IMG/VR virus record: IMGVR_UViG_2565956931_000003
Coordinates: 1 to 64,000 of that record
DNA length: 64,000 nt
DNA from: an uncultured virus (IMG/VR IMGVR_UViG_2565956931_000003)
Lineage: Duplodnaviria; Heunggongvirae; Uroviricota; Caudoviricetes
Direction: 5' to 3' (one strand)
Position numbers and translations under genes: made by a program
Part shown: positions 1-64,000 of the stretch, one piece after another
How the letters are laid out: every line of letters begins with the position of its first letter
How positions within the stretch are numbered: position 1 is the first letter of the stretch
The notes under the pieces: model-generated
What the model saw: the letters and a program-made list of their open reading frames with translations, nothing else
Told to the model about the DNA's origin: nothing
Database searches by the model: none

Positions 1-462
1 TTAATATGTATCTAAATTAATTTTAGCCTTAAAATTAGCAACATACGTGTTTTCTCTATCTTGATTTATTTTTGTATCTTTTATTTTATTCTTATTATAA
101 GTGTATTTATATGGAATATGTTTCATTAAAGCTGATGTAACACGATTAACGCCCACATAAACTTTATCAATAAATCCAGCTAATCATAAAATATATTCAT
201 GTTCAGAATCGGACTTTGTATCATGAATAAGTTTATTCAAAAATATTCGACACTTGTTGATATGGAAAAAGCTCCAACTAGCCTGCAAGAAGATACTAAG
301 CGTGCCTTATCTTACCAGCCAATATATCTTAAAAAGCTCAGTTCAGACAAAGACTACTTGGGTCAGTTACAGTGTATCAATTTAAAATAGTGCATATTGA
401 TCAAATAAATTTGATGGTAACTATGAACTCGGTAAAATGATTGCCGTAAATAATTTTTATGT

Positions 463-492
463 AAAAGGCCCTGAACATTCAGGGCTTTTTTT
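463..492. terminator. Intrinsic terminator after the lysis cassette
   Basis: GCCCTGAA-cat-TTCAGGGC stem flanked by A and T tracts. Confidence 0.75.
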
Positions 493-586
493 AAATCGCT
501 TTAACGCAAATAGTGACATTTACATTGCTATTAATTGTATGTGCCGTACAACCACATAAAAGAAAGCTCAGTAATAGTATCTTCAT
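491..586 (-). CDS. 31-aa lipoprotein (not in ORF track), possible spanin-like lysis accessory
   Basis: MKILLLSFLLCGCTAHTINSNVNVTICVKAI. Lipobox L-C-G-C; ATG overlaps the endolysin stop (TAATG); terminator follows. Confidence 0.7.
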   Translation of the reverse strand: MKILLLSFLLCGCTAHTINSNVNVTICVKAI

Positions 587-1356
587 TAGGCTTCAGAAGC
601 CCTAGTAGCTGTTACGCCCTTTAATTGCGGTAAAGAATAACGTTTACTTGCTGGCTGAGGTGTACGTCCATACCATCGGAACTCTTGGAAATCTGAATCA
701 CTATAAAGCGCGTAACACACTCTATTGGATTGGTTACCACCAAGGCAAACAAGTTTTCCAGTAGACTTATCACGTCCTACAACAAAACAGACATGGCCTC
801 CTCCCTTACGGGTTTTAATAGCTACACAACCGTAAGCTGGTTTAGCTAATTTGGTACCATAATTCACATAATCCAATGCACGGTACCAATGCTTAGGATA
901 AGCAATTCCAGCTGATTTCAAGCAATGAGCAACGAAAGTACCGCACCACGCTGTTTCATCATCCGCCCACCAAGCTTTAAGCTCCTTTAACCATTTCAAA
1001 ATAGTTGGATTGTGCTGTTTACCTGGTATTTCTTGCAGACCAATGTGTTTTTTTGCTTCAGCCATCCAAGCTAATTCGTCAAACTTTGTAGTTGTAGGAA
1101 TATTCATTAAGGTATTGATTCCTACTAACTGGCCTGTTAATTGAGGGCCGTTAAGTCGTGGTTGAGAAATTTTCTTACCAATCCATGACAGAACAAGCAT
1201 TAAAGTACCAGTAACAAATGCGTGATATTTTTCGGGAATAACTTCATAATCAACACCCCATTGTAGTGCCGGCAATAAAATTAGCATGATGAATGCACCT
1301 ACCGCGGGTAACTTAACAGATAGATACTGCCAAGCATTGTTTTCAATTAACTTCAC
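586..1356 (-). CDS. Endolysin, TIGR02594-like (NlpC/P60/CHAP) with a two-TM holin-like N-terminus
   Basis: DETAWCGTFV, GGGHVCFVVG and LGGNQ motifs (Cys/His peptidase); first ~70 aa contain two hydrophobic segments. Confidence 0.85.
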   Translation of the reverse strand: MKLIENNAWQYLSVKLPAVGAFIMLILLPALQWGVDYEVIPEKYHAFVTGTLMLVLSWIGKKISQPRLNGPQLTGQLVGINTLMNIPTTTKFDELAWMAEAKKHIGLQEIPGKQHNPTILKWLKELKAWWADDETAWCGTFVAHCLKSAGIAYPKHWYRALDYVNYGTKLAKPAYGCVAIKTRKGGGHVCFVVGRDKSTGKLVCLGGNQSNRVCYALYSDSDFQEFRWYGRTPQPASKRYSLPQLKGVTATRASEA

Positions 1357-1640
1357 TCATCTTTCCTCTTTCGTAAATTATCTTGCTCTAAAGCCTCTAA
1401 AGCTTTGATTCGTAATTCGCTTTCTTTTTCACGTAATTCACTTTCTTTACGTTCTCTGCGGTCACGTCTCCACTGAAAAATGAAACTTATGAATAGGCCC
1501 AAAACAGCCACAATTGCACCTGTATAGCTCAACCAATTAATTGAAGTTAGAGAACCAAAAGCACTTGCTAAACCACTCCAGAAAGTAGTTTTATTAGCAA
1601 AAGTTGTGACAGTGACTTCAATTGCCTGATGATCAGACAT
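1353..1640 (-). CDS. Holin
   Basis: Small TM protein with highly charged C-tail, directly upstream of and overlapping the endolysin. Confidence 0.7.
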   Translation of the reverse strand: MSDHQAIEVTVTTFANKTTFWSGLASAFGSLTSINWLSYTGAIVAVLGLFISFIFQWRRDRRERKESELREKESELRIKALEALEQDNLRKRKDE

Positions 1641-1669
1641 GACCTATTCCCCACGTTTCATTTGTGGTT

Positions 1670-1710
1670 ATTTTTGCAAGTGTTGTTGTTCTAATTGGAG
1701 TAAGGTTCCA
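1670..1710 (-). promoter_or_regulatory. Late promoter (lysis cassette)
   Basis: TGGAAC-N29-AAAAAT. Confidence 0.7.
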
Positions 1711-1763
1711 AACACAAAGCACGAAAAAAAAGCCCGAATTACTCAGACTTTTCTATGTGAAAA

Positions 1764-2057
1764 CTATCTGCCTCTACTTGCTAGGGCATTTAATCCCTTA
1801 ATGACTTCTTGACCTAATTTTAAGAATACGTTGTGACGTTCAATTTCGTTTTCTAAATACTTCTTGCGGTTTTCCCATGCTGATGAATTGAAGTAAGTAC
1901 TTTCAAAACTCAAAGGCATTTTTAAAGCATCTGATAAAGGCATTGGGCAGTTTTCAGAAATACTACTTGCAGTATCAAGCAAAAGATCGGTCCAACTCTT
2001 TGATGATTCCTGTAAAGACGGAAGCGGTGCGAAATCGTGCAGGCGCGTCATCTGCAC
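1764..2057 (-). CDS. Small baseplate/tail assembly protein (start uncertain, possibly ATG at 1943)
   Basis: ORF overlapping the end of the upstream assembly gene; context only. Confidence 0.45.
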   Translation of the reverse strand: MQMTRLHDFAPLPSLQESSKSWTDLLLDTASSISENCPMPLSDALKMPLSFESTYFNSSAWENRKKYLENEIERHNVFLKLGQEVIKGLNALASRGR

Positions 2058-2673
2058 CTCTTTCCACTAAAATACCGTGGTTATCAACGCTTAACCGTAA
2101 ATGAGTAAATAACTCATTGTTTAAATTATTAAAGTCTTGATAGCACAAATCAAAATCACTAGCTGGCATTTTCTTAATGAAATCTAGCCGCTGCTTAAAT
2201 TGTTCTTCAAATAATTGAGGGTTTGTTCTATCCGGCAATAAACCTAAGTGTTCATGATTAGAATAACTCAACTGAAAAGCCATCATGCAGGCAATCCATT
2301 CAGCGACGTTCTTACAATTTGCCTCTAAGAACTCCACTTCAATTCCAATAAGCTGTCTAACAGTAATTCCATTTTGAGTAGTTTCAGTTTTCCAATTATT
2401 TTCTGATTGAAGGAAAACTTTAGACCAGTCTGTGTTCACCTCCAACATAGTATTACTTTGTTTTTCAAGATACTTCAGCAGCAGTAAATATCGTTCTTGA
2501 ATAGTTAAAACCAAAGGATCAAACACACTATCTAAAGCTGATTTAAGAAAAGCTGTAAGTCTTTTTTCATTTAAATTCGGCGCAATGATTGAAATTTTAA
2601 GACACTGCTCAAAACTCAATTCTTGCATTTGAAAAGTATTATCGCCTACATACACTGGATCAAAAGTAATCAT
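1975..2673 (-). CDS. Putative baseplate hub/tail assembly chaperone
   Basis: Start reassigned to ATG at 2673, which overlaps the upstream TAA (MITFDPVYVG...); function from context. Confidence 0.55.
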   Translation of the reverse strand: MITFDPVYVGDNTFQMQELSFEQCLKISIIAPNLNEKRLTAFLKSALDSVFDPLVLTIQERYLLLLKYLEKQSNTMLEVNTDWSKVFLQSENNWKTETTQNGITVRQLIGIEVEFLEANCKNVAEWIACMMAFQLSYSNHEHLGLLPDRTNPQLFEEQFKQRLDFIKKMPASDFDLCYQDFNNLNNELFTHLRLSVDNHGILVERGADDAPARFRTASVFTGIIKELDRSFA

Positions 2674-3467
2674 TAGTTGCCTCCATACAATGAATAAATG
2701 TCTTTTGAATCCCATGCAGTTCGACTCATCAAACTTATATTCACGGCCAAACTTAACCGGTTACCTTTCTCATCAATTGGCGCAACAATTGGTGCAGAAA
2801 CACTTTCAATAATGAAAGGTTTATAAGTTTTGCCGTGAGTTGTCAGAGACACAAAGGGTGGGATTACACCTGAAAACAACCCTTCTAAAGTTGAGTTTGA
2901 GTCATTAACCACATTCTGAAGTGTAGAATCAGAAGATAAAGAAACTGGAAGACTCCAAGCCTCTAATTGCATGATCCTGTCTTCAACTTCTGTTTTCGCA
3001 TCACTAAAGGCAAGGAAGAAAATAGAAAGGTTGAGCCGTACTGAAGAAGTAGATAGGAATACTTGAGTTGTATTCACTTTAGTTAGATTGGTACGCCCTT
3101 CAACGCTCTGCATAGCATCTTGAACCCCAAGTTTTGATAAAACTTGAGCTATAGGATTACTTTGCATCTGTTCAGCGACTTGTGATAGCTGACCTGATTG
3201 TAAGCCTGCCATGAGCATAGGCATTTTTAGCTCAGGATTACTATTCTCAAATGGAGTTTGCCATTGGCTCTCAATGCTTTTATCACCGTCCGTTAATAAG
3301 GCTCTAATCACTGGCGAGCCAGCAATAGGATTCCCCTCTTTGTCACATAGAGAAAACTCTGCGTATTTGTGCTTTGAAATAGAACCATAGAATGGATCTG
3401 ATTCATTACTTGGTAAATTAGTTTTTGCTGTATTTACAGCTGGTGCATAAGCTAAAGCTTTGGACAT
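2673..3467 (-). CDS. Putative baseplate/tail-tube initiator protein
   Basis: 264-aa ORF with its own late promoter; beta-rich C-terminus (PFIIESVSAPI...LAVNISL) resembles tube-like baseplate proteins. Confidence 0.55.
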   Translation of the reverse strand: MSKALAYAPAVNTAKTNLPSNESDPFYGSISKHKYAEFSLCDKEGNPIAGSPVIRALLTDGDKSIESQWQTPFENSNPELKMPMLMAGLQSGQLSQVAEQMQSNPIAQVLSKLGVQDAMQSVEGRTNLTKVNTTQVFLSTSSVRLNLSIFFLAFSDAKTEVEDRIMQLEAWSLPVSLSSDSTLQNVVNDSNSTLEGLFSGVIPPFVSLTTHGKTYKPFIIESVSAPIVAPIDEKGNRLSLAVNISLMSRTAWDSKDIYSLYGGN

Positions 3468-3497
3468 GTTTAAGTACTAATTTATAAAAATTAAGCT

Positions 3498-3539
3498 ATT
3501 ATTAATTAAAAAATAAGGACACTTATTAGCTTTGTTCCA
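3498..3539 (-). promoter_or_regulatory. Late promoter
   Basis: TGGAAC-N30-AATAAT (one base longer than consensus). Confidence 0.6.
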
Positions 3540-3671
3540 GCATTAAAAACTGATAAAAAAGTTTTGAAAATACGCTAATTACAGTTTTTCATATAGATTT
3601 GATTTTTAATAATTTTTTAGTATTATGAAATTTAAAATTTTTATTTAAAAATATTCTTTGAGAAATAAAAA

Positions 3672-4733
3672 ATGTTAGATTTATTTACACCTATTGTTGA
3701 AAGCGAAAAACAGCATAAAATTTTTAAATTGTTATTAAATGAAGCAATGTATGCTGAAAGGAATGTTTTATTAGATTGGGCAAATGGATTTGTTGATAGG
3801 GATAATAAATTTGTAAAAGAATTCCAAACTACTTTTGAGTCTTCTTTTTGGGAATTATATCTAAATAAAATCCTGAAATCTGAAAATATTGATATAGATT
3901 ATAATCATCATGCGCCTGACTTTGTATGTAACAAAAATAATTCACCTTTTTGTATTGAAGCAACAATTGCCAACCCAGAACAAGATGGCCTACCAGCATT
4001 TGGTTTTACAGATGCACATTTAGATTTTCAAATTAACTTTAAAGAATTCAATAGAAAATCAATTATTAGATTAGCCAATTCAATTGTCTCTAAAAATCAA
4101 AAGTTTAAAAAATCATATAAAGATTTATCTCATGTTATGGGTAAGCCTTTTATTTTAGGTCTTAATTCTTTTGATCGACCTCATTCCCATTTTATAGGTC
4201 ATCGCGGTTTAATTGCTGTTCTATATGGAATTTATCTTAATGAGGAAAAGGCTATTTCAGATAAACTCAACTACTTGCCAAGAGAAAGAATGGATTTTAT
4301 TGAAAAAGATAATGGTGCAGAAATTCCCCTAGGTTTTTTTAAGACTTCAGAGTATGAAGATATTAGTGCTGTAATTTATAACCCATATGCAACTTGGGGG
4401 AAAGTTCGAGCATTAGCTGAAGTAAGTGAAGCAAATAAAACTACTTTCTTTAATGCACTTTACACTAGGGATGACGTAAGTGAGAGTACATTAATTCCTG
4501 ATATCCGCGAAGGGATTCCTAAAGAAGAATATAAAGAATCAATCTTTGATGGTTTATATATTTTTCATAATCCTCATGCTAAATATCCATTCCCTGATTT
4601 TTTATTTAATGATCCTCATATTGCTCATTTTAGTGTAGATGATCATGGTAATCTTCTTGAAAGTGTTGGAGAAAAATTTTTACTTTCACGAAGTTTAATT
4701 AGTTCATATGCAAGTTCAATGATTCCCAAATAA
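3672..4733 (+). CDS. Moron: putative PD-(D/E)XK nuclease-like protein (family often mis-annotated as glycosaminoglycan attachment protein)
   Basis: Opposite strand and very AT-rich; own sigma70-like promoter (TTGATT-16-TATTAT, 3599-3626); FWELYL, APDF and CIEAT motifs. Confidence 0.65.
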   Translation: MLDLFTPIVESEKQHKIFKLLLNEAMYAERNVLLDWANGFVDRDNKFVKEFQTTFESSFWELYLNKILKSENIDIDYNHHAPDFVCNKNNSPFCIEATIANPEQDGLPAFGFTDAHLDFQINFKEFNRKSIIRLANSIVSKNQKFKKSYKDLSHVMGKPFILGLNSFDRPHSHFIGHRGLIAVLYGIYLNEEKAISDKLNYLPRERMDFIEKDNGAEIPLGFFKTSEYEDISAVIYNPYATWGKVRALAEVSEANKTTFFNALYTRDDVSESTLIPDIREGIPKEEYKESIFDGLYIFHNPHAKYPFPDFLFNDPHIAHFSVDDHGNLLESVGEKFLLSRSLISSYASSMIPK

Positions 4734-4791
4734 AGAGAAATTCAAAGACATAATATTTATAAATTTAATTTTGCTGTATCCAACAATTCAT

Positions 4792-4821
4792 AAAAAATAC
4801 GCTCATCAAGAGCGTATTTTT
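4792..4821. terminator. Bidirectional terminator between the moron and darB
   Basis: AAAAATACGCTC-atcaa-GAGCGTATTTTT. Confidence 0.8.
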
Positions 4822-4831
4822 ATTACTTATG

Positions 4832-7800
4832 TTAAGCAGCTAGATTAATATTATTCTCTTGCTCAAACTCATCAATCTTCTTAATGATTTCAGCAGATTT
4901 GTTATATGGCATAACAATCTCATCAAACTCATTTACTTCTGAACCCCAGAATTTCAGCATGATATTCTTGATCTGAGGTTTATCAACGCCATCGCCATTG
5001 AAAACGTACTTGCTACGTTCAGTTCTAACATAAAGTTCATACTTAGCTAGCTGCTCGTCAATGCGTAGTTTCCTAGGTGGCATTGCGATATCGCGAATTT
5101 CTGAAAATAGATCCTCTACACTTGTAAGGTGCGTAAAGTCTAATTCTCGTGTTGCTGGAACATCATTAGAGTCTGCATGTTTTTCAATAATGATAATACG
5201 AGTTGAAACGGCGGTACCAGCATTTTTAAAGGTCGATTGAGGCAACCAGATTTCAGCTGTCAGAATTGCACCAGGTGTACTATCAATAAATTCGTCCACT
5301 TTAGAATCCATCGAACCACGTGGTACCAAGGCCACAATCCGACCACCATCATAAAGATGACCAAAAGCCTTCTTGATATGTTGAATTGCCAAAGTGCCAG
5401 CATGACCAAATGGCGGATTCATCACAATCGCATGGTACTTATTTAATGATTCTAAAGATTCGAATGTATCAACAATTACTTTAGCACCTGTATTTGCCAT
5501 TTGAGCACGACTAGCTAAAGACTCAGTCGGTTCAATCATTGTCAACTCTACATCCTGCGGAACAAAACGACCAATAGCTCCATCACCAGCACTAGGCTCA
5601 AGCACAGAATCGCCAGTGTGTACCCCTGCCCATTCAATCATTTTGAATCCTAGAGGTTCAGGCGTTGCATACCATTCCTTACCTTCGCGGTTATTACGAC
5701 TTTCAGAACGTTTGCCTTTGGCATAGTAGAATGTTAGTGCTTGATCAAATGGGGTTAACTTAGCAATACGGGCATTTTCTTCATCATATGCTTTACCGCC
5801 AATACCATCATTTAGACTTGGCTCTTCATATTTAGCTTCTTCATAAGCCTGAATTAACGCTTCTTTGATACTTACTACAGCATCAGCACCTTTTGCAAAG
5901 TTATCTACTGTTTCTGCGCGTCCAGCAATCGTGTCTGCAAATGCAGCCCGTTCCCATGCAGTACCAGTAGTCAAGTATCTCTGAATAGCATTTGATGCTT
6001 GTCCAGTTCGATAGATACGCCCTTCCGTCTGTCTCAACTTGGCTGGCTTTGTTGGTTGACCAATATTAATGAGTACTCGCTGGTGTTTACCAGTTGTATC
6101 ATGCAAGCTAATCCCAGTAGAACCAGCATCTGACTGCAGAATGAGAATATCGTGCCCGCTATCATCAGTATTAAATAACGCTACATTAGTTTCACGTTGT
6201 TGCTTTGAAAGACGGCCATTAAATAAAAGAGCATTAGGAAATGCATTCTTTAAAGTTTCAACAGGTGAATCATAATCAAGATTGAGATTTACTAGATCCG
6301 GTCTATTTTCTTTGAATGTATTATATTCAAGCTCAATATCTTCTCTAAGTGGGCTTTCATATTTTTCGATATCAAGCTTACTAATCAAGAAAGGTGCAAA
6401 ACCACCGCCTTCGTTATAATCATGAAAAATTACTACTTTACGACCTAATGCTAAGTGCTTTTTCACCATATCAACACAAGCTTCAGCTTTAATAGCTTCT
6501 AACAAACGGCGTCTTGCTAAGTAATCAAAGCGTTTTGCAATAATTTCGTATATTTTTTTAAATCGGTTGCCAGTAAATAGCCGATCATATTCTTGCATAG
6601 ATGCATGACGTCCCCAGCCTGTTGTTGGTTTACCAGTCTGAGCAGCCCATTCTTCAAAAGTTCTTGTTTTGTGCCCTTCTATTTCTTTATAACCATTGCG
6701 AAGATAAGTTAAACCTTCATCAATAAGTTCACCAACACGAGAGCCAATTAGAATGAATTTACGATCATAGTCAAAATTTACTTCTAAATCCCGCCCAGAC
6801 ATAGCACCAGTGTTTTTAAGATTTTCAGCGAACTGTCTTTCAAGTACTCCTGTATCTACCTTAGCTTCAGGTCGGGTCAACTTACCATATCGCTTTCGAT
6901 ATCCAAGATTTCCCATATAGAAGTGCTCTCGAGCCTTACTAAAGCCTTCAGCTAAATTACCTTGGTCATCAACAGATACTGAAGGAGACATATAATCAAA
7001 TAAATAGCCTTCCGCCCAATCAAGTGAAAAGTGATAACTAAATGGCGTAGCAGATAAGAAAACAACTTTGACCTTACTTTTCTGGTGTTTCCAATTCAAA
7101 TTCCAGATCTTTCGTTGTTCATTTCGAAGGATCTGCATTTTGTTATAAGCACTTAGGTATTGTTCTGTTTCTTTACCATCTTCATCGAGCTCTTCAATTG
7201 GCATCTGATCAGCAAATTTATCTTCAAACCATTCACTAAAACCATGCAAATGCCCGGTTAAGGCTCTTAGTTTGTTTAATGCTGCAGTTGCTTTACCATC
7301 GGATGATTGCGATAGAGTATGTGCCTCATCAATTAATATCAGGTCCCAATGTTTGTGAACTAAACTTTTATTTTGTCCAAAATTAGCAAAGGTTGTGACC
7401 ACGACTGAGTGATCCTCACCGCCATTTTCTTTAATACTTTTTAATTTGTAAGCCTTGATATTTAAAGGGCTTGAGCTTTTGACAAAGTCATTAGCGATTT
7501 TATCGTTTAGAGTAACAATTAAAATATTCTTAAGGCCAGCATTGATAAACCGTTTTGCTACACCCAGACCAGTAAAGGTTTTTCCAGTACCTGTGCCATT
7601 AGTAAAAAGAATACCTTTCTGATTTTCCTCTATTAAGCGCTTTTCAGTCTTAAAAACATCACCACGCTGTGCAGATTGTAGATATGGCAAAGCTTCGTCA
7701 ATATTTGAAGCATCACTCCATATAGTTTCTACCTTATCTGCTTTTAATTGAGCATCTAGCTTTTCATCTATGGCAGCTCTAACTGATTTAGCAGATTGTA

Positions 7801-8662
7801 TAATTGATCGATCTCTTGCTCGTTTAAGAGATGATCTCTTACCAGATAGTTCACTGCTTCCGCTGCTGTTAATCCGGTTAGCACTGGTTCCACTATCTCC
7901 ATTTGAAGATTCATTTCTAGGATTTCGGCCGCCAAGTAAACTTGCATCATCACTTTTTGGTAAGCCAGTATTACTGTCTCTGAGTACCCAAACTTCTCCA
8001 TCATTTCTGACTGCTTCTGAAGCCTCAAGTTCATCTTTTCCTGATCCAGTTGTAGAAACAATTGGTCCTCTGGATCTGAGACGAAATTCGCCAACTGATT
8101 CCACATCTGAATTGGTATTTGATACATGTAAGAACAATCCTTTTACAAGTTGCTGATCTTCTGAAAGAAGAGAGTCTGGAATAGCTTTAAGATGTTTTGA
8201 GCGTACAAGAATTTCACCCTGATAATAAAAGGCATAGGGGTCAAACTCTTTAGCTTTGGTTAATTTGATGCCTTTAAGACCAATAACCTGTAATGTTTTA
8301 TTCTTTTTAGTGGTGTATGGCTTCAGCTCTTTATCGCAAGCAAAAAGACTGACAATAGTCTCTAGCTGTTCAATAACATTTCTGGAACTGTTATTAAGGT
8401 GTTGGATAACTGATTCATCAATGTTTTTGATAGCCTCGTTATATAAGACTTCAATAACTTCATCCAATTTTGGAAAGTCACTTTCTTGACGGGCAAAAGC
8501 TAAAGCTTGCTTTGCTACAGACAAGTTAAGTTCTATTTGCTTATGGATTATAAGAAGGAAAAATCGAGCAATATTGCTCTGATAATGCATGAAATCAATC
8601 ATGTAATAAATCGCAACCAATACTGTGTCTTTAGTGATTGGTTTGAGCTTTAAGATGGACAT
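4832..8662 (-). CDS. darB: DarB-like polyvalent protein: SF2 helicase plus N6-adenine methyltransferase
   Basis: GTGTGKT, LIDEAH, SAT and QTEGRIYR helicase motifs; VLEPSAGDG and MNPPF MTase motifs; adjacent to ddrB- and darA-like genes. Confidence 0.85.
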   Translation of the reverse strand: MSILKLKPITKDTVLVAIYYMIDFMHYQSNIARFFLLIIHKQIELNLSVAKQALAFARQESDFPKLDEVIEVLYNEAIKNIDESVIQHLNNSSRNVIEQLETIVSLFACDKELKPYTTKKNKTLQVIGLKGIKLTKAKEFDPYAFYYQGEILVRSKHLKAIPDSLLSEDQQLVKGLFLHVSNTNSDVESVGEFRLRSRGPIVSTTGSGKDELEASEAVRNDGEVWVLRDSNTGLPKSDDASLLGGRNPRNESSNGDSGTSANRINSSGSSELSGKRSSLKRARDRSIIQSAKSVRAAIDEKLDAQLKADKVETIWSDASNIDEALPYLQSAQRGDVFKTEKRLIEENQKGILFTNGTGTGKTFTGLGVAKRFINAGLKNILIVTLNDKIANDFVKSSSPLNIKAYKLKSIKENGGEDHSVVVTTFANFGQNKSLVHKHWDLILIDEAHTLSQSSDGKATAALNKLRALTGHLHGFSEWFEDKFADQMPIEELDEDGKETEQYLSAYNKMQILRNEQRKIWNLNWKHQKSKVKVVFLSATPFSYHFSLDWAEGYLFDYMSPSVSVDDQGNLAEGFSKAREHFYMGNLGYRKRYGKLTRPEAKVDTGVLERQFAENLKNTGAMSGRDLEVNFDYDRKFILIGSRVGELIDEGLTYLRNGYKEIEGHKTRTFEEWAAQTGKPTTGWGRHASMQEYDRLFTGNRFKKIYEIIAKRFDYLARRRLLEAIKAEACVDMVKKHLALGRKVVIFHDYNEGGGFAPFLISKLDIEKYESPLREDIELEYNTFKENRPDLVNLNLDYDSPVETLKNAFPNALLFNGRLSKQQRETNVALFNTDDSGHDILILQSDAGSTGISLHDTTGKHQRVLINIGQPTKPAKLRQTEGRIYRTGQASNAIQRYLTTGTAWERAAFADTIAGRAETVDNFAKGADAVVSIKEALIQAYEEAKYEEPSLNDGIGGKAYDEENARIAKLTPFDQALTFYYAKGKRSESRNNREGKEWYATPEPLGFKMIEWAGVHTGDSVLEPSAGDGAIGRFVPQDVELTMIEPTESLASRAQMANTGAKVIVDTFESLESLNKYHAIVMNPPFGHAGTLAIQHIKKAFGHLYDGGRIVALVPRGSMDSKVDEFIDSTPGAILTAEIWLPQSTFKNAGTAVSTRIIIIEKHADSNDVPATRELDFTHLTSVEDLFSEIRDIAMPPRKLRIDEQLAKYELYVRTERSKYVFNGDGVDKPQIKNIMLKFWGSEVNEFDEIVMPYNKSAEIIKKIDEFEQENNINLAA
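7768..8127 (-). CDS. Putative nested out-of-frame gene inside darB (119 aa, acidic and helical)
   Basis: ATG preceded by AAGGA at 10 nt; protein-like composition, while the darB frame over the same DNA is a low-complexity S/G/R/N linker. Confidence 0.55.
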   Translation of the reverse strand: MYQIPIQMWNQLANFVSDPEDQLFLQLDQEKMNLRLQKQSEMMEKFGYSETVILAYQKVMMQVYLAAEILEMNLQMEIVEPVLTGLTAAEAVNYLVRDHLLNEQEIDQLYNLLNQLELP

Positions 8663-8693
8663 ATATCCCTCAACATAGGAACTTTACATTCCT

Positions 8694-8734
8694 ATGTTGA
8701 ATGATCGTAAGTATCTAATTTTTAGTAGGTTCCA
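8694..8734 (-). promoter_or_regulatory. Late promoter (darB) with RBS-occluding hairpin 8670-8700
   Basis: TGGAAC-N29-CAACAT; perfect 12-bp inverted repeat TCAACATAGGAA/TTCCTATGTTGA. Confidence 0.7.
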
Positions 8735-8737
8735 GAT

Positions 8738-10249
8738 CTAAACATCTAATTCTTCAAAAAGAATGTCATTAATTTTGTTCCCTTCTTGATTTTCCTTGTC
8801 ATTACTTTGATCAATTTTAACTTTCAAAGCACTGTGAAAACGTTCAGCTCCCTCTTTCGTTAATCGAATTATTTTAGGTTTACTTGAACTGCTGGAATCA
8901 ACCAAGGAATCGTACATTTGCACACTAATGAAATCATCACCAAGCAGTTGTTGTGCATATTGGATAGCATCTTTTACACTTACTGGTTCAGGTTCACCAA
9001 ACAAGCCTACATTACTACTATCTAAAGCCTGTTTCTCTGCAAATTCAGCTAATGCTTTAAATAACATACTCATTTTTTTTGAACTGCGGCTATTCTTGGC
9101 GAGAAATACGGCGAGCTCAGCAACACCTTCTCCTAGATCCTCAAAAAGCCCTTGCTGCTTTACAAACTCAACAATATCTTGATCATTTTGCTTTGCAGAT
9201 AAAATTGTATTTGCTGCATCAATAATTGCATTAGCAACACGTTGATCAATGGCTTGCTCCATTCCATCAACGATTTGATCTGATATATCTTGAACATTTC
9301 CACGACTTATGGCTTGCGCTTCAATAAATTTAGGCGCAGCAACACCAAGCGCATTAAGCATATTTTGAAGATCTGGTTTTGTATGATCAGCCATCATTTC
9401 TAGCAGACGATCATCATTGTACGCTTTACTAAAAATTGCGGCCTTGATTCTGTTTATCAGTGCTTGTGTTGGTTTTTTATCTTTCGTTGTGTACTGGGCA
9501 GCTTCTGTATCACCTAATTTACTTAAAAAACCTTGAATAAACTTTTGATTACTCACTGCTAATAAATCGCCATCTTCACTCGGGTTAAAAAGAGCCAGTA
9601 AATTCTCATCTAAACGTTTAGCATCAGCTTTAGCACGTTCAGTTGCTGTAAAAGACAACTTATCATCTTGGTTAGCATCTATGGCAAATTGAGCTCTATC
9701 AATCTCAGTTGTACGAATACGTATCAAGATTGGTTGAGCTATTGCTTGGACCTGCTCACTGCTAAAGCCAAAGTAATCAGCTTCATCAATCAACCATTGT
9801 TTATACTCATCTGCGGTACCACGCTCATAGGCAAGCTTGATTGCCATTGTTCGGCCATTTCCTGATTCAACAACTAAATCATCACCAGTTATCGGTGCTC
9901 CCGTGTCTGCCCGACCTGAGCGGCCTAGGCTTTCGGGGTCTAAATCATTAGCAGTTTTCTGTACCCATGCTTGTGAGGATTCACGACTACGATCTCGTGG
10001 CTGCAATTCTTGCGGATAATTAGGGTTTTCCGCACCAGTTGCTGTATGAGATGCAATTACTTGATCAATATCAACTAAAGCGAATACAGTAGAAATCTTT
10101 TGTCCTTTGGCTGTTTTCACATTATTAGTTCTACCCTTCAATAGCCCAGTAAAGGGCTGTTTAGGTTTAAAGAAACTAATCATTTGATCAATTACAACTA
10201 ATGGATTTTTAGCAATATCTTGAATAGAAATTAGATTTAAAGTTGTCAT
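8738..10249 (-). CDS. ddrB: DdrB-like ParB-fold head protein
   Basis: YPQELQPRDR and GAPITGDDLVVESGNGRTMAI motifs typical of ddrB-like ParB domains. Confidence 0.75.
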   Translation of the reverse strand: MTTLNLISIQDIAKNPLVVIDQMISFFKPKQPFTGLLKGRTNNVKTAKGQKISTVFALVDIDQVIASHTATGAENPNYPQELQPRDRSRESSQAWVQKTANDLDPESLGRSGRADTGAPITGDDLVVESGNGRTMAIKLAYERGTADEYKQWLIDEADYFGFSSEQVQAIAQPILIRIRTTEIDRAQFAIDANQDDKLSFTATERAKADAKRLDENLLALFNPSEDGDLLAVSNQKFIQGFLSKLGDTEAAQYTTKDKKPTQALINRIKAAIFSKAYNDDRLLEMMADHTKPDLQNMLNALGVAAPKFIEAQAISRGNVQDISDQIVDGMEQAIDQRVANAIIDAANTILSAKQNDQDIVEFVKQQGLFEDLGEGVAELAVFLAKNSRSSKKMSMLFKALAEFAEKQALDSSNVGLFGEPEPVSVKDAIQYAQQLLGDDFISVQMYDSLVDSSSSSKPKIIRLTKEGAERFHSALKVKIDQSNDKENQEGNKINDILFEELDV

Positions 10250-12201
10250 TAGATATTCTCCGCTTCCATTTTTTGCACTTGATTCAAGAGTTCTGTCACC
10301 GCTGGAATAAGAAGTGGATCATTTAAGTCTTTTTCTGCTTCATCTCGAATTTGCTCTAATAACTCAAGATTAACTTTAACCTGCCCTTCAATTACTGAAC
10401 GGTAAAGTTGATTACCTTCATCATTTGTCGTACTAGGCTGAAGATCTTCAACTTCTGTCGGAGCATTTAGTTCTTTAAATTCATCATTATCTGAATTTTG
10501 GGCTGGCTCTTTATTACTGAGGCGATCCGCTAAATGTTCATCTGCCCATGCTCTTGAATATTCATAAAATGCTGTTAAATATTCTGGTGAACCTTCGGCC
10601 CCATTCCAGTTTTTTAAGAATTCACCACGGCGATCTGAAACCCAAGCCATAAAGTCTATGTTGTTAGTATCTTCAGGCTTTTCCAAAGTGTCTAACCATG
10701 CTTGCATCATTTTGTTTTCAGCTATACCAGCTGCACGTGCTGCTAAAACTTCTTCATCTCTTTTTTGTTTAGCTTCTTTTTCGGCATCAATAAGTTTATT
10801 TGCTTCTAATTCTGCTTGCTGTTGAGCCAAAGCCTGGTCATCTAGTTCAGAAATCCATTCACGAGCCCAAACTACCGCATCAGAGTCCCCCTCTAGAGCC
10901 TTATTGATACGTTCAAAGAATGCTTGGTAACGTAAACCATCTTCACCTGCCCATTCAGGATCAGCATTTAAACGCTTTAAATCGGCTTTTAAACGTGCGG
11001 CTTCTTCATCAGAAATACTATCTGGTAACTCATTATCGAGACTATTCTCTTTAATGATTCCTTCATTTTCCTCAGATTGCTTGATTAACAATGTATTTTG
11101 CAACTGATCCAATTCATTTAATAAATTGGAAATTTCTGCACTTAAAGAATTTAATTGACTTTGTTTTTGCTCGAGACGTAGTTCAGCATCTGCTAAAGCC
11201 TTGGCCTTTTCTGCTTTTTTAGATTGTAACCGCTTAAAACGATTACTATTTTGGTTAATCAACTTCATAATTCGACCAGCGAGAACTGGAATTGATATTC
11301 CTTCTCCCTGATTAGGCTGAATTGCAGCCGTAATATCCCGATTGTTCATTAAAATCTTCCATGAAATTAATGAATCTGCTGGACTAATTTTTTTTGATAA
11401 TCGATCTGGCTTATGAAAAAGGATTGTGAAGTTTTGGCCATCATCAAAATCATAAGTAAGAGCAATTTGAAGGACTTTTTTATGCTTAAAGGGCTTACTT
11501 TCCGTAACGTTAACGATTTTGACGCCAGTTTTTGAAAACTGATCCATAGAGTGATGCAAAATTGCAGACAGCTGCTCTAAATGCTGGTAATCAACGATAA
11601 TAGAGTCGTAAAGCGCTTCTTCTACGCCTAGACTAGATAAAAGTGTAGGTAACCCATCAAATTTACTCAATAATTGGCTGTGATCATCATTTCGTTGCAT
11701 ATCTAATAACAACTTAGAAGTATCACCCTCATGAGAAATTAAATTGATTCCATCCCATTCAGGTTTTTCAGCTGCTACAACATTTTGTAATTGTTCTAGT
11801 TGCCATCTTTGAATCGGTTTTGAACCCGTCAAATTAAATTGTTGTGATGATAAATGGCGCTTAAGTCCAAATTGATTTGTTTCAATAACATCTGTAACAC
11901 TAGCATCAAACATTCGGCCAAATTGCAGTATCGCTAAATCAGCTGCATGCTGGTCATCGATAGCGCCTAATACCGCAACAGAATCAAACGCATCTATCCC
12001 ACCCTTTTTACCTTTTAAATTTACAACACGCCAGAAATCATTTTCCGTGTAATCTTCAGTGACTAAAGCATTAATTTGACGGTAATCACCCTTAATAAAC
12101 CCAATTGAACAAGCACCACTATTCACCATAGAGTCAAAACCATGTACTAATCGGCTTTGATGTGGTGCGTGTGTTTGAATGAAAATTGATTTAACACTCA
12201 C
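10249..12201 (-). CDS. darA: DarA-like defence-against-restriction head protein
   Basis: DarA N-terminal domain motif (FDDGQNFTILFH...WKILMNNRDITAAIQP...RIMKLINQNSNRF) followed by coiled coil. Confidence 0.75.
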   Translation of the reverse strand: MSVKSIFIQTHAPHQSRLVHGFDSMVNSGACSIGFIKGDYRQINALVTEDYTENDFWRVVNLKGKKGGIDAFDSVAVLGAIDDQHAADLAILQFGRMFDASVTDVIETNQFGLKRHLSSQQFNLTGSKPIQRWQLEQLQNVVAAEKPEWDGINLISHEGDTSKLLLDMQRNDDHSQLLSKFDGLPTLLSSLGVEEALYDSIIVDYQHLEQLSAILHHSMDQFSKTGVKIVNVTESKPFKHKKVLQIALTYDFDDGQNFTILFHKPDRLSKKISPADSLISWKILMNNRDITAAIQPNQGEGISIPVLAGRIMKLINQNSNRFKRLQSKKAEKAKALADAELRLEQKQSQLNSLSAEISNLLNELDQLQNTLLIKQSEENEGIIKENSLDNELPDSISDEEAARLKADLKRLNADPEWAGEDGLRYQAFFERINKALEGDSDAVVWAREWISELDDQALAQQQAELEANKLIDAEKEAKQKRDEEVLAARAAGIAENKMMQAWLDTLEKPEDTNNIDFMAWVSDRRGEFLKNWNGAEGSPEYLTAFYEYSRAWADEHLADRLSNKEPAQNSDNDEFKELNAPTEVEDLQPSTTNDEGNQLYRSVIEGQVKVNLELLEQIRDEAEKDLNDPLLIPAVTELLNQVQKMEAENI

Positions 12202-12229
12202 GGAGTTATCCTCATTTTAGTTTGAGGAT

Positions 12230-12270
12230 ATTTTCTCAAGTAGGTGAATCTATAAAGGCAATGAGTTCCA
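12230..12270 (-). promoter_or_regulatory. Late promoter (darA-ddrB) with RBS hairpin 12207-12230
   Basis: TGGAAC-N29-GAAAAT; TATCCTCA/TGAGGATA. Confidence 0.7.
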
Positions 12271-12274
12271 TAGC

Positions 12275-12928
12275 TTATTTTAAGTTGGGAAACATTTTGA
12301 TGAAATTTAAAGTAACAATGGCATGTGCTTTATTAGAGGCATCAAGGGGCAAATTGCCTGCTTGAAGTGAAACTAGATGCTCAATTTCAAATTGGTTTTG
12401 ATTTCTTGCAGCTTTATCAAAAGCATATATTTTTAATCTCATTAAGTATTCAATTGGTGGCGGCTGAGTACCATCCTTATTAAACATTATTTCTTTTATA
12501 GCTTTAGCACTATTCGCAATAGCTGCTTCTTTAGTCTCAATAAATGAAATGCTCAACTCATTTGAAGCATTACCAGTTACATGGTTGAGTTGAAAATGCC
12601 CCACATGCACTGCATCGGTTTGGGCATCTAGTAGTGATACATCTACATTATTGGCTAACCAAGCAACTTTGTTTGAAGGATCAAAAATTGGAATATTTGC
12701 TTGAGCAATTTTACTGTTTGCACGGTACGGGCGAATTTCAATTCCAAAATGTGCAGCTGAAAGTGTACCTAATGCGTAAAGTTCCTGATAATGGGAAACA
12801 GCTCGATCCACTGTTAGACCAGACCATAAGACAGGATTTTTAGCAAAACGATCTTTAAACGGATTTAAAACGTTTCCAAAACTGTTATTTATAGTTTTAT
12901 TCTGTGTTTCGTATTCAAAAAAAGCCAT
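12275..12928 (-). CDS. Tube-like baseplate/tail protein
   Basis: 217-aa beta-rich ORF in virion module; context. Confidence 0.45.
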   Translation of the reverse strand: MAFFEYETQNKTINNSFGNVLNPFKDRFAKNPVLWSGLTVDRAVSHYQELYALGTLSAAHFGIEIRPYRANSKIAQANIPIFDPSNKVAWLANNVDVSLLDAQTDAVHVGHFQLNHVTGNASNELSISFIETKEAAIANSAKAIKEIMFNKDGTQPPPIEYLMRLKIYAFDKAARNQNQFEIEHLVSLQAGNLPLDASNKAHAIVTLNFIKMFPNLK

Positions 12929-14463
12929 TATTCTTCATCCTCTGGAAATTTACGGCTCTTAGCAATACTTTCAGCTAATGTTAATGCTTCCTCATATTTC
13001 ATACCTGTATCGCGCTCAAGAATGTACGCCATAATATCTACATCTAAATTTGATTCTTTCAATGATGCGATTACTTGTGTTTTAAGTAATGTTGTATTCA
13101 TTCTTGATTGAGCATTGTTGATTTCTTCCGTAGCTGCTGCAGTTTGGTTTGAATAATATTCAACTTGCCAAGGGTAATCTTCAGGCTCAAATTGTTCGTT
13201 ATAAGCAAAACCCCAATCCAAGTGAAGAATTTGATTAATCCCTTCGGAAGCTGCTGTTCGAATGTCTTGTGACCTACGCATGATTTGTGCAGAAGTATGG
13301 AATGCTCCACCTTCTCCAATACCACCAGTTAACATGTCAGCCCACCCTACCATACTTGGGTCTAGACCTATACCGCCCATTAACAAACGGACATTAATCA
13401 TGAACTGTTCAATATTAATAGGTGAGCTTCGTTGATTCTTGATATCACCCACTGGATTTAGAACTTGTTTTTCATCAAATACTGGAAGCATGTGAAAAGC
13501 AGTATTCCAGACTGCTTCACCACCTGATAAAGCATCACGGACATAAGCCTCATGATTTTTGAGTAAACCTTCTAAACCACGGATATAGGCTTGACGTTGT
13601 GCTGGCGGCATTCCTGACATATTTACTGTCAAGAACATCTGATTTACGGTATCTGCAATTTGCTGGCTATTCATTGATGCCAAAGCGAGGATTACATCAT
13701 CATAAATATCTTCAATCTCATAAAGAAATGAGCCGCCTAAATGCGCTGGTAAGATTGGTAGCTCATCTGGATCATCACCCTCCAACATTTTCGTGACAAG
13801 ACCAGTTTCAACAAGCTCATATTGAGCAATATTGCTCATACGGGGCATTTTGAAACGTACCATTTGAATAGTATTCAGTTTGGTAATAGTTTTTTGCCAA
13901 TTACGAGGATCTAAACAAAAAAAGGCGACAGTCTTACTGCCTTGTTCGAACGGTTGTATTAATGGCGGATATGTATACTCATTGCATACGAGGTCAATTA
14001 CACCTATATCTTTTTTCCCATAAATACGTGCATAGGAATCACCGAAAGAAATAGCATCTCGGGCAAGTTTGCTTAAATACTTATTGATAAGCTTTTCCAT
14101 CTTTACACGGCGCTCATCTAGTTGTTTTTTTAGTTTTTCAGCTGCTGGTCCATTCGCCTTTTTTAACCGTTCTGCGGGCGTAATAAAGACTTGTTGGCCG
14201 CTATAAGAATCTCCGCCTAAGGCTGCAGAAACATGAATCCCCATACCCTCTGCGATAGGTGCAAAGCGTAACATTCTCTCCCATTTAGTAAGAATTTCTT
14301 TTCGAGTACGCTTCTTATTGGCTTTGGTTTGGTTAGTCCCAAGTGAAAACGGAGCCATAGTTTCATATAGCTGCGCTGTTGCATCCTGATTAGACGTATC
14401 GAATTGCTGATCATATGAATTAACATTTTCACCGAGTAACAACGATAAGAACCGAGAAGACAT
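12928..14463 (-). CDS. Portal protein (P1 Prt-like)
   Basis: 511 aa; ARDAISFGDSYARIY, GGSFL and GLDPSMVGWADMLTGGIGEGG motifs. Confidence 0.75.
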   Translation of the reverse strand: MSSRFLSLLLGENVNSYDQQFDTSNQDATAQLYETMAPFSLGTNQTKANKKRTRKEILTKWERMLRFAPIAEGMGIHVSAALGGDSYSGQQVFITPAERLKKANGPAAEKLKKQLDERRVKMEKLINKYLSKLARDAISFGDSYARIYGKKDIGVIDLVCNEYTYPPLIQPFEQGSKTVAFFCLDPRNWQKTITKLNTIQMVRFKMPRMSNIAQYELVETGLVTKMLEGDDPDELPILPAHLGGSFLYEIEDIYDDVILALASMNSQQIADTVNQMFLTVNMSGMPPAQRQAYIRGLEGLLKNHEAYVRDALSGGEAVWNTAFHMLPVFDEKQVLNPVGDIKNQRSSPINIEQFMINVRLLMGGIGLDPSMVGWADMLTGGIGEGGAFHTSAQIMRRSQDIRTAASEGINQILHLDWGFAYNEQFEPEDYPWQVEYYSNQTAAATEEINNAQSRMNTTLLKTQVIASLKESNLDVDIMAYILERDTGMKYEEALTLAESIAKSRKFPEDEE

Positions 14464-14493
14464 AACTAAGCCAAAATACCTAAATAATTAAGT

Positions 14494-14534
14494 ATTTTGA
14501 TGACTAATAATTTTTAACTTTTAGATGGGTTCCA
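14494..14534 (-). promoter_or_regulatory. Late promoter (portal)
   Basis: TGGAAC-N29-CAAAAT; hairpin 14472-14499 covers AGGT RBS. Confidence 0.7.
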
Positions 14535-14542
14535 AAGTTAAT

Positions 14543-14583
14543 TGGAACCGTACAGATTCCATTAATTAACTGCATGCAATTCT
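14543..14583 (+). promoter_or_regulatory. Divergent late promoter for the 64-aa plus-strand gene
   Basis: TGGAAC-N29-AATTCT, back-to-back with the portal promoter. Confidence 0.6.
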
Positions 14584-14621
14584 ATCTGAACAAATTTCTT
14601 ATCTAATTAGAGGAAAAGCTC

Positions 14622-14816
14622 ATGGCCGAAGTTAAAGTATTTAATGCTTTGGATATTGAATTAGCTCAAAAAACCCAAGACATCGTCAATGCGCAACGTT
14701 TTAACAACCGTCCTGCTTTCAAAACATTAAATCTAGGCTGGGATTTAGAGACTGGGTCGGTAGCAGTAAATTACACATTTGTAGAAGAACCACCAGTTAA
14801 TGATCAGCCTGCTTAA
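14622..14816 (+). CDS. Small hypothetical late protein
   Basis: GAGG RBS, late promoter upstream, terminator downstream. Confidence 0.65.
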   Translation: MAEVKVFNALDIELAQKTQDIVNAQRFNNRPAFKTLNLGWDLETGSVAVNYTFVEEPPVNDQPA

Positions 14817-14821
14817 ACATG

Positions 14822-14845
14822 AAAGCCCCTAATAAGGGGCTTTTT
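14822..14845. terminator. Bidirectional terminator
   Basis: AAAGCCCCT-aata-AGGGGCTTT. Confidence 0.8.
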
Positions 14846-15620
14846 AATAGCCAGTAATATCAACTATTAAATGACTATGAAATGGAGAATAGAGACTAGC
14901 TGAAGTATTCATACCATTAGCTAGTATCGTATATCCCCGAAGGATCTTACCTGAGAAAGTTGGATCACTATATGAGTTAGTCTTTATAGTACAGTATGAA
15001 TGCATATAAGAACTCAAACCACCAGCTCCCCAATAATATTCATAATGAGCTGGACAAGCTAAAGCCAAGCCATAAGTCTTATTAGCATTATAATCAGGTA
15101 TATCTGATAACCATGAGCTAAAATAATTTGCACTGCCTTTTAAATAAAAAGTTTCTGCTTTAACTACTTTTAAAGGATTGTGGGAGTTAGAAAATACAAT
15201 CTCACCTTTACCATTCTTAATTAGTAATTTTGGCGAATGACCACTTTCTAATAAAGTAATTAATCCAAATACATAATAATTTGCTTTTGTAAAAGGAAAA
15301 GTATTCTTATATTTAAATCCTCCTTGGTCGTCTAAGGTGTCAAAAATTACAGTTATTTTCCAATTATTTGTGGAAGTTTCTTCATATCTGACCTGCATCA
15401 CAGAAACGCCTGTAAATACCACAATTGGTCTTTGTAAAGATGTAACATTCAAAACATGACACTTAACGTAACCAGATACAGATAGCACTGCAGGAGGTAA
15501 TGGGTCTGAAGAAGCGACTTCCCTAACAAACTTATTTATAAGGTGAAAGTTTCTATAGCTGTCGTCAATTATTGTCACTTTATTATCATTGAGAATTTTG
15601 ATGTATTCAGCCATTAGCAT
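14844..15620 (-). CDS. Tail-tip/fibre accessory protein
   Basis: Follows the giant fibre; YIKILNDNKVTIIDDSYRN start and LLIKNGKGEIVFSN repeat resemble proteins found after J-like fibres. Confidence 0.5.
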   Translation of the reverse strand: MLMAEYIKILNDNKVTIIDDSYRNFHLINKFVREVASSDPLPPAVLSVSGYVKCHVLNVTSLQRPIVVFTGVSVMQVRYEETSTNNWKITVIFDTLDDQGGFKYKNTFPFTKANYYVFGLITLLESGHSPKLLIKNGKGEIVFSNSHNPLKVVKAETFYLKGSANYFSSWLSDIPDYNANKTYGLALACPAHYEYYWGAGGLSSYMHSYCTIKTNSYSDPTFSGKILRGYTILANGMNTSASLYSPFHSHLIVDITGY

Positions 15621-16012
15621 TTACCTATATGAATACTAACCGTTTGCTGAAAAGCTGTATTGTAATAAGCTCTACAATCATAAATTAATAAATAAGATGA
15701 AGTATCATCCATTTGATTAAGTATCTTATCGCCCAGCTTAGCCTCAATAGCCATAGCTTTAGTCAAAATGGCACATCCCATACCATTTGAATAAGACTCA
15801 ACTACAGCACTATTGGCAGATAACACTTCACCAGAAGCTACATAAGCCCACCATCTTGGATGATTTTCAGCAGTATCTAGTTTTCGTACAATTGTGTCCA
15901 TAGATGAACCTTTCGGGAGGACAACACTTAACGTTTCTGTATACATACTAAGATTAGATGTTAGATCAAGGACCACGTTGCCACCGAGGTCCCTTAATAA
16001 GAATGTAGCCAT
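15614..16012 (-). CDS. Tail-tip accessory protein
   Basis: MATFLLRDLGGNVVLDLT start; immediately after the giant fibre. Confidence 0.5.
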   Translation of the reverse strand: MATFLLRDLGGNVVLDLTSNLSMYTETLSVVLPKGSSMDTIVRKLDTAENHPRWWAYVASGEVLSANSAVVESYSNGMGCAILTKAMAIEAKLGDKILNQMDDTSSYLLIYDCRAYYNTAFQQTVSIHIGKC

Positions 16013-19000
16013 TTATAAACCAATATAAATTCTCTCAATATTGTTATCGTCATATAACTTTAAAGCGGTCCCTGAAATGACCATTCTTGCTTTTTGAGGC
16101 TGACTAGGATCTTTATAAGTAATTAAAGTCCCAAGTTCACCAGTTATGGCACTTAACTTGTCAACATTGAATAATTCAGCTGTAAGAGACTTGGCCTTAA
16201 AGTTTGCGGCTGTCAAATTCTTAATAAATACATCACTGTTCATCAAAACTTGATTGTCTTGGATTATGAACGGCATATATTTAGTAGAAGAAGAACCAGT
16301 TGTGAAGAAAATTCTATCCGCTTGGAAACCTATTGAGCTGAGCACAGTTCCATTTGTTTGCTCACTGACCATAGACATACCAGTAAACACACCGTTATTG
16401 TCCATACCCATTACGTATTTACCTTTCACACCATCAATCAAGTCAGCTTGTGATTTAAGCTTGATAGCATTTTGGCCGTAAACAGAAACCAAAGTTTGTA
16501 ATGCACCAGCATATGCCCCCACATCAGTTGTATATGTGGTTTTGAAATTTTCGAAATCAGCTATGTTGTCAGCATCTTCAATATCGATAAAGTCTAGATC
16601 CACTTCACCAGCTTTACCTGAATAGTTACCAATGAATACAGGTGTAAAGAAAGCAGCTTTGTTTGCGAATGTTTTAGGGCTTAGTAGAGTGCCAGCACCT
16701 GCACTTGCACCAGCAGATCGGCCCTTAAAGTAAGCGGTACCAGTTATCCAAGTTCCCAACGCTGGTGCGGTACCTGCAACTAAATAATGACTTGAACCGA
16801 TATCATTGATTTCAGAGTTATCTTGAGCAATATATTTTGTTTTATTGGCGTTTTGACAGGTCGCACCAACATAAACAACTCCGGTACCACTTACACGGCG
16901 GAATCTATACTTAACTCGGTAATATTTATTGTCATCGATAGGCAAAGATGTGAACCAATTTAACCAGGCTTCATCATTACCTACGTTATTACCAATTCTT
17001 AGTGCATATCCTCCACGACATGTTGCATCTGCAACTAAACTAAGTTCAGTCTTATTCCCACTTGGTGTTTTTACTAACCAATCTTTTTGCCATGTTTCGA
17101 GTACTGAAGCCATGATCTTTTGACCATTTGCAGAATACAGTGCAGACATTCTTTCTGTTGAAGATGCGATTGCTTCATTCGTCTTGGTAGACGTCATGTA
17201 ATCACGCTCTAATGTCGCTTTTGTAGTAGAAGCTATGTCCTTGGCAGTATCAGCTATTTCTTTAGCCTTCTCCGATATTGCACGTACTAATGCTTGTCGT
17301 GCATTGTGCACGTTAGCAAAGTTAGTAATGAACTGGTTTCGGTCAATCGTACTAGTTACATTCATATTTGCGAATAAAGCTGCCAAATATGTATTTAAAG
17401 TACTGAATGCCGTGGCATAAGCAGCAGAAGATATACCATAAGTGACTGCCTCAGCTCGCAAGCTTGCATCAGTTTGATAAAGTGTATCCCAAACCAACTT
17501 CGCCTGTTTTTTCTCAACTGGTGTGAGTTTATTATCAGCAGCAATATCACTTAACTGAGCCATTGGAACATCCACTTTGGCTTGTGAACCTGCAGTGGTT
17601 TCCATCATTGAAGTCACTGTAAACGGCGTAACTGACTTATAAACTGATAAATCTGTTTCAATGGCCGCCGTCCAGCCATCTTTAAAGTAATCTGGCGGAT
17701 TTGTATGAGTAATAGTGGCCGACTCAACTGTAATTGCTGGGTAAGACCAAGCATATTTTTTGGTAATTAAGATGCACACCTTATTATTGCTATCTAAAGC
17801 TAAAGCTAGACCTTTAGTCGTAGCATTACTTTCATCTAAAGTGATACCAAAAGAACGAGAGGTCATATTCGAATAAAATGGCACTGTTGACGTATATGCA
17901 TAAAATGCCAAATCCAGATCGAAAATATTATCTTCTTTGTTATTGTAGTTATAACCAGAAATTTTAACCTTGGTCATGTACGCACCAACTGTAATTGGTG
18001 TCTTAATAACCAATGTACCCGAAGTAGTGATTGCTTGACGCCAAGTTAAAGGCTTAACGAAAATTTTCCCTGCACCTGAACTCAATGGCTGCACACTCAT
18101 AGCATTGGTATATTCAGAAGTAATTTTCTGTGAAGATGCTGCAATTGCACGCTCAACATTAGTATTTGTTATATCCGCATTCAAAATATAAGCGCCGTTT
18201 TTACTGTCTAATTTTGAAGACATTTCAGTAAGTTTGGCAGCCCAAGTTTCTTTGAAGTTCGTTAATGTTGATATAGAGTCTGTGGCTGAAGAAACAAAGT
18301 CCTGTAAAGTCGGGTCAGCTGAAGCGTAATCAGTAACGTCATATTGCTCGATTTGGGCTAAGGTCCAAACTAAAGGCGCAGTAGCTGTTGGTGTAGATCC
18401 TCCCGCCACATAAACATGTCCTGAGTTAGAGAAAGAACCTACAGCACCACATTTAATCATTCGAATATATGTTTCGAATTTGCCTGTACCCTCAGTATTG
18501 CCAATGAATCGATCAATTGCCCCTGTCCCCATTGCGTTACCAGCATTCACCAATTTATATCCAACTGGTAGCTTGATTAAATACTTGATAACAAAAACAG
18601 CATTTGCACGGCCATAAACGAGTTGAACAAATCCACCCCATGTTGGGTTGGCAGCACCAATGGTTTTAATTTCAATTTCATAGGTTGATGTAGTTGGGTT
18701 ATCAGCACTTTTCGCGACACGAGTAACTGTCACGTTCCCATTGCCGGCATTGTTATAGACAGATACACCATTGTTACCTTTTTTGAAATTTACGTCTCCC
18801 TGCAACAATTTTCCATTAGTAATCATCATCGCCAGCATTGTTGTGTTTTCTAATGCGGAACCAAGATTATTTGTACTTGTTTGAAGCTGAGAAATTTCAG
18901 TATTTCTAAGTGTAGCTAGATCCTTTGATGTTTGGTCAGCTGTAGCTTTTGTTGTTTTTACTACAGAAGATAAACCACCAGGTACAGTTGCATCATATTG

Positions 19001-22000
19001 TTGAATTTGCTGAGCTATAACCCCTTTATTTACATCAGCCTTGATAAAAGTATCTTCAACAAATTGAGCATTTTGTTTAAGAGACGATCTAAATCCGCCC
19101 TTAAAATTTGGCGCTGAATTACCCCGGCTAATAAACATATTAGTTACAGTAAATGTTCCACCAGATGGAGCATTATCAAACCGTAAACCCAATGGAATAG
19201 CTTCAAAAGCAGAGGCTTTTAAATCAGATGGGAAAATACCAGTAAGTTCTATTTCACCACTTGCAGCTACAACAAACGAAGGCAACCCAACACTATAAGT
19301 TGCACCATGAAATTGAATACTACATGTAGCGCCAACTAATCCTGCAGTTGCTGTGTATTTGATTCTCGCAACTATTGGATCACCCTTATCAATTGGAATT
19401 TCCTTGTGTTTATATTGCAGTTCCCAAACAGCTACAGTTCGGTTTGTACCAGTAGAAATACTTAAATTTTTAGTATCATCACCAAGTAAAATCCAGTTCT
19501 CTTCTGAGTAACGTAAAGTATCAAGTTGTGCTTTAAAAACTTTGATTTCCTCAGCAAATACTTCTTTCGCATCAGATCTTGTAATTTTTTCTTGAAGAAT
19601 TTGTGCGTGGTTTTCTAAAACCTTTTGTAAGTTTCCACTATTGTTTGCCAGACCAATCGGGATACCACTAACTACTTGGACTGCAAGCATGATTTGCTTA
19701 GCCCCATTTGGTCCAGTATCTGGTGTTGCATGCAATTCTATACCACGACCTGAACCAATCCCCTTCTGACCAACTAAAATGTATGCATCCCGACCCGTTA
19801 TTTGATCAAGTGTGAATGGATTGGCACCTAATGAAATTAGTGCATTCTTAACTGGTGCTAGGTTTACCCCAATACTGTCGTAGTTTGTAACGATAACAAA
19901 GGTGTCATTTGGAATCGCAGCAATAGCGTTACTCATTGCCGTAGCATTTGCTACAGCTGCATAAGTATCATATCTAGTTGAAGAAGCAACAGAACCATCA
20001 GCTGCTAAAACATGTACTGAAAAACCACGAGCTGAAGCTACTGATTTGATTTCACCCTTTAAGTTTTTAATCCCTGTGAAAAAGCCATTCCAGCCACATG
20101 AATAAACACGGTAATTGAAAACTTGACCAAGGTCCTGATTTAATTGTTTATAACTTGATTCCAAGTTATTAATAGACTGTGTGGTGTTCTGTTGATTATC
20201 ACTAATAGTTGAATTAATTTCCTGAAACTTACCATCTACAGCAGTTTTATTATTGTCTACAGTAGATTTTAAAGTCGCATAATTCTCTGCAAGTGAAGTA
20301 ATCTTCTCACCGTTTTTTTGAACATCCGCTTTAGTACCCTCAATTGCAGAAGCATTAGCTTCAAGATCCTTAATTAGTTCACGAGGATTTTTTCTAAAAC
20401 CAGTGGCTAACTCACCTTTTTCAAGTTGCACTTCTCTAATTAAAAAGTCAGGAGCAAAACCTACTTGCGAATATAAAATTAAGTTAATATGCTGTAAATT
20501 AATAATATTTGTATCAAAGGTATAAGTACATAATGTTTCTTTATCAGTCGAAATGTTATTCCATGTAGTACCAATTTGGTTGTTACTACCTGATGAATCT
20601 CGACGGTGTATAATTAATAAAATTTGAGTCTGTGCAGCTGTCAACGACATTGCTTTAAATGACAATGTGTACTTCTGATTCATCTCTAAACCATCTGCCA
20701 ATGTCAGAGTTTCAATAAACCCTTTAAAGTATGTAGTTGTATCAGTAGATTTAAAGTGCCCCCAAGTAGCACCTTTTGAATCTTTATAAACTTCAAGTAG
20801 ATTACCTGCCACAGCAGAATTTTGACGCCAATTTAAGGTGCCTAAAGGGCTTGAGAAATCACCATTTTTAATAATATTATCACCACCACTAGTTGAAATA
20901 GCGGCTTTGATGATTTTACTTTCCTCTGCAATCGCTTGATTAGTCTCAGTTTTTGTATAACGAGTACTATCAAGAGTTGCTGAACTGTTAGTCCATAGAT
21001 CACCAAATTTTTGACGAAATTTAGCTTCAAGGGTTTCAGTTGCAGAAGTTATTGCTTGAGCAGTATCTGCTTTAGAAGAGTAATCCTTAATTAGAGTTGA
21101 AGTACTTACCTTATCATTTAACGCTTTATTATTACCCTCAAAAACTTCTACCCAATGCACTGTAGTAGTGGCATTAGCATTTGCTGACGAATTTGGAAAA
21201 CAAGCAAAATTAACAACCGTTGAGTCTGTTCTAGCAATTGTAGTTAAGGTAAATTCGAAAATGTCTTTACTAGCTGAAAAAATAGGCGCATCTGCATTAA
21301 ATACATTAGCTCCGCCAATATATATACGCAAATTGGCTGCATTGTTCCCTCCATTATCAAAGGTAACTTTTGCTCTGACGGTAACAGTAATACCAGGTGC
21401 ATTTAAACTTTTTGCTAAGGGATATGATATTTGTACATAACCACCCGTTTTGCTTTTTTCGACATTCCCCCCGACCACAATGTTGTCAAAAGCCTTTCCA
21501 CCGATACTTGTTTTCAAAGCTTCGGTTGTAGTTGATATTGCGCTATCAACATCAGATTTAGTCATCCGGTCTGAAATTTGTTTAGCCTGTGCTGCCAAAC
21601 CATTTACAGGATCATTAATTGTTGATTCTAAGTTTTGAGTTTTTTTAGCTAAAGCAGTACTTTCAGTAACATACGTTTGTTTAAATTCATTTAAATTTGC
21701 TGATACTTTATCGAATGCTGCATTGAAGTCGTAAGGACTTGCAATCCAATTATCTGTAGTTATGAATTCCCCTTTAACCAATACGGCCCAGTAAACAGTA
21801 CCTACAGAATTTTTGTCTGCTGTAGGTTTATTAATCATATAGAATTGAATTTCTCTACCTGTGCCTGCAGATCTTTTTGTAAAAGTAACTTTATTAATTA
21901 CTTTACCTGCACCTGCAGGGCAAGCTTGAACCCACTGACTTCCGCCACCAGCATATACAGTTAAATTAGAGTTTGTATCACCAGCACCTCGTGTATGCTC

Positions 22001-25000
22001 AGCACACCAAAGAAGTGTGTATTTTGCTCCTACTTCCCAGTCTTCCCCCACTTTATAGCGTAGATGAGGATATGAAACTCCATTGTAAGTTCCTACTACA
22101 TTAGAGTTGATTAACAAATTCGTGCCAGCTGGTGCAGACTTGTTAAGATTTGCTGATAAGGTATTTGATTGTTCAGTAACTGCTTTAATCTGTCCAGCTT
22201 GTTCAGTTACTTTTGAATTTGTTGTTTCAAGTGCTTCACTTGAGGCTTTTTTCCCTACTTCAGTGTTAGTCAAAGTTAGATCATTTCTAAGCTTAGAAAT
22301 ATCTATACTTTGAGAAGATAAAGTATCACCATTCTTCTTTACTTCAGCTTGAGTGACTTTAATTGCTTCCGCATTGGCATTTAAAGAGCTTTGAGTATCA
22401 CGTGGGCTTGGGCTCCATGCGGTAGCCTTATTGCCTGCTTCGATCTGTAATTTTTGAATCGTTGGAATTCGACCAGAACCGTATGTTCCATAAAACTCAA
22501 TTGTTGATTCGGTAGTACTTCCAGTGTGTACTTTAGGGGATACTGTAACTGCAAATCTTTGAAACTCATTTGCTTTTGTTACAGTAACTGAAGTTGTAAA
22601 GTAATGAGCAGATCCATTTGAAGAGTAAACTTGTACTGTTCCAGCAACGGGCACACTCACGTCAAAAGAAATAGTAACCGGCTTATCTAAATTTTCGTCA
22701 TAAAAAGCTTTGAGCTCTTTACTTCGTTCATACATTAAGTATTCACGACTAGTTGATGCTGTTGAGCTTCTTGGCGCTTCTGAATTAGCTACCGCATTAA
22801 CCCCACCAATTTTAATATTATCTACTGCAGCTGTGATATCAGTAGCCACACGTCCCATGGCGCTATCAAGATCACTCTTTGTAGCTGTTTTCAATAATGC
22901 TTGAGCGTTGCTCTGAATACCTGTTTCAGCATTCTGCATTCTTGATTCAAGCTTACTGGTCCGTTCTGCTTCAGCCTCAGTTCTATTAGTAGCAGTTTTG
23001 AATAAATCATTTGCGGTTGCTGTTGCATCATTTGCTGAAGCTAAAGAGTTGTTATCTTCAACGATAATGTAGTTAAGCTGACTTATACCTGGTTGAGCCG
23101 CATAGTTACCAATAAACATTGGGGCATAAAATTCAGCTTGTGCTGGGAAAGTACGCGGATTATCAATTGTTCCAAGTCCCGTAGCTGCACCTGTAGATTT
23201 TCCTTTCAGATAAAGTACAACTTCTTGCCATTCACCTAAATTTGGTTTAATTGCAGACAACAAGTAATTTGATGAGCCCATGTCTGCAGCAAGATTATTT
23301 GTAGTTGTTACATACTTAGTTTGATCTGCTGTTTTACATGCAACACCTAAATAAATACTTCCATTTTCACCAGCAACACGACGGAAACGTGCACGCACCC
23401 GATAAAGCGTATCTGGATTAATTTTTACTAATTCTTTCCAATGAACCCAAGCTTCATCATTGCCAGCATTATTACCAAGCTCAAGAATATAACCGCCAAA
23501 TGCATCAGAATCTTGAAGTACTTTAGCTTCACCTGTAGCTCGCCAAGTTGACCAGTCATCAATTCCTTTTGCTGTTACTACTGCCCTCACACCAGTAGTC
23601 ACTTGAGTTTGAGACTTGAGACTTAATAAATTTTGAGAAAGTGCTTCAGTTGCTTTTACCGCTGTTGTACCAGTTTGCTGCGCTTCGGCTGCATTATCGA
23701 AAGCTAGTTTAGCAATATCATCAGTAGTTTTAAGTGAAGAAGAAAGGCCAGATATTTTAGTGTTTGTATTACTTTCTAAGGTAGATATACTTTTTTGGAC
23801 ATCTACAATCTGACCTTGTACCTTCAAATTTTCTTTCGAGATACTTGTATCAAGTTCTGTAAATTTCGTCGTGGTAGACTGTTCAAATTCAGCTAGTGAC
23901 TCAGTAACTTCTAGAATATTTGAATTCGACTGACGATCTGCTTCTTCCAGAGCTGCTTTTGTTTGGTCGATACGTAATGATAAGGCTTTATCCCCATCAG
24001 AAACTGACTGAGTAATTGTCGCTAAATCAGACGTTGTTTTAGTTTTATTTGAATTATAGTCAGTCTTTAGTTCTTCAAGTTTTTTTGCTTCTGAAACAAG
24101 TTTCTCATCAACAAGTTTTACAGATGATTCAACCTTTTCGATATATGAGGCATTACCAGTAATTTGATCACGCCATGCTTTAGGGATGGTGTCATTTAGT
24201 GCTGTAATGTCCCAGACCTCATAATCAGCAAGGATTACATCAACTGGGCTTGAAGTGCTTGGTAAAGGTGGATTAGTGCCAGCTAATACACGAAAATGCC
24301 CATGAATAGCTGCTGGTGCATCATAGCCACACTGAACAACAGAGTAATAAACCTCAAACTTGCCAGTACCTTCTTTATTTCCAAGTACTCGTAAATAACC
24401 ACCTGTACCTGTAGCATTGCCAACTGGTAATAAATAAGTCCCTTTTGGCATTTTAATAATTTGTTTTATTAAAAAGGTTTTATTAGGCGCAGCTACAAGT
24501 GTAGGAACAGTTGGATACCAACCACCACCTAAAGATGATGTAGATCTTAAAAGCATCTCATGGGTACTATTTACGGGGTTATCCGTAGATTTGGCTTGTC
24601 GAGTTAGTGTTGAGCCTGCTGGTACCACATAGGCACTTAATCCCCCATTACCAGAAAGAAACGTCGGATCATCACGTAAAGGTTTACCAAGTGATTGCAT
24701 CCGCGCTAACTCATTAGCACTTAATAAACTTGCATTTGTTGTGTCTAAACTGGCCTGTATTTGGTCAGTTTTTTCAGCCACAGATTTGGTAAGGTCAACT
24801 ACAGTTCGTTCAACACTATTAATGGCAGCTTTGTTATCACCAATTTGAGATTGAGCAATACTAATTTGTTCAGTAATTGCTTTGTCTTGAGCTGCACGAG
24901 TTTTAGATTCTTCTGAAATTAAGGCATTTGATTTACCCAATTCGTTTTGCATTTCAGCAAACTTAAGCTCAAAACTTTGAGTTAAAGCCTCTTTATCATT

Positions 25001-26368
25001 TGCACGTGCTTCAGCTTCAGCTAGAAAACCAGAATCGACTTTCTTATCAAGCTCAACATACTGAGCTGCAAATTCATCTACTTTTTTAACTGCAGCTTCA
25101 GTTTTGCTAACTATTGGTTCAATTTTTTGATTAATGAGGGTATTAGTTTCTTCACCTAATGCTAATTTAGCATCATCAATCATTTGACCAGCTTTAACTA
25201 AGTTTTGATCAATATCTTGTTTTAAAGCGGCCTTTGTTTGATCAATAACAATAAGAGTGTCAGCTGCTTGCTTTTTACGGTCTAGAACTTCTTGGTCTGC
25301 AACTTTTTTCGCGTTTTCTGCGACCAAGCGAATTTCATCAGAATCACTTCTAACATCAGCAATAATAGAATCCGTTTCTCTCTTGATGAAACCAATTTTG
25401 TCATCGAGTTCTTTCTCAGCGCGGATTGCCCGTTGTTGAGCATCAGCTACCAACTCTTCATTTGCCAGAATTGATTGATCAATACGTTTATTGGCTTCAT
25501 CCAAACGAATATTTGCATCATTTGCATGCTGTTCAACAATCAGTTTGGTATCGATAATTTCTTGATCAATATAAGCCCGAATTTCATCAACTTTATTTTG
25601 TGCAATCTGACCTACTTCTTTTACTTGGTCATGTATTTTTTGCACCTCTTCATCAATGTGATTAATACCTTCTTCAAGCAATTTATAGGCATCAGAATCT
25701 TTAATATTATCAATTAACTCTTCTACTTCTTTTATTTTTTCATCAATTTCTTGGCTTATCTGATCTTTGTTTTCATCAATTTTTTCGCCTTGTTCTTTTA
25801 AGTCTTCTTTTAAACTCTCTAACTTATTAAGAGCGTCTTTAAATGCACCCTCAATAGCTTTAGGGTCAATAGGCACACCTGCAACCGTAAGTGTTGTGCC
25901 AACAGCCATACTGCCTGCAACAGAACTATTTCCTGCAACTGAAGTATTACCTACTACAGTACTATTTCCCGTTAATGTGCTATTACCAGTTTGTTGTGTA
26001 TTAGCTTGCACATTCATCAACGGCGTTTTAATAGATACAGTTGTGCCAGAATCTACTTTTAAATTTTCTTTAGAGATAAATTCAATATTGTCTTGTCGAA
26101 TACGGCGCACACCTACAATTGCGCCGTCTCCGTGACTGACATAACTATGGATTACTGGACGTTCTTCATTGCCGTTTTCAAAGAAGACATAGACGTCTTC
26201 CCCATCCACAATTTGAATTTCTGTATCTAAATCACTATCACCGACTGGATAGGCAAAAGTTGCAGTAATGCCTTCACTCGCGCCATCAGTTAAACCATGA
26301 ATGTGTACTTGTGCAGTACGACCTTTTGCGTTGTAACTTAAAATCTTTGCACGTTTATAACCATTCAT
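16013..26368 (-). CDS. Giant baseplate spike (gpV/gp5-like) fused to a multi-domain central fibre/receptor-binding protein, 3451 aa
   Basis: N-terminal OB-fold spike motif (VYVFFENGNEERPVI) plus short beta-helix repeats; long coiled coils alternating with carbohydrate-binding-like domains; ILEI-like domain; J/DUF1983-like C-terminus (FQADRIFF...PFIIQDNQVLMNSDVFIKN). Confidence 0.8.
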   Translation of the reverse strand: MNGYKRAKILSYNAKGRTAQVHIHGLTDGASEGITATFAYPVGDSDLDTEIQIVDGEDVYVFFENGNEERPVIHSYVSHGDGAIVGVRRIRQDNIEFISKENLKVDSGTTVSIKTPLMNVQANTQQTGNSTLTGNSTVVGNTSVAGNSSVAGSMAVGTTLTVAGVPIDPKAIEGAFKDALNKLESLKEDLKEQGEKIDENKDQISQEIDEKIKEVEELIDNIKDSDAYKLLEEGINHIDEEVQKIHDQVKEVGQIAQNKVDEIRAYIDQEIIDTKLIVEQHANDANIRLDEANKRIDQSILANEELVADAQQRAIRAEKELDDKIGFIKRETDSIIADVRSDSDEIRLVAENAKKVADQEVLDRKKQAADTLIVIDQTKAALKQDIDQNLVKAGQMIDDAKLALGEETNTLINQKIEPIVSKTEAAVKKVDEFAAQYVELDKKVDSGFLAEAEARANDKEALTQSFELKFAEMQNELGKSNALISEESKTRAAQDKAITEQISIAQSQIGDNKAAINSVERTVVDLTKSVAEKTDQIQASLDTTNASLLSANELARMQSLGKPLRDDPTFLSGNGGLSAYVVPAGSTLTRQAKSTDNPVNSTHEMLLRSTSSLGGGWYPTVPTLVAAPNKTFLIKQIIKMPKGTYLLPVGNATGTGGYLRVLGNKEGTGKFEVYYSVVQCGYDAPAAIHGHFRVLAGTNPPLPSTSSPVDVILADYEVWDITALNDTIPKAWRDQITGNASYIEKVESSVKLVDEKLVSEAKKLEELKTDYNSNKTKTTSDLATITQSVSDGDKALSLRIDQTKAALEEADRQSNSNILEVTESLAEFEQSTTTKFTELDTSISKENLKVQGQIVDVQKSISTLESNTNTKISGLSSSLKTTDDIAKLAFDNAAEAQQTGTTAVKATEALSQNLLSLKSQTQVTTGVRAVVTAKGIDDWSTWRATGEAKVLQDSDAFGGYILELGNNAGNDEAWVHWKELVKINPDTLYRVRARFRRVAGENGSIYLGVACKTADQTKYVTTTNNLAADMGSSNYLLSAIKPNLGEWQEVVLYLKGKSTGAATGLGTIDNPRTFPAQAEFYAPMFIGNYAAQPGISQLNYIIVEDNNSLASANDATATANDLFKTATNRTEAEAERTSKLESRMQNAETGIQSNAQALLKTATKSDLDSAMGRVATDITAAVDNIKIGGVNAVANSEAPRSSTASTSREYLMYERSKELKAFYDENLDKPVTISFDVSVPVAGTVQVYSSNGSAHYFTTSVTVTKANEFQRFAVTVSPKVHTGSTTESTIEFYGTYGSGRIPTIQKLQIEAGNKATAWSPSPRDTQSSLNANAEAIKVTQAEVKKNGDTLSSQSIDISKLRNDLTLTNTEVGKKASSEALETTNSKVTEQAGQIKAVTEQSNTLSANLNKSAPAGTNLLINSNVVGTYNGVSYPHLRYKVGEDWEVGAKYTLLWCAEHTRGAGDTNSNLTVYAGGGSQWVQACPAGAGKVINKVTFTKRSAGTGREIQFYMINKPTADKNSVGTVYWAVLVKGEFITTDNWIASPYDFNAAFDKVSANLNEFKQTYVTESTALAKKTQNLESTINDPVNGLAAQAKQISDRMTKSDVDSAISTTTEALKTSIGGKAFDNIVVGGNVEKSKTGGYVQISYPLAKSLNAPGITVTVRAKVTFDNGGNNAANLRIYIGGANVFNADAPIFSASKDIFEFTLTTIARTDSTVVNFACFPNSSANANATTTVHWVEVFEGNNKALNDKVSTSTLIKDYSSKADTAQAITSATETLEAKFRQKFGDLWTNSSATLDSTRYTKTETNQAIAEESKIIKAAISTSGGDNIIKNGDFSSPLGTLNWRQNSAVAGNLLEVYKDSKGATWGHFKSTDTTTYFKGFIETLTLADGLEMNQKYTLSFKAMSLTAAQTQILLIIHRRDSSGSNNQIGTTWNNISTDKETLCTYTFDTNIINLQHINLILYSQVGFAPDFLIREVQLEKGELATGFRKNPRELIKDLEANASAIEGTKADVQKNGEKITSLAENYATLKSTVDNNKTAVDGKFQEINSTISDNQQNTTQSINNLESSYKQLNQDLGQVFNYRVYSCGWNGFFTGIKNLKGEIKSVASARGFSVHVLAADGSVASSTRYDTYAAVANATAMSNAIAAIPNDTFVIVTNYDSIGVNLAPVKNALISLGANPFTLDQITGRDAYILVGQKGIGSGRGIELHATPDTGPNGAKQIMLAVQVVSGIPIGLANNSGNLQKVLENHAQILQEKITRSDAKEVFAEEIKVFKAQLDTLRYSEENWILLGDDTKNLSISTGTNRTVAVWELQYKHKEIPIDKGDPIVARIKYTATAGLVGATCSIQFHGATYSVGLPSFVVAASGEIELTGIFPSDLKASAFEAIPLGLRFDNAPSGGTFTVTNMFISRGNSAPNFKGGFRSSLKQNAQFVEDTFIKADVNKGVIAQQIQQYDATVPGGLSSVVKTTKATADQTSKDLATLRNTEISQLQTSTNNLGSALENTTMLAMMITNGKLLQGDVNFKKGNNGVSVYNNAGNGNVTVTRVAKSADNPTTSTYEIEIKTIGAANPTWGGFVQLVYGRANAVFVIKYLIKLPVGYKLVNAGNAMGTGAIDRFIGNTEGTGKFETYIRMIKCGAVGSFSNSGHVYVAGGSTPTATAPLVWTLAQIEQYDVTDYASADPTLQDFVSSATDSISTLTNFKETWAAKLTEMSSKLDSKNGAYILNADITNTNVERAIAASSQKITSEYTNAMSVQPLSSGAGKIFVKPLTWRQAITTSGTLVIKTPITVGAYMTKVKISGYNYNNKEDNIFDLDLAFYAYTSTVPFYSNMTSRSFGITLDESNATTKGLALALDSNNKVCILITKKYAWSYPAITVESATITHTNPPDYFKDGWTAAIETDLSVYKSVTPFTVTSMMETTAGSQAKVDVPMAQLSDIAADNKLTPVEKKQAKLVWDTLYQTDASLRAEAVTYGISSAAYATAFSTLNTYLAALFANMNVTSTIDRNQFITNFANVHNARQALVRAISEKAKEIADTAKDIASTTKATLERDYMTSTKTNEAIASSTERMSALYSANGQKIMASVLETWQKDWLVKTPSGNKTELSLVADATCRGGYALRIGNNVGNDEAWLNWFTSLPIDDNKYYRVKYRFRRVSGTGVVYVGATCQNANKTKYIAQDNSEINDIGSSHYLVAGTAPALGTWITGTAYFKGRSAGASAGAGTLLSPKTFANKAAFFTPVFIGNYSGKAGEVDLDFIDIEDADNIADFENFKTTYTTDVGAYAGALQTLVSVYGQNAIKLKSQADLIDGVKGKYVMGMDNNGVFTGMSMVSEQTNGTVLSSIGFQADRIFFTTGSSSTKYMPFIIQDNQVLMNSDVFIKNLTAANFKAKSLTAELFNVDKLSAITGELGTLITYKDPSQPQKARMVISGTALKLYDDNNIERIYIGL

Positions 26369-26377
26369 ATATTTGAC

Positions 26378-27271
26378 CTACAAATTAGCAATCCAGAACT
26401 TTGATGAAGTCCCCATTGATCCCCCGATTGCGCCTGTATCTATATGATGTGCAGCTGTTAAAACGATATACTTCTTACTATCAATTTCGAATATATCGCC
26501 CGCATTCCAATTCAAATTTAGCGGCCTGATTATGGTTCCCCGCAAGATCAAAACTTTTTCTAAGTTTTTAACTTGTCGGGCATCTAAACCAGCTCTTTGC
26601 GTAACAGTGTGGCCTGGGGTTATTGAGTCATCACCAACAACCGTTGAACCGTTATTCTCCACGGTCACGAAAGATGATTTTTGCATCAGTTCCAAAGGTT
26701 TACTTGATATCCAAACGACACTGCTAGGATCTAGTTTTGTGATAGGTTCCTTTTTGAAGAAAGAATCAATTTTTTGAGCAGACACTTTATTATTTTGAAA
26801 GCAAATTACAGCTGCTTCTTGTTGCAGATAATGAGCCAAGCGCTGTGTAGGCATACTACCCTTTAAACAAACAAATTTAGGCAAAGGTAAATCACTGCCC
26901 AGACTGATCGTTGCACCACAAGCTCGAATTACTGAATTAAAAGAAGTTTCATTACTAATAATTGCTTGCTTTGAATATTCGATAAGTCTTTTACAACCAG
27001 CCAAAATACCAATACATGAGATGCCACCTACTCGCCGATCTTGTTTAATAGTCTGAGTTTTTAGAGGGGTAACTTTGATAAGTTCGAAAGGATGAGATAT
27101 GTCATTTACAGTAAGTAGCTCCCCTTCTTTTAAAAGGGAGTCTAATTCAGTAGTAGATTGAACTGTGAACTCAATAGATGCGGGAATAGGTACGAGATCA
27201 GTTCTTAAAGTTGCACTAATCAGCTCAGACGCTGGAATAATTTTACCCGCAGATACAATGGTGATTTGCAT
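26378..27271 (-). CDS. Baseplate hub protein
   Basis: Directly upstream of the spike; TLRTDLVPIPASIEF start and YIVLTAAHH end. Confidence 0.6.
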   Translation of the reverse strand: MQITIVSAGKIIPASELISATLRTDLVPIPASIEFTVQSTTELDSLLKEGELLTVNDISHPFELIKVTPLKTQTIKQDRRVGGISCIGILAGCKRLIEYSKQAIISNETSFNSVIRACGATISLGSDLPLPKFVCLKGSMPTQRLAHYLQQEAAVICFQNNKVSAQKIDSFFKKEPITKLDPSSVVWISSKPLELMQKSSFVTVENNGSTVVGDDSITPGHTVTQRAGLDARQVKNLEKVLILRGTIIRPLNLNWNAGDIFEIDSKKYIVLTAAHHIDTGAIGGSMGTSSKFWIANL

Positions 27272-27720
27272 TAACGGTTCCCCAAGTTAAAATTAAAACT
27301 CATTGGGGCCATACAAAACGCAAGTTTAGGCAAAGCGTCTTTCTTTTCATTATAGTTCTGTTGAGCTTCTGATACAGATAGCCCATAACTTTCGACTCCG
27401 AGCCCACGAGTAGCTTCAACCAATCTAGCTTGCAAAAGATCACAGTGAGCTTTTACTAAAGGTTGGATGATTACGTACTCATCACCGCTAAGTTCGATAG
27501 TTTCATTCAGTTCAATACTCGTGGTAGCTTTAGTTTGACAATCTAAAACAGCCCATCCGGCATAATATTTTGCCTCATCTAAAAATGCTTTCACGATATC
27601 ATCAAGCAAAATTGAATAGCCCGATAATTGATATTCTTTATAGAGTTCTTCTGAAAGTTGCTGGATAGAACCAGCAACTACAGCATACCCTTCAGATTCA
27701 GGTAATAACTTCATAGCCAT
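27271..27720 (-). CDS. Virion morphogenesis protein
   Basis: 149-aa coupled ORF; context. Confidence 0.5.
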   Translation of the reverse strand: MAMKLLPESEGYAVVAGSIQQLSEELYKEYQLSGYSILLDDIVKAFLDEAKYYAGWAVLDCQTKATTSIELNETIELSGDEYVIIQPLVKAHCDLLQARLVEATRGLGVESYGLSVSEAQQNYNEKKDALPKLAFCMAPMSFNFNLGNR

Positions 27721-28364
27721 TACCCGAAAAGATTGCCTAATGTACGTGATGTCGCATTAATCGTTGAGTTGCGTACAGCTTGTTGAGCAGTATTGATTAC
27801 CTGCTGAACGCGATTCACAAGTTCAGCTGTACCATCAATTTCTTTTTTACCCGGCTGAATACTGCCGTTGGTACCAATGTTTGCGAAGCTACCAAAGTAG
27901 TTATAGTCGATTGGGCAAGAAACTGTCATAACTTGAGATCGGCTATCTGAATCATACTCAGCTGACTCAAAGCGTATAGCACAGTTTTCAAGTGCATAAG
28001 AACGGGTAAAACTACCTAAACGGCCATCGTAATAATCACCATGGATGATTCCACCACTAGCTACGACATATTCAGCTAATAGTTGATCATGCCCTGCTTC
28101 AGTTACTAGGATTTGAAGGTTGCCTGTGTAATGGGTTTTCGGGGGACCAGCAACAATTCCAGTAAATCCACCCGCATATTGAACTTCTGCTGGATCTTCA
28201 TTACTCACAATTGGCCGTGGGCAACTTTTAAATAAGAAGCGAAGGTCTTCCATGCCACGAGGAACAAACATCCCCTGACACGCTAATAATGGTGAACCAA
28301 GTTGCTGTAGAGCAATGTAATCTTGTTTAAGCTGATTTAGTAAAATCGGATTAGATTGTTGCAT
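27720..28364 (-). CDS. Tail tube protein
   Basis: Start reassigned to ATG at 28364 (MQQSNP...); tube-like motifs (SAEYDSDSRSQVMTVSCPIDYNYFG); own late promoter. Confidence 0.6.
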   Translation of the reverse strand: MQQSNPILLNQLKQDYIALQQLGSPLLACQGMFVPRGMEDLRFLFKSCPRPIVSNEDPAEVQYAGGFTGIVAGPPKTHYTGNLQILVTEAGHDQLLAEYVVASGGIIHGDYYDGRLGSFTRSYALENCAIRFESAEYDSDSRSQVMTVSCPIDYNYFGSFANIGTNGSIQPGKKEIDGTAELVNRVQQVINTAQQAVRNSTINATSRTLGNLFG

Positions 28365-28398
28365 AATTTTGATGCTCAAAATGCAGATTTATGCAACA

Positions 28399-28439
28399 AG
28401 ATTAAGGATGTTTTTGCTATTGGTTTTTAATCAGTTCCA
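28399..28439 (-). promoter_or_regulatory. Late promoter (tube operon) with start-codon-occluding hairpin
   Basis: TGGAAC-N29-TAATCT; perfect 11-bp inverted repeat 28356-28366/28389-28399 covering the ATG. Confidence 0.7.
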
Positions 28440-28490
28440 TTTTAGAAAACTGACTTTATATTAATAAAAAACCCGCAAAAGCGGGCTATA

Positions 28491-28757
28491 TCACATCTGT
28501 TTATAGATAACATCTCGCCTATCTACATCAAGAACAAGAACTACGACTACATCATCCTTGACTTGATATAAAAGGCGGTATCCTGCTGATTTCAGTTTAA
28601 TCTTATATAGATCAACTGATCCTCTCAGCTTATTCTTCGGTATCTTAGGGTTATCTAGGATTGCTTCCAGCTTACGAATAAACTGCTCAGCGATTTGTGG
28701 GTTAAGTTTGTCAAACTTTTTAAGAGCTGTTTTTGAGAACTCTAGCTCGTAACTCAT
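28491..28757 (-). CDS. relE: RelE/StbE-family toxin
   Basis: YELEFSKTALKKFDKL...LYKIKLKSAGYRLLYQV. Confidence 0.9.
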   Translation of the reverse strand: MSYELEFSKTALKKFDKLNPQIAEQFIRKLEAILDNPKIPKNKLRGSVDLYKIKLKSAGYRLLYQVKDDVVVVLVLDVDRRDVIYKQM

Positions 28758-29007
28758 TAATAGATACCTTCACAGTTTCGTCAGTATCAACTTGCTCGGC
28801 TAGTTTAATTAGTTCCTGATCTTCAATTAGATCCATCATGCGTTCATACATTGCTGCCGGAACACAGTAGAATTCTGGATTATTTCTATTCAGAATAGCT
28901 ACTGCTTCGCCAAAAGCATTTTGTACAACTGCTGTAGGATTCTTTTTTAATTCAGAAACACTAGCCACAAATCGACTATGGATTATGTGGTTCATGACGT
29001 TTCTCAT
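28720..29007 (-). CDS. Phd/YefM (StbD/YafN-like) antitoxin
   Basis: ASVSELKKNP...AVAILNRNNPEFYCVP; overlaps the toxin start. Confidence 0.9.
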   Translation of the reverse strand: MRNVMNHIIHSRFVASVSELKKNPTAVVQNAFGEAVAILNRNNPEFYCVPAAMYERMMDLIEDQELIKLAEQVDTDETVKVSINELRARVLKNSS

Positions 29008-29099
29008 TTGATGTGTCCTACATCAATTTGTAGCCAATTGATTAGAACCGTCCTCAGAAAGTTAAGTTTGCTACAGGGTTAACTCAATATAAACAATTT

Positions 29100-29144
29100 G
29101 AAGATCTGTTTCAAGACCTGTTTAACAACCACTTAATAGGTCTT
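29100..29144. promoter_or_regulatory. Probable TA operator repeats
   Basis: AAGATCTGTTT and AAGACCTGTTT direct repeats plus an inverted AGGTCTT upstream of the antitoxin. Confidence 0.4.
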
Positions 29145-29187
29145 AATAAAAAAGCCACCCTAAAAGGTAGCTTTTTAAATCAGCTTT

Positions 29188-29240
29188 TTATCCAATATTT
29201 GGTGGTACTCGCAGAACCTGTACTGAAGGTACACCCCGAT
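29188..29240 (-). repeat. 53-bp duplicate of the 3' end of gene 30981..31259
   Basis: 52/53 identical to 30981-31033. Confidence 0.9.
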
Positions 29241-29349
29241 ACACACCCATGAAGCATATCGTTGATGGCATTGGCTTAGATTGGGCTTCTCAGTTTGTTA
29301 AGTTAAAACAAATAGTTAATCAAGTTGTTATGATTTTCATAATAACTGA
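29240..29349 (+). pseudogene. Silent antirepressor N-terminal fragment (third variant)
   Basis: Translates YTPMKHIVDGIGLDWASQFVKLKQ...; homologous to both full ant genes; lacks the N-terminal codons and soon terminates. Confidence 0.8.
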
Positions 29350-29451
29350 TTTTCTTGTAATGTGCCTAAAATAGAAAGGATCTGATTCAGTACTGGGCAA
29401 CTTTGTTCTAGCTGTATTTACTGCCGGTGCATAAGCTAAAGCTTTGGACAT
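29320..29451 (-). pseudogene. 43-aa chimeric ORF starting with a duplicate of the 5' end of gene 2673..3467
   Basis: MSKALAYAPAVNTARTKLPSTESDPFY vs MSKALAYAPAVNTAKTNLPSNESDPFY; 29378-29451 vs 3394-3467 differ at 9 of 74 nt. Confidence 0.75.
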
Positions 29452-29480
29452 AATAATGACCCTATTCATTGAATAAAGCC

Positions 29481-29521
29481 ATTATTTACAATGAGGAAAG
29501 CTTAGAAGTTAGTTAGTTCCA
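29481..29521 (-). promoter_or_regulatory. Late promoter driving the mosaic unit
   Basis: TGGAAC-N29-AATAAT. Confidence 0.65.
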
Positions 29522-29540
29522 ACTCCACAAGAAAAATATT

Positions 29541-29795
29541 TTAGTTTTCGATATCTTTATCATCACATTCAAGCCAAAAGACATCTTCAAACTTCTCGCA
29601 TACACCAGCTTTTTTTAGTTCGGTGTAAATGAGTAAGGCACGATAAACACTGATGTGTTTTCCTGCTTCTGCATCTTTTATATACCTATTAAGCACATGA
29701 TTATTTGATATAAATCCGCATTGTTTAGCTAATTGATAAACTGTCATACCAGCTTGCTCTCGCAAAGTTGCGACATTGTTTTTTTCAACCATCAC
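29541..29795 (-). CDS. XRE-family HTH regulator divergent from ant
   Basis: LREQAGMTVYQLAKQCG...FEDVFWLE. Confidence 0.75.
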   Translation of the reverse strand: MMVEKNNVATLREQAGMTVYQLAKQCGFISNNHVLNRYIKDAEAGKHISVYRALLIYTELKKAGVCEKFEDVFWLECDDKDIEN

Positions 29796-29835
29796 GATAT
29801 ACCAAAAAATATTTAGTTCAGTGTATCACAAGAAC

Positions 29836-29896
29836 AATTGCTATTAAATATAATTTTATTAATACTCGTAATTGCTATTATATTTAATAGTTGTTA
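29836..29896. promoter_or_regulatory. Putative operators between the HTH gene and ant
   Basis: AATTGCTATTA at 29836-29846 and 29870-29880, plus an imperfect inverted copy TAATAGTTGTT. Confidence 0.5.
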
Positions 29897-29998
29897 TATT
29901 TAACTCATCAGGACAGGATATGGTCTTGATAAAAAGAACCCCTTGTACCGATCAAAGTAAACAAGGGGTTATATCCAATCTCTAAGAGGAAATTAGAC

Positions 29999-30895
29999 AT
30001 GACTACTTTAACTCAAATCACCGTACCTTTCCACAATGCTGAGTTGTACTTGGTGGAACATGATGGTCAGCCATATACACCCATGAAGCCTATTGTTGAG
30101 GGTATGGGGTTAGCTTGGCAGTCTCAATTAGCAAAACTGAATGCCAATCCTCAACGATGGGGTATAACGAAAATCGTTATACCTACTCTTGGCGACTTAC
30201 AGGAAATGGTTTGTCTACCACTAAGAAAACTTCTTGCTTGGCTCACCACCATCAGTCCTAACAAAGTAAAACCTGAACTTCGTGACACTGTCATCATGTA
30301 CCAAAACGAATGTGATGATGTCTTATGGAATTACTGGACAAAAGGCCAAGTAATCAATCATAGAAAAGCTATCTCACCTGAACAACAGCATGCTTTACAT
30401 GCAATCGTCGATCGTCGTGCAGGAAAAGATCGAAGTTTAAGAGCCTCTATGTGGATACGTCATAATCGCCACTTTGGAATTGCTAAATATAGCCAATTGC
30501 TTTCAATCCATTTTGATGATGCGAAGCAGTATCTTGAGACAATACCACTTCATGAGCTAGGCCCAACCGAAACAGATACACTTAAACGTTTAGAAAAATT
30601 TGTAGATAATCTCGCTGCACGGTATCCAGCATTAGAAAATCCGCTAGCTTATGAAATAGCACAGCATGTAGGTGAGAAGCTAAAGTATCAATCTCCCAAA
30701 GGTCCGAAAAACTTCTGGATTTCGATTCAGGAAAACGGCGCTCTTTCAGTACAGCAATATTCTCTACACCACACGCCCATTAATGTCGTGCAACTACGCG
30801 AAAAGTTTAATGGGCTATGGGAGTTTCTTCATAAGGATGAAGTACTTGAGCTTGGCAAAGTATTAAAACGCTTTCCTTTTGAACCTGTGAACTGA
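29999..30895 (+). CDS. ant: Phage antirepressor (P22 Ant N-terminal domain), copy 1
   Basis: VPFHNAELYLVEHDGQPYTPMKPIVEGMGLAW...CLPLRKLLAWL...YQNECDDVLWNYWTKG. Confidence 0.9.
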   Translation: MTTLTQITVPFHNAELYLVEHDGQPYTPMKPIVEGMGLAWQSQLAKLNANPQRWGITKIVIPTLGDLQEMVCLPLRKLLAWLTTISPNKVKPELRDTVIMYQNECDDVLWNYWTKGQVINHRKAISPEQQHALHAIVDRRAGKDRSLRASMWIRHNRHFGIAKYSQLLSIHFDDAKQYLETIPLHELGPTETDTLKRLEKFVDNLAARYPALENPLAYEIAQHVGEKLKYQSPKGPKNFWISIQENGALSVQQYSLHHTPINVVQLREKFNGLWEFLHKDEVLELGKVLKRFPFEPVN

Positions 30896-30945
30896 AAGGG
30901 CATATCATTAAATTAAGACGTTCCTACTGGAACTCCCCTTATATT

Positions 30946-30975
30946 AAAGCCAGCTATACAGCTGGCTTTCTTTTT
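30946..30975. terminator. Bidirectional terminator
   Basis: AAAGCCAGCT-atac-AGCTGGCTTT. Confidence 0.8.
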
Positions 30976-30980
30976 AGAAC

Positions 30981-31259
30981 TTATCCAATATTTGGTGGTA
31001 CTCGCAGAACCTGTAATGAAGGTACACCCCGATCTAGCGCATCTTGGACACAACGATAATCAGGATTATTTGGTTCATAACCAAGTTCACCACGGATATT
31101 ACCCTTATGTATTGTCATCGGTGCATCAAAACGCCCACGCATAAAACGACCAATAATAATTGTGTCAGTTAATGATTGATTGGTCTTTATTTCTGTTTTA
31201 TCAGTTTTTTTCTGATATTGAATACCAGGCGCTTCACCTATGATTTGAGTTGTATTCAT
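30981..31259 (-). CDS. Small protein resembling a tail-sheath N-terminal segment
   Basis: Start reassigned to ATG 31259 (AAGGA RBS); IGEAPGIQY...IIIGRFMRGRFDAPMTI. Confidence 0.5.
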   Translation of the reverse strand: MNTTQIIGEAPGIQYQKKTDKTEIKTNQSLTDTIIIGRFMRGRFDAPMTIHKGNIRGELGYEPNNPDYRCVQDALDRGVPSLQVLRVPPNIG

Positions 31260-31320
31260 GAGTATTTCCTTAATTAAATGGATTATAGGTAAAGCCAAAA
31301 ATGACCTTACCTATGAGTAA

Positions 31321-32088
31321 TTAGTAAATACCTAAGCGTTTACCTTTTTTGAATGAACGTAAACGCTTGTTGATTGCATTTGCAGTAAAAGCATGAAGTC
31401 GAGCTTTTTTCATACCAGCTTTTTGTGCTGCAGTTAAACGGACCTTTTGACCAGGTAATCGTTTATTCACAACGGTTTTGACACCTTGACGAATAGCCAG
31501 CACACCACGGTAGTGAATTTTTCGCCCATTTACTTTCCGTTGGCTAAATGCTCCATTTCGAGCTTTAATTTTTTTAGCCATTGAATCGAAACCTTCTTCA
31601 GTTTCATCCGCTTCACCGAAAATAAACTCTCGAACGAGTTCTTCAAGTTCTGGGCCATCGTCTGGCATATTAGCAAGAACTGTATTGGCTGCTGCTTCTA
31701 ACGCCACATCAGCAACTTCTGTATCATCACTAAAGATCTCTTCAATATCAGAAGCGTCAACGCCGAATGTTAGGAAAGCATCGGACAGAGATGCCATTAA
31801 AGCGCTTTCAAAGATGCCTTCTTCATCATCTGCACCATCTAATGCATCGACAATTAATGCGTCTAAATGATCAACGCCCAGTTCACCTTCTTCAAGCTTA
31901 CCTTCACTGATTGTATCTACCGTATCGGATAGAATGTTCAGAGCAATTTGTCGTACTTGTTCAATCACAGATTGCTGTTCTCGATCAGTACTTGAAACCT
32001 TACTTACAACGGTAGAAATATTCTCCGCTGCTGAATCAAAAGCACGTAAAGTTAATGGTTTTTCAGTAGTGGGTCCAAATGGATTCAT
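31321..32088 (-). CDS. Putative prohead core/internal protein
   Basis: Very acidic N-terminal two-thirds and extremely basic C-terminus separated by a GFDS motif; reminiscent of T4 gp67/gp68 core proteins. Confidence 0.55.
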   Translation of the reverse strand: MNPFGPTTEKPLTLRAFDSAAENISTVVSKVSSTDREQQSVIEQVRQIALNILSDTVDTISEGKLEEGELGVDHLDALIVDALDGADDEEGIFESALMASLSDAFLTFGVDASDIEEIFSDDTEVADVALEAAANTVLANMPDDGPELEELVREFIFGEADETEEGFDSMAKKIKARNGAFSQRKVNGRKIHYRGVLAIRQGVKTVVNKRLPGQKVRLTAAQKAGMKKARLHAFTANAINKRLRSFKKGKRLGIY

Positions 32089-32109
32089 CTTGATAGATCC
32101 TTAATAAAA

Positions 32110-33405
32110 TTATTTAACTAAAACGTCGTCATCAAAAATTGCGGCACGAGTTGTACCAACAACTCCATGGGCTAAATAGAGTCGTACACGCTCATATGGA
32201 TAGTCTTTGTCAGGTATTAAACTGAACTCAAAAGGTTTACCCCCTAGGTCTTCAGCCGGTTGCAACCAACCGGTTGTTTCACTAGAAGCACCTTCTAAAA
32301 ACTCTTGGATGTCATCACCAGCTTTTTTGATATAGTCCGGTGTAGCTTGGAACATATAAGTCCGCAGGATCTCGATACATTTATTCGTAACCCGAGCCGA
32401 AATCTCCGCGGCGGGAACTAAACGCAAAGCACTATTTTTGCTTTGGTATTGCGTAAGCACATCACTTAATACAAATAATGTAGTTTCAAACTTAACTGGG
32501 CGAACTACATTTACTTTAGCCTTAGCCAACATTTCTTGAGTCTGTTCATCTTCAAGATCAGTATTCGGCATCTGGCTTAAGTTTTTTGCTGTAAAGGGAT
32601 AATCTTTCCAAGCTACTGCATTTTTTAACGGCGCAAAGCCTTGTTTATTTAACTTTGCATTACGTAATAATTTATCGCCGATGTAATGGCCCAAATAATA
32701 AGCTGGTACCTTTCGACCTCTTAGCGTGACAGCATCAGATGGGCGGCAAAGGTTCGGGCTCCAAATGAATTGAACAAACTGAGATTGAGCATCTACGCTT
32801 GTCGCAAATTGAGCTGCTTGCTCAGCTGTAAAAGTTGGGTTGATTTCAGCATCCAAAGGAATACGTAATTTTGTAGCTGCACGTTGAGCCGCAACATAAA
32901 TTGGTAAATCATGAGGATTTGGTAAAGTCAGATATGCTGGTGTGCTTAATTGGCTTGTCAGAATTTTATATAGTTCATCTGGTTTAAATGACGGTAACGA
33001 TTCGTCTTCCAATGCCAACGTTTTTGATGCACGACCTAAGCTATTTGATTCGTTATAAGCATTAGATTTGAGAATTGCTTGTAACGCATCAATACCTAAC
33101 GATAAATCAAATCGCTCGAAATATTCTTTCGCATCAGCTACAGCGACAATAGAAGCAGAATTTTCAATGTCTCCATCTACTAATCCCTGAACAGTAACAA
33201 TTTGATCACCTGTTACCGCATCACGTATTTCCAAACGCATAGAAATATCTGCAGGACCGCGTGGGCTAGTTACTTTCGCAAAAAAGGCCACATTGATTTC
33301 TGTATTTGCAAGATAACTGTGAGTATCAAATTCCAGTTTTAGTGATGGGCTGGCCCCTGCAACAAGGGATAGCTCACCTGTACTTGATAGAGCAAGTATA
33401 TTCAT
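32110..33405 (-). CDS. Tail sheath protein
   Basis: 431 aa; C-terminal sheath-like region (MLAKAKVNVVRP...VLSDVLT...ERVRLYLAHGVVGTTRAAIF). Confidence 0.7.
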   Translation of the reverse strand: MNILALSSTGELSLVAGASPSLKLEFDTHSYLANTEINVAFFAKVTSPRGPADISMRLEIRDAVTGDQIVTVQGLVDGDIENSASIVAVADAKEYFERFDLSLGIDALQAILKSNAYNESNSLGRASKTLALEDESLPSFKPDELYKILTSQLSTPAYLTLPNPHDLPIYVAAQRAATKLRIPLDAEINPTFTAEQAAQFATSVDAQSQFVQFIWSPNLCRPSDAVTLRGRKVPAYYLGHYIGDKLLRNAKLNKQGFAPLKNAVAWKDYPFTAKNLSQMPNTDLEDEQTQEMLAKAKVNVVRPVKFETTLFVLSDVLTQYQSKNSALRLVPAAEISARVTNKCIEILRTYMFQATPDYIKKAGDDIQEFLEGASSETTGWLQPAEDLGGKPFEFSLIPDKDYPYERVRLYLAHGVVGTTRAAIFDDDVLVK

Positions 33406-33438
33406 TACATTACACGCCCAAGGCTATTTGTTTTAAGT

Positions 33439-33479
33439 ATTTTGAGCCGTTGGCATTTTTGATTTTCTGGCTAGTTCCA
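33439..33479 (-). promoter_or_regulatory. Late promoter (sheath operon)
   Basis: TGGAAC-N29-CAAAAT, just downstream of a terminator at 33484-33510. Confidence 0.7.
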
Positions 33480-33523
33480 ATGTAAAAAAAACCACTCGAA
33501 AGTGGTTTTTCATTTCCTAAATT

Positions 33524-33823
33524 TTATAATCCGCTAGCAGGTTCTGTAGGCTCTTCTGCCTCAGTAGGTACAATTTGAAGTACATTACCTTTCAAGCCAT
33601 TAATTTGATCTAGGTTATCTAGCAATTGTTTATGAGCTTCGTCACCGATCAAAGTGAATGTGACCTTTTGACCAGCTTGTACCAAAACTTGTGTAAATGG
33701 TTCGGTAATGTCACTTAAACCGTTATTTTGAAGTGTAATACTTCGTTCAGTAGGATGATCACCTACAGCATCCATAATTGGGTTCGTGCCATCAATAATG
33801 AAAATAGTCATCTTGTTACTCAA
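33524..33823 (-). CDS. Hypothetical virion protein, paralog of the next gene's C-terminus
   Basis: ITLQNNGLSDITEP...QLLDNLDQINGL. Confidence 0.6.
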   Translation of the reverse strand: MSNKMTIFIIDGTNPIMDAVGDHPTERSITLQNNGLSDITEPFTQVLVQAGQKVTFTLIGDEAHKQLLDNLDQINGLKGNVLQIVPTEAEEPTEPASGL

Positions 33824-34442
33824 CAGTTAGATTCTTACCAAGCCCCTTCAACTGACGTAAGTTTTCCAGTACTTGATGTTTAAATGTTTGGTTATGACAC
33901 GTAATACTTGCTGTTTTACCTGCCTCAATAGCAACACGTGATAACGGTTCTAAAACTGTTGAAAATCCGTTATTAGTAATTTTAATAACTAGCGGATCCA
34001 CGCTACTCCCACCTGATACTGTTAACAAATCCGTAATGGGAGTATTAACTTTAGAAGTATCAGTTTCTTTAAGGACATGATCCGATTCATTCCCCACATC
34101 ATCACCAGACTTACCACCATTAGAATCTAGATCATTTGAAGGTTTGACAGAATCATTCGATGTTTCAGTTGGATTTCCATTTTCTTGAGTATTGGACTCT
34201 TCATTATCTGAATCGCCATTTTTCAAATCAGTAGGTTTATTACCTTCATCTTGAGATGCGCCGTCTTCAGGACCTTGGCTATTTAACAAATCACCTTGGT
34301 CTGAAGCTTTTTCATCACCAGCTTGGGTATTCTGTGTTTCTGTAGTTTTATTGGTTTTATTACGTGTGTTTTTTGGTTTAGTAGTCGCTTGTTCGTCAGT
34401 TGAAGCTAAAGTTTCGTCAGTGTTTTGTGTTGCTGCAGCCAT
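33816..34442 (-). CDS. Hypothetical virion protein with long disordered N-terminus
   Basis: D/N/S/T-rich N-terminus; IKITNNGFSTVLEP...QVLENLRQLKGL. Confidence 0.6.
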   Translation of the reverse strand: MAAATQNTDETLASTDEQATTKPKNTRNKTNKTTETQNTQAGDEKASDQGDLLNSQGPEDGASQDEGNKPTDLKNGDSDNEESNTQENGNPTETSNDSVKPSNDLDSNGGKSGDDVGNESDHVLKETDTSKVNTPITDLLTVSGGSSVDPLVIKITNNGFSTVLEPLSRVAIEAGKTASITCHNQTFKHQVLENLRQLKGLGKNLTVE

Positions 34443-34505
34443 GAGATTTTCCTTTCAATAAATAGGGTAAAAAGGCGCATCTAAATGCGCCCTTATCTGT
34501 TTTAC

Positions 34506-36284
34506 TTACGAATTTTTGAGGGATGGCATATTGATACAGTGGATGACATAGCTTTGATCAGCATAACGTTCTAACGGGTTCATTTCGGCTGCTTGAGCAC
34601 CGATTAAAGTAAGTACTGATTCACGCGCATCTGGTCGAGTTTCAATAACTGAAAGAGGCGTTTGAATAAAACCAACGAACGGCGCACGAATTGGCTCATT
34701 ACCACGACCAACTAAAAGCATATCAAACGCTGTATCTGCTTCAGCTACAAGCTCTTGTGCTGACGGTGCGTGGTAAACGTTAGTACCATCTGCAAGAGTA
34801 CCAATACGGACAATTTGACCGTAACCAGCAGTGTATCCGGTTTTAACTGGCATCTTGTCGCTTGACAGTTGATTAAAGAATACTGACCCAGTATCGCCAA
34901 CATATAAGTCAAATGCTACGGTAGAGCCACCAGTACGTTGGTTAATATCCAATTTGGCCGCTGCAATAAATTTATTTACTTCCGCAAACAAGTCACCTGA
35001 AGTATTAAATGCAGCTGCTAATTTTCCAGTCACACCACGAGAAGCATCAAAAGTAACTTCACGAGCGGAGTATTCAGCTAAATCTTTTGCTTCACCTAAT
35101 AAACGTACAGTTTGTTCTAAGAAGATTTTACCTTGCACAATTGCTAAAGCCTGACCCAGAAAACCAAGCTTAAGTTCGTTAGTTAGCTGAGATTGTAATA
35201 GTGTTGAAGCTGTTACCCGTGCCATGATAGGTGACGCAATCAATGTTTCATATTCAGGTTCGAAATCAACACCTACTGGGGTTAATAGATAGTTATCATT
35301 ACCATCACGCGCATCAAAATCCGCCACAAGATGAACTTCAATTTTCGCACCAGCTGGTAATGCTTCATTTAATGTCACGCTAATTTTGCTAGCTGAAATA
35401 TCAATTTCGCTACCAACAACACGATATTCAACGCCGTTTACTACTACGTCTTTCTCAGCAATAGCAGAAATCTTGCCTGAAAATTTTGATTTACTGCGAT
35501 TTCGAGTATGCGCAACTTCTTTACCATTGATCTTGATAGATACATTACCCGCAATAAATGGCAATAAACTCGCTTTGGCGTCAGGTGTTTTAGCCTTGAA
35601 GTCTTCATAACCAGTTCGTGCAGTCACAGTATAAGTTGTACCTGCGCCACCATTAGACAATGCAAAACGGAATCGTCCTTCAACATAAGGCTTAGAAGCA
35701 TTTGCACCATCTAAGTATTCTGATTTCTTCATTGCACCAAAATCACGGTTGGTGATAAAGCGAATAGATACAATCGGTACTTCATTTGAGCCATTTGAGT
35801 TGGGAATCATAGCAACGATAGGTGTTGCATAAGCGATAACGTTGGCGATAGTAGCAACTGTAATTGCTGGAACGATGCTTACAGATTCATGATGCTGGTG
35901 ATTTACATCATCAAAACCAGATTCATTAATACTATCGTAATAGCTAAGGGTTTCGGCAGGCAAAGCAGCTGCTTGTTTCGCACCACTTAAACCAGCAGTT
36001 AATGCAGCTGCAATGATTGAAGGATGCGGTAATTCACCGCCATGACGTGATTGATATTGTGATACCCCAAACATCACAGCTTTATCAACTTCTGGCGCAT
36101 ATTCGATGCCAATTGAATCAAAAATTGCTTTTAATACTTCTGGATACTCTTCTGCCGCTGTTTGAGCACTGTCAAACCCATTTTCAAGCTCTTCAGGACT
36201 TTTGAAATAGTAATTTCGGCACTGAACAGTAGCTAGTTGTTGAGCATCATACTTTTTACGAATTTCTTCTGTTAACACAGTCAT
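34506..36284 (-). CDS. Major capsid protein (P1 gp23-like)
   Basis: 592 aa with own late promoter and terminator (34470-34493); N-terminal propeptide with FDS motifs; position before the sheath gene as in P1. Confidence 0.7.
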   Translation of the reverse strand: MTVLTEEIRKKYDAQQLATVQCRNYYFKSPEELENGFDSAQTAAEEYPEVLKAIFDSIGIEYAPEVDKAVMFGVSQYQSRHGGELPHPSIIAAALTAGLSGAKQAAALPAETLSYYDSINESGFDDVNHQHHESVSIVPAITVATIANVIAYATPIVAMIPNSNGSNEVPIVSIRFITNRDFGAMKKSEYLDGANASKPYVEGRFRFALSNGGAGTTYTVTARTGYEDFKAKTPDAKASLLPFIAGNVSIKINGKEVAHTRNRSKSKFSGKISAIAEKDVVVNGVEYRVVGSEIDISASKISVTLNEALPAGAKIEVHLVADFDARDGNDNYLLTPVGVDFEPEYETLIASPIMARVTASTLLQSQLTNELKLGFLGQALAIVQGKIFLEQTVRLLGEAKDLAEYSAREVTFDASRGVTGKLAAAFNTSGDLFAEVNKFIAAAKLDINQRTGGSTVAFDLYVGDTGSVFFNQLSSDKMPVKTGYTAGYGQIVRIGTLADGTNVYHAPSAQELVAEADTAFDMLLVGRGNEPIRAPFVGFIQTPLSVIETRPDARESVLTLIGAQAAEMNPLERYADQSYVIHCINMPSLKNS

Positions 36285-36322
36285 TTTAAACCAGCCTTTG
36301 GCTTTCTATGTAAGATGCAGAA

Positions 36323-36363
36323 AGTCTGACATGACGTATTTTTACTAAAGCTGGTCGGTTCCA
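36323..36363 (-). promoter_or_regulatory. Late promoter (capsid)
   Basis: TGGAAC-N29-CAGACT. Confidence 0.7.
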
Positions 36364-36438
36364 AACATAAAGAAGTCCCCAGAATTGAGGACAAAGAAAA
36401 TGTAGCTAAAGGACCATCTCAGCCCTTTATTTATATAG

Positions 36439-36741
36439 CTATCCGCTTACACCACTTGAAACATAAATCTCCACATTATCACCTGCTTTCACTTTATAAC
36501 GGAGCTTATCCCAGCAATGCTGTCTAAACGGTTCAGTATCAGGCGCAGCAGCTGTTAATGTAAGAATAGACACCCAGTGAGAATCGTTTTGCGGATCTGC
36601 ATATGGAATATTGCTTCCGAAAAACTCTACTTCTGCCCCGTTCCCGATTACCTGGTAATTGAATATTGCAGAAGTACATTGTTCAGCTATTTCAATGTCG
36701 CCTGTCTTTTTACCTTTTTCATTGAAAATTAAATAGCTCAT
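36439..36741 (-). CDS. Hypothetical beta-rich virion protein
   Basis: Coupled 100-aa ORF. Confidence 0.55.
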   Translation of the reverse strand: MSYLIFNEKGKKTGDIEIAEQCTSAIFNYQVIGNGAEVEFFGSNIPYADPQNDSHWVSILTLTAAAPDTEPFRQHCWDKLRYKVKAGDNVEIYVSSGVSG

Positions 36742-37286
36742 TTAGTTTCTCCATCACCTATAGGTGAAATAAACAAATCATCTCTACGGTTTAAAACATA
36801 CTTACTGCCAAAATCTGCCATGAGGCTAAAACCAGTAATATTTACAATCTCAAACCACAACATTAGATTTTCATAAATCATTAAACCTAAAAGATCACCT
36901 TCTTTAAGAATCAAGTCAGGGATGTTGATTATCCTTTCCAAAACATCATCTAATTCTTCATTGAATGGCTCTACTTGAGCGGTTAGCACCAAGTCAGATG
37001 GGTTATTCATTGAGAAGTTCTTTTGAATATAACCACCATTAAATTTATCGAAATGAACATAAGCAGCGCCCTTATATTCATACTTGTAGTTGGGTTCGTC
37101 TTGAATCGATAAAGTGTTCGCTTCAAAAGAAAGAGGATCTAAAGGTTTTGAATCTTCAGCCGGATTATTGAAAATGACTTCTTTTCGCCAAATTTGCGCG
37201 GGAATACTTGCTAGAGCATTCATCACAACACGTCTAGCTGCTAAACGGCGTCCATTTGCAACTTGATTTACTGATCTATTTAGCAT
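36738..37286 (-). CDS. Putative head completion/neck protein
   Basis: 182-aa coupled ORF; context. Confidence 0.45.
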   Translation of the reverse strand: MLNRSVNQVANGRRLAARRVVMNALASIPAQIWRKEVIFNNPAEDSKPLDPLSFEANTLSIQDEPNYKYEYKGAAYVHFDKFNGGYIQKNFSMNNPSDLVLTAQVEPFNEELDDVLERIINIPDLILKEGDLLGLMIYENLMLWFEIVNITGFSLMADFGSKYVLNRRDDLFISPIGDGETK

Positions 37287-38406
37287 TTCGACTTAAACCC
37301 TTCATAAAGACATTTAACATGTCATTGTCGATTGCGCCTGATTTATGTAAGGCTTGAATTCTTTCAATTTGACTCGCTCTAACAGTTTCCACTTCAAAAC
37401 GTTTGAGGGTTTTTAATTCGCGTTCTAAGAGCTTTTTGGCAACTTTATCAGCTCTACGCATCATTTCTTTTTCTGCTTTTTGGATATTGGCTTTGATCGG
37501 CTTAACAGAACCATTCATCAAATCCTTTACTTGCTCGTTTATTGAATTCTGTATTTGCTTATCTGTTTGCTTATACCGTGCACCTACTTGTTTCTTACGG
37601 TCTTTCTCTACTTCCTTTTTAAGGTAGGCAATCCCGGATGGTGAACTAATCCACTTAACAACGCGCAATACATGTTTACAAGCCACACCGGATAAATGCG
37701 GGTTACGTATTTTCGGAAAGCCGCCCTCATCACGTCCTAAATTATAGCCGCCAATAGTTGCCATATAGCGGTACCAGAACGTATGACGTTCGCAATCACA
37801 CTGAAATTTGATTTTGCCTTTAGCCAAGCGGTTTTTGACGGTGTTTAATGCCTGTTTATCGATATCAAAAACAACAGATTTAAAGTTAGAAAACTCAATC
37901 TCAACGTGATGATTTAAAACTTTACTATTTGGTCCGGCATTAGTAAGCAAGTGAACTAAACCAGCTTTTCTGCTTACTGGAACCGCCAAATAGATTTGCT
38001 CATTTGCCCGGTCAATATCGTCTTGTCGGCTTAAATTAATGATGTTTTGAGGGGTAATACCCTTACTATACTGATCTTTTAATAGTTGAATGTTTTCCTG
38101 AAATGCCAAGATATCATCACGGGTAATACGCCGTGGTACTTCTCCATTTCGCTGACCTAATGTTGTAAAAAGTACCCTTTCGACATCATATTTTTCCCCT
38201 TGGGCAATATCTTGTGGTCGCAAGAACATAGGTTTAGGGATCTTTCGTCCCCAATCATCATATTCAATTTCTTTTTCTGCAAATGCCCGCTGTTCTCTAT
38301 CTGCACGCTGGCGGCTCTGTTGATCTCTACGAACTCCACCATTTTGCAAAGACTGGTTTAATTGCAGCTGGGCACGGCGTAAATCATCTGGCTTGAATGC
38401 TGACAT
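37276..38406 (-). CDS. SWIM-type zinc-finger morphogenesis protein (resembles P1 Pmg-type proteins)
   Basis: CDCERHTFWYRY...PKIRNPHLSGVACKH. Confidence 0.65.
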   Translation of the reverse strand: MSAFKPDDLRRAQLQLNQSLQNGGVRRDQQSRQRADREQRAFAEKEIEYDDWGRKIPKPMFLRPQDIAQGEKYDVERVLFTTLGQRNGEVPRRITRDDILAFQENIQLLKDQYSKGITPQNIINLSRQDDIDRANEQIYLAVPVSRKAGLVHLLTNAGPNSKVLNHHVEIEFSNFKSVVFDIDKQALNTVKNRLAKGKIKFQCDCERHTFWYRYMATIGGYNLGRDEGGFPKIRNPHLSGVACKHVLRVVKWISSPSGIAYLKKEVEKDRKKQVGARYKQTDKQIQNSINEQVKDLMNGSVKPIKANIQKAEKEMMRRADKVAKKLLERELKTLKRFEVETVRASQIERIQALHKSGAIDNDMLNVFMKGLSRNAK

Positions 38407-38407
38407 A

Positions 38408-38686
38408 TTAATTATCCTGCAAGTATTCTTTTTGAAGTCTTAAAAGATCAACAAGCCTTGGAAATGCTACCTTTTGTAGAGGTAACTTTTCCCAAACGCC
38501 ATTCGCTTCACAAGCCACAAGTACTGCGTCAATATGATTTCTTGAACCATATAATTTCAAACTCAACAATGATGGATCTAGCGATTCATCCTCTTTAATC
38601 TCCCATACAATTAAATTCTGAATATTATTTTGTTGAAGATTCCGGTGAATTAAGTCTCTAATAGCATTTCGATAATCATTTCTCAT
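38408..38686 (-). CDS. LysM-like baseplate wedge protein (gpX/gp53-like)
   Basis: WEIKEDESLDPSLLSLKLYGSRNHIDAVL. Confidence 0.6.
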   Translation of the reverse strand: MRNDYRNAIRDLIHRNLQQNNIQNLIVWEIKEDESLDPSLLSLKLYGSRNHIDAVLVACEANGVWEKLPLQKVAFPRLVDLLRLQKEYLQDN

Positions 38687-38700
38687 ACTGTTTCACCTAT

Positions 38701-40245
38701 TTAAGCTTTAACAGTACTTACACGAGCAAAACCACCAATACCTGCTTTACCAGTATTACCATTACTTTCGGTTGCAAGACCAGGTTCACCAACAATGAGT
38801 GTCATATATTGAATTTTTTCACTGATATTAGAATATCTACAAACCAATAATCCGCCACTAGCACCGCCACCACCTAAACCCCAACCAAGATCACCGACTC
38901 CATTTGCGCCATCTCCACCTGCACCCCAATTACCCTCAGGACTTACTGAAGAACCGCCTACATGATTAGTTTGATTTGCAGCTATACCTGCATTACCAAG
39001 TTTTCTAGAAATCTCAGTTAAGTTTGAATTTATAGTGATTGCCGTAGGTAACCCACCAGCACCATTTGAAAAATAACTACCGTTAGACCATTGCCCACTA
39101 GTACCACCTTTACCACCCCCCACTAATGCTAAATCAAGTTCATTTAAACGTAAGCGAGTATCACCACCATCTGTACCATGGGCCATTCTTCCAGCTTCCC
39201 AAATACTGCCACCGCCGCCGCCACCAGCACCTACTAAAATGAATTCTTTTTGCTCTTTTGGTTGGATTGGAATGATATACACACCAGGTACTGTGTAATC
39301 GCCATTACCATCATTAAGTGTTTCTGCAGCAACTTGAATTACAGACCAACTTACAATTCCAGAATACCCAATTCGGTTTTGCCCAGAACGATTCCAAACT
39401 TCATAATCAAATGACTTTTCAGAACGCGTTATTGTCCACGCTTCATGCGTGCTTTCAGGTGTTAAATGGATAGCATATTTTGAGTCACGTAAGTCAGTTA
39501 CCTTTCCACCCAAATCAATAGTAGCTTTAGACCCAATGTTTACCCCTGCTCCCAATAATTTCGGATATTGAGAATCTAAATATTTTTTTAAATCCGTTAG
39601 CTGCTGACCTAAATTTTGGGATGAAGTATCTAATCCATTAATTTGGCGCTGTAAATCATCATCTTTTTCTTTTACGTCTTTTCTAAAAGCATATTGTGAA
39701 TGTGGATCATTATGATTTAAGTGTTCTTTGATTATTTTCTGTATTAACGCCCCGTATTGCGGGTGTGGATCCTCATCTGCACTATGCTGGTTCATCAACA
39801 TCACTGCAATTGGAGTATTTGGATCAATTTTTATAGTTACATTTTTTAAATTAACGTCAGTTAAAACAAATCCAAAAGTAACGATAGCAACCACGTTTGC
39901 ATGCAGTGACATGATTGATTGAACTTCTGTAGTTGACGCTACTGCAAGTAAAGTGCCGTCTGATAGGTAAATACCCATCTCAAACACTTCCATTGTTAAA
40001 GTGGGCTCAATACTCATTACAAAACGCAAAGTACCCGTTTCTGTATCTACACCACCACCGTTAAGAGAAAATCTAGCTAATTCATTTTTAAGAGAAGTTA
40101 GGTTTTTCGCTTCCACTGATGCATCAAATTTGCCGGTACCAACAGCAAGATGGGTAAGCTCCCCCCCAAAGCTAGCAACATCGCTCACTTTATTTAATGC
40201 ATTCCGACCTGCGTCAGTTAAAAAGAAGTTAATAGCCATAACCAC
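38701..40245 (-). CDS. Side tail fibre protein
   Basis: Baseplate-attachment N-terminus (LTDAGRNAL...LKNELAR), DPHPQY repeats, glycine-rich C-terminus. Confidence 0.8.
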   Translation of the reverse strand: MVMAINFFLTDAGRNALNKVSDVASFGGELTHLAVGTGKFDASVEAKNLTSLKNELARFSLNGGGVDTETGTLRFVMSIEPTLTMEVFEMGIYLSDGTLLAVASTTEVQSIMSLHANVVAIVTFGFVLTDVNLKNVTIKIDPNTPIAVMLMNQHSADEDPHPQYGALIQKIIKEHLNHNDPHSQYAFRKDVKEKDDDLQRQINGLDTSSQNLGQQLTDLKKYLDSQYPKLLGAGVNIGSKATIDLGGKVTDLRDSKYAIHLTPESTHEAWTITRSEKSFDYEVWNRSGQNRIGYSGIVSWSVIQVAAETLNDGNGDYTVPGVYIIPIQPKEQKEFILVGAGGGGGGSIWEAGRMAHGTDGGDTRLRLNELDLALVGGGKGGTSGQWSNGSYFSNGAGGLPTAITINSNLTEISRKLGNAGIAANQTNHVGGSSVSPEGNWGAGGDGANGVGDLGWGLGGGGASGGLLVCRYSNISEKIQYMTLIVGEPGLATESNGNTGKAGIGGFARVSTVKA

Positions 40246-40268
40246 CCACCCATATGATTTATTGATCT

Positions 40269-40309
40269 ATGGTAGTTATGAAGAATAGGTATTTAAGTGG
40301 GCAGTTCCA
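40269..40309 (-). promoter_or_regulatory. Late promoter (tail fibre operon)
   Basis: TGGAAC-N29-TACCAT. Confidence 0.7.
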
Positions 40310-40314
40310 TATAA

Positions 40315-42306
40315 CTAATCATTTTCTTTTTCAGCTGCTTCTCTTAAAGCACTGAATCTTGATTTACGTTCAGCTTGTTCACGGCCTTCCGGTGTATCGT
40401 CAGTGACATTTACAGTTTCGTAAGCTTCAGTGTAGTGAACGTTTTCTAAGAATAAGAAAGCAAAAGCATCACCAATATCCGGTGATTTAATTCCCATACG
40501 TTTCATTTCGTCTTTGCTCAAGATTTTATAACGAGCAAAGTCATCGAACCGGTATGGAACGTGGATTAGTTGGTCTTTAATTTTAACATTGTGTTTCTTC
40601 GTTTTTATTTTAAAACGTCCATTTGCGATTGCTCGAGCTAAGCCCACATAAGCTAATGAACGTTTATTCGTAAACTCTTTTCTATTGTCATTACTAAAAC
40701 ATTGTGAGCCCCAATAAACAGGAACGTAGAAAATACCTTGCTTTTTAAGATACTGGCCTAAACCTTTACCTGCCCCGTTGTCATCTACAACCAAGTTAGC
40801 ATTTGGGTACTGTAAAAGTAGCTCATTAATCTTTGCAAATAGTTCTAAGATATCATCTCTGTTTTTGCATAATGGAATATCTACAACTTCTACACGGCGT
40901 GCACGCTCCCCCCATTGCGATTCGCCCCAAACTTTAGATACAACAATTACTGAATCGTCACGACCAACACCACCACCAACGTCAACCGTAATGACATAAC
41001 CGAATTGATGGTCATCAAAAATACTCGCGCCAACATACATTTCTTCTGTTTGACGTTTGGTAATTAAGAACTCATCCGATAAGTCTGGGAATTCACCTAG
41101 AACACGGATCTTGTACTGAGCGTCTTCACGGCTTCCATACTTTTGCCGTTGTTCTTCTAAAGATTGCTTACTAACTAATGGTGACTCTTCCCCGTTAAAT
41201 GTGAGAGCAATCCAAACACCACCAGCTCGATGACTTAACTTGTGATGAGTCTCATAGAACATACCCGCATTACGGGTAGGTTGCGACGTCATTACGGCAC
41301 GGTTGTCTTCGTGAGTTAATGCACCAAACGCTACATCCAGTACAGCATCATCTACACCGCTGGCCTCATCGACCCAGACCATGTAGTTATCGCCGTGGTT
41401 ACCAGCCAAGTTTGTAGGTTGATGTTTTGGTGCTGTCTTAGCAAAGACATACCATTTTTCTTTGTAGCCTTTAATGTAAACGAGTTCAGACTGGTACCCG
41501 ACATAATCAGCAAGCCAAGCCAAAGGCCCTTGCTTCAATCGTGCTAGATTGATACTGATTTCTTTCCAGACTTGTTTCTTTAACTGCCCGATCTGGGGGG
41601 CAGTAAACATCATGATTGATTCATCAAAAAACAAGAGATGCCATAAGGCAACAATACCGGCACTGGCCGTTTTACCAGTGTTATGTAGTACTAAGTCATC
41701 TTCACCTAAGAAAAATGGATCTGGATCGAGTACAAAACCGTAATATTTACCTTCACCCAGCTCGGCAACGGATGTGATTTTTAAAGGCTCATGATCCCCA
41801 TCAACAAGCCTATATGATGCAAACTGTTCTCTATTTTTTGGCTTTAGGTTCATGTATTGAGAAACAAGTAATTCAATCTTGTCGCCCTTTGACCAGCCGT
41901 TACCATCGTATAAAGAGATTAAGCAAAGGATATGCGATTTATTGAATGTATGAGCTTTGCCATTCTCATATTCAAACCGGTACATATCCTGATAACCAGT
42001 TACTGTTTTAATTACATCTAGTTCAGTCTTACCATCTGCAGCAAGGATCTTGTGATTTAGGTTAATGCGCTCAACTGGGATAAATTCCCCATTGGCTAAT
42101 TTGATTAAAGTCCCTTTTCCAAAACAACCGTGACCTGAAGCTACGGATGTACGACTACCATCAAATGCAATAGATTCAAATAGTAATTCTTGTTGCCATG
42201 TGGGTTCGACACCTAATGCTTCTACGGCGAAAGCATAGATGTCGTATCGATAACGCTCACAAAGTTCCCACCATTCGGGAATTTCTTTTAATGGTGCCAA
42301 AGCCAT
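40315..42306 (-). CDS. terL: Terminase large subunit (PacB-like) containing an intein
   Basis: Walker A SGHG/TGKT split by intein; VDEASG Walker B; RNase H nuclease VDVGGG...SPDIGDA. Confidence 0.92.
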   Translation of the reverse strand: MALAPLKEIPEWWELCERYRYDIYAFAVEALGVEPTWQQELLFESIAFDGSRTSVASGHGCFGKGTLIKLANGEFIPVERINLNHKILAADGKTELDVIKTVTGYQDMYRFEYENGKAHTFNKSHILCLISLYDGNGWSKGDKIELLVSQYMNLKPKNREQFASYRLVDGDHEPLKITSVAELGEGKYYGFVLDPDPFFLGEDDLVLHNTGKTASAGIVALWHLLFFDESIMMFTAPQIGQLKKQVWKEISINLARLKQGPLAWLADYVGYQSELVYIKGYKEKWYVFAKTAPKHQPTNLAGNHGDNYMVWVDEASGVDDAVLDVAFGALTHEDNRAVMTSQPTRNAGMFYETHHKLSHRAGGVWIALTFNGEESPLVSKQSLEEQRQKYGSREDAQYKIRVLGEFPDLSDEFLITKRQTEEMYVGASIFDDHQFGYVITVDVGGGVGRDDSVIVVSKVWGESQWGERARRVEVVDIPLCKNRDDILELFAKINELLLQYPNANLVVDDNGAGKGLGQYLKKQGIFYVPVYWGSQCFSNDNRKEFTNKRSLAYVGLARAIANGRFKIKTKKHNVKIKDQLIHVPYRFDDFARYKILSKDEMKRMGIKSPDIGDAFAFLFLENVHYTEAYETVNVTDDTPEGREQAERKSRFSALREAAEKEND
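41680..42126 (-). mobile_element. Mini-intein (149 aa, no homing endonuclease)
   Basis: Begins CFGKGTLIKLANG, block B NKSH, ends YYGF...VLHN followed by Thr +1. Confidence 0.9.
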
Positions 42307-42325
42307 ACCGTAAAAACACCATTAA

Positions 42326-42883
42326 TTAAAAGATTGAAAAAGGAAGCATTGTTGGATCTACTGCATCTTCTTCAAACTGATTCCCTTCAGTAATTGAAAA
42401 GCCTTTTGCAATTTTTGTACTAGCCCAAACAGCTAACAGGATTGCAATGTGGCCGTTGTTTAAGCTGCTGCTATCAAATTCCTGCTGAAGGCCGTTTTTA
42501 TCGACTTTACGGATTTCAAGTACGTTCTTAGGGTTGTACTGGTTTAACTTCGGCTCAATTTCAATTAATTTTGCTCTGTAACGAGCTTGATAAATTGAAA
42601 TCACTTCCTCTAAGTGGTCTTTAGCATTGAAACTTAATTGCCAATTCTGTACTTGGTCCGGTGAGTCAGTTACTACAACCGTTTGATCTCTTAAATCACT
42701 TGGTACAGGTAAATTTGAATAAACGGCTGTTTTTTGAATAACAAGCTCACCAGTATCCGCAAATGCGGCTCCAATGAGACGAATCGGTTGATCAGAAAAC
42801 CCAGCAACACGACTGTCAATACGAATAATTCCAGACATTACTTGTATCCTTAGCGCCGTTTGCGTTCTAACTTGGTTTGGCAT
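42326..42883 (-). CDS. Conserved phage hypothetical protein (true start probably MSGIIRI)
   Basis: ORF between the TraR-like gene and terL. Confidence 0.55.
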   Translation of the reverse strand: MPNQVRTQTALRIQVMSGIIRIDSRVAGFSDQPIRLIGAAFADTGELVIQKTAVYSNLPVPSDLRDQTVVVTDSPDQVQNWQLSFNAKDHLEEVISIYQARYRAKLIEIEPKLNQYNPKNVLEIRKVDKNGLQQEFDSSSLNNGHIAILLAVWASTKIAKGFSITEGNQFEEDAVDPTMLPFSIF

Positions 42884-43050
42884 TCAATGCAGAATTTCAC
42901 GCCACCTAAAGAACGGCGGCGCTCTGGTATTTCTTCACCACATTCAACACATTCTTTTTCAGATTCGCCGTCAAAACGGCATCGATTTGCAATTTCTTGC
43001 TGCAATAAATAATCAGCACTTTCTTGTGCCTTATCGATTAAGTCAGTCAT
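42850..43050 (-). CDS. TraR/DksA C4 zinc-finger protein
   Basis: MTDLIDKAQE...CVECGEEIPERRR...CIECQ. Confidence 0.9.
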   Translation of the reverse strand: MTDLIDKAQESADYLLQQEIANRCRFDGESEKECVECGEEIPERRRSLGGVKFCIECQTKLERKRR

Positions 43051-43858
43051 CTATACGCTCAACTGTAATTTCACCTGTTTCTCTGTCACCCTTCAAACGT
43101 TGATGGTCGAGTGGCGTGTACTGATCAGCTTGCACTACAACTTTGTCGTTGATTGCGGGCTGTTCCGTTGCTGAGCCGTCAGGTTCATACCCATTACCCG
43201 TGTTTTGATCGAAAGGACCACCGAAACCGATAACGTTAGGTGTGTAACCCACAAGCTGAATATCTACAGTTGAGATAGAAAGATTGATTGCTTCGCTTGG
43301 GACTGGTGATGGAAAAAGTTCATTTTCAAATACAGTGAATGTTGAATTAACAACATGATCATTCCATTGCTGAAATGGCACATTAAAACGGCGGTTATCA
43401 CTGCTAGACATGTACGCGCAAAATTGCCCAATGACTGAACGCAGATCGTTAGGATTGGTGGCAAAAAATGCGATTTGAGCTCTTACAGTTGTTGGTACTA
43501 GACGAACTTTTACCCGCTTCTCATCAATGACCGTTTCAATAAAATCAGGCACTGGTAATAATTGATTTACATCAGGGGGTTGGTCAGTTAACGCTGTTGC
43601 AGTAAGCATTACAGGTAAAAGCACTTTGGATTCTTCCTCATGCTTCTGGCTTTTTCTATATTCAGAAAGCATTGCTTCTGAATCGTCCATCATCCGTGAC
43701 GGACATGCTTTTATAGCGTTACCAATGGCTCTCAACTTCCAGTCTGCCGTTAATTGTGTCTCAGGCATATACCAAGCACGAAAATTGACAAGCTGCTTAT
43801 ACCAAGCGTTTTGGATGCATTTAAGCGAATCGTTGGGGTAATTCATTTTTACCCCCAT
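43043..43858 (-). CDS. Putative tail completion/terminator protein
   Basis: 271-aa ORF in virion module; context. Confidence 0.45.
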   Translation of the reverse strand: MGVKMNYPNDSLKCIQNAWYKQLVNFRAWYMPETQLTADWKLRAIGNAIKACPSRMMDDSEAMLSEYRKSQKHEEESKVLLPVMLTATALTDQPPDVNQLLPVPDFIETVIDEKRVKVRLVPTTVRAQIAFFATNPNDLRSVIGQFCAYMSSSDNRRFNVPFQQWNDHVVNSTFTVFENELFPSPVPSEAINLSISTVDIQLVGYTPNVIGFGGPFDQNTGNGYEPDGSATEQPAINDKVVVQADQYTPLDHQRLKGDRETGEITVERIDD

Positions 43859-44754
43859 ACACTAAAGATACTGCCAAAAGACTTTTTCGGCTTTTTAGGT
43901 TTCTCTTTTACGTTTGGATTGTCCAAACTTTTAATGATTTGTTCAGCTTGTTGTTGTACTGAATCAAAACTCTTCACAGGATTTACCATACCCGTATAGA
44001 GTTCTTTTTTGCGTTCTTCTCTAAGTTGTTGCAGGCGTTTCTGTTTATCAAATTTTTCTGATAATTCACCCACTAATCCTTGAGCATTTCCTAACTCGGT
44101 TAATAGATGCAGCTGACTATTGATATTGTCGTATGTCTGTAAAATTTGATCTTCAAGTAATTGGGCAATAATAATTTCGGGCTGTGATAACTGTGAAATA
44201 TCTGTTGCGCTATCAAAGCAAGAAACAACACCTTCTGGCTCTTCAGGAACAAATAATCCATCAAATAACTGACCATCCCCTACATTACTTGCATAATTTG
44301 GTTGTGCAACGAAATCAAAACCAAAAAAACCCGTTGGAATTAAACGGCCACCGACATTCTTGTAATTGACTGATGTGCTAAAACCACCCGCTTGGGCTTT
44401 ATAATCTTGTAATGCGATCTCACCAGGCTCGTTATCATAAAACTCTTCTCGGTGTTCAACTGTTCCATCCTTTGAAGCACGTAATTCAATTGTTTTAAAC
44501 GCCCGTGAAAGATATACAACTTTACCTTTAATGATCACCGTTTCAGGCGGCACCATACCATAGCGCTGTCGAATTTGATGACCGTAAAAACCTTGTAATG
44601 AATTAGTAGCAACCATTTCTTGTACATGGTCACTGTTGATCAAGTTGACCATTGCATCTACATCGACATTACTTCGATCAACACCGGTAAATTTACGGCA
44701 TCGGTCATGTAAGTTGTAAGATAGAACTTTTGTCTTTCTATTTTTGCTAGCCAT
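43849..44754 (-). CDS. Prohead protease (P1 Pro-like)
   Basis: GFYGH, GGFS and GFDFVAQPNY motifs (His/Ser/Asp assemblin-type). Confidence 0.75.
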   Translation of the reverse strand: MASKNRKTKVLSYNLHDRCRKFTGVDRSNVDVDAMVNLINSDHVQEMVATNSLQGFYGHQIRQRYGMVPPETVIIKGKVVYLSRAFKTIELRASKDGTVEHREEFYDNEPGEIALQDYKAQAGGFSTSVNYKNVGGRLIPTGFFGFDFVAQPNYASNVGDGQLFDGLFVPEEPEGVVSCFDSATDISQLSQPEIIIAQLLEDQILQTYDNINSQLHLLTELGNAQGLVGELSEKFDKQKRLQQLREERKKELYTGMVNPVKSFDSVQQQAEQIIKSLDNPNVKEKPKKPKKSFGSIFSVWG

Positions 44755-44783
44755 AAAAAAGCCCCAATGCTGTGATTGAGGCT

Positions 44784-44824
44784 ATTGTTTCAGTTGTTCT
44801 ATAGTTGAAATTTAATCAGTTCCA
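44784..44824 (-). promoter_or_regulatory. Late promoter (protease-terL operon)
   Basis: TGGAAC-N29-AACAAT; hairpin 44760-44783 covers GGGG RBS. Confidence 0.7.
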
Positions 44825-44826
44825 AA

Positions 44827-45054
44827 TCAAATCTTTTGATCAAACTCAATTAATTCCAATAGCTTGTCATGCTGTTTATCTTCAATGGTTGCATCAAAGA
44901 TGTACCCACTTTTAAGAGAAATAAAAACATCATAAAAGCGCTCATGGATCATGCCTCCTCGATGTTCACTTTCGGAGACTTGCAAACAATCCATTTGAGA
45001 TAAGTCAATTAATTGAGAACAAGCACGTTTTCTACAAAAGATTTTTAATCGCAT
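44827..45054 (-). CDS. Hypothetical protein
   Basis: 75-aa ORF with RBS. Confidence 0.55.
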   Translation of the reverse strand: MRLKIFCRKRACSQLIDLSQMDCLQVSESEHRGGMIHERFYDVFISLKSGYIFDATIEDKQHDKLLELIEFDQKI

Positions 45055-45065
45055 ACTTCACCCAA

Positions 45066-45524
45066 TTACTTAACAAGAGTGCCTTCAACACCACGAGCAC
45101 GGCGCTCAGCTGTACGTTTATTAAATTCTTCTAGCGCACTTTCCATATAAATAATGGCTTGTTTGTTGAACTCACTCGGAAATTTTTCATCCAAGGTTTT
45201 AGTACGGTGAATAAGTACTTTTAACAATGCTTCACTAGTAACCCCATTCACCCCATGTTCTGGAATTGGGCCATCTTGAAAATGAATACTGATTTCAAAA
45301 TCTTTTGCATTTTGGTTTTCAGGATTTGCTGAAATCTTATAGTAATGGCCCTGAGCATATTCCGTAATGCCTTCAACCACTTCCCCTTTAATAACTTTAT
45401 CAATTTCTTGTGGTTCTAATTCATGGCTAGCATATCCTAAGAAATGATCAATTAATAAGTTTTCTCCCTGACCATTGATAGGTTCTGCGATTCCTACTAA
45501 AACATTGTCTTGAGCTTGTTGCAT
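45066..45524 (-). CDS. tad1: Tad1-like cyclic-nucleotide sponge (anti-Thoeris/anti-CBASS)
   Basis: GHYYKI...IHFQDGPIPEHGVNGVTSEALL...NKQAIIYMESAL...RTAERRARGVEGT follows the Tad1 family pattern. Confidence 0.7.
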   Translation of the reverse strand: MQQAQDNVLVGIAEPINGQGENLLIDHFLGYASHELEPQEIDKVIKGEVVEGITEYAQGHYYKISANPENQNAKDFEISIHFQDGPIPEHGVNGVTSEALLKVLIHRTKTLDEKFPSEFNKQAIIYMESALEEFNKRTAERRARGVEGTLVK

Positions 45525-45555
45525 ATAAAAAAGTCCTGAACTAATGAACAGGACT

Positions 45556-45596
45556 ATGAAATCATTTTGTATTTGAGCGCTAACTCAACAGTTCCA
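45556..45596 (-). promoter_or_regulatory. Late promoter (tad1-like gene)
   Basis: TGGAAC-N29-TTTCAT (deviant -10); hairpin AGTCCTG/CAGGACT covers the RBS. Confidence 0.55.
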
Positions 45597-45602
45597 ATTG
45601 AA

Positions 45603-46217
45603 TTAAAGGAAGTTATAGACTGCATAAGGCTTAGCTGTTATTGCCGCTGCAAAGCTTGTGGTGCCTAAATCTCTATAAAATGCCATTGAGTGAACTTTAA
45701 CGACAATATTGGCTGGTACTAAACGGCGTAATATCGGTGACAGCTCTACCACTTCATTTGCATCAACAGTTTTATCTAAAACAATTCTAATCCGACTTGT
45801 TAAGAAGTAATTTGGCTTTTCAAAATCAGACAAATAGGCTGGATATTCTTTTAGCTTTTCCAAGCTATGCCATAGCCGGATAATCTGAAAATGATCTTTC
45901 CCCCACAACATTCGTAAAACAAACTCTAAAAACGCTAATCCTCTTTTATTACCCATGCTGCTCCAATTGGCATAGATAATTCGCATTAACGTGTCAGAGG
46001 TGTTATTTCGGCGTAATACAACAAGTCCGTTTTGTTTAGAGAACCGTTCTACAACTGTTTTACTACCGATATGAGGACAACCGTAATCCAATAAATCTTG
46101 TATGGACTGTTCAAAGTTTTGTGCAAATACTTGTTTAAATGCTTTAGCAAGTGCGGTTTGCAAGCCCGTACTCACATATTGTTCATCGATAGGCCGAGTA
46201 AAGCTTATAGGGTCCAT
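45603..46217 (-). CDS. Baseplate wedge protein (gpI-like)
   Basis: KRGLAFLEFVL...LRRLVPANIV; follows the J-like gene. Confidence 0.65.
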   Translation of the reverse strand: MDPISFTRPIDEQYVSTGLQTALAKAFKQVFAQNFEQSIQDLLDYGCPHIGSKTVVERFSKQNGLVVLRRNNTSDTLMRIIYANWSSMGNKRGLAFLEFVLRMLWGKDHFQIIRLWHSLEKLKEYPAYLSDFEKPNYFLTSRIRIVLDKTVDANEVVELSPILRRLVPANIVVKVHSMAFYRDLGTTSFAAAITAKPYAVYNFL

Positions 46218-47659
46218 GTAGCCCCCGAAATATCAGCGGTGCGTTCCAACTCAACAGTAATGCTGTCTTTTGTCACATACACCCACTCATTAGGCTTATT
46301 CAACTCATTTGAAAGCATAATGGTAAAGTCACTCATCCGGTCTTGGAAAGCCACAATATTGTCATTAATCAGCTTCCCCATTTCTTGCGTATTAAAGCCA
46401 TTAACCAGCCAACGACTTGAGCTCAATGATTCACGCCCGTAACGTTCTACAAGTAATTCTTTGATCTGTGTCTTAACCATATCTGTGTTATGTACAGAAG
46501 CCAAAGAGCCTTTAATTTTTACTTCAATTGGCTTTTCTACAACTTCATGTACATTCACTTTACCTTCATACAAGTTATCGCAATAACCAATATACCGACA
46601 GATATCTTGTTCTAACGTTGCTTGTTCAGCTGGGTTCTTGGCAACCACCACAAGATTTAAATGATTTATGTCGCGGTATGTAATGGCAAAGTGTTGCTCT
46701 TGCAACGTTTCATTCCAGACAGAAATAAACTGTGCCCGTTTCATAAATTTTTTACGGACTGCATAGTCAAAGTTGCCGAGAAATACCGCATCTTCATCGT
46801 AAAGTGATGGATAGCTTGATAATAAACGTAATTCTGATACAGCTAACGGATCTACGCCCTCTCTAATCAGTCCACCAGCTTTAAAACGCACTGATACCCG
46901 CTGTTCATCATTAGTAAGTACATCAAGTAAGGCCGCATCTTTTAAACGATTAACATCAACTTCCCCGTATGTCTCAAGAATTCCAATTATTACTGTTTCA
47001 TTGGCTTGCAGAGTACGACCAGCTCTCTCAGAATCGCCAAACTCAATAAACAATCTTCTTAGATTATCTGTAGTAACAGTTACAGCATATTCACCTGGTT
47101 CAACATTCATCCAGCGCGGCTTAATTACATAGTTATTATTGCCCTGCTTAACCGAAATATTTGCAAGTGAAAGGTCCTCTAAAAGGTCTATTCGATATTT
47201 ATGGAACCCTTCAGTAACTGGTACAACATATTTAATTTCACGGTATTCACTTTGTTCTGCTATTACTTCCGCCGTCTCACCAGCTTTAACAGTAATTGAT
47301 TGAAGCAACCGCCATACTCTACCGCCGCTATGGTCCTCAATCATTCGCCCTTGACTTAAGCTCACAGCATTTGTTGACCGGTTGATAATTTCTATTAAGT
47401 GCTGACACGGTGTACCTATAGGCAAAATGCCTTTATTTGTAGCATCCGCAATAATTGAGCGGTCACGTGTTTTGGTAAATGGTTCAATTGAAGCAATATC
47501 GATTTCTGGACCAAATGCAGTCAAAAAACTAGCCATAGAACGCAGCTGGTGAACGACAAGTGGATCTTGAGCTTTATAGCGTTCCTGAATCTCATAATCA
47601 TCTATCGCTGCTTGGAGCTGGGCTTCAAAATCAGCTTGCGTTAATGTCATATGTCTCAC
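46205..47659 (-). CDS. Baseplate J-like wedge protein (P1 BplA-like)
   Basis: FIEFGD...G motif, AVFLGNFD, size and position. Confidence 0.7.
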   Translation of the reverse strand: MRHMTLTQADFEAQLQAAIDDYEIQERYKAQDPLVVHQLRSMASFLTAFGPEIDIASIEPFTKTRDRSIIADATNKGILPIGTPCQHLIEIINRSTNAVSLSQGRMIEDHSGGRVWRLLQSITVKAGETAEVIAEQSEYREIKYVVPVTEGFHKYRIDLLEDLSLANISVKQGNNNYVIKPRWMNVEPGEYAVTVTTDNLRRLFIEFGDSERAGRTLQANETVIIGILETYGEVDVNRLKDAALLDVLTNDEQRVSVRFKAGGLIREGVDPLAVSELRLLSSYPSLYDEDAVFLGNFDYAVRKKFMKRAQFISVWNETLQEQHFAITYRDINHLNLVVVAKNPAEQATLEQDICRYIGYCDNLYEGKVNVHEVVEKPIEVKIKGSLASVHNTDMVKTQIKELLVERYGRESLSSSRWLVNGFNTQEMGKLINDNIVAFQDRMSDFTIMLSNELNKPNEWVYVTKDSITVELERTADISGATWTL

Positions 47660-47969
47660 CTGTTACTGATTTACCCAATCGGTCTGCTACTTGGTTAAGA
47701 TCTATATTCACATTCATGATGCTTAAATGAATATGAACCGTCTCAAATCCTTCGGTTTGTGAATACAGGGCTAATTGGTCAGAGTTAAGCTCAGATAATA
47801 TTGGTAGATCCTTTTTCATCTTAATAAGAAAACTATCTGCCACCCTCGAGTCTAAAGGTGCCATTAGCAAATCATAAAGAGGTGCACCAAAGTCAGAACC
47901 ATACTTCCCATTAACCGGATGATTAAGCCAGTACTCAACCATGTCTAAAATTGTTTTAGATGTGATCAT
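47631..47969 (-). CDS. Baseplate gp25/gpW-like protein
   Basis: WLNHPVNGKYGSDFGAPLYDLL. Confidence 0.7.
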   Translation of the reverse strand: MITSKTILDMVEYWLNHPVNGKYGSDFGAPLYDLLMAPLDSRVADSFLIKMKKDLPILSELNSDQLALYSQTEGFETVHIHLSIMNVNIDLNQVADRLGKSVTGETYDINAS

Positions 47970-48325
47970 TAGGAAGTTGCTCTATTACTGAAAATCATCA
48001 AAAGCTTTACTAGTATTGCAGTGCCAATCTGATAAGTTGAAAAAATGGTGAAATAGATTATGAATATCCATAATGAAACGCTTAATGCATCAAAATATGA
48101 AGCAACGTTATAGATTCGCCAATCAACAAGAATAATAGTGATCAATACACATGCCATACTTATGAAATACATATATCTGATTTCTTTAAATAAGAGGCTT
48201 ATAGGTACATGACGGAATTGTTTAATATACGCAGCTTTATTCTTGCTATTCCATCCTGTAACAACGGAAAGATAAGCTAAAAATGCAAGAATTAAGACAA
48301 TATCAATACCGATTTGAATTTGCAT
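47969..48325 (-). CDS. Three-TM membrane protein (118 aa)
   Basis: Start reassigned to ATG 48325 (AAGGGT RBS and late promoter); hydrophobic segments. Confidence 0.65.
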   Translation of the reverse strand: MQIQIGIDIVLILAFLAYLSVVTGWNSKNKAAYIKQFRHVPISLLFKEIRYMYFISMACVLITIILVDWRIYNVASYFDALSVSLWIFIIYFTIFSTYQIGTAILVKLLMIFSNRATS

Positions 48326-48354
48326 AAAAAACACCCTTAATAAGAACTGTATTA

Positions 48355-48395
48355 AGGGTATTGCTTTTGTATATATGTAAGCGTGAATGGTTCCA
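48355..48395 (-). promoter_or_regulatory. Late promoter (membrane protein-baseplate operon)
   Basis: TGGAAC-N29-TACCCT; perfect hairpin ACCCTTAATA/TATTAAGGGT. Confidence 0.7.
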
Positions 48396-48433
48396 TATTT
48401 GAAAATAAGAAATGCATGGATTATTATATATAC

Positions 48434-48522
48434 AAAGCCCGCTCCACTTTTGACACGAGAACGTATAGGGTCATAAGTGTAGGTTAGAAGATGTCGCAAC
48501 CCATCTCTAACTACCGGGCTTT
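48434..48522 (-). ncRNA. Candidate structured RNA (three-way junction) immediately after the RNase-domain gene
   Basis: P1 AAAGCCCG/CGGGCTTT; P2 GTAGTTAGAGATG/CATCTTCTAACCTAC; P3 ACTTATGAC/GTCAAAAGT; loops are partly complementary. Confidence 0.55.
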
Positions 48523-48524
48523 TT

Positions 48525-49466
48525 TTAATGCACTTCAAAAGCTGTAAGCAGCCATGCATTACTACCTTCTCGCTTAATCAATGACGCTTCATGCGAATTA
48601 AATACAATATTTATTCTTGTAGATAAACCACGTTCTGTACGCCGTTGTGTACTACCTTGAGCGATTGTTTGCACAATAGTATCCACAAGCATATGCACAA
48701 CTTCATCATATGTCATGCCATCACTTTCCATACGGCGCTTGATAATATGCTTAATACCCTGTTTATCACTGCCATACTCAAAATCCACCCAGCCTAAATC
48801 ATTACGATACATAGCTCTATGCACTGTGGTTTTTTCCATAATGGCTTTGTTCATTGCAGCTTTACCACGTGTGATATTTGCTGTAACTGATTTGATTGGA
48901 CTCGCACTATCAAATTCAGGCTTTCCCAGTTCGGATTGACCAGCCTCCGAACTTATACCAAGTTGTTGCTTAGCATGTTCAATTTGTTCTTTCAGCTGGT
49001 CACGGTGAGCTATTTGCTTAGCTAAATCCTCATCAAGCTTTTGCTCTTGTTCTTCGACTTCTTTCATTTTCTGATCTACAGAAGTACGGCGCGGCGGTAA
49101 GCTAACTTTTTCACGCTTATTTTGTTCTTGGATTTTAGATTGTGCTTCACGGATAAGTTTAGCAACACAACTTACGGCGTTTTCAAATGTTGGCTTATAG
49201 TCATCACTAAAATCGCCAGATAGAACAATTACTTTATCATTCAGTTCGGCCTTCACTACATCCGCTAATGCACGAATATAAAGTGTAAGCGTAGCGCCAC
49301 CTGAAAAGAAAAATGCAACTGGTAAAACGCTAACACCAGCAACGCGCTTAATTTTGCGAAATTCTGGTGTAACAATCGTTTGGCCTGTTGCTTTTTCTAA
49401 AGCCGATTGGATCTTTTTAATGTATGGAGTAGTAGCTGTTATAGCTGCAAGATTAAGACTGCCCAT
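48525..49466 (-). CDS. Hdf/DarA-N-like head protein fused to a barnase/colicin E5-like (PBECR) RNase domain
   Basis: N-terminus FRKIKRVAGVSVLPVAFFFSGGATLTL (Hdf/DarA-N-like), coiled coil, then LGWVDFEYG...GIKHIIKRR...WLLTAFE; start reassigned to ATG 49466. Confidence 0.7.
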   Translation of the reverse strand: MGSLNLAAITATTPYIKKIQSALEKATGQTIVTPEFRKIKRVAGVSVLPVAFFFSGGATLTLYIRALADVVKAELNDKVIVLSGDFSDDYKPTFENAVSCVAKLIREAQSKIQEQNKREKVSLPPRRTSVDQKMKEVEEQEQKLDEDLAKQIAHRDQLKEQIEHAKQQLGISSEAGQSELGKPEFDSASPIKSVTANITRGKAAMNKAIMEKTTVHRAMYRNDLGWVDFEYGSDKQGIKHIIKRRMESDGMTYDEVVHMLVDTIVQTIAQGSTQRRTERGLSTRINIVFNSHEASLIKREGSNAWLLTAFEVH

Positions 49467-49493
49467 GAAAAATAACCTCATATTAATGAGGTT

Positions 49494-49534
49494 ATCTTGT
49501 AAGTAAATTTTTTCTAGAAATTACATAAGTTCCA
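49494..49534 (-). promoter_or_regulatory. Late promoter (hdf-RNase)
   Basis: TGGAAC-N29-CAAGAT; perfect hairpin ATAACCTCAT/ATGAGGTTAT covers GAGGT. Confidence 0.7.
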
Positions 49535-49590
49535 TTAAATTTCATTTTGTTTATAAATAAAAACCTGCATTTGCAGGCTTTTATTTTAAA

Positions 49591-50298
49591 TTAATTAGAA
49601 GTTAATTTATTTCGGACGTTCGTTAAACTATGTTGAAACATTTGTAAACCTAATTCAGTAGAAATTTTGACAGGTTCACCATGGTGATATGTTTCAGTGT
49701 TAGCGTGATATGTGTTGCCATTTCCAACAAGATGATTTGTTTCAGCAATCTCTGTTTGCAACATTTGTATTTGATTATTAAGAGTTGTAGACATGATAGG
49801 CGCTTCCAAATTATGAACTTCTTCTCGTTTAATACTGCAATATTTTACTTCCCCTGCAGTATATTGATCGTATTTAATAGCTTCTAGGACAACAGCTATC
49901 GCATTAGGACAATCATGAATAATATGCTGAGTATGAAAACTCCCCGATCCAATTACAGTAGGAACATTAGTAATGTTTTCTATTGTAAACTCAGTGTCAT
50001 TTACCATTTTAGAAAATTTAAGGCAAGAACCACTTAAATAGATTAGTGCAATAAAATCACTATTTGTTTTTTCAAGTATAGATCTCGGAAGCTCAAATTG
50101 TGTTTTATTTTGTAAGATAAAATCAATAAGGGCCTCGCTAAAATCTCTCATACAAAATAAACATCCAGCCATACCAAATACAATATCGCCCAAACGTTTC
50201 ACTTTCCTAAAAGGAATATTTAGAGTAACTTCTGTACGATTTACTGTAAAGGCTATGTCGGAAGCCATGAAATGAGTATCATAAGCTGTTGTTGTCAT
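49591..50298 (-). CDS. Moron: Ntn-hydrolase (HslV/proteasome beta-like) protein
   Basis: M-TTTAY...MASD, KVKRL..GMAG, IGSGS and D.YTAGEV motifs; own promoter TTGAAA-17-CATAAT. Confidence 0.7.
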   Translation of the reverse strand: MTTTAYDTHFMASDIAFTVNRTEVTLNIPFRKVKRLGDIVFGMAGCLFCMRDFSEALIDFILQNKTQFELPRSILEKTNSDFIALIYLSGSCLKFSKMVNDTEFTIENITNVPTVIGSGSFHTQHIIHDCPNAIAVVLEAIKYDQYTAGEVKYCSIKREEVHNLEAPIMSTTLNNQIQMLQTEIAETNHLVGNGNTYHANTETYHHGEPVKISTELGLQMFQHSLTNVRNKLTSN

Positions 50299-50420
50299 TA
50301 ACATAATCCTTAAAACGCGCGCGAATTATGCATTTATGAATAATATTTTTCAAGAACTATATGATCAATTACATTGGAAATATCAATAAAATTAAGAATT
50401 TTATATTTGTAAGTAAACTT

Positions 50421-50447
50421 AAAAAGCCAGCTAATAGCTGGCTTTTT
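50421..50447. terminator. Terminator of ant copy 2
   Basis: AAAAAGCCAGCT-aat-AGCTGGCTTTTT. Confidence 0.8.
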
Positions 50448-50491
50448 ATTAGGGGAGTCCTATTTAGACATCTTTATATTTTGATAAGCCC

Positions 50492-51391
50492 TTATCGATT
50501 CACAGGTTCGAAAGGAAAGCGTTTTAAAACCTTCCCAAGTTCAAGCACCTCATCTTTATGAAGAAAATCCCACAATTGATTAAAGCGTTCACGCAATTGC
50601 ACAACATTAACTGGTGTGTGGTGTAGTGAATATTGCTGTACAGAAACTGCTCCGCTTTCTTGAATCGATATCCAAAAGTTTTTAGGTCCTTTTGGAGATT
50701 GATACTTTAGCTCCTCACCTAATTGCTGTGCAATGTCATAAGCAAGAGGGTTTTCTAATGCTGGATAACGAGCAGCGAGATTATCTACAAACTTTTCTAA
50801 ACGTTTAAGTGTATCTGTTTCAGCTGGAACTAGCTCTTGTAACGGCAAGAGCTCAAGATACTGCTTCGCCTCATCAAAATGGATTGAAAGCAATTGGCTA
50901 TATTTAGCAATTCCAAAGTGGCGATTATGACGAATCCACATTGAAGCTCTTAAGCTTCGATCCCTCCCTGCACGGCGATCAACTATCTCGTGCAGTGCAT
51001 TTTGTTGTTCTGGAGAAATGGTTAAGCGTTGGTTTATTGCTTGCCCTTTAGTCCAGTATTCCCACAGCACATCGTCGCACTCTTGCTGGTACATGATCAC
51101 AGTATCTCGAATTTCGGGATTAACCTTGTTTGGACTTATAGTCATTAACCATCCAAAAAGCTTACGAACAGGTAAACAAACCATATTGTACTGTTTACCA
51201 TCTTTTCCAGTTGTCACTATTTCAGTGATAACTGAACTAAATCTTTGTTTTAACTTTTCATATTGTGATTGCCATGTGAGGCCCATTCCTTCAACAATTG
51301 GGCGCATGGCAGTAAATGGCTGATTGTTGAATTCAATAATTACTAAATCAGCACTATGAAAAGGTACATTAATTTGTGTTAAAGTACGCAT
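50492..51391 (-). CDS. ant: Phage antirepressor (P22 Ant N-terminal domain), copy 2
   Basis: Start reassigned to ATG 51391 (AGGAG RBS); paralog of 29999..30895. Confidence 0.9.
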   Translation of the reverse strand: MRTLTQINVPFHSADLVIIEFNNQPFTAMRPIVEGMGLTWQSQYEKLKQRFSSVITEIVTTGKDGKQYNMVCLPVRKLFGWLMTISPNKVNPEIRDTVIMYQQECDDVLWEYWTKGQAINQRLTISPEQQNALHEIVDRRAGRDRSLRASMWIRHNRHFGIAKYSQLLSIHFDEAKQYLELLPLQELVPAETDTLKRLEKFVDNLAARYPALENPLAYDIAQQLGEELKYQSPKGPKNFWISIQESGAVSVQQYSLHHTPVNVVQLRERFNQLWDFLHKDEVLELGKVLKRFPFEPVNR

Positions 51392-51455
51392 GTTGTTGCT
51401 CCTATGCAATGACAGGCCTCGTTTTCTTTCCACGGACTGCGAGGCTTTTTTGTGG

Positions 51456-52400
51456 TTAAAAATTTACATATTGTTCTTCTGTTAGATTACTTAATAAATT
51501 AAAAAAAGTAGGTCGAGTTTCCTTAGTTAATTTCTGTCTAGGAAATTCACTTAATATTTTGACTGCTTCCACAGGATCTAACTGTGAAGTAAATGGAACT
51601 GATAATTGAATAAATGATGTTTTATCTGTTTCCAAAGCTGTATCCAGCACATCTTTTACTTCATTGTAGCGCGGCTTCCTTTGCGCGGTTAGGAAAAGTC
51701 CATCAAAAATAATATAAATCTCGTTTAATCCTGGTAATTGGACTTTCGCAATTGCTCCCATGAGGGGCAAATTAGTTTCAGGCCCGTCATCTCTACTAAA
51801 CCCATCAGTAGGTGTACGATAAGTCGCAAATAAGATTACTTCTTGACAATTAGGTAGCTTCAAATAGTCGAGCAAATTAAGACAATTTCTCGTGGTATTA
51901 CTTTCGTGATATCTGTGAGCAATTATTAAATCTTCATTATTGTAGAGCGAGGCAAGATAATTCGCATAGGGTAAATATCTTTGGCAAGATTTGGTTATGT
52001 AATCTGATCTAGAGGAGAAAAGATTTGAGTTATGTACTTTATCTTTTAGAAAGTCATCAATTTTTCGTGTTAAAGATATGGGAATTGTAACGTTAATCTT
52101 TTCAGTCTTTTCCGCATAGATTGATGTATCAATTGTTATGACATGAAAAAAAACATCTTTATCACGTTTTTTAAATGTTACTGAATTAATTTCAGTCGGC
52201 TCAGGAATATCAAGACCTTGGTCACTTAGAAAATCAAAATACTCAAGCGTCTTCTCATATACCTTCCTAATCACCTCGTCATAACTGGAACCAGTAGCAT
52301 TAATATTCGGTTTATCAAAAAGTGCAGCCTCATAAATATCTTTTTTAAAGAAAGACTTAGATTCTGTAATCTTTACAGCAACTGTATAGTTTTTCACCAA
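51456..52400 (-). CDS. hicB: HicB-family protein (HicB + RHH + extra C-terminal domain), no adjacent HicA
   Basis: NATGSSYDEV...GLDIPEP, KINVTIP..L...ID...SRSDYI; promoter TTGACA-16-TATTAT at 52446-52473. Confidence 0.75.
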   Translation of the reverse strand: MVKNYTVAVKITESKSFFKKDIYEAALFDKPNINATGSSYDEVIRKVYEKTLEYFDFLSDQGLDIPEPTEINSVTFKKRDKDVFFHVITIDTSIYAEKTEKINVTIPISLTRKIDDFLKDKVHNSNLFSSRSDYITKSCQRYLPYANYLASLYNNEDLIIAHRYHESNTTRNCLNLLDYLKLPNCQEVILFATYRTPTDGFSRDDGPETNLPLMGAIAKVQLPGLNEIYIIFDGLFLTAQRKPRYNEVKDVLDTALETDKTSFIQLSVPFTSQLDPVEAVKILSEFPRQKLTKETRPTFFNLLSNLTEEQYVNF

Positions 52401-52611
52401 GAACTCCTTTTGAATGATATTTCAGATTTTTAGACACCTTTTTTAATAATAGTTCTAAAAAAAATATTGTCAACAAATTTAAAATCAAATAGTTATTAAT
52501 AAAAATTCAACTTATTGAAATTATTAATTTTAAATTTATAACCCCAAGATTCCAAAATTAAAGATTTATAGAGTTACAACTCTATACTGTGATTTTATTT
52601 GCTTCACTTAC

Positions 52612-52666
52612 GTTAAGTTAAGTTAAGTTAAGTTAAGTTAAGTTAAGTTAAGTTAAGTTAAGTTAA
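52612..52666. repeat. (GTTAA)11 simple sequence repeat
   Basis: Eleven perfect tandem pentamers. Confidence 0.95.
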
Positions 52667-52685
52667 GAATAGATCAAGTTATATG

Positions 52686-52722
52686 AAAAAAAATGCCGTG
52701 ATAACTATCACGGCGGTTTTTC
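52686..52722. terminator. Terminator
   Basis: GCCGTGATA-ac-TATCACGGC with flanking A/T tracts. Confidence 0.7.
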
Positions 52723-52740
52723 TTGATCATATTGGAAAAA

Positions 52741-53796
52741 TCACAAACCCTTACATGGATTATTTAGAGGTGTCACAGTAGCAACACTACTTGCACTTCC
52801 ACCCAATTGTTTATACTTGGCAAAGCTTTGATTTAGAGTTTTTTGCCCATACTCGATCCGTTGAGCAGCTGCATAACGCCTATCTAAACGAGTGACACCG
52901 CTAAAACTTTGTAACCTATCTTCTTCTTTTAAAACGTCTTGTGCAACTTTAATACTATTTCTTGCACTAACAACATTAGAGGATTCTATAAATAGCTTAT
53001 AATTATTAGTACTTTTGCATAGATTAATTTTTTGTCTATTTTCCCGCTTCTTAGCATCAATTAAACGGGCTTGTTCCTCCCTCTCCGCATCGGCTCGATC
53101 TCTTGCTTGTTTTGCTAAACGGATTTCTTCTTCCCATTCCTCTTTTTCCCGTTCTTTAGCATTCTTTTTATTAATTGCTTCAATATATTCAGCCTCTCTT
53201 AACTCACTAACTTTATTTAAGTACTTGTCATAAGCCATCATAAATTTTTCACCACAACTATTGGCAATAAAACGATGGCGCATTTGAAAAGTTTTTACTA
53301 GATTGTTTTTGCTATTTTCATCTAATTCAGGATTATTGATTCTAGCAATGTCAACTAAATCATAATAAATGTCCACATTTACATCTGAAGAACTATATAT
53401 TCCTTGCTTATATATCAAATTATTAAAAATTGAATCTGAATAGGCATCAGGATTTGGCGTTCCCTGTAAGGCTGCAATTTTATATTGTGTATCTAATATT
53501 ACATTGCCAGTTGTCCTTTTATAGAACTTACAACTTTGCTTAGAATCTAAACCATATTTTTCTCGTAAAAGAACATAAAGTTCGTCCATGCCACCATAAG
53601 ACACTTCAGGGTTTGTACTTAATAAATCACAACTAAAAATACAAAGTTCACTAACTACCTTTGTCGAATTAATATTTTCACTGTTGGTAGCAATTATTTG
53701 TTTATTCAGAATATCATTAACACTTGTAGCAGCTTGAACATAACTTGAAAAAGCTGCCGTAACTAAGAAAGATAATTTTAATAATTTTAAAGTCAT
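52741..53796 (-). CDS. Exported protein of unknown function (moron)
   Basis: Signal peptide ending VQA-A; paired Cys; coiled coil. Confidence 0.6.
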   Translation of the reverse strand: MTLKLLKLSFLVTAAFSSYVQAATSVNDILNKQIIATNSENINSTKVVSELCIFSCDLLSTNPEVSYGGMDELYVLLREKYGLDSKQSCKFYKRTTGNVILDTQYKIAALQGTPNPDAYSDSIFNNLIYKQGIYSSSDVNVDIYYDLVDIARINNPELDENSKNNLVKTFQMRHRFIANSCGEKFMMAYDKYLNKVSELREAEYIEAINKKNAKEREKEEWEEEIRLAKQARDRADAEREEQARLIDAKKRENRQKINLCKSTNNYKLFIESSNVVSARNSIKVAQDVLKEEDRLQSFSGVTRLDRRYAAAQRIEYGQKTLNQSFAKYKQLGGSASSVATVTPLNNPCKGL

Positions 53797-53809
53797 ATAT
53801 ATCCCAAAA

Positions 53810-56098
53810 CTAAACGTCTAATTTCCCCATTCCAATGCCGCCAGTTAGAGCATGAGCAAGGAAACGATCACTAACATTCTGCCCGATGTTACCATTATTC
53901 TGATTTACAACAACAACTTCCTGTGGGTTAGGAGTATTTAAAGGTTGCTTAAACGGCGTGACATTAGTTAATAATCTATTTTGATTATTTAATGAAGGTT
54001 TTGCTTTTGTAGTAGCTTGGGGAACGATAGCTTTTTGGGTGCTTAAAACACTAGCAACTTTAGCTCTTGTATTTTCCACAATATGACTTGATTTCAAATC
54101 TGATACAGCTGGGGTATTTTCTTTAGGTAGATTAGTTTTCTGTTCCTGAACGGTTTTATCAATGTTAGCTCTGTATTTATATTCCTTTTCTAAATGCGGT
54201 CTATAATCAAATGACTGCCCATTGCGAAGCTTTGTTTGCCCATACGCCCATCTTACATATTTTGTGCCGAGAACTCGGGCAATATCTTCTTTTGATGCAT
54301 TTGGGTTATTCTGCATATAAGCTTTAACCGAAGCATATTCAGGATTCGTTTCGATTTCATGCTTCATAAATGCACCTTGTGCATCTAAAGCTGCTTGGCT
54401 CCGTACCATATTACCGTTTGCATCAAGTAATCCCCTTTCCTTCATATATGCCGTAAGCCGGTCTTTACGGGCTCCTTGCCAAGAGATCATACCCATATTC
54501 GTACCACCAGCTTTATCCTGGTGTTTACCAAACAGATATTTATCTTGGTAGTCATTTTCCCTACCAACAGAAGCAGTTAAACCAGCAGCCCAATTATCAT
54601 TAAAACCAGCTCTCTTCATTGCATTGTAAACTGCAAGTTGCTTTTCCTTAGTTTTTTCACCAATTGGAGAAACAGTTGAACCATAAGCAGGTACATTTTT
54701 ATTTGCACCAAAACCCGGCTTATAAACTCCTTGCCCAATGCCCCATGTTGGAACACCATCATGAAATGGATTAAATCGGTTAAATTTATCTTTAATGAAA
54801 TCTAAGGTATCACCAGCAGTATCTTTAACTCCGTCTACAACTTTTGAAGCAGTGTTTTTTGCCTGATCAAAAGCATTAGAAGCATAACTTACAAATCCTT
54901 TCCAAGCAGTATTAATAATACCTGGTACATCTGCAGCTATTAATGAATCTGTCCACTCTTTAAAATACGGCGCAACTGCGGTACCAAGTTTATTACCTAT
55001 CCATGAACCAGCCATACCACCAATCAAAGTACCAGCTGGGCCTAATATTGATCCTACCGTGCCACCAATAACGCCCCCAGCAAGACTACCTACAGTACCG
55101 CCCTTTTCTTGTGTGCTTTGTTCATTCCAATCTAATAATGATGCACCAGCAGCCAATGCACCTATTACGGGTAGACCACGGCCAAACTTAAGAAATTTAC
55201 CTAAGCCCTTTCCTAATTTCCCTACACCTTTCTTTCCTTTGCCTAGAGCACCACCTAGAAGCCCACCACCAGCAGATAACACGGAAGTAAGCAATTTCCC
55301 TAGAGAACCTAACAAACCACCCTTAGACGCCAAATTATCGGCAATACGCTGCAATAACTTTATTTGTTTGCGGTTATGGTTCTCTTGTTCACGAGGTAAT
55401 GGCTCATTTCTCTTTTTACTACGCATCAATCCAGTTAATGGCCGCAAAGCTAATCCTGCTGCACGGCGTACAGGTGAAAGTAAATGACCAACTTCATTGA
55501 TTGCGTCAACTGTAGGATCTACACCTTGTGTTGAGTTCGGCATTACTCCTTTAATCGCCGTAGATATCGTTTGGGCAACTTTACGAATTGATGATTGGTT
55601 TTGGGGTTCATTAGGGTTTGATACAAAACGGCCTTTTTCGTCACGCTCTGGTACACTAGGATTTACAATTTTTGATAAGTCATCATGACTATTAATTTCT
55701 ATAGCGGGCTTTCGCCCATTAGATTTGTTGATTTGTTTTTTATCTACTGTTTTAAGGTCATTAATTGATTGGTCCAAAACATCAGCAAAGTCTTTGACCA
55801 GCTTGTCTGCTACAACAAAAGATTGAGTGATTGGATTAGCTTTGTCTTTTAATAAATCTTCAAAATCTAAAGCTTGTCTATTATTGACAGCATTAAGCAT
55901 CTTTTGAAATTCAGTCAGTTTAGGCTGAGGCTGTGCAAATTGTGCTTTTTGCTCTTCAAAGCTTTGAGTAAGGATACCAATGATCTTTTCAATGTTTGAA
56001 TCAATCGTACTAACTTTTTTTTCAACTCGTTTCATTCCAATGATAAAGCCGAGCTCGTCATAGGATAAAACTGTATCATTGTGATTTGAATTTGCCAT
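53810..56098 (-). CDS. Tape-measure/injection protein with phage-tail lysozyme domain (P1 Sit-like)
   Basis: Gly-rich hydrophobic repeats; AAGLTASVGREN...GMISWQGAR lysozyme motif; start reassigned to ATG 56098. Confidence 0.75.
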   Translation of the reverse strand: MANSNHNDTVLSYDELGFIIGMKRVEKKVSTIDSNIEKIIGILTQSFEEQKAQFAQPQPKLTEFQKMLNAVNNRQALDFEDLLKDKANPITQSFVVADKLVKDFADVLDQSINDLKTVDKKQINKSNGRKPAIEINSHDDLSKIVNPSVPERDEKGRFVSNPNEPQNQSSIRKVAQTISTAIKGVMPNSTQGVDPTVDAINEVGHLLSPVRRAAGLALRPLTGLMRSKKRNEPLPREQENHNRKQIKLLQRIADNLASKGGLLGSLGKLLTSVLSAGGGLLGGALGKGKKGVGKLGKGLGKFLKFGRGLPVIGALAAGASLLDWNEQSTQEKGGTVGSLAGGVIGGTVGSILGPAGTLIGGMAGSWIGNKLGTAVAPYFKEWTDSLIAADVPGIINTAWKGFVSYASNAFDQAKNTASKVVDGVKDTAGDTLDFIKDKFNRFNPFHDGVPTWGIGQGVYKPGFGANKNVPAYGSTVSPIGEKTKEKQLAVYNAMKRAGFNDNWAAGLTASVGRENDYQDKYLFGKHQDKAGGTNMGMISWQGARKDRLTAYMKERGLLDANGNMVRSQAALDAQGAFMKHEIETNPEYASVKAYMQNNPNASKEDIARVLGTKYVRWAYGQTKLRNGQSFDYRPHLEKEYKYRANIDKTVQEQKTNLPKENTPAVSDLKSSHIVENTRAKVASVLSTQKAIVPQATTKAKPSLNNQNRLLTNVTPFKQPLNTPNPQEVVVVNQNNGNIGQNVSDRFLAHALTGGIGMGKLDV

Positions 56099-56127
56099 AA
56101 CAAAAATGCCCCATACTGATATAGAGC

Positions 56128-56168
56128 ATTTTTGCAACTTACTAACTATGAATTTATGATGAGTTCCT
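56128..56168 (-). promoter_or_regulatory. Late promoter (tape measure)
   Basis: AGGAAC-N29-AAAAAT; hairpin 56102-56133 covers GGGG RBS. Confidence 0.65.
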
Positions 56169-56172
56169 AGAC

Positions 56173-56445
56173 TTAAAAGTTAACTTTAAAAGTGTTACTT
56201 ACAGGGCTATCAGTAATAATTTCTACTACATAACCTAATTTTGAGAAATGAATTTTTGCCTCTTCTAAATACTCTAAACTCACGGCACTTTTGTCAAAAC
56301 TCCAACTGGAAAACCGTTTTCCAAAACACGAGTCAGCTTTAATTGCATTACTGAGAATATTAATAATATCAAGAACGGTTGGATTGCTTTGCTCCGCAAT
56401 TTTTGCAGCTTCAGCAGCGGTAATACTAGATGACATAGTGAACAT
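56173..56445 (-). CDS. Hypothetical protein
   Basis: Short ORF with GGAG RBS. Confidence 0.55.
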   Translation of the reverse strand: MFTMSSSITAAEAAKIAEQSNPTVLDIINILSNAIKADSCFGKRFSSWSFDKSAVSLEYLEEAKIHFSKLGYVVEIITDSPVSNTFKVNF

Positions 56446-56523
56446 TCTCCTAAATTGTTAGTGTTCTCTACATTATAGTAAGCACGTGATAATAACCTCA
56501 AAAAAAACCTTTAAAATTACAAA

Positions 56524-57363
56524 CTATTCATTACTACTATCTTCAGGCTCCACTTCACCAGCTTCAATTAACGCTAACTTACGCATAAACGCCTCTTCTT
56601 TTTTCTTTTTCATATTAGCTTTTGCAATTGCCATTCTTTCTTCAGCACCTGAAATAACTGAACTACGCCGTGCTTGAACTTCCGATTGGTCTTTAAGATC
56701 ATCTACATCTAAGCCCCAGAACATTGCCTCAGTTCGAGCAATGTTAGAAATGCTGATACTTTGTTTAACGTTCAAATCAACCACTTGACTAATCAAGCCC
56801 ATTTTAAACTTAACCAGCGCTAATTCATCTTCAGTAGGATTATTCAGATTAAGGACTTCATCTCTAATATGAATAACACTATCGATAGTATCTGTAATTA
56901 ACTCACCCAGCTTATGAGCTCGTATACGGTTATTTTTGACAACAAGAGCTGACTTTAGATAGTTCTCGTTGACTGTAGAACGCCCGCCGTTGTTATTACC
57001 ATTATTTTTAGAGTTTTGACTATTAAATTCAGCAATATTTGACGTTTTTTTGACGGAATTTTGACTATCACTTTTTTCTGATTTATCAGTATTTTGTGTA
57101 TCTTCTTGACCATTATTTTTTTTGGTCAATTTTTTAATCTCTTTATTGAGCTCTTGGGCTGTCTTTTTGACTAAAGATTTAGCTTTCTTTTTCCATTTCT
57201 CAGCAAGTGCTTTACGGCGTACAACGGATGGCGAAGGCATCTCACAACCGAGTTCTTCGCCAACCTGATCAACTAAAGCTTGCCATGTAATCTTAGGTGA
57301 AGATTCATAGACTTCTTTTAGCCGGTTCCAAATTTCTTCCGAGTATTCAATCTTGCGAGCCAT
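56524..57363 (-). CDS. Terminase small subunit (PacA-like)
   Basis: N-terminal HTH (WNRLKEVYES...VRRKALAEKW), helical C-terminus, internal TTGAC cluster. Confidence 0.6.
   Translation of the reverse strand: MARKIEYSEEIWNRLKEVYESSPKITWQALVDQVGEELGCEMPSPSVVRRKALAEKWKKKAKSLVKKTAQELNKEIKKLTKKNNGQEDTQNTDKSEKSDSQNSVKKTSNIAEFNSQNSKNNGNNNGGRSTVNENYLKSALVVKNNRIRAHKLGELITDTIDSVIHIRDEVLNLNNPTEDELALVKFKMGLISQVVDLNVKQSISISNIARTEAMFWGLDVDDLKDQSEVQARRSSVISGAEERMAIAKANMKKKKEEAFMRKLALIEAGEVEPEDSSNE
56934..57171. repeat. Cluster of (TT)TTGAC motifs, candidate pac site
   Basis: TTGAC ending at 56940, 56973, 57020, 57043, 57054, 57065, 57110 and 57171, plus one inverted copy at 57125. Confidence 0.55.
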
Positions 57364-57376
57364 TAAAGTCTATCCC

Positions 57377-58063
57377 TTATTCAGCAAATAGACCTATTTG
57401 TTTCACTTCATCTAAAGCTTGCTGCTGTAAAGAAGCCTTGCTAAAACGTTTTTTATTTTGGATAAGATCAATTAAAGCTTTTTGCTGTAAATCATTCTCT
57501 TCGCGTTGGAAAACATCATCGATAGCCATTTCTAAGTTACGGATTTGTTTCGCACGATTTTGTTCACACTCACGCACTATACGCATAAGGGTGTGAAGTT
57601 CTGGTAAAACCTTTTCTTGAATAGACTGATCTTGCGATAAACAAGCTTGAATAAGGCCCTTTGAGGCTTCTAGTAACTCAACCGTTAAGGCTTTAGGGAA
57701 AGAAGTAATATGCTGTGCCGCTGCCATACTCAATTGAAATGCCATGGCTTGAGTATATTCACTCATCATTTCACCAAGACTGTTAAACAGAATACCAGCT
57801 ACAGAAGCTGTTTTATCTAGTTCCGGTTCAATCGTAAAACCAAGAATCCAGTCAGCTGAAACACCATATTTTTGACATAGCAAAGAAAGTAATTCTGCAT
57901 CTGGCATTAACTTACCGTTTTCGATTTCACTCATACGATTTTTATGCGGTGTACCGAATATTTCTAATGCTACGTCTTCTTGACGTAATTGAGCCATGTC
58001 ACGCGCCATTGCAAGTTTTCTTCCGATAAGTACTCGACGTTGCAAATCGCTCTTTTTCGCCAT
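57377..58063 (-). CDS. XRE-family HTH protein
   Basis: GRKLAMARDMAQLRQEDVA...MSEIENGK..P...YGVSADWILG. Confidence 0.8.
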   Translation of the reverse strand: MAKKSDLQRRVLIGRKLAMARDMAQLRQEDVALEIFGTPHKNRMSEIENGKLMPDAELLSLLCQKYGVSADWILGFTIEPELDKTASVAGILFNSLGEMMSEYTQAMAFQLSMAAAQHITSFPKALTVELLEASKGLIQACLSQDQSIQEKVLPELHTLMRIVRECEQNRAKQIRNLEMAIDDVFQREENDLQQKALIDLIQNKKRFSKASLQQQALDEVKQIGLFAE

Positions 58064-58762
58064 TTAAATGCTTCTCCCAGCTAACCAATCAAAATCTACA
58101 GTTTTTGACAACCAATCAGTTTCATCAGTAAAAACGCACGAAAGCCAGACACAACCTTCTTCACATGGTTCTGCCAGCTTAATTTGTTCACTTATGAAAA
58201 TATTGTCGTCTTTGAATAACAAGCCATCACCCTTGACACTATCAATAAGTAATTTTGGATAGTTATCAATATCAAAGCGTGGATAAGTCTTTGCACTGTA
58301 AGAACGAGTTTTAAGTGGTGGCTGAACAATTAATCGTATTTCACAAAGTTGATCGATAGCTTTTAACTTAAGTGCTCTAAACATAGGTCCATATTGCTTT
58401 TGAACCTTGTCTTTATATTTTTTAGCACCTACTGAAAGACTATTTCTTTGCTTTCCATTCTGATCAATTGTAGCCCGCCAAATCTCGTTAGCGCTTAATC
58501 CATAAGGCAATTTGATTGTGATGTATTGCTTACCAGAAATGATAACACCGCCTGTGCTTCCCCTATATATAGTATTTTCACCGTTTTCACCCTCATATTC
58601 TTTTTCTACATGGCAAGGGAAAAACACATGTTTAGAAGGGCTAGACTTTTGCTTTTTAGTTTTTTCATTGCCTAATGAAACACTGAAATCCTTAAAGAGT
58701 TCCTGTCTTTTATTATTGGAGAAAAACTCACTCCACTGACGGCGGTTACTTTTTTTAATCAT
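58064..58762 (-). CDS. rusA: RusA-family Holliday junction resolvase
   Basis: SANEIWR...DIDNYPKLLIDSV...FKDDN. Confidence 0.85.
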   Translation of the reverse strand: MIKKSNRRQWSEFFSNNKRQELFKDFSVSLGNEKTKKQKSSPSKHVFFPCHVEKEYEGENGENTIYRGSTGGVIISGKQYITIKLPYGLSANEIWRATIDQNGKQRNSLSVGAKKYKDKVQKQYGPMFRALKLKAIDQLCEIRLIVQPPLKTRSYSAKTYPRFDIDNYPKLLIDSVKGDGLLFKDDNIFISEQIKLAEPCEEGCVWLSCVFTDETDWLSKTVDFDWLAGRSI

Positions 58763-58848
58763 AACGACCTCAAATCAAGCAAGTAAGATTTACATAGACT
58801 TGAAACTCTTCTTGCATGACAAAATCCTTAAAAACACTTAGTTCCAGA

Positions 58849-58889
58849 ATTATTGACCGTTTGATTTATTTAAAAGGACCCTAGTTCCA
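58849..58889 (-). promoter_or_regulatory. Late promoter (rusA-HTH-terS) with a second TGGAAC over the predicted start site
   Basis: TGGAAC-N29-AATAAT; extra TGGAAC at 58841-58846. Confidence 0.65.
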
Positions 58890-59024
58890 ATCATTATTTT
58901 TGACGAGATAAAAAAAGTCCGCACCTTGGGGAAAGTACGGACTATAAAACTTAAATTAACGTAAACCGATAAACAGTTCACATAATTTAATATATAAATC
59001 GTTTTTTATCAATATATATATTTA

Positions 59025-59240
59025 TTAAGCTTGATGCCTAATCATCTTTTCAACGATTTTGCAGGCTTCATGAAAATCAATATCGTTACTAATCCAGAAT
59101 CTATGAGTTTTATCACCCAGTATAAAACTCTGGGTGAAATACTCTGACTTTTTCTCAGGATCTATATCAGCTGCTTTAAATGAATAAACATCCTTCTCAA
59201 CCACTTGTCCATTAAGATCACCACCAATACATATTTTCAT
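59025..59240 (-). CDS. Hypothetical phage protein
   Basis: MKICIGGDLNGQ start; short ORF. Confidence 0.6.
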   Translation of the reverse strand: MKICIGGDLNGQVVEKDVYSFKAADIDPEKKSEYFTQSFILGDKTHRFWISNDIDFHEACKIVEKMIRHQA

Positions 59241-59288
59241 TACAAGTCCAATTCAAGATACGACTCTATCCTACACCTCAATTGCTAT

Positions 59289-60068
59289 TTATATTTTAAT
59301 TTTATTTTCATCGGGTGTCTCATTATGAATTTTTAGACCATCAGCAAGTGTTTGCACAACTTCGGGGATATCAAATAAATCTACATAAGGTACAAAAAAT
59401 GAATCTTTTGCTCTATTTAAAAAACCAGGTGCTTGTCTATCTTTAAAAGTACTAGCATTACAAAATAGTTCAAAAAAGAATCCTTCGTAAATCATGCATA
59501 AAACAAACCCTTTACCTTGAATTCTATTATATGGATTTATGATAATTCGCTTTAGGCTTTCTGGAGGGAATCCTCCGGATTCATCTTTTAACAACCTAAC
59601 TCTAACACTGAAGGCTTTTGGGTTTAAGTTTGCTTCATCTTTGAAAACTTGTTTTAAATGATTACTAATACCTTCATTGATTACAACATTGGAATAAGCT
59701 GAGTGAGTTGAATAACCCGCTCTCCAATAGATTGAGAAGAAATAGAGAATAACTCTATAGGTATTTACTTTACTAAAATAAATTCCGTGTGGACCTTCAT
59801 TTGTTAAAATGCCTTTTTGTTCTCTTCTTAAAACATGATAAGAGTAGTCTTCATATTTTTGATTAAATAATCTTTCACAATCCTTACATAGCAATTTTGA
59901 ATCCCATGTATCTGTACTTTTCTTTATTTGATTTTTTCCAATTGAGATATTGATTGCATACCCATTTTCTACTTCTCTTAAAATCTTACTAAAAACAACT
60001 TTACCTATTACATGAGAGCGTTGTAACTCTTTTTCTTCTCCGCAAAGTTTACATATTTCTAAAGTCAT
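59289..60068 (-). CDS. Moron, possible HNH-like zinc-binding nuclease
   Basis: CKLC...SHVI...LLCKDCE; AT-rich; preceded by a terminator-like hairpin. Confidence 0.5.
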   Translation of the reverse strand: MTLEICKLCGEEKELQRSHVIGKVVFSKILREVENGYAINISIGKNQIKKSTDTWDSKLLCKDCERLFNQKYEDYSYHVLRREQKGILTNEGPHGIYFSKVNTYRVILYFFSIYWRAGYSTHSAYSNVVINEGISNHLKQVFKDEANLNPKAFSVRVRLLKDESGGFPPESLKRIIINPYNRIQGKGFVLCMIYEGFFFELFCNASTFKDRQAPGFLNRAKDSFFVPYVDLFDIPEVVQTLADGLKIHNETPDENKIKI

Positions 60069-60144
60069 TTAATTCACTCTAATAATAAAGCCCATCAATT
60101 GATGAGCTTAACTTGTTATTTAATTTAAAACTATAACTTACATA

Positions 60145-60429
60145 CTATCGTTGAGTATGCCAGATTCTTTCACCAGTAGTTTCAGATTGACCAAAACCAC
60201 ATAATAAACATGCAACATCGTACCCGTGTACACATGACTTATTAATAGGTTTTACATCTGAAGATGGACAACCAAAATAACCACCTTTATCGAGTCTTCC
60301 AATTAGAAAATCATTGTCTTCATCGACCCTATCAATCTGGCCTTCACCAAAAATATGAGTTCCATCAGTTTCCATTCGATTACATGATTTGAAATCTACA
60401 TAGACTCTATCACCAATTTTGTATTTCAT
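60145..60429 (-). CDS. Hypothetical phage protein
   Basis: Coupled ORF. Confidence 0.6.
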   Translation of the reverse strand: MKYKIGDRVYVDFKSCNRMETDGTHIFGEGQIDRVDEDNDFLIGRLDKGGYFGCPSSDVKPINKSCVHGYDVACLLCGFGQSETTGERIWHTQR

Positions 60430-60833
60430 TGGCAGAACTCCACTTTCATTCCGTCAAACTCTTGCTCAATTACAGACATTCCACGTGTAATAGCGGCTTG
60501 AGAAGGTAATTTCTTAAAGTCAATTTCATTAACCGCATGACAGCTTTTACACATAAACTTGTTTTTCTTTTCAAGCTTTGACTGAATTACCCTTACCTCA
60601 GCTAACATTCTGTTATTACGATCTGTAACTTGGTTAAGTTGTCTTAGGTATTTAGCTATCCAAAGAACAGGGTTTAATTTTGTTTTGCAATCAATGCAAA
60701 GTACTTCGCTCTCTTCTTCCGAAATTTGAATATGTTTATGATCACATTCAATTAATTCACGTTTTCGAGTGAACTTAATAACTTTCTGCTCTTCGTCAAT
60801 TTGTATTAACTGCTTTTCTTGGAAACGGTTCAT
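60426..60833 (-). CDS. Hypothetical zinc-finger protein
   Basis: CDH..H, CIDC and CKSC. Confidence 0.6.
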   Translation of the reverse strand: MNRFQEKQLIQIDEEQKVIKFTRKRELIECDHKHIQISEEESEVLCIDCKTKLNPVLWIAKYLRQLNQVTDRNNRMLAEVRVIQSKLEKKNKFMCKSCHAVNEIDFKKLPSQAAITRGMSVIEQEFDGMKVEFCQ

Positions 60834-61201
60834 GCCGCAGCTCCCTTTTCATGACTAGAGCGTTTTTGATATTTGCCCTTTGATAAATTTGGACGATAGA
60901 TACTGTCATAACATCCCTTACAAGCTGAATCTGGACGATGTACAACTGATCCATCTTTACGCTTTGCTTTAACCATGAACCAAAACTCAGAATCAACGGG
61001 CCAATATTCTTGACAATGTTTACACAGCTTCTCTTTCCCTAGTTCTGTGAAGATATATCTAGGTTTTGCAGATTGCGCTTGAAGTTCTTTAGGAGCAAAA
61101 GTCTCTGGACTTTTGGAAGTACTTTTCTCCATAGAGTTGCTTTGCAACATCGCAAAAATACTTCGCTGTTGACGCTGGCGTTGTCTTAGTCTTTTCATCA
61201 T
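60830..61201 (-). CDS. Hypothetical zinc-finger protein
   Basis: CKHC...CKGC. Confidence 0.6.
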   Translation of the reverse strand: MMKRLRQRQRQQRSIFAMLQSNSMEKSTSKSPETFAPKELQAQSAKPRYIFTELGKEKLCKHCQEYWPVDSEFWFMVKAKRKDGSVVHRPDSACKGCYDSIYRPNLSKGKYQKRSSHEKGAAA

Positions 61202-61935
61202 GCTGCATCCCCAAAACTAAGAGATTTACCATTTCCTATAATTTGATCAGCAATCCAAAGCTGGCGTAATTTTACCTCAGCTACTCCACTGTTTACCCAT
61301 TCAGCAACACTCAAGAATTCCTTATACGCAGATACACTTTTAAATTTTGAGGAAGTACTTATCTCTACCTCTATCAAATCAATCCCAAAACCATCAGGTA
61401 TATTTTTGTTTTGATCTAATGCCATTAAGATCTCTGCATTTAATCCTTTCCATCCTTTTCTACGTAAACCACCACCTATATCTACATAACAGTCTGCTTT
61501 TCCTTCTGAAAACTCAAAATAATTCATTTTCGGTGCGGTAAATGGCTGATTTATTATTAGTTGCCCTTCATATTGATCGGTTCTATCGGACATTGTGATA
61601 GTGAGTTCAACATTCCATTTCTCACACTCTTCTACATGTTCAAGAACTTGAACAATTGCTAAATCTTGGTAACCGTAAGCTGCAATACTGAAGTGATATG
61701 GTATTGTTAAGCGATTAGGGAAACGCTCAAGCAATGCTGCCTCTTCAACTTTCTTTGCTTCGATATAGTCCCGTACATCTTTAGAAACGAACCGCATGCT
61801 GAACTCATATTCTTGAGCAGCTTCTCTACGCAATTCTGCCTGTCTCTGATTAGCTTGAACTTGCGCTGGTGTTAACTTGTTTGGATTGTATTTTTTTGAG
61901 CGTTTTTTGCTGGTTGCTTTAGATTTCATTTGCAC
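61198..61935 (-). CDS. Hypothetical phage protein
   Basis: Coupled ORF. Confidence 0.6.
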   Translation of the reverse strand: MQMKSKATSKKRSKKYNPNKLTPAQVQANQRQAELRREAAQEYEFSMRFVSKDVRDYIEAKKVEEAALLERFPNRLTIPYHFSIAAYGYQDLAIVQVLEHVEECEKWNVELTITMSDRTDQYEGQLIINQPFTAPKMNYFEFSEGKADCYVDIGGGLRRKGWKGLNAEILMALDQNKNIPDGFGIDLIEVEISTSSKFKSVSAYKEFLSVAEWVNSGVAEVKLRQLWIADQIIGNGKSLSFGDAA

Positions 61936-62459
61936 ACTCCCCCTTTAGCTCTTAACTTTTCAGCTACTAAACGATCAGCAACACGCTTGACTCGATTCCA
62001 AACAAAGTTGTGATCAATTTCAGAACGGCCTTGATAAATACGTTCAAGTTGAAATGCCGTAACGGAATAATCCACTTCTAAGGCCAGTAAATCCCAATCT
62101 TCATTAAAAGCTGTAGCGTAGGGGGTCAATTGGTTTTTCTGTGCCCAAATACGCAATTGGCGAGCATCTGGACCACGCTTTACAACTGGTTTTGGCTTAG
62201 ATTTGATTAAACCAGTGGAAAGCGCCCATTCAACACAAGTTTCGCAACGACAACATAAACGCTTGTACATAGGGCCGGTGCCGTGAGGCATATTGAGATC
62301 ACGCCCTAAAGACTCAACCTGTCGGATTTTATTACCAGGATGTTTCAGCCATTTCTTAACTGCTTTTTCTAATGCTTTTCGCTCATCAGATTTAGCTGCT
62401 ACGTTTGAGTAAGCAACTAATGCGTATTCAGATTTTTTCATATCAATAAATGCGTTCAC
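61926..62459 (-). CDS. Hypothetical phage protein
   Basis: HG..MY...CRCETC zinc motif. Confidence 0.6.
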   Translation of the reverse strand: MNAFIDMKKSEYALVAYSNVAAKSDERKALEKAVKKWLKHPGNKIRQVESLGRDLNMPHGTGPMYKRLCCRCETCVEWALSTGLIKSKPKPVVKRGPDARQLRIWAQKNQLTPYATAFNEDWDLLALEVDYSVTAFQLERIYQGRSEIDHNFVWNRVKRVADRLVAEKLRAKGGVCK

Positions 62460-63220
62460 TGTGCTTTACCTCCACCTATACGAGCATCATCCCAATCACA
62501 TTCCACAATATCTAAGCCATCATGTTGAAATCTTGACCATAGACGGCCCCCAAGATCTTCGCGGACCTCAGAAAGACTTAGGTTTGAAATCACAACTGTT
62601 GGCTTCAACTCGTCATAACGAGTGAGTAGAACCTTATGAACACTTTCAAGAAGTTGAGGACGTTTTTCAGCACGGTCATGTAAACCGTATTCATCAATAA
62701 TTAATAAATCTTTTTTTACATAGCGTTTTAGCGCTTCATCTTCACTATCACCACTACGGCGATAGGCACCCGCGATATCTTCAGCTAGATCTGCAGACGT
62801 AATGTAAATAGCTTCCCAGTTCTTAATGATGATATTTTTCAGAATTGATGAACCTAGATGTGTTTTACCCGTACCAGTACGGCCGACAAGAAGTAAATTT
62901 CGAAAAACACCTGAATTGAAATCCATAGTGAACTTTTCACAAGTTTTACGAGCTTTGTCTTGTCCTTTGTGAGTTACTGCATAGTTGCTAAAGCCGCTAT
63001 TTACATGTCTTTTAGGGATACCAGCTCGAGCCATTTTCAAATTTAAAATACGATTGTTCTTATCGCTTTCATATTTTTCATTTGACTGCTTCATGATTTT
63101 TTCAACACAAGACTGACAAACGATTCGACCATGTACATTGATCATTTGTTCTTTGTGGATCTTACAGATCTGGTTTGTATGGGAAATTTTATATTCCAAT
63201 TTTTGAGGCACTGCGTTCAT
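62456..63220 (-). CDS. DnaC/IstB-like AAA+ helicase loader
   Basis: GRTGTGKT, LLIIDEYG, TVVISNL and RLWSR. Confidence 0.88.
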   Translation of the reverse strand: MNAVPQKLEYKISHTNQICKIHKEQMINVHGRIVCQSCVEKIMKQSNEKYESDKNNRILNLKMARAGIPKRHVNSGFSNYAVTHKGQDKARKTCEKFTMDFNSGVFRNLLLVGRTGTGKTHLGSSILKNIIIKNWEAIYITSADLAEDIAGAYRRSGDSEDEALKRYVKKDLLIIDEYGLHDRAEKRPQLLESVHKVLLTRYDELKPTVVISNLSLSEVREDLGGRLWSRFQHDGLDIVECDWDDARIGGGKAQ

Positions 63221-64000
63221 ATCAATTCACCCTTCACAGCTGTGTGAGCAACCGGTTCATATTTCTTTGGCGCGCCCCATTGATCATTTACATTGCGTGG
63301 TAACGATTGATGGTTTGACTGTTGACCGGTAGTCATTTCGGGTTTTTCGTTTAGGTACCAAGATGCTTTGAAGGCACCCCAAGGATTTTGTCTTTTCAAA
63401 CAATATTCGACGGCTTGCTGCAGTGTGATTCCTGCTTTTTGGGCTTCATTCAAAAGTGCTTCAAAAGCGTTTTCGGTGTTTTGAGCTTTCTTGGCTTTAC
63501 GAACTTGTAAGAACTCAGCAGCGTCTTTCTCAGGTACACCATTTTTTTTCAAAGCACTCTTGAAACTAAATTTTGTTTGAGTCGATGAATCAACTTCGCC
63601 AACGGCGGAGTTGTTATTACCTTCTGGATTCTGATTAAAGGTTTCAGGATTCAGTGAATCAGGATTCAGATTAAAGGATTCAGGATTCAGGGCGTTTTGG
63701 TCTGAGATAGAAACAGTTTTAGAACCGTTATCTAACTGTTCTTGTTTGTTCCCACTACTGTTTGCTTGATTCGATTCGTTATCTTGATAACTGTTTTCAA
63801 CAGCAGAACCAGTATTTTGAGGGGCAAACGGTCCTGTTTTATCGTAAAAATGCTTTAAATCAGCTTTATTTAACTGAATTGGTTTTCCAACAATTGTTTT
63901 GTTTTTCGGGTTACGTTCATAGACAGTGTAGATACCATTACGGTCAGGTAATTCACTGTCTTTCTCTAGCCCGTGCGGGTTTTGATGTTTAACAAAGTTA
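63217..64000 (-). CDS. Phage replication initiator (5'-truncated by the window)
   Basis: Frame is open from 63217 to the window end by manual translation (NFVKHQNPHGLEKDSELP...WGAFKASWY); directly upstream of the loader. Confidence 0.8.
   Translation of the reverse strand, partial: NFVKHQNPHGLEKDSELPDRNGIYTVYERNPKNKTIVGKPIQLNKADLKHFYDKTGPFAPQNTGSAVENSYQDNESNQANSSGNKQEQLDNGSKTVSISDQNALNPESFNLNPDSLNPETFNQNPEGNNNSAVGEVDSSTQTKFSFKSALKKNGVPEKDAAEFLQVRKAKKAQNTENAFEALLNEAQKAGITLQQAVEYCLKRQNPWGAFKASWYLNEKPEMTTGQQSNHQSLPRNVNDQWGAPKKYEPVAHTAVKGELI
63625..63690. repeat. Degenerate (C)AGGATTC(AG) repeats in the initiator gene, candidate origin iterons
   Basis: Encodes LNPESFNLNPDSLNPETFNQNPE; GGATTC occurs five times. 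Confidence 0.5.

Follow-up and report, generated by a model that had tools for sequence, protein, structure and literature searches.

A Conserved Three-Armed RNA Motif Coupled to the PBECR1 RNase Domain of Phage Proteins

An Hdf-Like Gene with a Variable RNase Cassette

The window (the whole 64-kb stretch of DNA analyzed) carries on its minus strand the gene of an Hdf-like/PBECR1 protein of 318 aa (48525..49481). Its translated ORF contains PEFDSAS, GIKHIIKRR, and NAWLLTAFEVH, confirming the gene with EFDS, GIKHIIKR, and WLLTAF motifs named in the original prediction. Sequence comparison suggests that the second ATG (49466; MGSLNL) is probably the true start; the profiles of PHROG 6398 and 1620 start at residue 6–7 of the 318-aa protein, and relatives L068 and L070 begin at MGSLNL. 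The N-terminal Hdf-like domain and charged helical region (aa 7–184; 48930..49463, minus strand) belong to the "Hdf-like antirestriction" family PHROG 1620 (E 1.1e-29). This match bears out the Hdf-like N-terminal domain predicted earlier; that to Pfam DarA_N (E 0.042) falls below its cutoff. For the coiled coil of the original prediction, the Pfam scan gave no more than weak, coil-like matches.

The remainder of the protein (aa 190–318; 48528..48914, minus strand) is a variable C-terminal cassette with a PBECR1 RNase domain. Membership in Pfam PF18809 (PBECR1) was assigned when the HMM score exceeded the gathering score, and the match at aa 223–316 scores 45.6 bits, well over the 27.6 required (E 1.1e-11). 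Relatives of the domain comprise 357 representatives; in collections of isolated phages and plasmids, matching PBECR1 domains were found solely in phage ABMM1 and five Acinetobacter records. An AF2 model of the domain (pLDDT 91) has the N-terminal helix and following four- to five-stranded sheet of the BECR fold. By fold it comes closest to CdiA-CT toxins, the colicin D tRNase domain, and RelE; the top 11 matches are without exception RNase toxins (CdiA-CT, colicin D, RelE, and BrnT kinds), with moderate Z scores (6.2–4.7; values below 8 can reflect a common arrangement). The top Foldseek match is 7m5f_C (E 4.5e-3). As had been proposed, the C-terminal domain is of BECR type, given the PF18809 match and a modeled fold nearest to BECR/RelE-type RNase toxins.

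According to passages of Iyer et al. (2017, PMC5512222), PBECR1 domains have a conserved helical histidine and, in a late strand, an alcoholic residue. All 18 aligned sequences share His245 (H56 of the domain), which fits the helical histidine. Position 313, in a late strand, is T or S in most aligned rows, as read by eye, and N in one. The alignment places the conserved residues of PBECR1 in the domain, and catalysis is predicted.

A canonical 13-bp hairpin with a T-run (48330..48362, minus strand), found in a terminator scan, stands just before the ATG of the next gene. It is likely the terminator of the RNase gene transcript and likely also the right-hand border of the swapped cassette; homology with loci carrying cassettes of types B and C resumes there. 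On the other side, homology between those loci and the 318-aa protein reaches only about aa 187, and the Hdf-like N-terminal part is kept in all cassette types. The alternative cassettes have small ORFs of 59–89 aa where the PBECR1 cassette has the RNA module described below; the PBECR1 cassette has no immunity ORF. The next gene encodes a 118-aa hydrophobic protein from MQIQIG (47969..48325, minus strand), and PHROG 13717 covers residues 1–118 of the 118.

A Three-Way Junction behind the Stop Codon

Two nucleotides past the stop codon of the RNase gene (TAA, 48527–48525) begins an 89-nt element (48522 down to 48434 on the minus strand) predicted to fold as a three-way junction. Folding on the gene strand confirmed the 8-bp closing stem and two hairpins described originally (MFE −31.8 kcal/mol, z −3.45), and none of 200 shuffled sequences was as stable. 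Folding of the opposite strand is just as good (−30.0, z −3.66). Every stem pair of the window copy is Watson–Crick, so this copy alone cannot tell the strands apart. Covariance models R1 and R2, described below, score the element at 114.9 and 78.3 bits, respectively.

The element is the least variable stretch of the locus among 41 distinct Acinetobacter prophage sequences. Variable columns number 4 of 89 in the element versus 415 of 1,904 across the whole 1.9-kb alignment (binomial p 2.5e-6), and the element is also less variable than the spacer adjoining it. Two lineages, L057 and L056, each differ from the window at 2 of the 89 positions, whereas their flanking genes differ by 13.0% and 18.5% and by 9.4% and 9.2%, respectively. 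The window copy lies behind a stop codon, has two further in-frame stops in the frame of the gene, and carries a net 2-nt deletion. Because this untranslated, frame-broken copy is nonetheless conserved, comparison of the sequences indicates that selection on the motif acts on nucleic acid rather than peptide.

Several known classes of element were considered. A repeat or mobile element was rejected because the provirus and the Acinetobacter nosocomialis genome each have only one copy; among genomes of Acinetobacter species, BLAST located it in 1 of 247 and model R1 in 1 of 151. An intrinsic terminator, taken as a short GC-rich hairpin with a loop of 3–8 nt followed by a U-run, was rejected as well: the terminator scan does not flag the element, its closing stem encloses 73 nt, and a U7 follows on the plus strand only. 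The 64-kb window holds no tRNA or tmRNA. Rfam 15 had no match over the element at E ≤ 10 (positions 47500–50500 searched), nor to any motif copy at E ≤ 1 in the loci of 10 relatives, and no published account of the motif was found in the literature searched. These and the following comparisons lead us to regard the element as a copy of a three-armed RNA of ∼91 nt that is widely conserved and had not been described before.

The Motif Is Coupled to PBECR1 in Distant Phages

Model R1 was built from five Acinetobacter variants only, and it matches the motif in loci of distant phages (33–57% protein identity; motif GC content of 43–73%), where the motif immediately follows the PBECR1 domain and shares its strand. 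The match in distant locus L149, for example, scores 44.1 bits (E 3e-11), and 8 of 13 sources have matches at E ≤ 0.001. The refined model R2 gives 87 matches in 84 loci, every one on the strand of the PBECR1 domain; 12 of these loci have two copies, in tandem in 11. Where a locus includes a complete PBECR1 domain end and at least 100 nt downstream, the motif is always present (74 of 74) and its start lies between −3 and +42 nt relative to where the domain match ends. Across five whole phage records (234 kb), all six model matches are at the PBECR1 site, and no motif was found in six loci with the alternative type B or C cassettes. A DNA pattern scan blind to the RNase returned 17 stretches, 15 of which have PBECR1 just upstream. 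These comparisons establish a tight coupling, at the sequence level, between the motif and the PBECR1 RNase domain.

Locus L264, from an unrelated phage, has a second untranslated copy of the motif (66 bits) with a TTGCAA-17-TATAAT promoter. Immediately before it, the sequence (GFEKN) looks by eye like what is left of the end of a PBECR1 domain. In L263, with a partial 18-bit model match and no PBECR1, the pattern match was taken as chance. A general link to PBECR3 was rejected because L267, the only other PBECR3 relative found, has no motif.

The untranslated, downstream position that the original prediction took for the RNA is not the general state. In the 74 distant loci, the motif is within the reading frame of the RNase domain and is read as a linker peptide (PTH..PT..R..GA), and in most relatives it lies at a domain border inside the giant open reading frames of polyvalent proteins. 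Loop and junction nucleotides are kept across the range of GC content and stems differ between lineages, although conservation of the former could partly reflect the encoded linker peptide.

The Stems Covary

Covariation was assessed on 47 copies (45 distinct) aligned with MAFFT blind to structure. The fraction of paired cells is 79.4%, compared with 52.9% in shuffled alignments (none of 500 reached the observed value) and 34.9–38.9% when partners were slid; the covariation score is 0.604 versus 0.172 and at most 0.171 for the same controls. In the model-fitted alignment A4, the 13 column pairs with the highest mutual information are all pairs of the model. On the blind alignment, RNAalifold recovered only the closing stem; the inner helices needed explicit structure. 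The positive covariation downstream of homologous domains supports the earlier view that the element is more than a terminator. The same cannot be said of the pairing between hairpin loops (GCGA/UCGU and GG/CC) proposed at that time, as a scan of mutual information yielded no covarying pairs beyond the three-way junction.

A Promoter and Strand Signals on the Opposite Strand

On the plus strand, a sigma-70-type promoter (TTGAAA-17-TATTAT; 48399..48427) has a predicted +1 at ∼48434, the first base of the closing stem. It is among just 15 matches of at least 10/12 in the 64-kb window, both strands included. In the population, its hexamers are invariant and its spacer has five variable sites. The three-way junction (48434–48522) and the T7 run that follows (48523–48529) make up a proposed small-RNA gene (48434..48529, plus strand), in which the closing stem is directly before UUUUUUU. 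The T-run varies from 6 to 8 in the population.

A strict promoter pattern occurs at 45 of 74 distinct modules, in none of 74 mirror controls, and at 24 of 1,424 random places; it is absent from the other 29 modules. An unselected, ungapped profile of 66 modules, with positions counted from the first antisense base of the motif, likewise has T45, T39, and G39 at −35 to −33, A41 at −9, and T45 at −7. The −10 hexamer is 4, 5, 6, 9, 10, 11, or 12 nt from the motif and hence falls in different codon phases.

Base pairs are also asymmetric between strands. On the gene strand, A.C mismatches exceed G.U pairs (97 vs. 41 and 137 vs. 46 in two counts) and canonical pairs are 83.0% antisense versus 78.1% sense, although codon constraints could bias such asymmetry and, with related rows in the alignment, p-values overstate the case. 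In 30 of 45 copies, the antisense strand gives the more stable consensus junction, and MFE folds recover 60% of consensus pairs antisense versus 43% sense; the MFE of whole sequences does not differ significantly between strands (p 0.23). At least five U within 10 nt past the closing stem were found in 16 of 75 cases antisense versus 1 of 74 sense, and most relatives have no U-run there. The promoter, the T-run of the window, and the wobble-pair asymmetry point to the opposite strand and not, as first predicted, to an RNA acting in cis as part of the mRNA.

RNA contigs, whose strand is not resolvable, include an abundant RNA end at 48456, inside the conserved loop of hairpin 2 (depth 978 vs. 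13 downstream, in one run). This end fits neither the predicted start at 48434 nor a terminator. Contigs from X23 and X9 span the locus and are uninformative on ends.

Proposed Function and Alternatives

Direct observations comprise the motif with its covarying stems, the coupling to PBECR1, the conserved geometry of the promoter, and the asymmetry between strands. We tentatively propose, with confidence falling a little short of even, that the element is a conserved RNA module read from the opposite strand and coupled to the RNase, likely as its regulator or antidote. Transcription of the predicted small RNA would begin on the first closing-stem base. The RNA would fold into the closing stem and two hairpins and, in this prophage, end at the T7 run abutting the RNase stop codon, for a length of ∼95 nt. 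The module is inside giant polyvalent-protein genes and, in Acinetobacter, moves within the swapped cassette; it therefore travels with the RNase domain, and from this we infer that the RNA controls the RNase. The RNA might base-pair with the mirror-folded, complementary stretch of the RNase mRNA, act as an antidote that binds the enzyme, or do both. In each case protection would extend to the cell that produces the phage or carries it as a lysogen, and the enzyme delivered by the virion would escape this control.

A more specific version, that the small RNA is a direct antidote of the BECR-fold RNase whose gene is nested antisense in or after the toxin coding sequence, is conceivable but rather unlikely in our judgment. 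Nesting would then keep toxin and immunity inseparable under domain shuffling. Producers would be protected and lysogens immune to the same RNase injected by related phages, with the injected enzyme free to act in naive cells. If true, this would be a new toxin–antidote arrangement and would explain how producers tolerate polyvalent virion toxins without immunity proteins.

The structure might also act on the gene strand, in the RNase mRNA (in the 3′ UTR here and in frame elsewhere), where it would bind the RNase or be cut by the RNase it follows, resulting in cis autoregulation or neutralization resembling that of type III systems. The motif is always on the RNase mRNA directly after the domain and the element folds on that strand too, paired copies are reminiscent of repeat arrays, and cleavage could account for the abundant RNA end at 48456. 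A precedent appears in passages of Iyer et al. (2017, PMC5512222), in which the BECR-fold RNase RegB cleaves phage mRNAs. We nevertheless regard this possibility as unlikely, as it leaves unexplained the opposite-strand promoter at motif +1, the opposite-strand T7 run, and the excess of A.C over G.U. The gene-strand and antisense models are not exclusive because an antisense RNA and its mirror-folded target both need stems.

Two other explanations were considered. The position of the motif at a domain border in polyvalent proteins and inside the swapped Acinetobacter segment, together with window stems that are all Watson–Crick, could reflect an mRNA or DNA feature acting alone, such as a translational pause, an mRNA-stability element, or a DNA hairpin for recombination or domain shuffling. 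Such a feature is improbable given that the motif is specific to PBECR1 and missing from other cassettes and from the rest of the five phage genomes, that its loop and junction nucleotides are kept across 43–73% GC, that the promoter is conserved, and that stems differing between lineages cannot be a shared recombination sequence. It is more doubtful still that the window copy is a decaying remnant of linker-coding sequence, now a bidirectional terminator, whose conservation reflects recent spread of the cassette. The copy is indeed homologous to in-frame linker sequence and has frame-breaking changes, A7 precedes and TTT follows it on the gene strand while a T7 run is on the other, and diversity across the PBECR1 cassette as a whole is lower than in the part of the gene encoding the N-terminal half. 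Yet the two most divergent lineages show far less variation in the element than in either flanking coding sequence, the adjoining spacer also varies more than the element, a canonical terminator is already present ∼70 nt downstream, and the untranslated copy in L264 keeps its 66-bit score and a promoter.

Comparison with Known Systems

In type I toxin–antitoxin systems such as txpA/RatA and bsrG/SR4 of Bacillus subtilis, antisense RNAs are convergent with the toxin gene and overlap its 3′ end. The small RNA proposed here is similar in that it is predicted to come from the opposite strand, with its own promoter, and to be complementary near the 3′ end of the toxin mRNA. Promoter and strand signals are present for this predicted RNA. 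In place of a small hydrophobic membrane peptide, the gene encodes a virion protein of 318 aa (or a giant one in relatives) bearing an RNase. In most relatives, moreover, the RNA gene is in coding sequence, and loop and junction nucleotides are kept across phyla, beyond the needs of simple antisense pairing. In type III systems (ToxIN, CptIN, and TenpIN), the RNA repeats precede the toxin gene on its own strand, and the toxins are of another fold family. An endoribonuclease genetically linked to a structured RNA, with two motif copies in 12 loci, recalls these systems. The analogy made in the original prediction is nonetheless not supported, as the defining array of tandem repeats upstream of the toxin gene is absent; in the window, one copy follows the gene and is probably read from the other strand.

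Polymorphic toxins (CdiA-CT/CdiI and colicin D/ImmD) are alike in having a conserved delivery part and a swappable C-terminal toxin, with something specific directly downstream that moves with the toxin, and CdiA-CT and colicin D are also the best fold matches of the PBECR1 model. They differ in that the PBECR1 cassette has an RNA module in place of an immunity ORF.

PBECR1 has been described as a predicted metal-independent BECR-fold RNase of phage polyvalent proteins that is joined to DarA-N/Hdf-type or virion-associated domains, with packaging and injection proposed (passages of Iyer et al. 2017, PMC5512222). The protein part of the window gene matches this description. The main-text passages on PBECR1 describe no linker, RNA structure, or antisense promoter beside the domain, and passages on PBECR domains, which are present in as many as 26% of the polyvalent proteins of phages and plasmids, give no mechanism of self-protection (Iyer et al. 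2017, PMC5512222). A structured RNA at every testable locus, with a conserved promoter, is a testable candidate for RNA control of an injected toxin. A small-RNA gene hidden antisense within coding sequence would be missed by screens of intergenic regions only, and the motif represents a new family of structured RNA.

The element also bears on gene annotation. A 196-aa ORF from 48559, annotated in phage ABMM1 and ending in the 118-aa hydrophobic protein, was rejected as an over-extension across the element. Relatives of the 118-aa protein start at MQIQIG or bear unrelated extensions, and a polymorphic A-run (A6 in 11 and A8 in 1 of the 41 distinct sequences) would break the longer frame. The extension shows almost no variation, third codon positions included. 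The annotation of ABMM1 gp78 is corrected accordingly by analysis of the element.

The RNase gene and its neighbors

The sequence belongs to an Acinetobacter provirus record of 78.7 kb, and phage vB_AbaM_ABMM1 (ABMM1) is 96% identical to it over the RNase-gene region. The RNase gene is a minus-strand ORF (48525..49481) of 318 aa. Residues 7–184 match PHROG 1620 'Hdf-like antirestriction' (E 1.1e-29; Pfam DarA_N gives only a sub-threshold hint, E 0.042), and residues 223–316 match Pfam PBECR1 over the family cutoff (E 1.1e-11). An AlphaFold model of residues 190–318, derived from an 18-sequence alignment, has a pLDDT of 91, and the structures it matches best are without exception RNase toxins of the BECR/RelE type: CdiA-CT 7m5f_C (Z 6.2) and 6cp9_A (Z 6.0), the colicin D tRNase (Z 5.4), and RelE (Z 5.2). 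These Z values are moderate, yet the family picture is coherent. Because of the domain matches and the coherent family of fold matches, the original prediction of an Hdf-like protein carrying a BECR-type RNase holds.

The upstream neighbors (in 49591–50304 and 50492–52400) encode an HslV-family peptidase-like protein (PHROG 1040, E 4e-63), a protein that bears a P22 antirepressor N-terminal domain, and a protein of 314 aa containing a HicB-like antitoxin domain. At 49472–49495, an inverted repeat with perfect 10-bp arms (ATAACCTCAT / ATGAGGTTAT, 4-nt center) spans the first ATG and the GAGG preceding the probable true start at 49466, and might act as an operator or as a hairpin in translational control.

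A conserved three-way junction follows the PBECR1 domain

Starting 2 nt past the RNase-gene stop codon, an 89-nt element read on the gene strand (48522–48434) folds with a closing stem of 8 bp that encloses two hairpins (−31.8 kcal/mol, z −3.45). No Rfam family or tRNA matching it was found, and the module is not in Rfam 15. When 47 copies (45 distinct) are aligned with MAFFT blind to structure, 79.4% of cells are paired, versus 52.9% in column shuffles and 34.9–38.9% with slid partners; 0 of 500 shuffles reach the observed value, but since alignment rows are related these counts are not probabilities, and it is the slid-partner control that preserves relatedness. Per helix, 88.9%, 69.7%, 81.9%, and 74.8% of cells are paired. 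The covariation score is 0.604, versus 0.172 for shuffles and at most 0.171 for slid partners, supporting the three-way junction that had been proposed. The closing stem is wholly different between lineages (for example, AAAGCCCG/CGGGCUUU, AAAUCCAG/CUGGAUUU, and UCAGAUG/CAUCUGA). Loop and junction nucleotides are conserved over a range of 43–73% GC, including unchanged Arg and Pro codons in GC-rich hosts. Conservation at the nucleotide level suggests a conserved partner, and the sole constant neighbor is PBECR1.

The PBECR1 domain has 357 representative relatives; among the best-scoring of those listed, most are embedded in proteins of 2000–5000 aa. A covariance model trained on only five Acinetobacter variants (R1) matches distant viral loci on the same strand and directly 3′ of the domain, at E ≤ 0.001 in 8 of 13 sources (44.1 bits, E 3e-11 in locus L149), and also matches most metagenomic PBECR1 loci. 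The refined model (R2) yields 87 matches over 84 loci, every one on the strand of the PBECR1 domain, a result that is partly by construction as R2 was trained on 47 copies from the same loci; those outside the training set include L148, L155–L159, L161, and L166–L169. R2 finds the motif in every one of the 74 loci that include a complete domain end plus 100 nt or more of downstream sequence; it begins −3 to +42 nt relative to where the PBECR1 match ends. Twelve loci have two copies. Across five whole phage records (234 kb), R2 matches occur at the PBECR1 site only, and the rest of the window holds no further copy. An RNase-blind DNA pattern scan of IMG/VR retrieved 17 stretches, 15 with PBECR1 just upstream. 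The linkage between motif and PBECR1 is obligatory. The original observation of a folded element directly after the RNase gene is confirmed.

One pattern-scan stretch, L263, is probably a chance match. In another locus, L264 (694–1437, the same place as L266), a PBECR3 gene (E 1.5e-22) ends 118 nt ahead of an untranslated, 66-bit motif copy. This orphan copy is reminiscent of orphan immunity genes and is preceded by the apparent tail of a lost PBECR1 domain (GFEKN); the motif is absent from the other PBECR3 relative found.

Selection acts on nucleic acid rather than peptide

In distant loci, the PBECR1 reading frame continues through the motif, which is read as a linker rich in Pro, Thr, and Gly, such as NPDEQRGSNDPDLPTHNLPTRQRQAMGAGF. 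The window copy sits behind the stop codon, contains two additional stops in frame with the gene, and is shorter by 2 nt; thus, no single reading frame runs through the element. This untranslated copy nevertheless retains the stems and conserved unpaired nucleotides and is the most conserved stretch of the locus, a natural experiment showing selection on the nucleic acid that is separable from the peptide.

Three independent sequence signals favor the opposite strand over that of the gene. One is a predicted sigma-70-type promoter on the plus strand (TTGAAA-17-TATTAT, 48399–48427); matches of at least 10/12 turn up just 15 times in 64 kb, this one included. The population shows no variation in either hexamer of this promoter but five variable sites in its 17-nt spacer, and the predicted start is the first base of the closing stem. 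A strict pattern (TTG, a spacer of 16–18 nt, and nAnnnT with at least 4/6 matches, ending 4–12 nt before the motif) is present in 45 of 74 distinct modules among relatives, with 29 lacking it; none of 74 mirror-position controls has it, and random places have it in 24 of 1424 cases. When 66 modules are profiled without selection or gaps and numbered from the first antisense base of the motif, the profile has T45 T39 G39 at −35 to −33, A41 at −9, and T45 at −7. The −10 hexamer falls in different codon phases (distances of 4–12 to the motif), and the untranslated L264 copy also has TTGCAA-17-TATAAT on the opposite strand. These comparisons show a predicted opposite-strand promoter that is conserved and at the right distance from the motif.

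The other signals concern the 3′ end and wobble pairs. A T7 run abuts the closing stem on the plus strand in the window; in relatives, at least five U within the next 10 nt occur on the antisense side in 16 of 75 cases versus 1 of 74 on the sense side. An A·C mismatch on one strand is a G·U pair on the other, and on the gene strand A·C mismatches versus G·U pairs number 97 to 41 and 137 to 46 in two counts, though codon constraints could skew this asymmetry. In 30 of 45 copies, the antisense strand gives the more stable consensus junction, and minimum free energy (MFE) folds recover 60% of consensus pairs on that strand versus 43% on the sense strand; whole-sequence MFE shows no significant strand difference (p 0.23).

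Of 24 listed sequencing runs, 22 contain the stretch in whole or in part, and 21 of these are recorded as RNA. One contig in run X22, with a depth of 978, extends from 48456 to beyond 49600 (about 50257), covering the peptidase gene as well as the RNase gene, and terminates at 48456, where it runs into adapter sequence; further downstream, the next contig (47900–48216) has a depth of 13. This suggests that both genes are expressed well above downstream genes in this sample, and it reveals an abundant RNA end lying within hairpin 2, in its conserved loop. X23 derives from the same sample, and there a single contig covers the whole locus. The end at 48456, on a contig that carries no strand information, matches neither the predicted start nor a terminator; speculatively, it could be a cleavage product of a sense–antisense duplex or of the RNase itself.

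Cassette exchange in the Acinetobacter population

A protein query retrieved 74 loci from IMG/VR plus a single A. nosocomialis genome. Of 76 loci compared, 64 carry the element at ≥97.8% identity. Among the 12 without it, nine have a different C-terminal half (L065, L066, L068–L072, L074, and L075), and homology ends within the RNase gene in three (L059, L060, and L062). The Hdf-like N-terminal region is constant, up to GQSELGK at about residue 187, whereas the C-terminal module and all sequence down to a hairpin at 48362–48330 are exchanged. With a constant N-terminal part set against alternative C-terminal halves, the locus is, judging by these alignments, a cassette system of three types. 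Type A comprises PBECR1 and the element. The alternatives, seen in L065–L075 at about 2500–4300, are type B, a ∼250-aa domain without a Pfam match followed by a 74–89-aa ORF, and type C, a domain of ∼280 aa whose match to phosphoribosyltransferases is only a weak hint (E 0.03), accompanied by a 59-aa ORF. Inspected by eye, the type B domain seems to have R..S..E-like motifs as in ADP-ribosyltransferases. The organization resembles that of polymorphic-toxin loci, here built on a virion protein. R2 finds no motif in six type B or C loci.

Across 41 distinct type A sequences, 4 of 89 element columns are variable versus 415 of 1904 overall (p 2.5e-6), with no compensatory changes among the four. 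In the two most divergent lineages, L056 and L057, the element differs at 2 of 89 positions in each; flanking genes differ by 9.4% and 9.2% in L056, and by 13.0% and 18.5% in L057.

A peptide, W-D/E-E-x-x-H-P-R-x-x-x-G-x-F, recurs ahead of different effector domains in many phage contigs (L266–L282, match 801–872; the L065 and L069 proteins; and P0019, P0028, and P0029). It seems to be a junction shared among virion effector proteins of this kind.

A candidate antisense regulator

The original prediction, an RNA directly downstream of the RNase gene that neutralizes or autoregulates the enzyme, is partly right, in that the RNA is real, conserved, and RNase-coupled. Its anatomy is revised: the evidence favors an antisense small-RNA gene, which in most relatives lies inside the ORF. 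A small RNA of ∼95 nt would be made from the opposite strand, given the predicted transcription. We infer that it controls the PBECR1 RNase because the module is co-inherited with the RNase domain; this co-inheritance persists through cassette exchange, and the module occupies the site of the small ORFs of other cassettes. Such control could act on the RNase mRNA, through pairing with its mirror-folded region, on the enzyme itself, through binding, or on both. The module may work like a type I or type III system despite failing the defining features of each: type I toxins are small peptides rather than an RNase, and type III systems have a repeat array upstream on the same strand.

The protein architecture is already known (Iyer et al. 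2017, PMC5512222). The passages of that paper covered here describe no RNA structure beside PBECR1, and the terms 'linker' and 'RNA structure' do not turn up in the paper. Neither the module nor its motif strings were found in print, with supplements and subscription journals outside coverage, and titles and abstract openings on antisense RNA and phage polyvalent proteins revealed nothing on the subject.

The downstream gene

A 196-aa ORF crossing the element (47969–48559), annotated gp78 in ABMM1, is probably an over-extended annotation artifact. The conserved downstream protein is its 118-aa C-terminal part, beginning MQIQIG (48325), and an A-run within the extension varies in length between sequences. 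Directly 5′ of the ATG of this next gene is the hairpin at 48330–48362 (13 bp plus a T-run), with a Shine-Dalgarno-like AAGGG within its stem. In loci L046 and L064, the alignment shows its 7-nt loop as the reverse complement (AGAACTG in place of CAGTTCT), and L001, L034, L035, and L038 show the same self-match by BLAST; the entire hairpin is therefore inverted in some lineages.
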